Source: Diplonema japonicum (Eukaryota > Protista > Euglenozoa: Diplonemea). Taken from it: DNA of 64,000 bases. A program made the position numbers and the translations under genes. Of this stretch, positions 1-64,000 are shown piece after piece. The notes under the pieces are model-generated. The model did no database searches, was not told where the DNA came from, and worked only from the letters and a program-made list of their open reading frames with translations. How positions within the stretch are numbered: the first letter of the stretch is position 1; each line of letters opens with the position of its first letter. The DNA lies in NCBI GenBank assembly GCA_964019335.1, contig OZ025717.1:310001-374000 (forward strand), read 5' to 3'.

Positions 1-945
1 CAACGCAGCGTAACCAGCGCCGGCAGTGAAGGCGATGCTCATTCTTGTGGAGGCCTCTCTGGTCTGGAGGGATGAAACAGGGCCAGAGGTTAGCAAGGTT
101 TTTTGGAGGTCAAGGGTTGTGCGCAGGTTGAAATTTCTTCTCTTTCGTTGAGCATTCTGTTGCAGCCTCACCTTAGTGGTTAGCTCCTCATGCTCTAAGG
201 CAAGACGCCGCTCACGCTCACTAGCAACGATGTTTGCCAATCGTGTTTTCCTCACTCGGGAAGTGGTCTGAAGGGACGACAGGTCCAATGCGCCTGCAAA
301 GTACTCGTTTTCAATCGCCCCGCGGCACGCCACCTCAGTGTGTACAACCTGCTTTGCTCCTAAAAGGTGAATGAACTCTGCGTTCTGCGCTGCTTCGATC
401 ATACATCGTTGCTGTGCTTCCGCAGAAGAAAAGGTCTTCCAGTGGCCCACCCAGGACTCCCCCCAGCGAATGAGGTTGACTACGTGTAAGTCATAGCCAT
501 TCAAGATCTGGATGCGTCCGTCCTGTTCACTCCTGAGAACGGCGTGGAGCTGAACCTTGAGTACCTCATCAGGTAGGTTCTCGCAGGGGTCCTCTTGTCC
601 TTCAACACCGCCCCACAATGGAGGGGGGTAGCCCTGGAGCATCATTGGAGGAGGGCAAGGGTGTGTGTAGAAAGGATGCCCCATGAATCCCATAAACCCC
701 ACAGGCGACGGTCCATACATGTCACCCACACCGTACATCTCAGGGCTGTACAGCTGTGGGGGCGGAGCCTCAAGCCGCAGATCCATCTCCCCGTCTACTT
801 CATTCTCGTTTCCATCCTCTCTCGCCCTCTCCCCATCCACACTTTCTACCACCTCATCGTCAGGACTGCAAGGAGGGCACGATGAGCTTCTTTCCAATTC
901 CTTCCCCCGCTTCTCGTAGATTGCAGGTGGGGTGCACGCACGCAT
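1..945 (-). CDS. Hypothetical protein, 3' end runs off the window (>=315 aa, MRACTPPAIYEKRGKELERS...)
   Basis: Manual translation from ATG at 945 stays open to position 1; absent from the ORF track because there is no stop in the window. Confidence 0.7.
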   Translation of the reverse strand, partial: MRACTPPAIYEKRGKELERSSSCPPCSPDDEVVESVDGERAREDGNENEVDGEMDLRLEAPPPQLYSPEMYGVGDMYGPSPVGFMGFMGHPFYTHPCPPPMMLQGYPPPLWGGVEGQEDPCENLPDEVLKVQLHAVLRSEQDGRIQILNGYDLHVVNLIRWGESWVGHWKTFSSAEAQQRCMIEAAQNAEFIHLLGAKQVVHTEVACRGAIENEYFAGALDLSSLQTTSRVRKTRLANIVASERERRLALEHEELTTKVRLQQNAQRKRRNFNLRTTLDLQKTLLTSGPVSSLQTREASTRMSIAFTAGAGYAAL

Positions 946-1135
946 GACCCCTCCCACCCCTGTGTGTTGAGGGAAAAAAACATGAAACGAGGGGGGAGAA
1001 TATAAGGAGAGTGGGTGTATTGTTTGAACTGGTAGCTTTGAGCGCTACTGAGGTTTGCGTTTACGCGCACCAGAAAAAAAAAAGAATAAAAGAGAACAAA
1101 AGTAAGCAAAAGTCATATCAGAACCCCCCCTTTTT

Positions 1136-2926
1136 TCATTCCCAATTAAACAAACTCTTAACGAAAGATCCAAAGTTCCGGGTTTCGGTTTCGGTCGTGT
1201 GCACCCCTGTGTAAGCAGAGTGGGGCACGTCTTTGAGCTGAGCAAGGATAGAACCGCATGTGGAGTGCTGTGGGGACTGAGCACACCCAGGGCAGACGGT
1301 GTACGTGCAAATGGAACACCTGTAAGCACGGTAATAAATAACAAAAGTCTCTGAACAAGAGTCGCAGGGTGTTGGGGCAGGTGGTTGGTAAGGGGCAAGT
1401 TGGTGAGTTTCCTTGAGAATGAATGGGTCTACAGCCGCAAAGCCGGGCGAAGCGAGGGCAGAAGGGTCCCTTTGTTCCTGCAAGAAGGTGAGGTGTGTAT
1501 AGCCGTTGACAGTGCCATGCACAGCGACCCCCCCGATGGGCACCTCGGAGGCAGGAACGACCAGCGTGGCAGGGCACTTGGGGTTCTCCACCCACAGTGA
1601 GTCGCTGTAGAGCGTGCCATTAAGGACGTGGAGACCAATGTGCTTGTCACTATCGTAGAAAGTGCTTTGCACCATACGTCGTAACCCGATCAGACTTGGC
1701 ATCCCGCTCAGGCCTTCGTTCGCTGCAATGTATTTTCTATATGACCCTGTGTGGTGTGCTGGCGTGCCCGTGTAGAGGTCCGCTAGAACATCACCAGAAT
1801 GGACGTACAAAGACGCCACTTGCGACAACAAGTCGGCGGGAATGTGCCTTTCGATGTCGTGGTCATCCAGCAAAGCCCACGAGCAGTGCAGATGATGTGA
1901 GAGGGCAAGTATTGTGATGTGGAAACAGGCTAGATTCGTCCTATCGAGCGAATCCTTGCAATTCACACGGAAGAGGACATTCTCCTCTAGAAATGGACGC
2001 ATGACCGAGTACAAACTTTTCGTAGCTTCTTCCAAGCCTTTTGTCTCGACGAGCGCGTGCCAGTCTAGGGACACCACGCTGACCCACTCTGCGCACGTCC
2101 CCATCGCATGGTTCAGAACCTTCTCCGGTCCTGTCGCACGCAGCAAGTTAATAAAGACTATCCTCTCCTCGGGGTGCTGTTCCTTTAGGCTCGCAACATA
2201 CTTTTCTGTATCCGCGGTGCATCTGCTCCGAACAGTGATGTCTTCCAACTCCTCGTTCAGGCACCGTTCACTTTTCCAGTACACAGGCACCGACCCCCTC
2301 AAAAGTGTATATTCAAAACTGGGGGAGTCCCGCCCCTTGGGGTGGTAATAGAAAACAGTCTCGACCTCATTGGCAGGGAGCTTCGCGTAAGGGCACATGC
2401 CTCGTGAGAGGAAACGGGTTCCGGGGGTACTTGGGTGGCGGTAGGCCACGAGGGTAGCGGTGGTAGTGGTGGAGTAGGAGCCTTGGTAGAGAGGGGTGGA
2501 GAGGGAATGTGGGAGATCAGCTAAGAGCCAGGTGTTTGAAATGAACTGTTCTTTACGCGGGGGGTCACAGGCTGTCTTAAAGAAGAAGTGAGTACCTTCA
2601 AGACACACTGAACACATGCAGCGAAGGAGTTCCTCGTCGTTGCTGGGTGTGGTCCACTTGAACCCGCTTGATAGCTTTATCTTCACCCACTGGTGGCCGC
2701 TCACCATTGCAGCTTCGCCCTCACCCTTCCCCTGCCCAACCAGATACCATCTCTCCCTGCCTACTAGCACAGTTCCAAACAGTTTCTCACTTTCAATCAA
2801 GACTTCCTTCCCTTCGCCAAACAGAGGCTTCCTCTCCGTCTCCTCGTGTAGCACTCCCGTCGCCTGGTTCATGGTCACATTACACCGTGGGCATGACACA
2901 TCACCATTTGTGTAAATGGTCACCAT
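1136..2926 (-). CDS. SAC-domain phosphoinositide phosphatase (SAC9-like motif) with C-terminal Cys-rich zinc finger
   Basis: LLRGSVPVYW and catalytic RVNCKDSLDRTN (CX5RT); GDVLADLYTGT; C-terminal CDSC...CSIC...CPGC...H..C. Confidence 0.85.
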   Translation of the reverse strand: MVTIYTNGDVSCPRCNVTMNQATGVLHEETERKPLFGEGKEVLIESEKLFGTVLVGRERWYLVGQGKGEGEAAMVSGHQWVKIKLSSGFKWTTPSNDEELLRCMCSVCLEGTHFFFKTACDPPRKEQFISNTWLLADLPHSLSTPLYQGSYSTTTTATLVAYRHPSTPGTRFLSRGMCPYAKLPANEVETVFYYHPKGRDSPSFEYTLLRGSVPVYWKSERCLNEELEDITVRSRCTADTEKYVASLKEQHPEERIVFINLLRATGPEKVLNHAMGTCAEWVSVVSLDWHALVETKGLEEATKSLYSVMRPFLEENVLFRVNCKDSLDRTNLACFHITILALSHHLHCSWALLDDHDIERHIPADLLSQVASLYVHSGDVLADLYTGTPAHHTGSYRKYIAANEGLSGMPSLIGLRRMVQSTFYDSDKHIGLHVLNGTLYSDSLWVENPKCPATLVVPASEVPIGGVAVHGTVNGYTHLTFLQEQRDPSALASPGFAAVDPFILKETHQLAPYQPPAPTPCDSCSETFVIYYRAYRCSICTYTVCPGCAQSPQHSTCGSILAQLKDVPHSAYTGVHTTETETRNFGSFVKSLFNWE

Positions 2927-3067
2927 TCCTGTAGGGGTGGGTGTGCGGAAGAAAGGCAGAACAACAATTTTCTTTTTTTTTTCCTCTCTTAATGTTCTTT
3001 TCAGAAAAGAAAATAAATTTTGTTTCAGTACTTTTCTGCTAAACGAGAATGTTAATCAATAAAATTT

Positions 3068-3098
<31 letters not shown>

Positions 3099-3377
3099 GA
3101 AACAAAGAAAAAAAACTTAGTTTACGATTTTGCATCCAGATCTGTGCCGCAGACTTACCGTCTCCAAGATACAGGTTGTCACCACTACTGGACCTTTAAC
3201 ACCTCCCTTCTGGGGACTACAGGCTGCTTGGCCGCTATCCGTAATTGGCCTGTAATGGGCCGAAGAGAAAAAAAATGAAACAAACCTGAATTCAAACTGA
3301 AAAAAAAAGAACCGCTCCCCCCCTCCGCTACCCCTACACGAGAAGAAAACAAACACAACGGCAACCGACAAGAAAAG

Positions 3378-3419
<42 letters not shown>

Positions 3420-3479
3420 AACGGACGTACAAGAATAAGAAAAGAAAAGAAAAGAAAAGAAAAAAAAGAGACTATTTAA

Positions 3480-3760
3480 GGGTGCCTGCAGTATGTGGCA
3501 GGGCGCCCTGCACAGTATCGTCTACTTGATTACAGGGGGCGCGCCTCGGCCTAGTTGTAGCTTCTTCTGCGTTCCGCGTCGTGTCCTTAATGCGTGCGGT
3601 GTGCAACTCAACCCCAGCCATGGTGCCCCTGGTAACCAAGATTCTGAGCCCGTGCAGTTTGCTGCCTGTTCGTCACTCTGAGCATCTGCGATACGTTCTT
3701 CCACTCGGGCGCTACCGGTGATGACCGACGTGGAGGTCAACAGCGAACAACACATCTGAT
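3480..3760 (-). ncRNA. Candidate structured RNA or UTR element, family unknown
   Basis: Nested long stems: 3508-3515/3650-3657 and 3525-3539/3626-3640; mismatches are G-U on the minus strand. Confidence 0.3.
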
Positions 3761-3839
3761 GTGCTTCTTTATATTTCCATATTTCTGTGTTATCCCCACC
3801 ACCCGCGCTAAAAAAGAAATGTAAGGAAAGATATCCAAT

Positions 3840-4214
3840 TCACGAGTAGAACAGTGTGCCTGGGGGCGCGAAGAGTGCATCATGATTCATCCTGGCCCAT
3901 TTCTTCAATTGTGTTGACCACTGGGAAATCTGCTGCTTTGATGTCATCGGCCTGTAAGCTACGTACAACTCATATGACTTGCCCAACCGTATGAAAACGG
4001 AGTAATGCTCTGTGCTGTATATCATAGTCTTCTTCGCACCAGTGCATGCTTGCGCTGCCTCTGCTGCCTTCAGGTACAGTCTCAGCAAACCCTTCTGTTC
4101 CTTCCTCCCCACAAAGGGAGGGGTGAACCGGGTTGCTGTGAACTGGTTCAACTCCGTGTCTTTGTACATAAAATGCAACACATAGTCCTCAGGCGACCCA
4201 ACTCCCTGCGTGTG

Positions 4215-4245
<31 letters not shown>

Positions 4246-4367
4246 ACACACCTGTACAACCACATGGTTCACACTGTAAAGCTTGGGGTTCACCACCCCC
4301 TGCAAAGGACCTGTAGTCGGCTCCAAGGGCGGCATGCCTTCCGACACACGCTCTGCAGAAAAAGTTT

Positions 4368-4412
<45 letters not shown>

Positions 4413-5506
4413 GACGTACCTATTGTGGTGATGTTGAACTCGGTGACAAGGAGACTCTTCACCGCGCTGAACGAGGAGAACACCTCTGGTGACGACTCAA
4501 CACTTGCAATGACAAGTGAGACGGTTGGTGTGATGAATGTCATGTACATATACAGGTACCCATCGGGGGAGTAGTCGGGAAGGCAACAAGGCGCCCAGAT
4601 CTCCTGGAACTTCGCCGCGGGGGGGAGGGACGACTGCATGAAATTGACCAGAATGGAAAAGTCACGAGGATTAATGGGCTCCCGCTCTGTGAGGTAGGTG
4701 ATGAGAAGCGTGTTATTCGACTGCGCATGCCCCCCATAAGGCGCCCTCCCCTCTGGCAGATGGTACAACAAAAACGCATGCGTCACAGCATCCTCATCAC
4801 AATTACAATCCCGAATACTATTCTTGAGAATCTTACCAACAGTGTCACGAGTCTTCTTCTGGAGCTTCAAAACGGGAATCGACTCCAACCCGTACGCAGG
4901 GTTGTTGTTCATATATCGTATAGATGCCTTCAGGAGGTTGCTAGCAGACCCCCCAAGAAGATCCCGGAGATCGTAGTTGGGCTTCTTATCAAGGGTTTTG
5001 TACATACCCGCAGTCAGGATGGAGAGAAGAACAGCATTGATAAAGTTCAACTGCGAAGAGAGTTGACGCACTGTTTCCCCAGTGAAGGAGACAACCAAGT
5101 AGTTTACCGGGCCGTGGGTTACAAATACGTATGTTCGGCTGCCTGCTTTTAGAAATCTGCAGCTGTGTGTTTCGCCTGTGAAGCCGAAACGTTCTGCGGT
5201 TGTGCTGATCGTCTTCTCAGAGACAGCGACCAGCAAACCCATCATCCCAAAAAAGTCCAAGAATTCCGTCTCATCACCATATCGTGTGAAAATGGGTCTT
5301 GAGCTGGAGCTGAATACAAAAAGATGTTTTTTTCGCGACATCCACAGGCTTCGGAAGTCTGCTGTTTTTTGTTCTTCATCCGCCGCTTTCTGTTCTTCTT
5401 GTTTCTTCTCGTTCACTTCTTCTTGATCTTGCTCGTCTTGTTTTTCTTCGCTGCTTACATCTTTTTGCTGTGCTTCTGGGTCTGCATGAACCTCGGGTGC
5501 TGACAT
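3840..5506 (-). CDS. MON1: Vacuolar fusion protein Mon1 (Rab7 GEF subunit), 3 exons: 5506-4420, 4352-4252, 4205-3840
   Basis: KHLFVFSSSSRPIFTRYGDE, NYDLRDLLGG, WAPCCLPDYSPDGYLY; GT-AG introns 4353-4419 and 4206-4251 join the ORFs in frame. Confidence 0.9.
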
Positions 5507-6508
5507 TTTTTTTTTTTTTTTTTTTTTGTTGTTGTTCTCACTCCCTCCTCCCCCTTGCACGGCGTGAAAAAAAAATTAATGAAAGACAATTTGAAAAGAA
5601 ATAAAAAAGAGGGGAAAACAATGAGAAAAAAAAAAGAACGGGCACATGGGGAAAATGAAAGCTTTTAAAAAAAATTTTGGGGGAGAAAAAAAAAGTATAA
5701 GTACAAATAAAATGGAGGGATCAGGGGGGGGGGGGGGGTTCTTGGGCATGCATCTGTCTGGGAAAAGAAAAAGAATAATTTGAACAATGCCTGCAAAAGG
5801 GAAAAAAAAAATGGGGGAAAGAAAAAAAATGGGGAGGGAGAAAGGGGTGACACAGCAAAAAAAAAAAAAAATAGACGCAGACACATCAAACAGAAATATG
5901 GGTTAAATAATAACATATTTGGGAGAACAAACCTAAACGCTTTTCTTCTCTTCTCTTTTTCTTCTCACTCCCCCCCCCCCCCCCCCCAGTACTCTATTGA
6001 ATTGCACCTTATGGCCTCATCACCACCACAGTACTCATAAACTAGAACGAGCAATGGAATAGTCAAGCCACACATGTGCCCTTTTGTTTTTCATCTTTGC
6101 TCTTTTTTTTTTTCTTCTTCAAATCCCTATCTCATACCGGTACTGACTTCTCTTTTTCTTTTTTTTTTCTTCTTCAATAATTCTTAACATGTCATCGGAT
6201 AAAAGTCGTAAATCAAAAAAAAGGCAAAAAAAAAAGGGGGGCTTGGTAGGGGGGGATGGGGCAGACAGAAACGGGGAAATATAAAATAAAAAAAAAAAAC
6301 ACTTGAAGGGGTAACATAGGGAGTAGGAGGGGCGGTTTTTTTTTTTTTTTTTTTTTCTCTCTCTTCTTGTTTGAGGTGAGAAGGGGGGGCGACGAGAGAA
6401 GAAAATCTATAACTACTGCACTTTTTTTTTTTTTTCCTTTCTATCCATTTTTTTTTTTTTTTTTTTTTCCCTCTTTCTTTTTTTCAGCGAATCTTCTATT
6501 CAACTCAA

Positions 6509-7453
6509 CTACAACAAGACCACAACAAACATCACAACCAAAGTGCTGATGGTGTACACAAGGTGCGAACCAGCCTCGAACTCCAAAATGGGGTCACCAC
6601 CAGCGATGCCAGTACCAGCAGAGGCAAGACCGAACCCGTCCTTCCACATACCACACCAAGCATCAGATTCAAGTTTCCTGCCGGTGTTGCCGTTGAGGAG
6701 GAACCTGGCACGGAAGCCCTGCTGCTCTTGAGGGATGAACTCTGTCTTCTTCTCGTCAGTCTCCGGCTCACGCCTGTTGCAGACGTCAAAGAGAGTCTCA
6801 CAGGAGTCCTGGTCGACAGGACGGATGTAGTGTGTGAGCACACCATCAACGTTTTCAGAAAGAGCGTTGAAGGACCCGGCAGACCTCCTTGCCGCAAGAA
6901 CTGTCTTGTTCATCGAAATTTGAGGGAAGGCAATCGCGCATAGCATCTCACGCATGTACACACCGCACCAGTTGGCAGGCACGTCACCAGTCCCATCGGT
7001 TCCGTAGAGGTCGAGCCCAGCAGGGTCGGGGGATCCCTTAGACACTGCGAAGGATGACTTGTACCCGTTGGTGGTACCGAACTTGTTGAAAGTGTCCTTC
7101 GCGTCCTTGTCGGTGGCGAGGATGGTCGCCCTGTCGAAGGCTCTGACGCATGCAGCCCCCTCGCCGGCTGCCGACCTGAACCCGTCCCTGTACCTGTCTA
7201 GGTACGTTCCACAGAACATTGTGTTCCACGCAGTCCCCACCGTGCTCTTCATCTCCGCAACAGTCACCGCCTCCGCGGAGCTCGTCCCATTCCCGTCCAG
7301 GCCCGCAGCTGTGGAGGTGTTGAACGGCACCAGATCAACGGGCCCTGTGTTGCACCTGCCGTCGAACTCGCCTCCTACCCTGCAGTTTCCACAGCTCCTG
7401 TATTCCTGCCCCGCTGCCGCGGCGATCAAAGTAGTCAGTATCACGCTACGCAT
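6509..7453 (-). CDS. Predicted secreted, GPI-anchored Cys-rich surface protein with a Frizzled-CRD-like segment
   Basis: Signal peptide MRSVILTTLIAAAAG; hydrophobic C-terminus with no cytosolic tail; CGVYMREMLCAIAFP...IRPVDQDSCETLFDVC. Confidence 0.75.
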   Translation of the reverse strand: MRSVILTTLIAAAAGQEYRSCGNCRVGGEFDGRCNTGPVDLVPFNTSTAAGLDGNGTSSAEAVTVAEMKSTVGTAWNTMFCGTYLDRYRDGFRSAAGEGAACVRAFDRATILATDKDAKDTFNKFGTTNGYKSSFAVSKGSPDPAGLDLYGTDGTGDVPANWCGVYMREMLCAIAFPQISMNKTVLAARRSAGSFNALSENVDGVLTHYIRPVDQDSCETLFDVCNRREPETDEKKTEFIPQEQQGFRARFLLNGNTGRKLESDAWCGMWKDGFGLASAGTGIAGGDPILEFEAGSHLVYTISTLVVMFVVVLL

Positions 7454-7704
7454 CTTTGCTAAATATCAGAAGCCTGTCGTTGGTTTTTTTTCTTCTTTTT
7501 TTTCTTTCAAATTTGCAACGTTGATCTTTAAAACAAAACAAAAAAAAGGGGGGGGGGAGTCGATCATAACAATTGATGGATTCTGTAAAGACCCATATGG
7601 TTTGCAGGACGACACAACAGCACTACATTTTTTTTTGAAATTCCAAAGGAGAAAAAAGAAGCAAGAAGCATAAGAAGAAGAAAAAACAAAAAGAAACCCC
7701 CCCT

Positions 7705-10700
7705 TTAGAAAGAAGGGCAGTAGTACGTGGTCAGCACCCGGCCGAACCCATTCTGGACCAGGTGTTTGGATGTCTCGGGTGTTCTCAACAAGATGGATAT
7801 CAGCTTGCAAGCTACCTTCTGGCAGTCGGTCTGTTTCGACCCCAAAGCCATCTTCACGGCAGGCCCGATGCCCTCTTCCAAGATAAGTTTGTGGATGGCT
7901 ACTATATTTGAGAGGCGGACATCTGCCTGTTTTGCACGTTCCTTAGCAGTCTTGTCCCTGCTGACAGGGTCATAGGTGTCGCGACAGCCACCCATGGACA
8001 TGTAGCACAGCCCCCAGCACGCAGCCTTGAAGACAGTGGGGACAGGGTTGCGAAGGGCAGTGCACAATGCAGAAATTCCACCCTCTTGGACCAACTCCTG
8101 GTGGTTGAGAGGATCGCGGCACAGTGTGCAGAGGCCGATGACCCCCTTTAGCACTCTGTTGTTGTCGATGCGGTCACGGCTCGCATCGATGAAGTCAGCA
8201 AAGGACGCCGAGATCCCCAGAATACTGTCAGGAGGGGACACGTCAAGCGTGCACAGCACAGCAGAGACGTGGACGCGTGCATCTAAAGGTAGCTGCTTGG
8301 GGATAAGGAGGTACAGGTCACGGAGAAGCGAGTCTGCTTCCTTGAGCGAGCGAGTGGCTGCATTGCCACCGTCTGACAAGTTCGACATCAATCGACACAC
8401 ATCAATAACAACCTCCGAGATAAGCAGTGTGGGCCCCGTATCAAGCTTCTTGATCATCCCGTTCACGACAGTGTCCGTCTCCTTCAACGCCAACAGATAG
8501 TCTTTACAAATCCTGGCCAGAACCTCAAAGCTGGCCATGGCCAGCATTCTGTTGTGCCCTGCAGGTTCCTCAGCCGCCCTTGCAAGCGTGAAAATAGCGG
8601 GGTGTACCACGTAAGGGCTTGCATGCGAGCATAGAAGGAACGCCAGCTTTAACAAACCTGTCTTGTCGTCTGCTAGCTGGTATTTTTGCGTCCCACGTAC
8701 CACGCAGTTCGCGGCGGTTCGCATGAGAAGCACCACTGTTCTGATGTCCCCGCCCTCTGTGTATGTGTTGTAAGCTGTCTTGATCATGTCTTCCACCGTT
8801 AGAGTCTTCAGCACGTTCACCATGCACGTCATCCCTGTGGTATGGCCTGCCGAACTCATGAAGCACAAAGCACGTGCTGCCTGAACGGTGACAGGCGCGT
8901 CGCACAAATCCCATGGGAAGCATTTTCCTTTTTTGACGTAATCAGCAACGTCCAATGCTGCCCGTCCATGGACAAGCCTAGGAGGGGGCGTCAGGGAAGG
9001 GAGCACCTTCTGTGTCGCAGCTCTCTTCAGATCCAGCACCATGATGCCGTCGATCAACTTGCACATGAAGTTCGGGCAACACGCTAGGAGAGAGCTCAAT
9101 GTGTGGAGAGCATGTATTGCCAGACGGGACCGTTGCAAAGACCGTCGGTAGGCAGACATCACCTTAGGTACTGCAGGCTCGCATTGGGTACAAGCAAGTT
9201 CCTTCTCTTTCAAGATAGGGCTTTCGAACCACTTCATGAAAACCACACACAAGAGCCGCACTACTTCCAAAGCCTTGATCTGGAGGGGCTCACAGTCGGC
9301 CTCCACATACAGAAGCAGTTCGCTCATAATGCTATAAGAGGCGATCTCAAAAAGCCCCGCCTTCAGGATGTTGATCAGGATTATACAGCAGCACTCCTGC
9401 ACTTCACGCACAGTGCTTGACAAGAGGGTACGGATGCCCTTGCAGATTTTAGAGCCAGTGAAGGTCTCCGCTAGTCCGTCGCTTAACGTTTTATAGCATT
9501 CTGCAACAGCGAGTCTTGTCTCTGTGTGCTGCACTTTAGTAAGGAATGATAGTTTCACAAGAAGACCCTCCTCCACTAAATCTTTGTGGACAGAGGATCT
9601 TGTGAGCACTCTCTGTGTCACAGCCACAGAAAGGTTGATCCTTTCCAAGGCCGACTTCTCGACAGCAGAACGCACAATCCTTTGCAATATCGTCTTAGAG
9701 CCGATCACGTGGGTCATCAAATTCGGCAGCGCTAACAAGTTCTTGGCGCAGAGCAACGCAGCTGCTGCCACTCCGTCACTCAACCCCTTGTTTGGCTTCA
9801 CGACTTCTGGGATACTAGGCTCTTCCTGCGGATCGATTCTGCCTTCAGCAATAGCACTCCTCAGCTTGGCCTCAGAGGTTTCCTTTCGCTCAGAGATTTC
9901 ACGCTCGCGCTCCTTATCATCGGTAAGCATGAACAATGTCTCGATCAAAGCAGGGGTGCCCACCTTCTCGGCATAAGCCTCACGCTCAGACATGTAAGCT
10001 AAGGTGCGCAGTACATCATGCAGCACCTCCTGGTCGTAGACCATGTTGATGCATTCTACAATGGCAGGTGACATCTTGCACCTTGCAAGGCCTTCACGGA
10101 CATCGATCTCAGGCGAGAGAAGTCTTGTGAAGATCGAAGCGGCGCACTTGATAACAGAAAGGTGAGGGTGTGTGAGGGACCTGAAGAGGAGAGATGCACC
10201 TCCTTTCTCAAGGACCTTCCACCTGATGGCTTCGTTGTTCGTGAGATTGCCGACTGCTTGAACGAGGGAGAGGTACGTGGTAACCTCATAGCGGCAGCGA
10301 GTAGAGAAGATCTGGACGGACTGCAGCACATTCTGAGCCACGAAGACCTCGCCAAGCTCCTTGTTGGTGCACAGCTGTGCTACAGCGCTGAATGCTTGTG
10401 CCCTCATGTTGTGATGTGTGGAGCCGGTGAGCCCCATGATCATGCCAACGCCACCCTCATCCAGGATTGCCCGTCGGAAGGCGTGCGGGTCGGTGTTCGA
10501 TAGTTGCCCCAAACCATGAGCAGCGAGCTGCTTTGCTACAGGGTCCTCTAGCTCTAAAGCGCGCAACAGCTTGCTAACACCCTTGAGATCAATGAAGTTG
10601 TGCAGCGCCGTGCTGCACTGCAGCATTTTGAAACAGGTTTTCGCTGCAGACGTCTGGCATTCTACAGTCGGTACATCGAACGGTTGCATAAACACATTCC

Positions 10701-13700
10701 AGTCGTACGCGGTGAGGAGCATCTTTTGGTTTTCCTCGGTGTGCGCGATGTTAAAGATGATGTCAAGGCATGAGGCCTGCAATAACGAGTTCTGGTTCCT
10801 CATCTTGATGAAGCCGTCCATCTGGTTCATCAGCACTTCACGTTCCTCGTAGCTGAGGCCAATCTTAGATATCTCTGAATGTGACCCGCTTTCGACCATC
10901 CCATTTTTCAGTCTGGTGTCGACCTTTATCTTTGCGCAGATTTCCATTAAGTCTTTCTCCACATCGGTGCTCAACCCTGCCGCCGACCGCAGTGTCTGCA
11001 CCACACGATCTGTTCCGCCTTCTGAAATGAAGATCTCCCTGCTTACGGGTTCTGTTGTTATGTTCGCAAGGGAACCACTTGCGTCCTTACGTACATTCAG
11101 AGAGTGATTTTCCAAGCAGTCGAAGAACAGCTGCAGCGAATTGAATTTTTGAACGAGCATGGTTACCCCACGTGCTGTCTGAGAGTAGATTTTCAACGTT
11201 GTCAATGCGGCTTGCAGCATCGACAAGTTCCTGCTCGCCACAAATGACCTCACACCCTTTGCCTCCTTCGTCGCCATTGCGCTGGCCTTTGCTGCGATTT
11301 CTACCAACAACGCCGTCAGGTTGTCATGCATTTCATAATCAGCCTCTGCAGGATCGAGCAGCATGTGTCCGATGCAATGCACGGTCATCAGCACAAGCTC
11401 GAAAGACTCCGACGCAAAGAGCGTCTCCAAAGTTTGCATAATACCCGACTCGCGTAATGCAATACGGTTCTCAGGAACCAAGGCCAAGTTGGAAAGAACG
11501 CTCAATGCGTGACGCTGCAGGGCTGCGCTAGGAGACATTGCCATCTCGATGAGCATAGTAGAGGGCACCAAGGTGAGGACCATCTTTGCATTGCTGAGGT
11601 TTTGTGATGCCGCTGCCAAGCACCGCATAGCTTGCAAAGTAAGTGCAAACCTGTCCATTTGCAGCACATAGCATAACTGCCGCACTATTGTGTCTGAAGC
11701 ACCAAGCCCGTTGTTTATGTCCGCCAACCCGCCAAGGTTCCCCAGCACAGACAGCACCTGTATGAGCAGATCGTCGTCTGTTGTGGTCAGATGTCGCACG
11801 ATCTCGTGGTGCCCATCTTGCTCCAAGAACGCTATCTTGTTTGATTCCATTCTGGAGGTCAGAATAGTAATAGCCTTTGTTGTGTTCCTCAAGACCTCCA
11901 TGTCTGTCTCCTTCAGCAGGCTCACCAACGATACCAACGCTCCGTCCTTCGCCATCACCAGCTGGTGGCTGTCGTCATTCAGCTCCGCAAGGTTCCGGAA
12001 AGCCACAGAGCACACCTTCTTAAGCTCCAGACTATCGCACTTTGCGTATCGGATCGCAAGCGGGAGGCCGCCGGAGTTCATCACCTCGTATTTTGCCTCG
12101 TTGCTCTCCAGCAGCCCTAAAGCACGTATTGCATGTATGGCCGTTTCCACTGGGCAGTTGTCTGGTTTTAGCACTTTGATGAGCGCAGCAGGGCCGCCTG
12201 CTTCAACTATGAGCCTTAAATTGTGCGTTGACATTTTACCTATGTTTGCCATTGCGGCACACGCTTCCAGATGCACCATTTCGTGTGTGCTGTGGAGGAG
12301 GAGGTCCACGAGACTTCCCACAGCATCATGCTGCACCACGGCCTTGCACGACTCCGCATGGAGTGCGAGATTTGCCACGACAGCGGTCGCATACAGTTGG
12401 CCCTCTGTGTCGTAGTCTGCACGGAGGACGTGCATCACGTGGCTCACACAGTCGATCTCGCAGATTAGCTGGCACACGTACCCGTATGTGGACAGATGGC
12501 GCAGTCCCTCAGTGCACATGGTCATCGTGACGTATCGGGCGCTGTAAGCCACATCCTCCCCTTCTGCATTGTAGAGGTGCTCGTACGTAGCGATGGCCTC
12601 CTCAGGCTCCTCGGGACCTACTCTGCTGGGGTCGTCCTTTGGAACTGGGTTGTTCGCTTTGCTACACCACTCGTATATAGTTTTCAAAGCTTCGATGGAG
12701 CCCTCTCGAATGAGGTATTCCTTCTCTTCGTCAGTCCCGCTCACGGAGCCTTGGCCACCCGACGAGATCGTTGCGATGACACGTGCGACCTCATGCCACA
12801 CCAGGGGTTCTGCCATCGCCTGCTGCAGTACCGCAAGCACAAGCTTCATCCCGTCGGTTTCGATGAACTCCAGCCGCATGGTCGCATCACGTACGCAGTT
12901 CGCTAAGGACCACAGGCCTTGTATCACGATATCGACTCTGGGCGAGAAGACTAGTGAGTATAGCATGGTAACAGCTGTCTTTGGGTCGATGGAGCTGATC
13001 AGTTGCTCTTGCTGCGAGAAGTTGGAGTACACCGACGCAACGAGCTGCACCACGACAGGGTTGGGTGCCTCTGTCCTAATCGCGTGCGCCAGCCTGAACA
13101 TCACCCCTTGCGGGCCGATGATGTCTCGCACCTCTGATTCCTTGCTCAAATTGGCCAACAAGCGGAGTGCCGAGCATCGTATCTGCCCCCACAATGTGGT
13201 TACGAAGCAGAGTCCAATGATAGGGAGCACCCCTTGTTTGATGATGGCCTGTCTGCCTGAAGGGCGCTCTGACAATGCAGTCAAAGCACGCAAGGATGCA
13301 AGCTGTACTCGAGGTATTGGATAGTTAAGAAGCGATATAAACTCAGGGATCCCACCGGTGCCCTTCTTTTCGGATCTTTCGACTTCGTTTCTGCAAGGGT
13401 CCTCGGTCAGCAGGTTAGCAAGGACGGACACAAGGAGCTCTTGTATGATGGGATCCAGGTTGCAAACATCAAGCAGGATTTCAACAAGGTCTTCAAGCAA
13501 CCGTTTCCCAACTGCCCTCTTGAGCCCTCGGTCGGTTGTTCGTGTCATTGTGTTGCACACTTTAAACCCTGCAACACGTACTTCAAACTGTCTGCTCCCC
13601 AACAACGCAAGGAGCTCGTTGACGTGCTGGCTCTCCGCAAGCACTGCATGGCACGTCCTGCAAAACTCTCTCTCGTGACAGTATCCCTCTACCTTATTCA

Positions 13701-13803
13701 ACGCAGCCGACCTCTGCTTGGGTGTGTTCTGTGGGTTAGTTGCCACGCTCATTAGCATATTGATGCTGCCCACCAGGTTCGTCTTCGTTATAGTGAGCCC
13801 CAT
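7705..13803 (-). CDS. Large armadillo/HEAT-repeat protein (2032 aa)
   Basis: Many ~42-aa ARM units (e.g. GGIPEFISLL..VQLASLRALTALS; AVGSLVDLL..EACAAMANI); uninterrupted ORF. Confidence 0.9.
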   Translation of the reverse strand: MGLTITKTNLVGSINMLMSVATNPQNTPKQRSAALNKVEGYCHEREFCRTCHAVLAESQHVNELLALLGSRQFEVRVAGFKVCNTMTRTTDRGLKRAVGKRLLEDLVEILLDVCNLDPIIQELLVSVLANLLTEDPCRNEVERSEKKGTGGIPEFISLLNYPIPRVQLASLRALTALSERPSGRQAIIKQGVLPIIGLCFVTTLWGQIRCSALRLLANLSKESEVRDIIGPQGVMFRLAHAIRTEAPNPVVVQLVASVYSNFSQQEQLISSIDPKTAVTMLYSLVFSPRVDIVIQGLWSLANCVRDATMRLEFIETDGMKLVLAVLQQAMAEPLVWHEVARVIATISSGGQGSVSGTDEEKEYLIREGSIEALKTIYEWCSKANNPVPKDDPSRVGPEEPEEAIATYEHLYNAEGEDVAYSARYVTMTMCTEGLRHLSTYGYVCQLICEIDCVSHVMHVLRADYDTEGQLYATAVVANLALHAESCKAVVQHDAVGSLVDLLLHSTHEMVHLEACAAMANIGKMSTHNLRLIVEAGGPAALIKVLKPDNCPVETAIHAIRALGLLESNEAKYEVMNSGGLPLAIRYAKCDSLELKKVCSVAFRNLAELNDDSHQLVMAKDGALVSLVSLLKETDMEVLRNTTKAITILTSRMESNKIAFLEQDGHHEIVRHLTTTDDDLLIQVLSVLGNLGGLADINNGLGASDTIVRQLCYVLQMDRFALTLQAMRCLAAASQNLSNAKMVLTLVPSTMLIEMAMSPSAALQRHALSVLSNLALVPENRIALRESGIMQTLETLFASESFELVLMTVHCIGHMLLDPAEADYEMHDNLTALLVEIAAKASAMATKEAKGVRSFVASRNLSMLQAALTTLKIYSQTARGVTMLVQKFNSLQLFFDCLENHSLNVRKDASGSLANITTEPVSREIFISEGGTDRVVQTLRSAAGLSTDVEKDLMEICAKIKVDTRLKNGMVESGSHSEISKIGLSYEEREVLMNQMDGFIKMRNQNSLLQASCLDIIFNIAHTEENQKMLLTAYDWNVFMQPFDVPTVECQTSAAKTCFKMLQCSTALHNFIDLKGVSKLLRALELEDPVAKQLAAHGLGQLSNTDPHAFRRAILDEGGVGMIMGLTGSTHHNMRAQAFSAVAQLCTNKELGEVFVAQNVLQSVQIFSTRCRYEVTTYLSLVQAVGNLTNNEAIRWKVLEKGGASLLFRSLTHPHLSVIKCAASIFTRLLSPEIDVREGLARCKMSPAIVECINMVYDQEVLHDVLRTLAYMSEREAYAEKVGTPALIETLFMLTDDKEREREISERKETSEAKLRSAIAEGRIDPQEEPSIPEVVKPNKGLSDGVAAAALLCAKNLLALPNLMTHVIGSKTILQRIVRSAVEKSALERINLSVAVTQRVLTRSSVHKDLVEEGLLVKLSFLTKVQHTETRLAVAECYKTLSDGLAETFTGSKICKGIRTLLSSTVREVQECCCIILINILKAGLFEIASYSIMSELLLYVEADCEPLQIKALEVVRLLCVVFMKWFESPILKEKELACTQCEPAVPKVMSAYRRSLQRSRLAIHALHTLSSLLACCPNFMCKLIDGIMVLDLKRAATQKVLPSLTPPPRLVHGRAALDVADYVKKGKCFPWDLCDAPVTVQAARALCFMSSAGHTTGMTCMVNVLKTLTVEDMIKTAYNTYTEGGDIRTVVLLMRTAANCVVRGTQKYQLADDKTGLLKLAFLLCSHASPYVVHPAIFTLARAAEEPAGHNRMLAMASFEVLARICKDYLLALKETDTVVNGMIKKLDTGPTLLISEVVIDVCRLMSNLSDGGNAATRSLKEADSLLRDLYLLIPKQLPLDARVHVSAVLCTLDVSPPDSILGISASFADFIDASRDRIDNNRVLKGVIGLCTLCRDPLNHQELVQEGGISALCTALRNPVPTVFKAACWGLCYMSMGGCRDTYDPVSRDKTAKERAKQADVRLSNIVAIHKLILEEGIGPAVKMALGSKQTDCQKVACKLISILLRTPETSKHLVQNGFGRVLTTYYCPSF

Positions 13804-14086
13804 CCTCCCTGACTATGTGCTCAAGCATTAGCAATTTAAAGAGAAATAAAATGGAAGGTACGGATTGGTGATTTACAATGTGGAGATAACCCGGGTGCAG
13901 AAACACCTTTTGGTCCCTTTTTTTTTCTTCTTGTTCTTCTTTTTTTTTTTTTTTTAAATTTCCTCGAAAAAAGTTCGTTCTCCACATGTAATCTTTATGT
14001 AAATAAAGGACTGCATTGGGTTCCGCTAAAGAAAGGGACAACTATTTTTCTTCTTCTTTTTTTTTTTCTTCTTTTTCTGTTCACGT

Positions 14087-15691
14087 TCACCAGCTGATTG
14101 CTGCTGGAGAATGCCTGATTGAGAGAACCCTTTCCATGTCGGTGGGCCCCACACGGCCACCGGCCACTGAGGCAAGATAGGTGTAATCTTCTTCAGTGAG
14201 GTTGGCTCCGACACGGAGGAGCAAGTGTTTTGTGACACCGGAGCGGTCAACCTCGATTGGCTGTAGTGAAGAGAAAAAAAGAAATTGGTTTATTCTGCTT
14301 TTTTTATTCTTATCACACCTTCCCTTCACCTGGGGTCAGGTCCCGTGCTATGTTTAAGAAGATAGCTTTCGAGACGATGGGTTTGCCGCAAAACTTGAGG
14401 ATGACATCATTGCGTCTGACACCTGCCTTTCCTGCAGGGGAGCTTGCCTTCACCGTCACTACCTTTACAACCACTGTGCCATATGGGTCAGCGAAGTCGG
14501 CGATGGCCATCCCCAACCCCCCGCGACACCCTTCAAGTAACTCCTTTGCTTTCGTTATAATCCCGCTCACATTCTCTTCGGTGGCAGGGGGTGTTTCAAC
14601 CACCGACGCTTCCTCCTGCGGTGGTGCAACTGGATTATTATCATTGTCCAGGAACACTGCCCGCCGCATGGCCGGCGTCTCGCCCTTATTGTCTGTGGCG
14701 TCTACCTTTGCAGGCATTGCAGGCAGCTCATCGTCCTCGACAAGTCGCTTTTCCTGCGACTCGTTCAAAGGCACGATATCCGTCCCCCTCAAGAATTCGG
14801 AGAGCGGGGTCAGAACGGGCTCCGAAACGAGCGCTTTTCCAGAGTTCTTCTGTTGACTTCGATTCAACGGTTGTGCTTGGTTCACCTTGTCCGTCTGGGT
14901 GAGGGTGAGGGTGAGGGTGGGGTACATACCTTTCCGCACTTCTTGCATCTCCCATCCTCCAGCACGCACGGTTTAGGTGTCTCGCCGGGCTTCATAACAG
15001 GGCACGGTGTGTTGAAGCCACCACAGACTCTGCATTGCCCGCTGGAGTACTCGCATGGTTGGGCAAGGATGTTCCCTGTGTTATCTTTAGGGGATGCAGG
15101 GCAGAATGTTCCCGCGATGCGACCGTTCTGGAAAAGCCCAGCGTACTTCACGGAGCCAGTGGGGGTGGACCAGGTGAGGGTTCCTTGCCCGTGGATGAGG
15201 TCGTCCGACCACTGCCCGATGTAGATGTCGCTGGAAGGGAAGTCAAAGCGGCCTTTGCCTTGTTTTTTGTCGAGGACCCAGTAGCCTTCATAGACACCAC
15301 CTGTGGCGTAGCGATACCTGCCGTAGCCGTCGCGCTTGTTGCCGCGAAAGGAGCCCTGGTACTCTTCGCCAGTGTCGCCGCCATAGAGCATCTTCCCCTT
15401 CCCTGTTCTCTGGCCGTCGACCCAGTCACCGGTGTACACATCACCGTTTAGCAGCTTGTAGGTCCCGTTGCCGTGTCGGATCGCCATCTTGAACTCCCCG
15501 TCGTACTGGCATCCATTGGCATATGTGTACACCCCTCGTCCGTGGATTTTCCCCTCAAACCACGACCCTTGGTACACATCGCCGTTGGCATACACCTGCG
15601 TTCCTCGTCCATGCTGCCTCCCATCTTTCGTCTCACCCACATACCCGCAACGCAGCTGCGGTACTTTCTGAGGGTTCACAGCACCCAACAT
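14087..15691 (-). CDS. MORN-repeat + Cys-knuckle + PDZ protein, 3 exons: 15691-14930, 14894-14319, 14260-14087
   Basis: YxGxWxxGxxHGxG MORN repeats; CRVCG and CKKCG knuckles; PDZ GGLGMAI...SPAGKAGVRRNDVILKFCGKPI; phase-0 introns 14895-14929 and 14261-14318. Confidence 0.85.
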
Positions 15692-16218
15692 GCGCTACTC
15701 CCGTGGTATCATTACTTCAGTAGGAGCGAGCTGAGTGGCCTGCAATAAATGTGAACAGTTAAAATGGAAAATAAGGCGGAAATTATATGTATAAAAAAAA
15801 GAAAAAAAGGGGGAGGGCGGAAAAGTACTTTTTTTTCTTCGGAAAATGGCCAATTTCTTTTTCTTTTTTTTCAAACGAAAAAAAAAAAAGGTGAAGGATA
15901 TTTCAATAGCAAAGAAAAGGTATGCCGAAAGATATGAGCGGAAGAAACAAGAATAGACACACCTTCCATCACCCTCTTGTTCCTCCTCCTTGACAGTTTT
16001 CTTTAAAAGTCGAGCGTTGTCTGACCCATTGAAGAAAAAGAAGGAGGGAAAAGCAAAGAAGAAGATGGAGACAGACCCTCCGACTTACAGGGTGGTGGTC
16101 AAGGAAAAAGGCAACCATAAGCTTTTCCTCATCGAATGTTTTCTTTAAATGTCGAACGTTGTCTGACCCATTGATTTAAAGAAAAAAAGGAAGGGAAGAA
16201 GAAGATGGAGCCAAACCC

Positions 16219-16779
16219 TCAGTCCATCCGATTGACAGGGTGGTGGTTAAGGGAAAAGGCAACCACAAGCTTCCCCAGGAACAACACAGAAAGGGTTTCA
16301 AACCACTTCGGAAGCCCCAAGGCAGGGAAGGCGACAAGCCCTGTGAAGAAGGAGGTACCCGCGATCACTGGGTGCAGGGAGGACCCTCTGAGGGCGTTCA
16401 CAAGCAGCGAGGAGCCGATGGTGTACGCTGACACAAAGGCGGTGGCTTTGAGGGAGATGTTCATCAGGGCGGCCACAATGAGGAGGTGGAAGTGCACCAA
16501 GTAGAAGTGCACCCTCGCAGAATACTTCTCTGCCTCAGGGCCGATGAAGTAGCGGTCGTTCGTGCCCTTCGTAAAGTTCCCGATGGCCCCCGCAAGGATG
16601 TCCCCAATCACCATCAGGGCCGCGTTGCACTTCCACCCCCCTGCCTGCAGAGACGGGACATCCGACCTCAGGTACCACGTCCCGAGAGTCGTGAAGCCCA
16701 CCACCATCGCAAGGTCGGACACAGACTGGCGCTCGCCCAAGAACTCCTGCAAGAAAAACGGAATGCTGACAAGTGTCAT
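16219..16779 (-). CDS. Small multi-pass membrane protein, copy 1 (186 aa)
   Basis: ATG after an A-run; several hydrophobic helices; DILAGAIGNFTKGTN and HFH motifs; near-identical copy at 20648. Confidence 0.85.
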   Translation of the reverse strand: MTLVSIPFFLQEFLGERQSVSDLAMVVGFTTLGTWYLRSDVPSLQAGGWKCNAALMVIGDILAGAIGNFTKGTNDRYFIGPEAEKYSARVHFYLVHFHLLIVAALMNISLKATAFVSAYTIGSSLLVNALRGSSLHPVIAGTSFFTGLVAFPALGLPKWFETLSVLFLGKLVVAFSLNHHPVNRMD

Positions 16780-17277
16780 TTTTTTTTTTTTTTTTTTTCG
16801 TAATGAAGTGTAAAAGAAGAACCTTGTGTGAGGGTAAATATTCCGAGAGACTGCTGTTTCATGAACAATAAGAAGAAGAAACAAAATAAAGAATTCGGAA
16901 CAAGCCCAAAAGATAAATTGTATATTTTTTCAGGATTTGCGCTCACCAACTCAGTTTTACAGTCCTCACAAATTCAAAATGGCAAAAGGTAAAGGAAACA
17001 AGTACGGGGAGGGGAGGGGAGGGGGTTGCTAAAGATCTCTTCATCTATTGGGGACCAAAATCTAACTGACACTTCCACCTCCCACCTTTTCCTTCCCCTT
17101 CCTCTTTTATCGGTCCTCTTGAAACAAACAATAAACCTCCCCACTAGAAAACAAGCAATTGTTTCCCACAGTTAGGTGTGTGGGGGCTCAATCTTTCACA
17201 ACCTTTTATTAATAATAAATAATTATTTTTTCATTATAGCTCACTTAGAGGTGAGGAGGACTCCCCCTCTGTGTAGC

Positions 17278-17718
17278 TCAGTTCCTAACGAGTTCAACAC
17301 CACCGAAGATGGTCATCATGAGCCCAGCAACGAAAGAGAAGGCCCTGTAGGGCTGGACACCAAGGAGGTAGGAGAAGGCTTGAATGTAACGGGCAACAAC
17401 GAAGGCCCAGATGATCTTGATGTGCTGCTCGGTGGGGGTTTTCGTGAGACCGATCATCAGGTAGATCGCAAAGAAGATGGACTCGTTCTCGAGGGAGTTG
17501 GACACCACACCATGGAGACGGGGGATGCTGATGGAGGGCCCAAAGGCACCAAGGAGGTATGTGAAGCATGTCCCGATCACAGGGTGGATCTGGGTGTCCT
17601 CATTTGTCTTGAAGGAGTTCTCGATGAACCTCGTCCTCACAGTCAGAAGGTGTGTCACGCACATCTTCAGCCCGAGGAGCCCCGTCGCCTTGCCAAGGGT
17701 GTTCATGTAGTCCGACAT
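17278..17718 (-). CDS. MAPEG-family protein (microsomal GST / PGE-synthase-like), copy 1
   Basis: 146 aa, 4 TM; NSLENESIF, FVVARYIQAFSY, QPYRA align to MAPEG motifs. Confidence 0.8.
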   Translation of the reverse strand: MSDYMNTLGKATGLLGLKMCVTHLLTVRTRFIENSFKTNEDTQIHPVIGTCFTYLLGAFGPSISIPRLHGVVSNSLENESIFFAIYLMIGLTKTPTEQHIKIIWAFVVARYIQAFSYLLGVQPYRAFSFVAGLMMTIFGGVELVRN

Positions 17719-18220
17719 TTTCTTTTAATTAGTTAGTAAAGAAGGAACTGTGTGCTGTGGGGATAAATATGTCCAAGGGGCAAATACAAAGAAGAATAAA
17801 TTTTTTTTTTTAAAAGGACATACCCAAAAGATAGAGGTTTTGGGATTTAGCACCAGCTATGTTTTTGTAAACCCTACAAAAATTCGGAATGGGAAAGGAT
17901 AAAAGGAAAACGAGGAGGAGGGTTTGGTAAAGGTTCCTTCATCTGGGGACCTTACCCACACCTCCGTTCCCCTCCCCTGTTTTCCTCCCTTCCCAATATA
18001 TATATATATATATATATATAAAGCACCTCCCACACGGGAATCTAACCCACGCCTTTGCTTCTCCCGTTTATTTTTTGTTTTTTTTATCGGGTCCCCTTGT
18101 AACAAATAAAAAATTTTTTCTTCTTTTATCGGGGACCCTAAAAACAAGTAAGAATAACCCCCATTTGAAAAAAACTAGTTTTAACACTTAGAGGTGAGGA
18201 GGACTCCCCCTCTGTGTAGC

Positions 18221-18661
18221 TCAGTTCCTAACGAGTTCAACACCACCGAAGATGGTCATCATGAGCCCAGCAACGAAGGAGAAGGCCCTGTAGGGCTGGA
18301 CACCAAGGAGGTAGGAGAAGGCTTGAATGTAACGAGCAACAACGAAGGCCCAGATGATCTTGATGTGCTGCTCGGTGGGGGTTTTCGTGAGACCGATCAT
18401 CAGGTAGATCGCAAAGAAGATGGACTCGTTCTCGAGAGAGTTGGACACCACACCGTGGAGACGGGGGATGCTGATGGAGGGCCCAAAGGCACCAAGGAGG
18501 TATGTGAAGCATGTCCCGATCACAGGGTGGATCTGGGTGTCCTCATTTGTCTTGAAGGAGTTCTCGATGAACCTCGTCCTCACAGTCAGAAGGTGTGTCA
18601 CGCACATCTTCAGCCCGAGGAGCCCCGTCGCCTTGCCAAGGGTGTTCATGTAGTCCGACAT
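18221..18661 (-). CDS. MAPEG-family protein, copy 2
   Basis: Protein identical to copy 1. Confidence 0.8.
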   Translation of the reverse strand: MSDYMNTLGKATGLLGLKMCVTHLLTVRTRFIENSFKTNEDTQIHPVIGTCFTYLLGAFGPSISIPRLHGVVSNSLENESIFFAIYLMIGLTKTPTEQHIKIIWAFVVARYIQAFSYLLGVQPYRAFSFVAGLMMTIFGGVELVRN

Positions 18662-19129
18662 TTTCTTTTAATTAGTTAGTAAAGAAGGAACTGTGTGCTG
18701 TGGGGAGAAAAAAATAGACAGCCTACTTTATGAAAAACAAAGAAGAATAAGGACAAACCCAAAAGATAGAGGTTTCGGGATTTGCGAGTGCTCACCGGCT
18801 CAGTTTTTGTAAACCCTACAAAGAATTCGGAATGGGAAAGGACAAAAGGAAAACAAGAAGGGGAAGGGGTTTTGTTAAGGTTCCTTCATCTATTGGGGAC
18901 CTTACCCACACCTCCGCTCCCCCCCTGTTTTCCTCCCTTCCCAATATATAAAAAAAGAAAGCACCTCCCACACGGGAATCTAACCCATGCCTTCGCTTCT
19001 CAGCAGCTAACAAATAAAAAAATTGTTTCTTCTTTTTATCGGGGGCCCTAAAAACAAGTAAGAATAACCCCCATTTGAAAAAACTATTTCCAACACTTAG
19101 AGGTGAGGAGGACTCCCCCTCTGTGTAGC

Positions 19130-19570
19130 TCAGTTCCTAACGAGTTCAACACCACCGAAGATGGTCATCATGAGCCCAGCAACGAAAGAGAAGGCCCTGT
19201 AGGGCTGGACACCAAGGAGGTAGGAGAAGGCTTGAATGTAACGGGCAACAACGAAGGCCCAGATGATCTTGATGTGCTGCTCGGTGGGGGTTTTCGTGAG
19301 ACCGATCATCAGGTAGATCGCAAAGAAGATGGACTCGTTCTCGAGAGAGTTGGACACTACACCGTGGAGACGGGGGATGCTGATGGAGGGCCCAAAGGCA
19401 CCAAGGAGGTATGTGAAGCATGTCCCGATCACAGGGTGGATCTGGGTGTCCTCATTTGTCTTGAAGGAGTTCTCGATGAACCTCGTCCTCACAGTCAGAA
19501 GGTGTGTCACGCACATCTTCAGCCCGAGGAGCCCCGTCGCCTTGCCAAGGGTGTTCATGTAGTCCGACAT
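19130..19570 (-). CDS. MAPEG-family protein, copy 3
   Basis: Protein identical to copy 1; true ATG at 19570. Confidence 0.8.
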   Translation of the reverse strand: MSDYMNTLGKATGLLGLKMCVTHLLTVRTRFIENSFKTNEDTQIHPVIGTCFTYLLGAFGPSISIPRLHGVVSNSLENESIFFAIYLMIGLTKTPTEQHIKIIWAFVVARYIQAFSYLLGVQPYRAFSFVAGLMMTIFGGVELVRN

Positions 19571-19708
19571 TTTTCTTTCTTTTTTTCTTTTTTTTTTTCC
19601 TTTGTTAAAATTCAGTGTGAATACATTATGTTTTTTAATCTGTGGGGGGGGGGGGAGAAAATTCGATGAAACTCCAGTGTGCAGGGGAGAGTAAAACAAA
19701 ACTGCTCC

Positions 19709-19746
<38 letters not shown>

Positions 19747-20647
19747 ATCAGTTTTCTTTAACGGCCGAACGTTGCCTGGCCCACGGAGAAGAACAAGAAC
19801 GAAAGCTATCGTGTTATTTTAAAAAGGTTTTTTTCCCCTGGCTCAAAAGTATCCCCTTTATTTTGGCCGTTATCAGGCTGACAGGAAGAAAAAAAGAAGA
19901 AAACACAACGGAAGAATGAAAAAAAACTAGGTTGTGCGCACAAGGGGAACCTTGCCTAATATCTAAACGGTAACCTCAGCACGCTGCCATCACACTAGTC
20001 TTTAGCCTCGACTGTACTGTTTGTTAAAACAAAAACAAACAAAAAAATAACGTTTTCTGAGGATTGGTAGTTTCTCAAACAAAAAAGAAGGAAAAAAAAT
20101 TAAAAAGGAGACCCCCAATCCGCCCGCCTGACAGGGTGGTGGTCAAGGGAACAGGCTCTTTCCCCCTCGAATATTTTCTTTAAGAATCGAACGCCGTCTG
20201 ACCAGTTGGTTTAAAAGAAGAAATAAGCAAGGAATGGTCAAGGGGAAAGGTGGTTGCATCCAAATCACAATTTCAGTAGGAGCGAGCTGGGTGGCCAGTA
20301 AAAGTTTTTTTTTTTCCTCTTTTTTTTTTTCTTTCCTGTCTCCCATGCAATACATTGGGGGGAAAATAAAAACATAATAAGTCGAAAAGATATATTGTTA
20401 TAAAATAAAAGGAGGGGAAAAAGGCACTTTTTCCAAAGAATGGCCAATTTCTTTTTTTTCAAACGAAAAAAGAAGGAAGGAAGAAAAAAAAAAGAGCAAA
20501 TAAAAGATATGCAAGATGTGCACATGGAACGGAGGAAACAAGAAGACGCTCTCCTCTTTCTTTGACAGTTTTCTTTAAAGGTCGAGCGTTGTCTGACCCA
20601 TTGAAGAAAAAGAAGGAGGGAAAAGCAAAGAAGATGGAGCCAAACCC

Positions 20648-21208
20648 TCAGTCCATCCGACTGACAGGGTGGTGGTTAAGGGAAAAGGCAACCACAAGCT
20701 TCCCCAGGAACAACACAGAAAGGGTTTCAAACCACTTCGGAAGCCCCAAGGCAGGGAAGGCGACAAGCCCTGTGAAGAAGGAGGTACCCGCGATCACTGG
20801 GTGCAGGGAGGACCCTCTGAGGGCGTTCACAAGCAGCGAGGAGCCGATGGTGTACGCTGACACAAAGGCGGTGGCTTTGAGGGAGATGTTCATCAGGGCG
20901 GCCACAATGAGGAGGTGGAAGTGCACCAAGTAGAAGTGCACCCTCGCAGAATACTTCTCTGCCTCAGGGCCGATGAAGTAGCGGTCGTTCGTGCCCTTCG
21001 TAAAGTTCCCGATGGCCCCCGCAAGGATGTCCCCAATCACCATCAGGGCCGCGTTGCACTTCCACCCCCCTGCCTGCAGAGACGGGACATCCGACCTCAG
21101 GTACCACGTCCCGAGAGTCGTGAAGCCCACCACCATCGCAAGGTCGGACACAGACTGGCGCTCGCCCAAGAACTCCTGCAAGAAAAACGGAATGCTGACA
21201 AGTGTCAT
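20648..21208 (-). CDS. Small multi-pass membrane protein, copy 2
   Basis: Differs from copy 1 by one residue near the C-terminus (N/S). Confidence 0.85.
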   Translation of the reverse strand: MTLVSIPFFLQEFLGERQSVSDLAMVVGFTTLGTWYLRSDVPSLQAGGWKCNAALMVIGDILAGAIGNFTKGTNDRYFIGPEAEKYSARVHFYLVHFHLLIVAALMNISLKATAFVSAYTIGSSLLVNALRGSSLHPVIAGTSFFTGLVAFPALGLPKWFETLSVLFLGKLVVAFSLNHHPVSRMD

Positions 21209-22695
21209 TTTTTTTTTTTTTTTTTTTTTTTTTGTTGGTGTTCAATGAAACTGTACAAGAATAACGTTGTAAAAGACCGTCAAGTTTTTTTTTTAAAAGA
21301 ATAGGGAGAAAAAAAAAAAAGTGTAATTGTAATCCATTACTTATAAGGCACTAAAATAGGAGCTGGCACACCATGGCTCTCGAGCATCACACAGGTTTGT
21401 GTTCCTTTCTTATGCACGCATCGCGAAGCCAAGGAGGGTGCAGCGGGCGACGGCTGTTGGGGGGAGACGAGACCTGCTGGTGCTGTCGCATTCGCTGCCA
21501 TTTTTTTTCTTCAATTTTTTTCCCCCACACCACTCCTTCCCCTTTTATCGCTTTTTGTTTTTCTTGGAAGAAGAAAAAAAGACAAAAATAATAATAATAA
21601 TAATAAGATGCAGATTGCCTTAAGGGCAGCTGCAAATATAATAATAAAAAAGGTCGAAACTGAAGCAGAAAAGAAAAAAAGAATGGGGAGGGAGGGGGGG
21701 GGGGCAAATAAACCCTAATAAAAAGCCATAGCGTGCAGGGAGGGGGAGAGTAGGGAATGGGGGGGGGGTGAAAAATCGGCGTGCAGGGCAGTACAATGTG
21801 CCGCAAGCCAACTACCGAGGTATTGCTATCCTATTTTTTTTAAATGGGCGTCCGTAACACGACTTTTGTCATTTGCCTCACAACCACGTAAAAAAGGAAG
21901 GGGGGGGGGGGGGGGTAACCTAAAGTGTATGTGTGTTTCAAGTGTATTCTTTCCTTCTTTTTTTTGTGTTTCCCACTTCGAAGTCCCTTGCTGTTGCCGT
22001 TCACAACCCGAGTAGAGGTGGTGGCGACACTACCTTGTCACCCTGGAAAGGAAAAATGAATGAAAAAAAAAAAAAAATGAAAAAAGAAAAATGAAAAAAA
22101 TAAAAAAAAGCAAGCAATCCATATTCGAAGGGGATGATCACAAACATATTGGCCCGAGAAAGCCTTCATGTTACATGATGTAAGGAGAATGACAATATGT
22201 GTGCTTCTTCTTCTTCTTCTGTGTAGTATGCACCAACAAAACGGCCGGTCTATGGCATTGGACTCATCTCTTTACGATTAGTGGGACGCTGCATCGAAAG
22301 AAAAGAGAAAGGTGGGTGTGGGGGGGACTTTTTCTCGCCTTTTCTAATCAGTACCGCCCTTCCTTGTGAAAAGAAAAATGGAACAAAAAAAAAAAAATAT
22401 ACAGGCGGGTGGGAGTTGCCCGGGGGAAAAAGAAATAGACGAAATCGTGTCGCTCTGCGACACGATTTTTCCACACAAAAGCGGGGGGAAGTACCAGGAC
22501 GGTTGGGGGGGGGGGGGGGGGGGTTGTTGTTGTTTTGTTTTACAGCAATTGGAAAAAAAATCTTTTTAATCTTCCCCAAAGAATGTTGTTTTATTCTTTA
22601 ATTTCCCCCCCCTAAAATCCAGTTGTTTCTCTTGTTTTTTTTTGTTGAAAAAGCAGAACGGAAAGAATAAGTAAGAAAAAAAAAGAAAACTCACA

Positions 22696-24021
22696 TCAAA
22701 ACGTCAAACTGCCAGCGCAACTGGCAGCATCATCATCATTGCATTCCGCTTCTTCCTCTTCTTCTTCTTCTTCTTCCTCTTCCTCTTCATCATCGTCATC
22801 ATCATTCTCCCCTTCCGTTGCGAGCTCACCCACGTCTGGACATGGGGTGGCTCTGCTTTGTTCATGCATTTTAACTTGAATTGCAGCCCATTGCAAGGCG
22901 TTGGCAAACGTGTCGCATTCTATCTTAACGCTCCCAAGCACGAGAGGAGGATCACGGAAAAAGAGAGATATATGGCCTATCACTTCTTCGGGAAGAGAAG
23001 GGAGCAGCGCAGCAAGGGAAATATCCGAGGAAGGGTGAGTAGATGGGAGGGCTGTGAGACCGAGATTTGACAACACACGGCGGTCCTTTGCAACATCATG
23101 GTAGGCGTCGACGACAGAAAGCGGAATCATCCCAACAGAGAGGGTAACACCCTCAGGCAAACCGTTTACATATAATGTAAGCATATTGGGTACAAGGCCT
23201 TCAGGCAGTGCAGACCCATTCACAACTACAAGTTTATCACCATCGACACCCAATGTCAGAGCCGGCCCACCACCTTTGTTCTTTCCAACCCCAGCCCATT
23301 TCTTCTCCTTTATACACTGAGCAATACCTAGCGCGCTCAAAAGCTCGTTGTCGGCTCCCTTTTCGGTTTCCTCCGTGTCCTTCCCTTCGGAGTCACCATC
23401 CTTCTCTTCACTGGTGGGATTTAATGCGGAGAATTTATACTGATCGATGGGGCTGTATGGGATGGGTTGAACCTGAAGTTGCGGCGTCCCAACAACCAGT
23501 GATGATGAAGAGGAGCTCATTACTGTAAACGGGCTGAAAACACCCAAAGAAGCTACAGGGTTGTCAGCGAAAGACCCAAGAAGGGGCGGCACAGCAGGAC
23601 TTGTAAAGGGTTTGGAATCGTCGAATGTCGTTGGGGTGAAGACTGTAACAGGAAGACCTGTCAAAATAGTGGTTTCGAGAAGCGTTTTCAACAAAACCCG
23701 TGCTTCCTGAGCCGCCTCGCTGTCGGACTGCTTCACAATTAGGATTAAACAGTTCGGTTTTTCAGTTTCTGAAAAGTGTGCTTGCAGCCATTTGTTCACT
23801 TCCCATGCACGATCTCCCCGGTTCCCCTCGCAGGTCATCCATTTGCCGGAAAACCAAAGGGCTTTTCCCTTAGTACTCCCTGTTACCAGCGGTACTATTT
23901 CTACTTTCGGACCGCACAAGATGTTTCCTGCTTGCAGCTGCACTGAATCATCCCCTACCGTCGGTCTGTCTCGGTTTGAGAAATCGAGGCAAACGGTTTT
24001 CATTGATTGACACGCTCCCAT
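22696..24021 (-). CDS. Hypothetical protein, predicted N-myristoylated/palmitoylated, with acidic tail
   Basis: 441-aa ORF; MGACQS N-terminus; poly-D/E C-terminus. Confidence 0.75.
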   Translation of the reverse strand: MGACQSMKTVCLDFSNRDRPTVGDDSVQLQAGNILCGPKVEIVPLVTGSTKGKALWFSGKWMTCEGNRGDRAWEVNKWLQAHFSETEKPNCLILIVKQSDSEAAQEARVLLKTLLETTILTGLPVTVFTPTTFDDSKPFTSPAVPPLLGSFADNPVASLGVFSPFTVMSSSSSSLVVGTPQLQVQPIPYSPIDQYKFSALNPTSEEKDGDSEGKDTEETEKGADNELLSALGIAQCIKEKKWAGVGKNKGGGPALTLGVDGDKLVVVNGSALPEGLVPNMLTLYVNGLPEGVTLSVGMIPLSVVDAYHDVAKDRRVLSNLGLTALPSTHPSSDISLAALLPSLPEEVIGHISLFFRDPPLVLGSVKIECDTFANALQWAAIQVKMHEQSRATPCPDVGELATEGENDDDDDEEEEEEEEEEEEEAECNDDDAASCAGSLTF

Positions 24022-24624
24022 TGTGCCAGCCCACCACCCCTACCTGTCTTAAATTTTATTATCTTCTAGATATAAAAAAATACAAAGGGGGAAAAAAAAT
24101 TTTTTTTTAAAGCGGGGGGAAGAGGAGTGTTGAAGTTTCATGTCCTCCCCTTCACGATCTAAGAAAGAGAAGGGGAACGGGAGTGAAACTATCAAGTTTG
24201 TTTTTTTTTGGGGGGGGGGGCATACTAAATGGGAGAGGGGTTGCCTGGTTGGAAGTCCGTAGGAGTTTACCAATCATGATACCTACATTCTTTCAGCTTC
24301 GTTTTGGCAAAAAAAAAGAGACATTTAAAAAAAAGAAAAGATATGTTTCTTGGCAAAAAAGGCAATTGTTTTCGTTTCAGTTTTTATCTTCAATGTATTC
24401 ATGTGGTTTAGATAAATAGAACTAAGAGACAGTGAGCAGATTCGATGTACGGAAGAGAAAAAAAAAAGAAAGAAAAAAGAAAAAATAGTAATGGGGGGGG
24501 GGGTATTCCTTACGACTTATGTCTTTTGCTAAAAGTAGAAAGTTACGTAGTAGTTACATTTTCCTTCTTTTTTTTTTTTTTTTTTTTTGCTCGGCATAAG
24601 TTACATAGTAGGGAAAAGAAAAAG

Positions 24625-25795
24625 TATCCTGTCCCCCCCCTCATCTTTCGGGAGACAGGCATAGCGTCTAAACCCGGCCAAAGGTCTTGCTGCCCCGTAA
24701 AAAGAAAAGGGGGAACAGGAGAGAATGCACACAGAGTTGAAAAAAAGGGGGGAGGGAATAATCACAACACAACATTTCACATTTGTTAACTTTCCGTCTT
24801 GTTTTCTTTCTTTTCCCCCTTCTTCCCTTCTCCCGTTTTTCAAACCCATGCTGCACAAACTATGCACGAGGAAAACCGAGGGGGGGGGGGGGGGGGAGAG
24901 AAGGAAAGAAAGAAAAAAAGATTCTGTCCTCCCCCTCATCTTTTAGAAACAGAGGGGGAACGGGAGAGAATGGAAGAGGGGAGAATAGAAAAATGGGGGT
25001 TCTGCACAAATTATGCACGAGGAAAACTAGAAGGGGAAAAAAGAAAAGATCCTGTCCTCCCCCATTCATATCTTTCGGAAACAGGGGGGGGGGGGGGGTG
25101 AAAACAGAATGGAAGAAAAAAAAAAGAAAAAAAAAACAGAATGAGCTTGAAAAAAGACATGTGGGAGGGGGGAACCCGCTTTATTTGTTTGTTTTCTTTT
25201 TTCTCCCCCCGTCTTCAACCCATGCTACACAAACTATGCACGAGGAAAACCGAGAAGGGGGAAAAAAAAAAAGAAAAAATGAAAAATTCTGTCCTCCCCC
25301 TCATCTTTCAGAAGTAAAGGGGGAACGGGAGAGAATAAAAAAGGGAGGGAAAAAATGGAGGGTAACAAGATGCAATGTTCGTTTCTCTTTTTCTTTCTTT
25401 CCCCGTCTTCAACCCATGCTGCACAAACTATGCACGAGGAAAACCGAAAGGGGAAAAAAAAAAGAAAAGGGGGGGAAATAATTCTGTCCCCCCCCCCCTT
25501 CAGAGAGAGAGAGAGGGGGACGAGAAAATGAAAAACAGAATGAAAAAAATGTATAGATGCAAAAAAAAAAAAAAAAAAAAAATGAGCATGAAAAAAAGAC
25601 ATGTGGGAGGGGGGGGAGGGGGCTTGTGTAGTCATCCCTCCTTTCTTTCTTTCTTTCCCCGTCTTCAACCCATGCTACACTAACTATGCACGAGGAAAAC
25701 CGAGGGGAAAGAGAAAAAAAAAAGAAGGAAAGAAAGAAAAAAATTCTGTCCTCCCCCTCATCTTTCAGAAACAGAGGGGGAACGGGAGAGAATGA
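24625..25795 (-). repeat. Tandem array of two alternating conserved hairpin blocks; one block resembles single-hairpin AGA-box (H/ACA-like) snoRNA
   Basis: Block CCCGTCTTCAACCCATGCTRCACWAACTATGCACGAGGAAAACCGA x4 plus 1 partial; block TCTGTCCTCCCCCTCATCTTTCAGAAACAGAGGGGGAACGGGAG x~6; variable homopolymer spacers. Confidence 0.8.
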
Positions 25796-25853
25796 AAAAA
25801 AAAAAAAAAAAAAAAAAAAAAGAAGGAAATGTCAAGATATTATTATTTGTTTT

Positions 25854-28800
25854 CTAAAGACTGGGTCCTGGTGTCGTCACCGACAGGAAATCGCTTAAAG
25901 GGCAGCTGTAAGAACAGAAGGGCTTCTCAACACATGTGTTGTTGCTCCAAAGACAGTCGGTTTGTCTACATGACAATGCAGATGTCAGCATAGTGCAGTC
26001 CGAGGCTACCTCATTAATACCAAAACCAATGAACCGAGTCGCTGTGTTGCTGGGGGTAGTGAAGAAAACTGGCTGCTCAGAGCCCCTTCGAAGCAGCTTC
26101 CTGTACACACGCATATTGTGTGTACTGCCAAACGGGCTGACACGGAACATAGGGCCGCAGTCTGCCTCCGTCCACCCCTCTTGCACAAGCAGCTGTCCAA
26201 TGTTGTCAGTGACCTGATAGCACGACTCCTTCTCGGCCACGAAAACATGTGCGTAGCACTGCTTCGGCCAAAACTGCACCTGCGACCAAGGTGTTTTCAT
26301 CGGGCAATGAAAGCTCACGTTTGTGTCCGCCCTCACATCCTCCTCCGGTACAAACCCATGCATTTCCGTTCGTTGAAAATAAACAGGGATATCTACGAAG
26401 GTCGATTCCTTATACGCCGGCCAAGCCTGCATCCCGTGCATCATCTTGTCCAGCTTCTTCAAATTCTTGCGACGCCACACTCCAGTCTTGCAATCCTGCT
26501 CGTGCATCAACACTGCAGGAAAGCCATACAGACTGACCTCAGGCGCCTTGGTCGGCTCTGGAGACATCTCGGGAGGTGGCGGGGTAACCTCGATCGTCTG
26601 CTCCATTGTCGGTTCCATCGTCTGATCTATTACCTCTTCGGCTCCCAGTGCAGATTTACCAGGGTATCTGGGGTAGTCCGGAAGAGGAGTGGAAGGGGCC
26701 TGCGGGGCAGGATCCAAGTGATAGTTTCCTCTGACCAGCAACGCAGACTCCGTGAGACTGAATATGAGGCCTGCGTGGATCTTGAAGTCGAAAATTAGCT
26801 CGGGCACGTCCCGAATTTTTGTATTGCGGAAGCTGAGAGTGTTGTCCAGAAATATGTCGTTGTAGGCGACACTCGAAGTGCCATCTGAATTGTGCAGGAT
26901 CCTGTAGAGGCTGCGCCTGTTCTCGTAGAGCTTGTAACCAACCGTGCCAGGATCCAGGGTTGCAGGGGGCTCTCCGTGGAATCGCACCGACCCATCCTTC
27001 GAGAGAATGGCTACCTTGTTGGCAAAAATCAGAATGTCAGTTACGTTAAGCCCATCGATGTCGAGGGACTCGTAGCTGATGGACTTGGCAGGCATCACCA
27101 TCGGGTCCCAGTTGTTTGTGTACAGATCGAGGATTCCGGTGTCGAGCTTGCTCAGCACGGCGAGCATCCCTGGTGCACACCGTGCCAGAAGAGGTACCCC
27201 ATTTTGCGTGATGTTCATAAAGCCATTCCCCACATCGAATCTCCTCTGTGTGAACATAAGCCCAATATAGCTCCTGTCACGATCTATGAACGACATGTTC
27301 TGTGCTTCTGCGTTGTAAGAGTAAGATGTGAACCCGTACGCGTTACCAAAGCCGGAGCCGAACTGCTGGACACCCGTATCGGTGACTCTGTAGGTACCCG
27401 CTGTGCCATTGACAACAGTGTAGAAGACGGGTTGTGTGTCGTGGCAAGCGAGCGGAGCAATGCTGATGCTGTCACCGTAGATGCTTGCGTGGAGGTTGAT
27501 TCCGAATTTCATTTGCTGCGTGCCCCACCCGTTGTAAGACCGGAAAACCCTTACCCCTGCAGAGCCCGCAACAACAATGTAGAAGTATGGGTCATTGACA
27601 CCGGTGACGCCTAAGGTCACGCACATCTCCTTAAAGCCACCAGCAGGGCCTTCAAGAGAATATGGAAGTTCGGAATTTCCGCTAATGACCTCCGGTCCAG
27701 CAGTCACAGCAGGTGGGGTGAGTGTCCCAGGAGGCCATGTCTCCGGAGATGGGGTAGCAGGGGCGTCCGTCGCTGGGACCATCGTTTCTTTCCATTCGTC
27801 CGGGAGACGGAGCGGCCTCACCCCTCTATAATCATCGCTAGATAAAAGTGTGATACCAAGGCGCCTGTCCTCCAAAACAAATCTGAGTGCCCCTATCGAA
27901 AGGAAATCTACCGCAAAATACGAATAAAATGTATCGAACTTACGATTCTCGTCGAGGTTTACAACAACGTAGTGCGAAGTTTCGGCATCGTCAAAGAATA
28001 TGATGCGGTCCCTGTATATAGAAGACAAGCCGGCCCTGTCCCCCGGCCCTTTCAGGATGCCGTCCAGCCACGTCCAATAGTCTGGGATTCGGTAGTAAAA
28101 TTTTTCCTTCGTGAGGAGGATGAGGTTGCCGATGTCGTCGGTCCCGATGTCTACCGGGTAGTCGCCCCACATCAAGTAGGGGATCTCAATGTTTTCTGTG
28201 GAACCCGTGTATGGCAAATATTTTTTTACAACCTTTGAGTTGGTTAGGTTCACGATGAAGTACACGGTTTCCGACAACTCCCCTTGCTTAGTTAGATACG
28301 CCTTTTCAATGAAACCCGCGTCACTATTAGAACCTATAACGGGCGAGAACAGCGGGTTGTCTATGTCAGTAATATCGATGGTGCCGAACAAATGCCCACC
28401 GCTGAAGATAATGGTATTGGTGTCGTTGTTCGCTTGCATGAAATTTACGTAAGGTAGATATATGGCTTTTCCGTTGAAAATCGTGATGTTGTGATCGGTG
28501 GAGAAAGCTCCGAGTTTACCATTGGGGAAGACTGAGGTTGAGGTGCCTATGGCCCACCTAACGAATTGTGTGTCGGAAACCACGAAATGGGTGGCCCAGT
28601 TTCCGGGGAAGGTCCTCCCATCGCAGGCGATGCTTGTCGGATAGTGCCCAGTTGCTACGTAATACACACTCTCGGTTGTTGTGACGGGGAAACATAATTG
28701 GGGTTTGTCAGCGTAGTCTTGTTTGTTTAAACACGTGTAGGTTGTGTGCCCAGGCCACCCGCCTCGTGGGTATGTACCAAATGTCCCGTTTATGCCGTGA

Positions 28801-28958
28801 TCGTTGTATTCAATAGTCCCATCGCTACAGAAAAATCTGAGGTCCTCCAATTCTCCCGAATGGGCGAAGCTTCCTCCGTCATCGAAGGGGCTGTAGGCTC
28901 CCCAATAGTTGTCAGGGTCGTTCAATAACGTGGAAACTGCTATCGTCAGCAGCAACAT
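25854..28958 (-). CDS. Large secreted beta-rich glycoprotein with Pro/Thr linkers and Cys-rich C-terminal domain (~1034 aa)
   Basis: Start at MLLLTIAVS (signal-like); many N-glycosylation sequons; PATDAPATPSPET linkers. Confidence 0.8.
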   Translation of the reverse strand: MLLLTIAVSTLLNDPDNYWGAYSPFDDGGSFAHSGELEDLRFFCSDGTIEYNDHGINGTFGTYPRGGWPGHTTYTCLNKQDYADKPQLCFPVTTTESVYYVATGHYPTSIACDGRTFPGNWATHFVVSDTQFVRWAIGTSTSVFPNGKLGAFSTDHNITIFNGKAIYLPYVNFMQANNDTNTIIFSGGHLFGTIDITDIDNPLFSPVIGSNSDAGFIEKAYLTKQGELSETVYFIVNLTNSKVVKKYLPYTGSTENIEIPYLMWGDYPVDIGTDDIGNLILLTKEKFYYRIPDYWTWLDGILKGPGDRAGLSSIYRDRIIFFDDAETSHYVVVNLDENRKFDTFYSYFAVDFLSIGALRFVLEDRRLGITLLSSDDYRGVRPLRLPDEWKETMVPATDAPATPSPETWPPGTLTPPAVTAGPEVISGNSELPYSLEGPAGGFKEMCVTLGVTGVNDPYFYIVVAGSAGVRVFRSYNGWGTQQMKFGINLHASIYGDSISIAPLACHDTQPVFYTVVNGTAGTYRVTDTGVQQFGSGFGNAYGFTSYSYNAEAQNMSFIDRDRSYIGLMFTQRRFDVGNGFMNITQNGVPLLARCAPGMLAVLSKLDTGILDLYTNNWDPMVMPAKSISYESLDIDGLNVTDILIFANKVAILSKDGSVRFHGEPPATLDPGTVGYKLYENRRSLYRILHNSDGTSSVAYNDIFLDNTLSFRNTKIRDVPELIFDFKIHAGLIFSLTESALLVRGNYHLDPAPQAPSTPLPDYPRYPGKSALGAEEVIDQTMEPTMEQTIEVTPPPPEMSPEPTKAPEVSLYGFPAVLMHEQDCKTGVWRRKNLKKLDKMMHGMQAWPAYKESTFVDIPVYFQRTEMHGFVPEEDVRADTNVSFHCPMKTPWSQVQFWPKQCYAHVFVAEKESCYQVTDNIGQLLVQEGWTEADCGPMFRVSPFGSTHNMRVYRKLLRRGSEQPVFFTTPSNTATRFIGFGINEVASDCTMLTSALSCRQTDCLWSNNTCVEKPFCSYSCPLSDFLSVTTPGPSL

Positions 28959-29988
28959 GTGTGTTTTTTTTTTTTTTTTTTTTGTTTTTTTTTTAAACTG
29001 TATACATAAGGTTTTTTTTTTTGTTTTGTACTTCCATTTCTTAAAAAAAGAAACTTTTTTTTTTTTTTTTTTAGAAAACGACTTTTTTTTTTTAACATCA
29101 AGGGGGTAAAAAAAAAAAAAAAAAAAAAGAGAGAGAACCAACGTACACACGGTTAACCAAATAACTTTTTTTTTTTTTCAGCCCAAGTCTGTAAGCAGAA
29201 TTTCCACCACTGCTTACGGTAACCCAACTTTTTTTTTCCCCCACTCTCCACGGTAATTTTTTTTTACACCGTCCACTACGGGGTCTTTGTGCACTTCAAA
29301 GAAGCTATCGTGCCAGGTGGCCTCCTTATACTCTCGGGCAGGCAGAAAGGCCTCGGAAAGGTCATCTAGAATGAGTTCAAAGAAGGTCGAGAGTACTCAA
29401 AAGGGCAAAGCTCTGCTTAAGTACCTTTCGCCGGAGCCCTTGGGCACTGGGCTTTGTTGCGTGCGCGGTATTTTTTTTTTTTCTTTTCTTTTTCTCTGCT
29501 TTGTGACATCATATTTCTTTTGCTCCCGAGGCATAAAAATGTTAGAGATTGCCGTGGACGGTTGATAAAAGTTAATAGGTTACCATGTACATTGTTTTTC
29601 TCAAAAAAGAAAAATGGATGGGGACAGAAAGGGAAAAAAAAAGGAGTCCATTACTTAAAGGGGATGGGAGGGGAGGGGGGCTTACCAAACGTGAAATAAT
29701 ATAAAAAAGTACCCTTTTTTTTCCTTCCGCTTTTTGGAAAAAAATTGGGGGGGGGGTTATAAATCTATTTTCTTATTTTTTTTCTTTCTCCTCCTTTTTT
29801 TTTTTTTTTGTTCCTTAATTTTTTTCCCCCTCTCCTCTTTTTTCTCGTTCTCATTTTTTTTTTTTTTACACATCTACTGGCTACCCAAAGCTAGACCAAA
29901 AATACCGCAAAAAAAAAAACGGTTTTAAGTCCAGATTGACACTGTTTTGAGGCATGAAAGAAAAAAAAAACGTACAAAAAAGGAACGA

Positions 29989-29995
<7 letters not shown>

Positions 29996-30026
<31 letters not shown>
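29996..30026 (+). repeat. (CT)n microsatellite
   Basis: Direct observation. Confidence 0.9.
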
Positions 30027-30028
<2 letters not shown>

Positions 30029-30086
30029 ACTTTTACTCAAAGCATAGGTTAATAATTTTTTTGTCCCCCCAATAATAATAATAGTA

Positions 30087-30133
<47 letters not shown>

Positions 30134-30135
<2 letters not shown>

Positions 30136-31058
30136 ATTCTTTTAACTTCAGATAAAGCTTTTTCAAGAGTCTCGCTTCGTGTCTCACGGTGTTCTTAGGA
30201 GAGTGATCCTGCCTGGACGGGTCGGGGCTGATGAACGCGGGGATGGATTTCCCGTGAAGGTCAGCGTTGTCAAAAAAGGAGAGGACGTCGGCAAAGGTGG
30301 TGTCTTTCAACATAATCATGTGCTTGGCAAGTGTGGTGGCCAACGCCAAGAAGCACCTCTTAGCGTAGTACCAAGTGTCGGTCATTATTTTCCGATTGTA
30401 AGGTTCAAGGGATTTAATAATGCGGCTGATGCCAAATTCGAAGTTTCCCTTTGCACAGTACAGAGTACCAATGACAAGGTTAACTATGCAAAGATGCAGG
30501 GGTTGATTGTCTGGCTCCTGGAACGACAGTTTTTCCTCTTCCTTCTCGATTTTACGCATCACATCTTCAGCTTTGAGGTTCTGAGAAGTCATGATGTATG
30601 AGACGCAAAGGTTTGCCAGAACGATGGCACTGCATTGTAATATATTATCCGCGTTACCATCAACCACAGGCTCGTACCACCGAATGGCCTCTGTGAACTT
30701 TGTTTCTTGCATGAAAAATACGTGAGCGACGTTCAGCTTCCACACTTCGTGTTCTGAGCAGAATTCCGCGCTTTGCCTGAATATCCTCTCCACGTACTGG
30801 TAGTTTTCGATGTTCCAGTAGATTTTCGCCTGCGCCATCAGAACTGGTATGTATGCCTCGAGGGCCTCGTCGTACTCCTTCAAGGCCTTCTTCACCCCAT
30901 CCGTGTCGTGTTGCTGCTTCGAATCCTGTATTTGTTTCGTCAGTTTTCTCAGCATGTCCACGTGTTTCGAGCTCAGCAGGTCAAACTTCCTATACGCCTC
31001 AGCAGGGGATGTCTGTGGATGGTTTTTGAAGGGAAAAAAAAAAGAAGGAAAAAAAGGT

Positions 31059-31089
<31 letters not shown>

Positions 31090-32236
31090 CTACCTGCTGT
31101 GTGATCAACCCATCAAGGAAGTCGTAAAGAGGCTGTTCCAAAAATTTAAATGAGAGGTGTGCATTCTCCGCGAGGACGTCGGCAGCGAGGTCGTAGTAAC
31201 CGTACTTGCAATAGAACAGCAACAGGTTCTGGAAGGTCTCGGGGGGGAACGGCGGGTGTTGCAGTAAGAACTTAAGCTTTTCAAACCCGGATGTTGGGTC
31301 GTCTGCCATGTTGACCAAAGCAGTGTTGTGCAGTGTCACCGGATCTAATTCGTCCTGTGTTCTTGGCGGCATGTCGGTGAGGGCTTCCTTGGCTGCCTTG
31401 TAATTCCGCATCATAAACTCGATCGCAGCTTTTAAATTGAACGCTTCAACAAGCGCTGTGTCCTTCAGGGTCTGAGAATTCCCTACACTCCGCACGTCGA
31501 GACCTTCAGTGTTGCTCCCGATAGACAGTTCGGGGTGCTCCTTGATACCCTTTTCGATAATCTCTGCGATGTGCTTCAACGAAGGACCATATTGCTTTTG
31601 CATGTAATATGTCAGAGCAATGTTGTAGGCAAGGTCGGAGTGGAACCCGAGGGCGGTGGTGGCATCGATAAACTTCGCCAACGCACTATCGAACTTCCCC
31701 TCCTTGAAGAAGATGCAGCCTTGCAGGACAATAACGTCAGGGTCGTCACTGATGCACGTCTCCACGTGGGACCTGCACCCTGTCAGGTCGTCTTGCTCAT
31801 ATTTAATAGACGCCTGTAGCTTCTGCAGCTCCATCCCATGTTTCTGTTGGTCGATTGTGCTGCATGCCTTCACCGCTTCTGCGTATTGTCCTGCTTTGTA
31901 CAGTGTTTGCGCGTAGTAGAGTTGGTACTCTTCTACATAAGGGCAGATCTTTGCCAGTTGTTCGTACATTAGAGCTGCGTTCACAAAGTCGCCGACTTGG
32001 TAGTAGCAGTATCCTAAAAGGCTGATCGCCGCCCGGGATCTTGGGAAGTTACCCTCCAGCTCGGTCGTCAGTATTTCGATGACGTCTTCGTGTTTGTTCT
32101 CCTTGATCAGTGTGTATATCATCGTCGTGTAGTTGCCGTCCTGCACCTGCGTCGGGAGCCTGCCCAGAGTGGTCCCCCCACCGCCCATTGTAGTCGGCCG
32201 CCCCGTCACCGTCCCCACCGTCCCGCTGAAAGCCAT
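30134..32236 (-). CDS. IFT70: Intraflagellar transport protein 70 (TTC30/fleer/DYF-1); one in-frame intron 31013-31093
   Basis: EAFNLKAAIE, ALTDMPPR, LDPVTLHN, PPETFQNLLLFYCKY, HLCIVNLVIGTLYCAKGNFEFGISRIIKSLEPY, DTWYYAKRC; poly-K insert bounded by GT..AG. Confidence 0.95.
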
Positions 32237-32412
32237 GTTGAAGCAGCCCTCTCACCCCCCTCGTCCTTTAGAGGCTCGAAAAAAAAAAAGTCAAAAAGAA
32301 ACGGGATAAAAAAAAAAAAAAGAAAAAAACATAACCGGAACAATTCTATGTATTCTGTCTAAAAGTTGGTGTACATGCAATCTATCAACAGGGTTAAGAG
32401 GCTGATTGACAA

Positions 32413-43885: not shown

Positions 43886-45118
43886 TCAAAAGAGCGCCTT
43901 GGATAGAGCAGCAAAAAACGACTGCTTTGGTGGGGGTTGCTGCTCGTTATCTTCTGAACGTTTTCTTTTTCTTACACACAAACCCTGGGGCTCTTCTATC
44001 TTGCTGCAGAGTCTCATGTAGGTGCTCTGCATCGTCTCCTTGAGTGTGGTAACGGTAGCGACCTCCCTCGTAAGGCCCACCACGTCTTGGGACAGGTCGT
44101 TCAGCCTTTGTGTGAGTTTTTCCCCTCTGGCGTCTATCTCCTCAAGCTTCTGTAGCTCTGTGGCTACGCTACTTCTCGTGCCCTCCTTGTCAGCAAGGAG
44201 TCGTCTTAGGGCATTCTCATAATTAGATATACGGTCTGTGAAAGCAACCATTATTGCCTCCGCTTTCTCGACCACTGCTGTTGCCTCGTTTCTTGCATCA
44301 GTTTCTTGTTTTGATTGCATCAGTTGGAGGATGTACTGTACATTCTGAACAAACTCCCCTGTGTTCGATTCGTGACGTTGCTGCGTCTCCACGAGTTCCG
44401 TCAGGCGTTCTAATGACTGGCGCGCACGGGGGCCGGCATAAAAAAACTGTTTGCCCCCCTGTGTAGCGTTCCACCCTTCCACCATGCCATCCAACACCCC
44501 TCCCTCAAGCATCTTCATGTATTTCAGATATTCCCGCAACAGTGCCTCGGTGGCCGTTGCTTTCCGGCTTCCTTTGGGAAGGGACTCCACCTCTTCGACT
44601 CTCTTTCTCACGTTCTTGTAATTTATGGTGATCTCGTTTGTTCTTGCAGTCCGCCGTTCTGCTTCTGCATCCATTGTTGCATTTGTCGATGCTAGTGCGC
44701 TTAAGGAATCTTCGACCACACACGCTGTTGCTGTTCCGGTGTCCGCGTTGATCTTCTCGCCGTTCTGCAAGAACTCCACCCACGAGACGCATTCTGTAAC
44801 GTAGTTCTGTCGTGGGGCCTTTAGCTGCTTCAGGGTTTCCTTGTACGGTTCCAGTTTGGCCCAGTCGCCTCGCAGCACGTGGTTCTCCGCACGGAGCTGC
44901 GCGATTTCTCCCTTGAGCCTCTCGTTCTCCTCCTTCAACCACTCGTTCAGCTTCTTCTCATTGGGCTCTTCTTTCTTCTCATTGGGCTCTTCCTTCTCTC
45001 CATTCATATACTTCACCACCGCGTCGGCGGTGCCGAACCTTCTGATCAGAAGGTCCTCCGTTTCAGGCGGGAGCTCCAAGCAAGGGATCCGCCTCGTGGG
45101 AGAGAGTTGCGCAGACAT
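43886..45118 (-). CDS. Hypothetical coiled-coil protein with a C-terminal NLS-like motif
   Basis: Long ORF, heptads, RKRKR; probable ATG at 45118. Confidence 0.7.
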   Translation of the reverse strand: MSAQLSPTRRIPCLELPPETEDLLIRRFGTADAVVKYMNGEKEEPNEKKEEPNEKKLNEWLKEENERLKGEIAQLRAENHVLRGDWAKLEPYKETLKQLKAPRQNYVTECVSWVEFLQNGEKINADTGTATACVVEDSLSALASTNATMDAEAERRTARTNEITINYKNVRKRVEEVESLPKGSRKATATEALLREYLKYMKMLEGGVLDGMVEGWNATQGGKQFFYAGPRARQSLERLTELVETQQRHESNTGEFVQNVQYILQLMQSKQETDARNEATAVVEKAEAIMVAFTDRISNYENALRRLLADKEGTRSSVATELQKLEEIDARGEKLTQRLNDLSQDVVGLTREVATVTTLKETMQSTYMRLCSKIEEPQGLCVRKRKRSEDNEQQPPPKQSFFAALSKALF

Positions 45119-45197
45119 CAAGAGCTGTGGGGGGGGTGGGGTGGGGGTGGGGAACAAAAATAATAAAAAAAGAATTTTTTTTTGAAACGTCGGAAAT

Positions 45198-46157
45198 CTA
45201 ACCAGTTTTTCGTTTCTTAAAAAAGCCTTTCAAAGTGCTCTGTTCCATGGCCCGCTTCCTGGGCTCTACTTTGGGTTTTAGTTGGACGGTGTTCGGATCG
45301 GGTTTTCGCTTCGTCAGCATCGTGCGTATGTCACGTTGGTTGAACACAGTAGCCATAGGAGGGACAAACTTTCTTTCGGACTGGTTCTTACGCCGGCGTC
45401 TGGGTTTGGCAGCGAACCACTTAGTGATGAGCTCTTGGCCAGGAGCAGGAATCACATCCCCTTCTAGGAACTTTCTCTCGATAGATGCAAGGGCGTTCTG
45501 GTACTCGGTGAAGACAGAGTCGAATGTCGTACCCTTCAGGAGGGAAGTGATGAGGGATAACTTGAAATGGTGGAGTTTATGAAAGCACAACGCGGCCTCT
45601 TTGCAACCAGGGCCGACAGGGAGAATACCGTCGGCAGGGACTACTGATGACCATTGTTTGAGTTTTCTCGCAATTTGACCTGTTTGGACTGCGTCGGTGG
45701 TGTTCCAGAAGGTAGTGGCGTTATATCGGATACCATAGAGGAAGAGAAGGTAGCTGGCTCTCCTTCCGCATGCGCTGCACTTCTCGTCTTCATTTGGTTC
45801 GAGTTTGCGCCCGACTTTTATTTCGGAGAATTCGTTGAGTTTTGCGGTGAAATTTTGGGACCACGTCACACCCTGGCACAGCACGTCTCTCCTTATCGCA
45901 ATTGAGGTTTCAATATCCCTTGTAGACCTGGCAAATTCTGCCTCGCCTCCAGCACCCCCAACGTGCTTCTGCAGCGTTGGAACAGTTTTGCAGAGAAACA
46001 TCAAATATTCTCGAAACCTCTTGTACTCAAAAACCTGTTCATTTTCTGATGTGTCGCTCTCAACTGACTCTTCTGAGATTGAAGAAGAAGAGGACACCGA
46101 CGATGACGAAGAAGACGTACTTGACGATGTTTCTGATGTATCTTCAGATTCGACCAT
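45198..46157 (-). CDS. DUF4211/CCDC82-like nuclear protein
   Basis: CSACGR...LYGIRYN...VGPGC...FHKLHHFK; Ser/acidic N-terminus; basic C-terminus. Confidence 0.7.
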   Translation of the reverse strand: MVESEDTSETSSSTSSSSSSVSSSSSISEESVESDTSENEQVFEYKRFREYLMFLCKTVPTLQKHVGGAGGEAEFARSTRDIETSIAIRRDVLCQGVTWSQNFTAKLNEFSEIKVGRKLEPNEDEKCSACGRRASYLLFLYGIRYNATTFWNTTDAVQTGQIARKLKQWSSVVPADGILPVGPGCKEAALCFHKLHHFKLSLITSLLKGTTFDSVFTEYQNALASIERKFLEGDVIPAPGQELITKWFAAKPRRRRKNQSERKFVPPMATVFNQRDIRTMLTKRKPDPNTVQLKPKVEPRKRAMEQSTLKGFFKKRKTG

Positions 46158-46863
46158 TTTCTCCCCGTTCTTGAGTTTTTTTTTTTTTTTTTTCGCTGGT
46201 AGAAATGAAAAGGCATAAAAAACTACTGTAAGCATATTACACATCGAGAGAAAAGGGGGGAAGAAAAAAAACAAATAAAAGAAGGGGGGGAGGGGTGTAT
46301 TTGTTCTTCTTCTTCTTTTTTTTTTGTAGTGTTATTTTTACCGGAATTGGACTTAATATGAAAACGGGAAAAGAAAAGGTAACATCTTTTTTTGTTTTTT
46401 TTGTTTTTCCCCGCTGTATTGTTCCATGTTTCCAAGTTAGTTTCGTATTTTTTTTTCCCGTAAGAAATTCCAAAATCGGTTTTCGAAAATCAAAAGAGTT
46501 CCGTAATTTTATCCTTCGTGCTTTCTAACATTCTCCGTTCCACTAAGTCCAAATACGGTTTGTTTTTAAAAAAATACTTTTGAGACAATAAAAAAAAAAT
46601 ATAAAATAAAAAAAAAATAAAATAAAAAAACTGTTCTCCATTGGGTAGACTGCCGATAAAAGTTGTTATTGTTATTGTTTTTCAAAAGCCTACACCTACA
46701 ACTAGAAATCAATAATCAGAGATGCAAGAAGAATAAAAAAAAAAGGACAATTTCTCGGCTTTTTTTTTTCTTCTTTCATTTCCCTTCCCCCGTTTTCCCT
46801 CTCCGAAACTGCATGAGGGACAAAGGGGGGATTTCTCGTTCATCCCCCTCCCCCGTCTTCTTT

Positions 46864-47178
46864 TTAACTGAACTTTCCGGTTCTGGGTGTCCTGGGTTTT
46901 TTTAAATTTTCAGTAGCAGCCGCTGAGAAGTCGGCCGGGTCCGTGCCGAAGCAGGGGCTGTCTGGAGTGAGAGGAGACAAAGGGAATGCTTGTAACCTAC
47001 CCCTTCCTGTGTAACCGGTAGTACCCAGTGTGGTGGAGGAGTCAGCCTCGGACAGAATATCACCAAAATCTTCCTCAGGCATCGCAATCGCCAATTCCTG
47101 AGCTGTGTACCTCCCGCCTCCTGGGATGCAACTTAGGTCTCTATTCACTTCTTCGCTTGAGGCATCCTTTCGATCCAT
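46864..47178 (-). CDS. Small hypothetical protein (104 aa)
   Basis: High-complexity open frame between homopolymer tracts, on the cluster strand. Confidence 0.5.
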   Translation of the reverse strand: MDRKDASSEEVNRDLSCIPGGGRYTAQELAIAMPEEDFGDILSEADSSTTLGTTGYTGRGRLQAFPLSPLTPDSPCFGTDPADFSAAATENLKKPRTPRTGKFS

Positions 47179-47248
47179 TCCTTCACCCACCCGCCTTTTT
47201 TTTTTTTTTTTTTTTTTTTTAATAGTGGTATCGTTTTCTTCTTTTTTT

Positions 47249-47286
<38 letters not shown>

Positions 47287-47562
47287 CCATTTTAACTTTT
47301 TAAAAAAAAGGGAAACCAAAAAAAAAAAAAAAAAGACGAGTTCGCCCAACTGGGGTACCCCGTCCCTTTTTTTTTTTTAAAAGGGTTGAATAAAAAAAAT
47401 AAAAGTGGGAGAGGGGTGGGTTTTAAAAAAATAAAAACTGGAAGAAAAAAAAAATAGATCTCTATAATAAAGAAAAAGAAAAAAAGAAAAGGCGTCCTTC
47501 TTATTATTATTTTTTTTTTTTCCGGAAGGAAAATGCTTTGACTCAAAAAATAGAGATCCCCC

Positions 47563-48141
47563 TTAGGTCCTGACGGTAACTGGGGGTTTAGGGTGGTAAA
47601 ACAGCATTCTGACCAGAGCAGCTACAACAACAGAGAGGATTATCACAAACACGACGAAAAGCATAATTTTTCTCAACCCGGAATTTTTGCGCCTTTTGCC
47701 ATGCGTCTCTTGCATAAATATGTTCGCCATGAGCTGCTGTGTGCAGTGCTCCCAGTAGGAAATTTTCTTCTGCAAAGCACACCTATCTTCTTTGCTGAGT
47801 GAAGATTTCTGCATCTCTGCTCGAATGGTCTCCTCCAATTCCAGAAGTTCACCGACTGCTTTTTGCAGTTCAGCGCTCAGCCCCTTCCTCCCTCTGACCG
47901 CCTTCACTAAATTCATCAGCTCCCCTGCCCCGAATCGCTGCTCCACGCTAGCTGCGTCCATTTTTGCCGCTCCTTCGCCTGCAGTCGAGTCACCTTCTAA
48001 CTCTTTCCTGAGCCTCTTATTCTCCTCCTTTGCCTTCACCAACTTCTGGAGCTTCAAATTTTCAGCCTCAACCGCTTCCAGCTCGCTCATCTCGTGTTCA
48101 CTTTCCTCCTTGGTGGTGCCTCGATTTCTCAACTCAGACAT
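47563..48141 (-). CDS. Coiled-coil tail-anchored membrane protein
   Basis: Coiled-coil body; single C-terminal TM IMLFVVFVIILSVVVAALV. Confidence 0.75.
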   Translation of the reverse strand: MSELRNRGTTKEESEHEMSELEAVEAENLKLQKLVKAKEENKRLRKELEGDSTAGEGAAKMDAASVEQRFGAGELMNLVKAVRGRKGLSAELQKAVGELLELEETIRAEMQKSSLSKEDRCALQKKISYWEHCTQQLMANIFMQETHGKRRKNSGLRKIMLFVVFVIILSVVVAALVRMLFYHPKPPVTVRT

Positions 48142-48617
48142 TTTCCCTTTTATTATTTTTTATTTTATTTTTTTTTATATTTCAGTGTGTTCACTCTATT
48201 TGTGTTTAGTACCATGTTAAAAAAAAAAAAAAAAAAATAGCATAACCAAAAAAGATGGGAAGGTGGCGAGGGAGCGGGGGGGGAACATCTTAACCCGTTC
48301 GTAAGAACGATTTTTTTCCCGTTTTTTTTTTTCTTTTTCTTCTTTCAAAAACTGCTTGAGAGGGAAATAGTAGAATAATAACGCTCCATATTCGCTAAGT
48401 GACCCACCAGAACCCGCATTTTGAAGAGCTAAAAAAATTTCTAATTGCTTTTTCTAGGGTTGGAATGGATTTATTTGCGTCCGGGGCCCAATGTTCGACA
48501 TATGGAATTTTTTTTTATAATAAAAAAATTTTTGGTGATTTGCCTTACTTTGTACTATACAAAATGAAGCAGCTCCGGTGGAAAAAACACGGCACAAGTG
48601 GGGTTCGAACCCTGATG

Positions 48618-48706
48618 AAAAGACCACTGCGTCGGGATTCGAACCCGCGACTCCTGGAACAAGGGGGCCTGACAGGTGAGCACGGTAACCACTCTACCAC
48701 ACAGGA
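48618..48706 (-). pseudogene. tRNA-Asp(GTC)-like degenerate Pol III cassette inside the TIR element
   Basis: TCCTGTG-TGGTAGAGTGG (A box)...CTGTCA...GGTTCGAATCC (B box)...TTTT; anticodon stem broken. Confidence 0.55.
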
Positions 48707-49884
48707 ATTCAAAACTCTGACCCCCCATCTTTACTCACGCATCCAGCTTAGTGGGTGGAGTAGGTTCCCTTCTTTTCACACCAGATATCCTCGTGATACA
48801 CACTCACGACGTGCCTCAGCCCATCAACACTGTGATGAAATAAACACAGAATAAGAGATGAGCTAAAGGAGGTTCCTGTTCTGGAACGTCCTTGTCTACT
48901 TATCTCTACTTATCTACCCCTTTCCCAGTTTTCGAAGTCTAGTACTAGTTATTGTGGTGACTGTCGTCTTCCTCGGTCTGTCGTACTACTTCAGCTTCGA
49001 GCTACTACTCAGGTGGTGTGCATGAGCGTTTCCTTCCGTTATCTGTTCCAGGGGTGCGTCGTGTACGTTCTGTTGTCGCTACTGTCTTTGCTGCTACTGC
49101 TGGTGCTGTTGCTGCTGTTACTGTTGTTGCTGCTGCGTTGGGGAGGTTGTCCATGTCCTCTGTTGTGCCTCGGGTGGCCCTCCTCTGCTTCCTCGGTCTT
49201 GTGCTTCTTGTACAAGATGAGGCTGGGGTGCCATCCTTTGTTTTTGCCTGCTTATACTTCCACTCCGTCTGCTCTGAGATCTCACTTCTTGCCCTCTTTG
49301 TGTAGTGGACCCGGTAGTGGAGCTCCTTGTGGCTGTACTCCGCTATCGCGATCCTGTCCATCTGGAGTCCTCGTTGTCTGAGGCTCTCTGCTGGCTGGAA
49401 GGGATTGCTTTGGTCTTTCCTTTCGAGTTGCCCGTGTGCTCTCAGGAGTAGGAAGTATTCTCCGGTCGTCGTCACTGCTTGTTTCATAGTCTCCGTTCCG
49501 TTTAGGCTGGTCATCAAACCAGGGCACGCGGGTCAAGGATCTTCCAACGCAAACGTGACCGGTGATCGGTGTAATATGCCATTTGGACTGCACGCTGCCC
49601 TGTGGTGGACGGCGTAGACGCGCATCTGTCTCTTCAACTATAAACTCCCCTATGGAACCCTCTTTGACCTTCTCGTCATCTCCACCCATTTGTATTTGGT
49701 GATTACGGCCGAAGTGCAGAGGACAGGACTGTTATGCTTACTGACTAACAACTAACAATCTTACAATGTTAAGAGCTGTCCTTCCCTCAAAACTGCACTT
49801 TTCTCAACTAGACTCCTACAAGCTTACGAAACGCTTTCGCGGAAATACCGGTTCAGGCTGCCGTTTCTCCCCTGTGGTGAGCCT

Positions 49885-49964
49885 AAAAAAAATCCGCTGG
49901 AGTGGGGCTTGAACCCGCTTCGCCTAGGTACAGGGCAAAGCCCCCCCAACTAGACTACTACACC
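49885..49964 (-). promoter_or_regulatory. Second tRNA-like Pol III cassette (A box, B box, T8)
   Basis: TAGTCTAGTTGG ... GGTTCAAGCCC ... TTTTTTTT. Confidence 0.5.
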
Positions 49965-50418
49965 TTCGAAAATATTTTCGGCTGAACTACTGGTCAGGGA
50001 AGATGCTGGCTTCTGGGATCGAACCCTGTTAACCATGTTTTTCAAAGGGAAAAGTGCCCAGTTGCAAAAGTTTGGCAAAAATGGCCAAAACTCAAAATGG
50101 TGACTTCCAAGGTCATTTTGGTTGGCCCCCAATATTTTTTTTTTGGAAAAATTTTTTTGGAACTTCCTTGGAACTCACCGTTCTTTCATGTTCGACATAT
50201 GGATTTTTTGAAAAAAAAAATTCAATGAACCTTTGGGCATTTTTGACATTTTTTCCCCTATGCCCCCTATAACCCCTTTGGGACATAGGGCGGGTCACTT
50301 AGCGAATATGGAGCGTAAAAAAAAAACTTTTTTTTTTTAAAAAAAAGGGGTTATAAAACTACTTTTTTTTTCTTTTTCTTTTTTTGGAGAGGTGCACGAA
50401 GTGTAAACCCCATTGTAC

Positions 50419-53400
50419 TCACTTTTTTGTGTCAATACACCCGACAAAAACGTGTTCCCCGGTGTGGTCCATTGTGTGGAAAACTCGTAATCTCGCGCTG
50501 AACACATCGCCAGACTTTGTCTCAGCCTCAATTATTACTCCATCGGGCGCTGTGACCTTGGAGTCCACCCCACCACGCGAAATGAAACTCTGAATGTAGG
50601 AATCGTGCTTCTCCGACACTTCGTCTGGCATCAATATTCTAACATTGCGGTTTTTAACATGGTCCTCCGCAAATCCGAAAAGCTGCTCAGCCGCCGTGTT
50701 GAAGTTTAAAATAACCCCTTTCCCGTTGATGGTTATCAGTGGTGATGGTGAAGCATGCCTTATGGCGTTACCAAGCTGTGCTAGCAAACTCAATTCTGTC
50801 AATTTTCTCATATCCTTAATGTACCCAACAAAAACATGGAAGGTATCTGTGATAATTTCTGATAAGGACAGTTCGACATCGAGGGTGCTTCCGTCTGACA
50901 GCATTGCGGTTACTTCTTTCGAAGTTCCAATAACACGTTTTATACCGTCTGAAAGATAACGTTGGATGTAACCATCATGGTTCACTGCCGTTTGCTCCGG
51001 CATTAGCATGTTCACATTGTTTCCAACAAGATTCGATTTTTCATGACCGAGTAAAGAACATGCTGCGATGTTAGCTGACTCAATAATCCCTGTTGTGTAG
51101 ATAACGATCATGGGGATAGCAACCAAATCATTCGACGCCGTGCTCAGCTTCTGTTCGTTTAACAAGCCTGCCTTATCAGTTGTGTCTCTTAGGTATCCCA
51201 TGAACATTTTTACATTTTGAACTTCAACTTCTCTGATGTGGATTTCCATGGCTAACATTCCACCGTCTTTTTTACGTGCGGGTTGTAAACTTACCCCATC
51301 GATGACTGTCTTCACACCTGTTTGTTTATATTTCGAAAGGTATCCATCATGCTGTTTAGCTGTCTTTTCGAACATCAACAGCTTAACATTGTTCCCAACA
51401 ATGTCGTCTGCAGAGTACCCAAAGGACCGCTCGGCTGACTTTGAAAATCGCTGGACAATGCCTACCTCGGTGATGGAAATGAAGGCCAGCGGGGAGTTTT
51501 GTACTACCTGGTTGTTGACTTCCATTGCTTTTTGCGTTTTGAACGTTTCCGTGAGATCTTTTAAGTACCCGAAATAGTTTAGCTCGCCGTCGACTGTAAC
51601 TTCTCTCAAATGTAGAACCAACGGAAATGTTTTGTCGTCCTTCCAGCCTTCTACTTGCTTTGAGGTTCCAACAACTCGTTTTACACGGGTTTTCTTGTAC
51701 CGCAGGAGGAACCCGTCATGCTTAGATCGGATGGATGGAGGTGTGATGAAATTCACGTTGGATCCTAAGGCATCTCTGGCGGGGGTGTTGAAGGTAACTT
51801 CGGCGGCTCTGTTCCACATGACGATTATGCCTTCTTGGTTTATCGAGATTATGGGCGCGTCAGCCATTTCTTTGATGGTGTTGCCCAACTGCATGTTGAT
51901 CTCCTCCTGGTACAGCATTGTGGCATCGCGGATGTTGGCTACATAGAACGATTCTTCAGGAGTGATGACCGCTTCGCGGACGGACACGTCGACCGGGACT
52001 AGTTGCCCGTTTTTACGTACTCCAGTGAGTCGCCGAGTTGAGTTTAAGATGGTTGGAACCTTTGTTTGTTTGTACCGTTTCAGGTACCCGTTGTGCTCGA
52101 CAGCAACTTCTTGTTGTTGGATTGTTTTGATGTTCTGACCCAGCATCTCTTTTTCCGTGTACCCGAACACTTCATCGCAATTCTTCCACATCGTTACAAT
52201 ACCCGCGTCTGTTATGGCGATGATCGGGGAGAACGACAGGGAAACAGTTGATTCAGCCAACGTTGCCATCGTTCGCTGTTCTATCTCCTTTTCCATGGGT
52301 CGTACAAAGGCGACGTATACGTTGCCTAAGCTGTTCTCGATCTCTTTCGGTTGCAGTTCGACAGGCTTCAAAACACCTTTTTTGTTCTTGATCTTCGTCA
52401 TGATCTTCTGGCCCAGAACCGTTTTCGTCCTTGTTTTTCTGTATTTCGCTAGATATTCGTCGTGTTTCACCGAGATGTCATCGGGCATGAATTCTCGTAT
52501 GTTTTGATTTTCCATCTCAGCTGCCGTATAGCCAAAAAGTTGCTCGCATACTGAATTCACAGCGGATATCTTACCATAAATATCCATCACTACGATGGGT
52601 TGAATGCTTCGTTGGAAGATAGCGTCTGCGACCTGCTTTGTGGAGAAATGTTTCACGTCGTCGGTGCAGTCTCTGATGTGCCCCACGAAAAGCGACACCC
52701 CGTTGGTGATCACCTCCTTAATGTGCAGCTCTGCCTGTATGATTTCACCGCCTTTCCGCATTCCTTGTGACGTGAACACTTTCCCGATCACTTTCTTAAC
52801 ACCGAGCTTGCGATACGCCCGAAGGAACCCGTCGTGCTGTGCAGCCACAGAAGGGGCCATGATGATGTTCACGTTCCTGTTGGGTGGTAAGGGCAGAGGG
52901 GGGGGATGTGCATACTTCCCGATAATTTCGTTCGAAGTGTATCCAAAGCACTTCGTCGACGCCTTGCTGAACTTGATTACGCTGCCCTTGTCGTCGATCG
53001 CCACCAATGGCGTGGCAGACAAGCTGGCAAGAGTGTCAGCTGCCATGTTTTCCGTCTCTCTTGCCACCATTGCGGTGATGTCCCGCATGAACCCTACATA
53101 CATCGGTTCCTGACAAAATAGTGTCATCCCCCTCCCCGAATCGTTGCATACCATCCCCTCGAGGTTAATTTCCTCTACCATGAGCTCGATTTGGATTGTC
53201 TTCTGCTCTTTCGTCACCATCTTCAAACGGTTCTTCTTTCCGATGACCTGTCAACAAAGTTGTAAGAATTCTTCTTATTTTTTTTAAATCTATACGTTTC
53301 CGACCCCTGTCTTTCTATAGTTCGCGAGAAGTTCATCGTGGCGAATAGCAATCTTGTCAGGCATGAGTAGCTGTAGTGTAAAGTGCGTTGTGTGGAGAAA

Positions 53401-56400
53401 CACACCTTGACGTTGTGATCCTCCAGCTCTTTGCTGCTGTACCCTGCAAGCTCTTGGAGTCTCAAGTTCGTCTCGAGAATCGTCCCGAACGAATCAATCT
53501 TGATGATAGAATCGAGGGACTCCTTGAACACCACTGCCGATAAGAACTTGTTCTTTTCAATCTCATCCACCTGAGTAAGGTCCTGAATATAACCCACGTA
53601 AGTCCTGGTGTCCTCAAAGATGATCTCCTTCACCCACAGCTCCAACGGGAAAAGTGTATCATCCTTTCTCTTTCCCTGCACCACTCTCTTGGTGTCGACG
53701 ACAGTTTTAATGCCTGTCTTCAGATACTTCGCAAGGTAAGAGTCGTGGTGCATAGCATGGTTCTTCGGCATCAACATTTTTACGTTCTTTTGAAGAACCT
53801 CCGCCTCGGAGTACCCCCACACCTCAGAGGCTGCGCGAGAGAATGTGGCAACGGTGCCTGTCTGTGACATGGTGATGATAGGATTCAAGGACATGTGACT
53901 TATGTGTGAATTGGCTATCTTCAACCAGTCCCTGGCACACTCATCTTCGATGTCGTTAATGTATGCCAAAAAGGAGCTCTTACCTGATATGGATGATACG
54001 AATTCATCGATTTTGAGTCGTACCGCGAAGAGTGACCCGTCATTACGCTTTGCGGTGGTCGCAAAAATGGTTCCAATCAGGTGTTTCACCTTCGACTTTT
54101 TGTAATTCGAAAGAAAGCCATCGTGCTTCGCAGCCACCTCCGGCGGTGTCAGCATGCTGACATTCCTCCCGATGATGCTTGCTCTGGGGTATTGGAAGGC
54201 AGACATCGCTGCCTCGTTGTAAATGCCAACAATACCCTCTTCGTCGATCTTGATAATGGGGATAGGTGCGTCTTCTACAAGCTGTACATTGGTACCGTGA
54301 ACAAGTTTCGATTCACGGTAGTCAGACAGGTCCCGCATGAATGCTACGTACACCCTTGAATTCTGTAACATCACTTCTCGAACCTCGACAGACAGGTGTA
54401 CAGGTTGCCCTGACGGCTTGTGAGCCACCACGTGTCTTGTCTGGTCAATGAATGTTCGCTTTCCTGACACAAGATACGCCTCCAAGTACCCATCGTGCAA
54501 TGGGGCAATTTCCGGCGGCATAAACATATTCACATTCTTCCCCAGAACCGATTCATGCGGGGCTTCGAAAAGTGCTTCCGCACACTTTGAATACACAAGA
54601 ACCTCACCCACCTCTGAGATGCTCACAATGGGTATAGGGCTGAGGTCCGATATCATAGTGTGCACCAAGTGCTGATATCCCTCGGCCAAGTCCGTCGTTC
54701 TGTCGCGAACGTAGCCCAGGAATAGCGAACTGGAGCCCAAGTCGTTTAACTTGATCTCCTTGATCGAGAGAACCAACGAGAAGATCTGCCCGTTCTTACG
54801 CTGTCCCTCTGCTATCCTGTCCGTGTTGATGACCTTCTTGATGCCAGACTTGATGTAAGAAGCAATGTACCCATCATGGTGCTTCGCGATTTCCTCTGGC
54901 ATCAGGATAGAGACGTTTTGTCCTGAAGCTTCTTCTTCAGTGAAGCCGAAGCACAGTTCAGCAGCTTTGTTGAATCCTGTGATGGTGGCGAGTGTATCAA
55001 CAGAGATCAGTGGGACGTTTGATGTTTGTCTGATGGCTTCGTTGAGTTTCATAGCCATTTCTAGATCCAAGGACTTGGTCAAGTCCTGAATGGTTGCAAT
55101 GTATGTGGGGTCTTCACCAGGGGGGCGGTGCTCGCGTACGGTAATCTCCAAAGGGAATCGTGTACCGTTCTTGCGGTAGCCTTCCACCCTGCGAACGGCC
55201 CCAATGACCTTTCTCACACCGGTTCTGAGATATGTCTCCAACCATGTGGAGTGATTTTCAGCGTACTCAGGCGGCATTAGCATTTTGATGTTTGCACCGA
55301 TAACTTCTGACTGCTGCCAGCCGAAAACATCTTCGCCTTTCCACGTGAAGCGGATGATGGTGCCGACATGGTCGATGGCCACGATGGGGATGTTTGAGAT
55401 TTCGTTGACGGAGTCGTTGACGAGCTCCATGAGGTCTGTGTCGCGCATCTGCCCGTTGTCAAGGAACTCTTGGATGATGGGCACCTGCACGCGGACTTCT
55501 TCAGGTATCATCTTCAGCATCAGCTTTGTGCCCTTTTCTTCATTCACAAGCTCCGATATCACAGGACGGAACACCGCAACGAGCTGCACCACAACAACCA
55601 ATATAATGAGGACCAGTCCAAGAATGAAGAACACATACCACTGCCGCACCGACGATTTTGCCTCATCGTGATAATTACTAGTCGATTGCTCCAGACCGAA
55701 GAGAACCACGTCTGTGCTCCCCCGCAGGCTGTTCAGCTGCGTCTGCAGCGCGCCAGAACTGTCCAGATCTAGCATCTCTCGTGCGGTCTCCGCCCAGTAG
55801 CTCATCGCGATGTCCACTCCCTTTGACAAAATCGCCTGTGAGCTGTACTGCTCTGCTGTCACAATGCACGATGGGACTTGAAAACTAGATCCTTCTTCAA
55901 AGAGCTCCCCTGGTTTCGTCAGTAGATTCAACGACCCGGAGGTTCTGTCCTCTCCGAAATAAAGTGTCGTTCGTATGTCCTCTAGTTTGTCTAGCTTCGT
56001 CTGCAGTTCATTCTTGGCAGCCCACTGTCCTCCAACTGTCGAGTACGCCAGTTTTGTGGCGGTAATCTGTGCCGTCGCAACAGCGTACTCACGTCCAGAA
56101 GTGTGCACTAAGGTTTTCGCCGTGTTGTTGAAATCATGCAACGAGTAGATCTGCAGGCTGAACAGCCCACAGAAAAGAGCGGCAAGAAAGCCAAGACAAA
56201 TCTGTGTTTTTGTTGAGGAGCCAGTACCTTGGCTATCGTTCTTGTTCGAAAACTGTCGGGAGGAATTTAATATAGTCAGCATTAAAAGCACCAAGTACCA
56301 GACAGCAGTGAAGAGGACTGAAGTAGTTAAGCCTAAATTGATTAATATGAGGGCCTCGTATTGTGATTTTGAAGAAGCAATCTCATCGTCGAAGAAGGCG

Positions 56401-59400
56401 ATGCGTTCGGCGAGAAGGTCGCTTATGGAATTCTTTAACTCGTATTCTGCATTTACAAAGCGGTCGTTTGTAACAGTTGCCATTGCCAATGCCTGTTGTA
56501 CATCCTTAGATAACATTGCGTCGCTGGCAGTGGTATCGTAGAACTCCCCCTCGGGGTACGCTGTCGACGTTTTCTCGTAATCTTTCTCAGCCTTGAAGTC
56601 CCACATCAATCCAGAGATTTCGTGCGTTTGCTTTGCCACGCTTGCCGCACTATCAGCCCAGAAGTGCAGCGTCATGGCGATCATGCACAATTTGTGAGAG
56701 CTCTCGAAGTTTGCTACAATGACGTCTTCCCTTTCGTGGCTGGAGTCTAATATTTTGAGGTTGTCGTACACCTTCGAGGCGTGAACAATTTTCCAGTACT
56801 TCTCATAGGCAGAGTAGCCGTGGTCAGGCTGCCATGTGATGTCCCAGGCAGCTCTCATGAGCTCTGTCGCATCTGACATGGAGTTGTTGCAGGCGTTGAT
56901 CGCAATAAGCTTATTCGCTGTGATATCGGAGGCTTCATAATACACAGTCAGTGTGATGCCTGTCACAACAAGCGAACCAACTATTAAAATACCGTGCGCA
57001 GAACCTAGAGCACGAAGGGATCGGTCTTTGAAAAGCAAAGGATTGCGTTTAGAGGCAGACACTGCTACAAAGTAGACGGCCAATGCAACACTATACGTTC
57101 CAAGCAGGATGGAAAGGTACAGGCCTGATTTATCTGCTGACTCCCTCTCGTCTGCCAGTTCTGTGGCCCTCACCACGACGTCGCGGAGAAGATTATGCAG
57201 CTCGTCGCTGAGCTCGACATCCTCCATTAGATTCAACGCCAAGGCAAGCACTTCCGTCCGGGGTTTTACTAGGTCATCAACGTTGTTCGTCAATTTTTTG
57301 TTTCTGAGAAGCATCCCTCCGACCACACTCCATGATTCGTCTTGGATATGCTTCAGAAGTGTTACAGGCGTCCCGTAGTAGCTAGCCGCCAGTCGGAGCA
57401 TGATACGCTGCTGCTTCCTGATTCGCTTGCTTATTGCGATAACATTTTCAAAGTACAGGGCTTGTTTGGGTTCTATGTTTTTATCGAGGAGCTTTTGTTT
57501 GTATTCCCGCAGTGAGCCTCGGGAGTCGGTGAGGTAATTGGTCAGGAACTGGGGTCTTCCCGTGAGCACAAAGAGCCGGGCTAAATCGGTGAGCTTTTCG
57601 TGGCTGGCACCGTACTCACGCACAATTGAGTAGGTGTCCACTTCTTCAATATACAAGTTGTAATGTTCTGAAGAGAGTGACAGCACGGACAACGCAGAGC
57701 CTGCGATGCAAAGCACAAAAAGGACGATCATAACCTGCTTCACAACTATGTCAATGTTATGGTCTATCTCTTCGTCCCCGAACTGTTCGTCGAAGTTGAT
57801 ATCTCCTAGCGAGTCGGCATGCGTTGGGTCTTGCTCTTGATCGTTGTCTGAATTCTGGCTTTCACTTTCATTCTGTTCCACTTCTGCCTTCACGTCAGCC
57901 ACTTCACCTTGATCTGCCTTCTGATCCAATTGGTTTAATTTTTGTCTTGAAATGTTCTGCAGCTTTGATATCTCCGGTTTTGGAATTAGCGTGAAGAGGT
58001 TCAACGCCTCGAGCTTTGCCTGATCGATCTCTTCGAAATTGGACACCAGCAGCACGTACAGCAGTAGAAGCACGCCCAATGCAACGGCGAGCAGCACACT
58101 GCTCCATTGGACGTACTTTGCGTACAGGTCAGTTGCTTCCTCAGCACGAAGACGGATGTTCTCGCTGAACATTTCTGAGATTCCGTCTTCGATGTTATCT
58201 GCGATCCACTCATAGGCCGACAGCACCGACGCGTCGGAGTTGTTTCCGTAAAGGCTACGCAACACAGCCAAGGTCTCGTACCCCCCCGTCCAGAAGGAAA
58301 CCGGTGAATATATCCCAGGCAGCGTGTCGTCACGGTTCGGCAACCCATCACTACCAGGCACCGTGACCTTCATGAGTGTTGTATCCCACTTAGTGTAGGC
58401 CACCAGGGGCGGGTAGTGTGACTTGTCCGATCCGACCAAAATAGACTTCTGAGCTGATTGCAAGTCTCTAGCAACGTTAATCAAGAACGCCCTCCTTGAA
58501 TTGGCAACTGCGGTGTCCGGGGTAGACATTGGTAGGGTATTGGTGTGGACTCCTGCTAAGATAATATCCCTACACCTCGGGTCCATTGTGCATAGATCCA
58601 TCACGTAGTAGCCCGCTTGTTGTGTCAAGGACCGTGCGATTCCTGAACTGTGAAGCCCCTCAACAACGGCAAGCTGGTACTGGAAGAGAAGTGTTTGGAA
58701 AGTGAAGAATGACCCAAACAATATCAGCCATATCAATAACATGAAGAGCAATGTGTACTTCAGTTTCGTCAACGATTTCTCGGACTGTGCGTTGGTGTCT
58801 GCTGCATCGTTTGCTGTTTCTTGCTTTGTCCGGCGGCTGAATTCAGACCCTTGCTCCACCTGGTCCCGCAGCCGCATGGCGCCTTCATCATCGTGCATCA
58901 CCTGCTCCAAGAAGAGCGCGTACGACATGATCACCTTATCGTCCTTCGTCACCTCCAGCACGCCGCGGAACTCTTCGTTCGCCTGTTCTCTTTTCTTCGT
59001 GATGGCGTTTGTGATGATCGACAGCTGCACGGTGTCCAGCTGCGCGGACAGTAGTTTACCCCAGAATGTGCTCATTTGAGACAATACTTCTCGATGCAGC
59101 TTTTGTGCAGATCGCCAGATTTTGACGTGCGTGTTGTCCTTCATCCCGATTGCGTTCTTGATGTAGATGGTCAGCTTGGCCGAGTGGTACTTCACGGAAA
59201 GCGAGGACTCCATCTTTCCAATGCACTGGTCGAGATACACGTGAAGGGTGTAGTTCTGAACGCGCGTTTCGGTGGAATGCCAGCACGTGAAGTAGGCAAG
59301 CTGGAGAGGGATAATATCGGAGGCAGGGTACTTCAGACTACCGCTGTGATACTGTCTCACACATTCATCAAGCATGGATGCTGGTACGGCATCATCGGTC

Positions 59401-60731
59401 CACGTCTTGTAGTGTGCAACGTAGCGAGTGGAAAGTTCGATGTCGGTGGCAGCATGCACTTGCTTGATGTACGACACGGAGAATTGGCAGCTGGCCTCAT
59501 TGGTCTCAACGTCGAACAGGTCGCTGCAGCCCTCTTCTTCCCCATACACCATCATGTCGTTCACACAGGCATCTGGGAGACCCTGGGGGCGGATTGTCGG
59601 TGTTTTTTTCGTCACGCCCGCTAGGAACTTCGTTTTCCATATCAGGTACAAAGCAGAAACCCTGTACTCCGCCATCATTGCCCCCAAACACGTTACAGCA
59701 ACACCACCGCAACCAACCAGTGTAAAATCAACTTGCAGCTCTGTGAACGCTCCACCTTGGTCTGTCAGAAAGGCAACCATCCCAACCCACGCAGCAGCAA
59801 GGTAGCTCCCTGTTTTCAACTTGTTCGAAGCTTGCTTGAAGTACGGCAGGTAGAACGCGTACACCACGCTGATGAAGAGGCAGGTGATGCTGAACCACAG
59901 CTGGAACCATCTGATCTTCCGGTTTGCGTGGAGGATGTGGTAGAGAACGACAGTGCAGAACTTCCAAAGGGTTACTACCTTGTCGGTTCTGGAGTGCGAG
60001 CGTGCGAGAGCGTGCTTGGAAAATATATCACTATCGTAGGAGAGCGTGGACATCAAGTAGCAGATGATGAAGAAGAAGATGAAGTAAATAAGAAGGATGA
60101 CCTTGAGAAACGATTTAAGCGCCCCATTACAGGCTGCGTCAGTGGCCCAGTACTGCGCATCAGGATTACAAACAGTGAGGGACATTAAAGTAGAAGCAAC
60201 AGGTATTGTCATGAAAGAAGATAAGCCATGCAGCACCATCTGGACGGCACCAAGAGAGAGTTTAGTATGAGCTTGAGAGACACCTCGGAAAGTGGAGTGT
60301 ACACCCCATAAAATGCATGGGGTGATGGCGCACACATACAGCAGGCTCAAGACAAGTGAACCAGCAAAGCCGATATCGCTGAAGGAAGAGTCCCAGAAAG
60401 GGAGGTGGGACGCGTATATTATTTTACTGATCATTTTGAGAACGCCTCCGAATGGTGCATGGGTGTTGAGAACCAAGCCAAAAAGCTGCAACACTTCGAT
60501 CACCATCCCGAGTGTGGCAAGCCGTCGGGGGAATTGTTTGTCCACCTTCAGCATCAACGGGATGATCGGCACGATTGTTGTAAAGAACGCGACCCCCGAC
60601 ACCCCTCGTCCGTTCTGTGTTTTGCTCGACCCCGTGCTGCTCGCACTTCCTACCTGCGATGCTGTAGCGGTGGACATTGAAGGTGCTCGCTGCATCTCCT
60701 TGCCCCCAGAAGCGTTACTTGCCCTTCCCAT
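50419..60731 (-). CDS. Giant TmcB/TmcC-like multi-pass membrane sensor with 13 tandem FixL-like PAS domains (~3382 aa); exons 60731-53406, 53370-53296, 53247-53152, 53109-52916, 52876-50419
   Basis: N-terminal TM bundle, helical TPR-like region, four TM-flanked loops, LNLFTLIP and MLKMIP motifs, then 13 repeats of NVxxLMP....HDxYLxxY..TG...VIG; four GT-AG introns restore the PAS alignment. Confidence 0.9.
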
Positions 60732-62497
60732 GCCCCGACCCCACTCCTTAGAAAAAGTGTTTTCAATTTATAAGAAACAAAAAAAAGATAAAAAAGGCTC
60801 CATTCTGAGGGGAGGGGTAAGACAAGCACAAACAAAGGATGAAAGAGAGAAAAGGGGAGAGAGACTGAACAGGGCAGGGGGGGAGGGATAGGGGGAACTG
60901 CTACTACTTCACTCTTTTGAGTTTTTTGTTTGGGGTGGGGGGGTTTTTTTTACTTGCTTCTCCTCTTCTTCCATTTCATTGCGGTGATACTTACTCCCCC
61001 CCCCTCCTTTTTCTTCTTCTATTGGGGAAAGAAGAACAAAAAAAAACTACAAAGCACGTCATGCCATTACATCTTCCCTTCCCTTCCCTTCCCTTTCTGT
61101 TTATGCAAATTGGGGGAAAGTCAGTTGCATAACAGAATCAAAAAAAAAAAAAAAAAAGCCATTGCTATTTTTTTTTTCTTCCCAACACGTGCACTATGCT
61201 GTTTAATAGCCAAAGTGCTTTGCACGCTACAAAGGGGAGTGCTTTCGCAACTGTGTCTTTTTGTAGTCTCCTATCAATACCCTTTCTTTTCTTTCATTCT
61301 CTCCCCCACCCATATGGTGTGTTTTTTTGTTTTTTTTTTTGGGAGCATATCATGCATTGCAAGCTATCGTGAAAGAGACCCTCCACTAAAGCTCACAACG
61401 AATGAGGAAAAACAAAAAATAAATAGGTCGTGGCTTAAGGTATTAAGCCCCCCCCCCCCCCCCCCCAGTGTTGACTTATGAGGTAAGAAAGAAGAATGAA
61501 CAGACCCCGTCCCTCATAAAGGATCCAGCTATGAAACAAATACGCAACTTTACCTTAACTTCACGGGGGGACCCACCCACCTCAATCACCTTGTGGAAAT
61601 GTAGAACGCAAGAGAAACAGTATGTGAGGGGGGGGGGGGGGGGGGATGCTATCGGCTGGAACATGCCGTGATTGCAGTTACAAATATATTTTTTTTCTTC
61701 TTCTTCTGTTCGTCTCGGTAATAGCTTCACACACCCATTTTTTTTGATACTTTTTTTTTTCTTTCAACAAAGTTTCTTTTTCTATTTTTTTTAATTCAGA
61801 AAGAAAAAAAAATGGGAAACATGACTCCCCCTCACTCATTTGAGGGGCTTCCCTGACAGAGACAATCAGACACACGATAAATAATGGGTGTGTGTGAAGC
61901 CCTAGGAAGCAAAAAAAAAAAAAAAATGGGGAGGGGAAGGAGGAGGTGTTTCTTTTTTTTTCTTTTGCGAGCGGAAGGAAGGGAAGGGGAACGGAAGAAC
62001 CAAATAGTAACGCTTCACATCTCTAAAAACCCCGGTCTTAAAAAAAGAAATAAAAAAAACAAACAAAAAAAAACCTACTGGAAGTTTTTTTTTTTTTTTT
62101 CCAAGCAGGTTTGTAAGAATTTTTTTTTCCAGGGACAGAAAGATGAATGCAATACGTAATTCACTTAAATATAAGAAAAAAGAGAAAACTGCTAACTCGA
62201 TCCCCTAAGTTTGGGGACATGCTCAAAATCAACCCGGGGGTCTAACATTTTAAAGTTGGAAAATCCCTTTTTTTTATTATTATTTTTGTTTATTCTGACC
62301 TGATTTCCCAAGGCTTCCATGAATATCAACGGAGTTCTTCAGAAAAACTCATTTAAAACCATGGGGGGGGGGGGGGGAGGGGATTTTGAGCATTTTCAAT
62401 AAAAACTTGGAGGGGTCAAAGTTAGCACTCCACCCCCCCCAAAAAAAAACCATAGCTGTACAACGAACCAATATTTCCCCCCCCCACTTTTCCCACT

Positions 62498-63693
62498 TCA
62501 ACGCCAACTTCTAGGAGATGAAGCGCTGCCTCTGCGAGAGGAGGCATGGTGCGCGGGACGGACATCTCTTTGCAAAACTCCGAGTGTTTCTGTCCCATCC
62601 TGCCAATCGACATCATAAGTGTTGCTAAGAGGATGGAAAGCTTTAATGACACAAGGGGTCCACCTGTATATTTATTTTCATCCCTCCTCCCATTTGTTCC
62701 ATACTCTTTTCCTTCCCACAACACCTCAGCTTGCGAATTCACTCCAAGATGCGGGGGCAGAGATTCTGTCATGCTTGATGCCCCACCATACGTTCCTGAC
62801 CCGTAATAGGTGTAACTACCCTCATCGTCGCCTAATGGTCGGATATATTCACGGGAAACTCCTTCAGATATCTCACCAGAATCGAAGTGGACGGTGAAGG
62901 AACCATCACGGTGGCGTTGACCGATAGTGGCGGGGTACCACCCGTCATCGTCTGGACCGTAGAATATTTCAACTCGGTCGTTGGGGTTGATGTCAAAGGA
63001 ACGAGGCGACACATGAGATGAGGTAGGAGAAGGTGCGCCTTGAAGCCTCATGGAATGGCCTGCCACACCTTCAGCCGCCTCACCTGTTTCAAATGTAACC
63101 GCGAACGAACCGTCGAATAATTTCGCTGTGACCTCTGCCGGGTACCAAACACCTTGTGACACACCATCTTCTTGCCCATAGTATACTTCTACTTTGTCGC
63201 CAGGTCGGAATGTACCTTTTGACATACTTTTGCTTGAAGGAGAGTACGCCCCTTGGGATCCGGGGTTCGGGTTTGACATATCGTAGTTGACGACCCCTTT
63301 GCTCTTGTCTTCTTTTATTTTTGGGATGTCGCCTGGTTGTGGGGGCACCACGTTGATCTTCACGTTTGTCGATGCTTTTAAAATATCCCCCACTTCGATG
63401 TGGCTGTACACTGGTTTGCCGTTTAAACCCACCACTAGCCATCCTCTGTGGGTGTCGATATCTTGTGCATGTGCTGGAGAACCTGGTTGGGTCCCTCTGA
63501 TTTCTAGAACACCTTTTTTCCATGCTCTCAAGATGATGCCCGCAGGCTGGCTCATTTCTTTTTGCAAGTCGAGTGGAACAGATTCCGGAAGGCGGTCCTT
63601 CGGGTCCTTTGAAAGTGATTTTTTTTTTTTTTTTTTTTCCCATACCACTGCCTTGAATGATCCAGGCGGCTTCTTTGTTTTCGTCTTTGTCAT
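62498..63693 (-). CDS. PDZ + three Tudor/Agenet-like domain protein; introns 63607-63645 and 62664-62704
   Basis: PGSPAH...VVGLNGKPV (PDZ); FRPGDKVEV..WYPAEV; DRVEI..WYPATI; splicing reveals a third repeat EVLWEGKEWTPCVI..YDVDWQDG, stop at 62498. Confidence 0.8.
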
Positions 63694-64000
63694 TTTTTTT
63701 TTCCCCCTCCTTTGAACGTTTATATGAAGAATTAAATTTTGTTTTTTTTTTTATAAAAAAAAAAGGAATGAAGTAACCATAAGACATAAATAAGTAGGAA
63801 GAGGAATAAAACTCAGAGGCAGGATACCTTTTGGTCGATGTATCACTTTGTTGGGTTTCTTTCTTTTTTTTTTTAACGGGGAGAGGGAGGGAAAGAATGA
63901 AGAAGAAAAAAGAGGGAGGGACCCAACCTACCTCCCGTTCATTCCTGTCTTTGTTTTTTTTTCTACCCGCCCTTCCTCCCGCCCGTTTTCTCCTTTTTTT

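Follow-up and report, generated by a model that had tools for sequence, protein, structure and literature searches.

A minus-strand gene in the window analysed here, 64,000 nucleotides of the Diplonema japonicum genome, encodes a predicted membrane protein that ends in thirteen tandem PAS domains resembling the heme domain of the oxygen sensor FixL. We interpret the protein as an intact polytopic receptor of the TmcB family and as a putative multi-heme sensor of O2, NO, CO or redox state, which would signal through its own membrane part or through partner proteins; we put the probability of this reading at roughly 55%.

FixL-type direct heme-based O2 sensors are textbook bacterial devices, and to our knowledge they are barely explored in eukaryotes; we also know of no HIF pathway in protists. 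Diplonemids live in large numbers in meso- and bathypelagic water, where they rank with the most diverse heterotrophic protists in the deep and oxygen-poor ocean, and D. papillatum is genetically transformable. The large, strongly conserved eukaryotic family to which this gene belongs is a candidate for oxygen or NO perception in diplonemids.

Gene model

The ORF listing of the window contains two long minus-strand frames, 53223..60731 (2502 aa) and 50419..53226 (935 aa), which a first-pass annotation had joined by removing four short introns between 52877 and 53405. That model stands: judged from the sequence, the two ORFs are a single five-exon gene (Table 1), whose exons total 10,146 nt and all align, in order and residue by residue, with a 3,386-aa hypothetical protein of Diplonema papillatum (KAJ9468879.1, DIPPA_04458; P0004 in our set, collinear over residues 4-3384). 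Removal of the introns gives a gap-free match to this orthologue at 2446/2447, 2471/2472, 2503/2504 and 2567-2569: exon 2 aligns with it from residue 2447 (local alignment 2447-2468), exon 3 from residue 2472 (local alignment 2472-2501) and exon 4 over residues 2504-2567, and none of the 14 codons of intron 3 is matched there. The support for the four splice junctions consists of this collinearity. The five sequencing runs that contain this stretch are genomic contigs, and aligning four of them showed no joints. Searches were run on single exons or sub-exon pieces, with PAS6 and PAS7 read piecewise. A search of the window against Rfam gave 0 matches.

The frame change and the stop codons between the two ORFs could also indicate two separate genes, or a decaying pseudogene with frameshifts near 53226. 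However, each break is a GT..AG interval whose excision restores the gap-free match to the orthologue, and the intron sites are the points at which the models of three other homologues are truncated: P0002 and P0003 end at the site of intron 1, while an older D. papillatum model, P0001, terminates exactly at intron 4. Both flanking ORFs are otherwise unbroken across 10 kb, and related transcripts encode the full architecture. We regard either form of this explanation as very improbable.

Table 1 Exons, introns and predicted protein regions of the gene, in the direction of transcription (positions in the window).
Feature	Positions	Strand	Remarks
Whole gene	50419..60731	-	5 exons; 3,382 codons plus stop at 50419-50421
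Exon 1	53406..60731	-	2,442 codons; membrane part, PAS1-5, PAS6 positions up to 46
N-terminal membrane bundle	59667..60599	-	aa about 45-355; some 9-10 predicted helices
Cytosolic helical TPR-like region	58812..59534	-	aa about 400-640; Pfam TPR_TmcB at aa 538-627
Module A1	58044..58754	-	TM660, ~200-aa outside helical loop, TM878, then LNLFTLIP
Acidic low-complexity cytosolic linker	57735..58043	-	aa 897-999
Module B1	57060..57734	-	TM1000, loop, TM1206
Module B2	56268..56999	-	TM1245, loop, TM1470
Module A2	55578..56201	-	TM1511, loop, TM1700; predicted four-helix bundle
Juxtamembrane helix	55422..55577	-	conserved; contains MLKMIPEE; leads into PAS1
PAS1-PAS5	53547..55421	-	all within exon 1
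PAS1	55053-55421	-	His codon starts at 55253
PAS2	54678-55046	-	His codon starts at 54878
PAS3	54297-54665	-	His codon starts at 54497
PAS4	53925-54293	-	His codon starts at 54125
PAS5	53547-53915	-	His codon starts at 53747
PAS6 and PAS7	52639..53543	-	PAS6 split by introns 1-3, PAS7 by intron 4
Intron 1	53371..53405	-	35 nt, GT..AG, frame-shifting
Exon 2	53296..53370	-	25 codons; includes PAS6 His motif RHDEL
Intron 2	53248..53295	-	48 nt, GT..AG, stop codons inside
Exon 3	53152..53247	-	32 codons
Intron 3	53110..53151	-	42 nt, GT..AG, in frame, stop-free
Exon 4	52916..53109	-	64 codons plus 2 nt; end of PAS6, start of PAS7
Intron 4	52877..52915	-	39 nt, GT..AG, phase 2
Exon 5	50422..52876	-	remainder of PAS7, then PAS8-13
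PAS8-PAS13	50422..52632	-	exon 5
PAS8	52264-52632	-	
PAS9	51895-52263	-	
PAS10	51520-51888	-	
PAS11	51151-51519	-	
PAS12	50779-51147	-	
PAS13	50422-50775	-	

Thirteen PAS repeats of the FixL/DosP class

The first-pass count of 13 consecutive PAS domains running up to the stop codon, each with its His, was confirmed by a repeat HMM built from the 11 intact repeats and by the His motifs. Of the domains that the HMM finds, six lie in exon 1, where the sixth breaks off at model position 46, and seven lie in exon 5, where the first begins at model position 44, as expected for 13 domains of which PAS6 and PAS7 are split by introns. All 13 His motifs listed earlier are present, 12 of them found by pattern and the RHDEL of PAS6 in exon 2. 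The repeat period is about 124 aa, the chain ends 2-4 residues past PAS13, and the repeats are only about 32% identical to one another (BLAST on a subset).

General models recognise the PAS fold (PF00989, E 1.4e-43 and 4e-54; PAS_9 matches too, and TIGR00229 matches six and five stretches), and the best PDB match for the single protein is the FixL heme domain (E 3e-17). Against the PDB, the repeat profile matches the FixL heme-PAS with E 4.7e-33 and 116.7 bits, gap-free over 117 positions, followed by DosP (E 1e-18, 70 bits); the best non-heme PAS, the CTR1-like 5iu1, reaches E 5e-6 and 32.6 bits, and the LOV domain of YtvA 29.4 bits. The likeness to rhizobial FixL PAS noted earlier is thus borne out, with FixL and DosP far ahead of non-heme PAS, and by this profile comparison the 13 repeats belong to the FixL/DosP heme-b PAS class. 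The best NCBIfam family is likewise sensor protein FixL (NF041777; seven and five matches on its heme-PAS segment), but its 402 bits fall far short of the 850-bit cut-off, and the match is confined to profile positions around 128-240. Since it falls below that cut-off and the HisKA/HATPase_c kinase core was absent in Pfam and NCBIfam searches, the protein is not a FixL.

The predicted heme-ligating His aligns with BjFixL His200 of the Fα helix and is present in 440/440 domains from 33 full-length relatives and this gene. The most conserved columns are those of the pocket (BjFixL 200, 207, 163, 187, 204, 201, 240 and 191, with 193, 192, 249, 251, 238 and 203 also among the top columns), and the hydrophobic distal positions corresponding to FixL 215, 236 and 238 are retained throughout the array. 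FixL uses Arg220 to hold O2; it is a ligand-contact residue rather than one for heme affinity. Across the family, the equivalent residue (His+20) is Arg in the majority of cases at each of the 13 positions, and most family members retain this Arg in nearly all 13 domains. In this gene it is present only in PAS1, 2, 3, 5 and 9, the pattern of its orthologue group; Lys stands in its place in PAS10 and 12, and PAS4 (with Phe), 6, 7, 8, 11 and 13 have other replacements. Because the Arg is kept in some domains and replaced in others, the different hemes would probably differ in ligand affinity, and its position-specific loss is compatible with a graded-affinity sensor.

The 7-8/13 domains of this gene that lack the Arg include some that may bind O2 poorly or have another role.

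A TmcB-like membrane part

For the membrane part, a hydropathy scan and an AF2 model agree with the layout first proposed, of about nine N-terminal TMs, a helical region and four TM-flanked loops of about 200 aa. The bundle has six strong hydropathy peaks in aa 43-352 and about 9-10 helices in the AF2 model, and an outside loop carries a near-invariant Cys188/Cys201 pair. Beyond it, the hydropathy scan places eight more TMs enclosing four loops of 170-205 aa, which gives four outside modules, each helical and TM-flanked, arranged A-B-B-A: hhalign pairs B1 with B2 (M2 and M3) at a probability of 98.8% and A1 with A2 (M1 and M4) at 93.9%.

The earlier suggestion of a TmcB/TmcC likeness is upheld by TPR_TmcB (PF25474; E 6.6e-14, 52.3-55.6 bits against a gathering cut-off of 27), and in the ESM Atlas aa 1-660 fall nearest to clusters of TPR_TmcB proteins (score 0.94, 216/256 shared features). 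On the evidence of this family model and these neighbours, the N-terminal part belongs to the TmcB/TmcC family. No match came from a word-based search that used aa 1-900 as the query. VIA-wide, run on aa 1-660, matched generic helical or TPR fragments at 520-633 and nothing else; Pfam matches to the membrane bundle and the four loops, with E allowed up to 1, were all noise; and Foldseek against the PDB found no significant match for either predicted structure model of the membrane parts. With no match of the membrane bundle to any solved fold, a role as channel or transporter is unsupported.

For TmcB (tiny macrocysts protein B) itself, only a genetic link has been reported: in Dictyostelium it is tied to cAMP signalling and macrocyst size, with late induction in hypoxia (PMC12750705, PMC8516963).

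A conserved diplonemid family

At least 33 clusters (50% identity) combine an N-terminus like that of TmcB with exactly 13 PAS domains, in an array that runs to the C-terminal end. They include full-length members derived from transcripts of Artemidia motanka and Namystynia karyoxenos, and the D. japonicum genome has three 13-PAS genes. Rather than being peculiar to this gene or recently amplified in it, the array has the same fixed count of 13 across a large diplonemid family and in the three paralogues here. The absence of a kinase or cyclase, also noted at first pass, extends to the family: no effector domain was found in this protein or in the relatives examined.

The most conserved parts are the juxtamembrane helix and PAS1-2. 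Across subfamilies, the best hits among the 13 repeats fall on the same index in 16.5% of cases (7.7% by chance), and positional orthology is clear only for PAS1-2; within the orthologue group, repeats correspond by index in 10/11 cases (BLAST on a subset). Given the weak signal across subfamilies, we claim no one-to-one orthology of repeats beyond the orthologue group. The layout is conserved across diplonemids and apparently undescribed: a literature search found no relevant paper on diplonemid PAS or heme proteins, or on Chlamydomonas FXL/FixL homologues.

Proposed function and alternatives

In the mechanism that we propose, each cytosolic PAS domain would hold one heme b, and a gas ligand (O2, NO or CO) or a redox change of the iron would alter the PAS β-sheet and the D-x-T linker, as in FixL; the change would then travel along the serially linked array. 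As there is no kinase, cyclase or other effector in cis, the output would have to be the protein's own membrane/TPR part or partner proteins. The strong conservation of the juxtamembrane helix and PAS1-2 fits the former, and the relation to TmcB, cAMP-linked in Dictyostelium, fits the latter. The four outside modules, which resemble four-helix bundles, may bring in an extracellular ligand input, in which case the protein would be an integrator. With no effector identified, the signalling step is one that we purely infer.

A different use of the same hemes is conceivable. The 13 pockets might bind labile heme reversibly and so give a steep read-out of cytosolic heme, or serve, in connection with the membrane part, as a membrane-anchored depot or transfer point for heme. 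The thirteen sites are equivalent and never lack the His; together with the lack of an effector domain, a membrane domain that could be a transporter and the loss of the distal Arg in many domains of the orthologue group, this would suit a protein that senses or handles heme rather than gas. Yet the pocket is of the FixL type throughout, and in FixL and DosP such pockets hold heme as a stable cofactor; most members keep Arg220, which contacts the ligand and does not set heme affinity, in nearly all 13 domains; and a 380-kDa membrane protein that carries a single heme for every 125 residues or so makes a poor store. We judge heme handling unlikely, and similarly unlikely that the array is a non-heme, rod-like scaffold or oligomerisation module in which the conserved His has another role. 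PAS domains are often dimerisation modules and no output domain is present, which would fit a scaffold, but the His is kept in all 440 domains, conservation is focused on the Fα helix and the pocket columns, and the gap between heme-PAS and non-heme PAS is very large (116 vs 29-33 bits). Nor would a scaffold retain thirteen pockets for so long in repeats that have diverged so far from one another.

Far less probable still is a heme wire, in which electrons would pass from one of the 13 hemes to the next, toward the membrane or away from it: only the count of the hemes and their linear arrangement speak in its favour. A domain of about 110 residues would enclose each heme; tandem irons would lie tens of ångströms apart, beyond the physiological limit for electron tunnelling of roughly 14 Å, and Pfam searches turned up neither a redox partner domain nor a membrane heme-binding motif. 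We find no support for the buffer and heme-wire ideas raised at first pass.

Within the reading as a multi-heme sensor, we tentatively raise a more specific possibility, which we hold to be distinctly less probable: that the thirteen FixL-type hemes are serially coupled and, with differentiated affinities, form a cooperative or wide-range O2/NO/redox gauge whose direct target is a TmcB-type membrane machine (gated transport or a cAMP-pathway module, for example), without the classical kinase or cyclase output. If so, diplonemids would use a dedicated family of heme-based sensors, gas sensing in eukaryotes would have a new mode, and the TmcB family would gain its first molecular input. The 13-PAS family is in any case a first biochemical handle on TmcB proteins, and it raises the structural questions of why the number is fixed at 13 and where the output lies.

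Comparison with known sensors

Eukaryotic FixL-type PAS domains have a reported precedent in the FXL proteins of Chlamydomonas, whose binding of heme and of O2 in vitro has been reported; they too reportedly lack a defined output and have far fewer PAS domains.

Each of the 13 repeats aligns gap-free to the FixL heme domain (PDB codes 1DP6, 1DRM and 1D06) and was compared with E. coli DosP as well. His200, Tyr203, Tyr207, the LMP turn (191-193), the D-L-T exit motif and the hydrophobic distal positions 215, 236 and 238 are common to the repeats and FixL, with Arg220 as the majority residue across the family. Unlike FixL and DosP, the diplonemid protein has no histidine kinase, EAL or GGDEF domain; it is eukaryotic, has thirteen copies of the domain instead of one, and carries them on a polytopic membrane protein.

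Module A2 is a predicted TM-flanked four-helix bundle, like those of NarQ/NarX, the Tar/Tsr-type LBDs and CHASE3-PAS proteins, bacterial transmembrane sensors in which cytoplasmic PAS domains follow; the tri-PAS-heme protein Aer2 is a further bacterial comparison. Its best structural matches are sensor domains of this kind (8bsa_A, Z 13.2, rmsd 2.5, 152/158 aligned; 4k0d_B, Z 13.2), but they have Z scores in the range that the tool calls unspecific for helical bundles; the ESM Atlas neighbours include CHASE3/PAS proteins. As in bacterial sensors with a periplasmic bundle, the last helix of A2 is modelled as crossing the membrane and continuing through the conserved helix into PAS1. Set against these bacterial four-helix-bundle sensors, the protein has no sequence similarity, four modules per chain and no effector.

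The TmcB/TmcC family shares with the diplonemid protein a multi-helix N-terminal bundle, the TPR_TmcB region and further TM hairpins after it. TmcB kin with a few internal PAS domains after the TPR region, which the first-pass annotation had mentioned, are indeed found in Cyanophora (P0135) and Coelomomyces (P0141), and their PAS domains are likewise FixL-like and carry the His. In these kin, three to five PAS domains directly follow the TPR region, whereas the Diplonema array follows the last TM hairpin at the C-terminal end and has a fixed count of 13.

Gene model and exon structure

Two long open reading frames lie in different frames of the minus strand (53223..60731, 2502 aa, and 50419..53226, 935 aa), and the first-pass annotation had taken them for one gene joined through four short introns. 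Reading of 52700-53560 in three frames identified four short intervals, every one with GT at its start and AG at its end, whose removal leaves exons of 7326, 75, 96, 194 and 2455 nt, or 3,382 codons. With the membrane part of the protein as query, three homologues of 33-39% identity were found, one of them in a cluster with the Diplonema papillatum orthologue KAJ9468879.1 (3,386 aa, “hypothetical protein”). In a tblastn comparison with the window, residues 4-3384 of KAJ9468879.1 align collinearly: the boundary of exons 1 and 2 corresponds to residues 2446 / 2447, exon 3 starts at residue 2472, exon 4 covers residues 2504-2567, and exon 5 starts, past a split codon, at residue 2569. The intron translations find no counterpart in it. 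The gene model has orthology as its basis, with searches and folds run per exon or on within-exon references, and the collinearity of the exons supports a single gene. The full architecture is also encoded by transcriptome-derived proteins of Namystynia and Artemidia.

The ORF-based models of two homologues, P0002 and P0003, end at the intron 1 site, past N-V/I-K, and an older D. papillatum model, P0001, ends at the intron 4 site. The intron positions therefore appear conserved, which suggests that these two sites are old. All four introns of this 10.3-kb gene fall within 530 nt (52877-53405), inside PAS6 and PAS7; neither intron 3 nor intron 4 shifts the frame or contains a stop, so a transcript that kept one of them would encode 14 or 13 extra residues in an unbroken protein.

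Five sequencing runs contain this stretch, all as genomic contigs, and the four of them aligned to the window show no joints. The contigs of all four read sets stop at window position 50390, and a repeat occupies 50300-50389. In read sets X4 and X5, assembly contigs break at 53684-53744 and 54284-54313, with short alternative pieces of 31-60 nt, one carrying a single differing letter, and one loose end; these breaks may represent allelic variation inside PAS5 and PAS3-4.

Coordinates of introns, outside modules and paralogues (introns and modules in window positions, paralogues in positions of their own contigs)
Feature	Position	Strand	Description
Intron 1	53405-53371	-	35 nt, GT..AG
Intron 2	53295-53248	-	48 nt, GT..AG
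Intron 3	53151-53110	-	42 nt, GT..AG
Intron 4	52915-52877	-	39 nt, GT..AG
Four TM-flanked outside modules, A-B-B-A	55578-58754 (aa 660-1718)	-	two homologous pairs
Paralogue on contig C10	321159-331151	-	loci L002, L009; 13 FixL-type PAS domains
Paralogue on contig C5	801259-811558	+	loci L005, L006, L012; 13 FixL-type PAS domains

Thirteen PAS domains of the FixL class

All 13 His motifs listed in the first-pass annotation are present, with a period of ~124 residues, and Pfam reports many PAS, PAS_9 and PAS_4 matches. With an HMM of the 11 intact repeats, exon 1 yields six domains, the sixth cut at model position 46, and exon 5 yields seven, the first starting from model position 44: the pattern expected if introns split PAS6 and PAS7. 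Identity between repeats is only 23-34%, yet each is of FixL type, bearing out the description of 13 consecutive, strongly diverged PAS domains with a His in each.

On its own, exon 5 already matches the FixL heme domains 1D06 and 1DP6 with an E-value of 3e-17, the motif His being aligned with the heme-ligating His. For a profile of the 11 intact repeats, the E-value is 4.7e-33 with FixL (116.7 bits, 117 positions gap-free) and 1e-18 with DosP, whereas the best non-heme PAS chains reach only 5e-7 and 5e-6 (32.6 and 29.4 bits), in support of the proposed assignment to FixL-type heme-PAS. The top NCBIfam family is sensor protein FixL (NF041777; 7 and 5 matches, always on the heme-PAS segment), with a score far below the equivalog cut-off because there is no kinase.

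By alignment, the motif His corresponds to residue 200 of BjFixL, and it is invariant in 440/440 domains from 33 full-length relatives and the studied gene. The most conserved columns correspond to BjFixL 207, 163, 187, 204, 201, 240, 191, 193, 192, 249, 251, 238 and 203, many of which line the FixL heme pocket. BjFixL Arg220 contacts bound O2 in FixL. Arg at the equivalent position, His+20, is the family majority residue at 13/13 repeat positions; in the studied gene the series from PAS1 to PAS13 is R R R F R N F I R K S K V, the Phe of PAS4 being common to the two closest orthologues. In the translations, most repeats also keep the D-x-T motif found at the exit of signalling PAS domains.

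Membrane part and outside modules

A hydropathy scan and an AF2 model of aa 1-660 (pLDDT 83.5, pTM 0.79) place a bundle of ~9-10 membrane helices at aa 45-355, with a near-invariant Cys pair in an outside loop, followed by a cytosolic TPR-like helical region. TPR_TmcB (PF25474) matches aa 538-627 in Pfam (E 6.6e-14, 52-56 bits against a cut-off of 27), in agreement with the TmcB-type N-terminal part proposed earlier. Foldseek and VIA-wide gave only generic helical matches for the aa 1-660 model, at residues 520-633, and found no solved fold for the membrane bundle when it was queried as part of that model.

According to the hydropathy scan, eight more TM helices flank four loops of 170-205 residues each, so the layout seen at first reading (~9 N-terminal TMs, a helical region and four loops of ~200 aa) holds. 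Profile-profile comparison finds loops 1 and 4 homologous with a probability of 93.9% and loops 2 and 3 with 98.8%, and the module order is therefore A-B-B-A. The L-x-L-F-x-x-I-P and M-L-x-M-I-P motifs that had been noticed belong to a conserved helix, one or the other following each A module; an acidic low-complexity linker (aa 897-999) sets A1 and B1 apart. Module A2 is predicted to be a four-helix bundle continuous with its own TM helices (AF2, aa 1240-1775, pLDDT 74.3). In VIA it is matched best by periplasmic sensor domains of bacteria, led by 8bsa_A (Z 13.2, rmsd 2.5, 152/158 aligned) and 4k0d_B (Z 13.2), then QseE, Tsr, TorS, McpN and NarQ; helical bundles can reach Z values of up to ~13 unspecifically, so the matches show resemblance and do not establish membership. 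Assuming that the PAS array is cytosolic, TM-helix parity would place the TPR region on the inner side of the membrane, and all four module loops as well as the Cys-pair loop on the outer side.

A 13-PAS family in diplonemids

Searching 1.84 billion representatives with the PAS profile gave 125,687 matches, and proteins 3.3-3.6 kaa long in which the profile matches exactly 13 stretches fill the top of the list. Thirteen full PAS domains were counted in 33 of the top-listed proteins, and every member with a species name is a diplonemid (D. papillatum, Artemidia motanka and Namystynia karyoxenos). N-terminally complete members have a TmcB-like membrane part of ~1,750-2,000 residues, homologous to that of the studied gene, and the arrays end at the C-terminus or within a few residues of it. 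In relatives with extra C-terminal sequence no effector was found, only more PAS, and the studied gene has no kinase domain, consistent with the original claim of no kinase or cyclase output.

Within the orthologue group, the best match of a repeat is its positional counterpart in 10/11 cases. Conservation is highest in PAS1-2, with 65-75% identity to D. papillatum, and falls to 38-55% in the other repeats. Between subfamilies, position is only a weak guide: 16.5% of best hits are same-position, and chance would give 7.7%. The neighbouring clusters in the ESM Atlas are of the TPR_TmcB and TPR_TmcB+PAS kinds, and all bear the label hypothetical; CHASE3/PAS proteins and a PAS-cyclase cluster are weaker leads.

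The genome (62.5 Mb, 132 contigs) holds three 13-PAS genes: the studied gene on C70 and paralogues on C10 and C5, which are ~25% identical in the membrane part. The C10 gene is a single open frame of 3,344 aa that stops inside PAS13, probably at an intron, and the C5 gene is spread over several frames. Two further TmcB-like genes, on C49 and C4, have none or one FixL-type PAS.

Proposed working

What is established is the gene, its architecture, the extremely conserved FixL-class pockets and the lack of an effector. Each PAS domain would hold one heme b; a ligand or redox change could then act through the beta-sheet and the D-x-T linkers and be passed along the array. The signal might exit back through the conserved juxtamembrane helix to the membrane/TPR part, or to partner proteins.

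Other readings are not favoured by the data. Less probably, the array may serve as a heme sensor or heme store, or be a heme-free scaffold, although the His is invariant throughout the family. An electron wire is improbable. So are two genes or a pseudogene: the two reading frames differ in frame, but the exons are collinear with a full-length orthologue.

Comparison with known systems

What is known of TmcB function is genetic only: in Dictyostelium, tmcB influences the cAMP pathway and the formation of macrocysts, and its induction comes late in hypoxia (PMC12750705, PMC8516963). In more distant TmcB proteins, such as Cyanophora P0135 and P0132 and Coelomomyces P0141, 3-5 FixL-like PAS domains that have the His come immediately behind the TPR region, whereas the array studied here is C-terminal. 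The view that TmcB kin hold a few internal PAS domains after the TPR region therefore stands, but not that the array was amplified in this gene, since 13 is family-wide.

We found no paper describing the 13-PAS TmcB family, and the D. papillatum orthologue is annotated hypothetical. Chlamydomonas FXL proteins are a eukaryotic precedent for FixL-type heme-PAS, and TmcB proteins with PAS domains were already in databases; we therefore rate as new the C-terminal array fixed at 13 domains, without output domain and family-wide in diplonemids. In other eukaryotes, as in P0094 of Mucochytrium quahogii and in P0100, 4-9 FixL-like PAS domains sit on hybrid histidine kinases that have receiver domains, so eukaryotes carry this PAS class on proteins with a classical output as well as on proteins that lack one.
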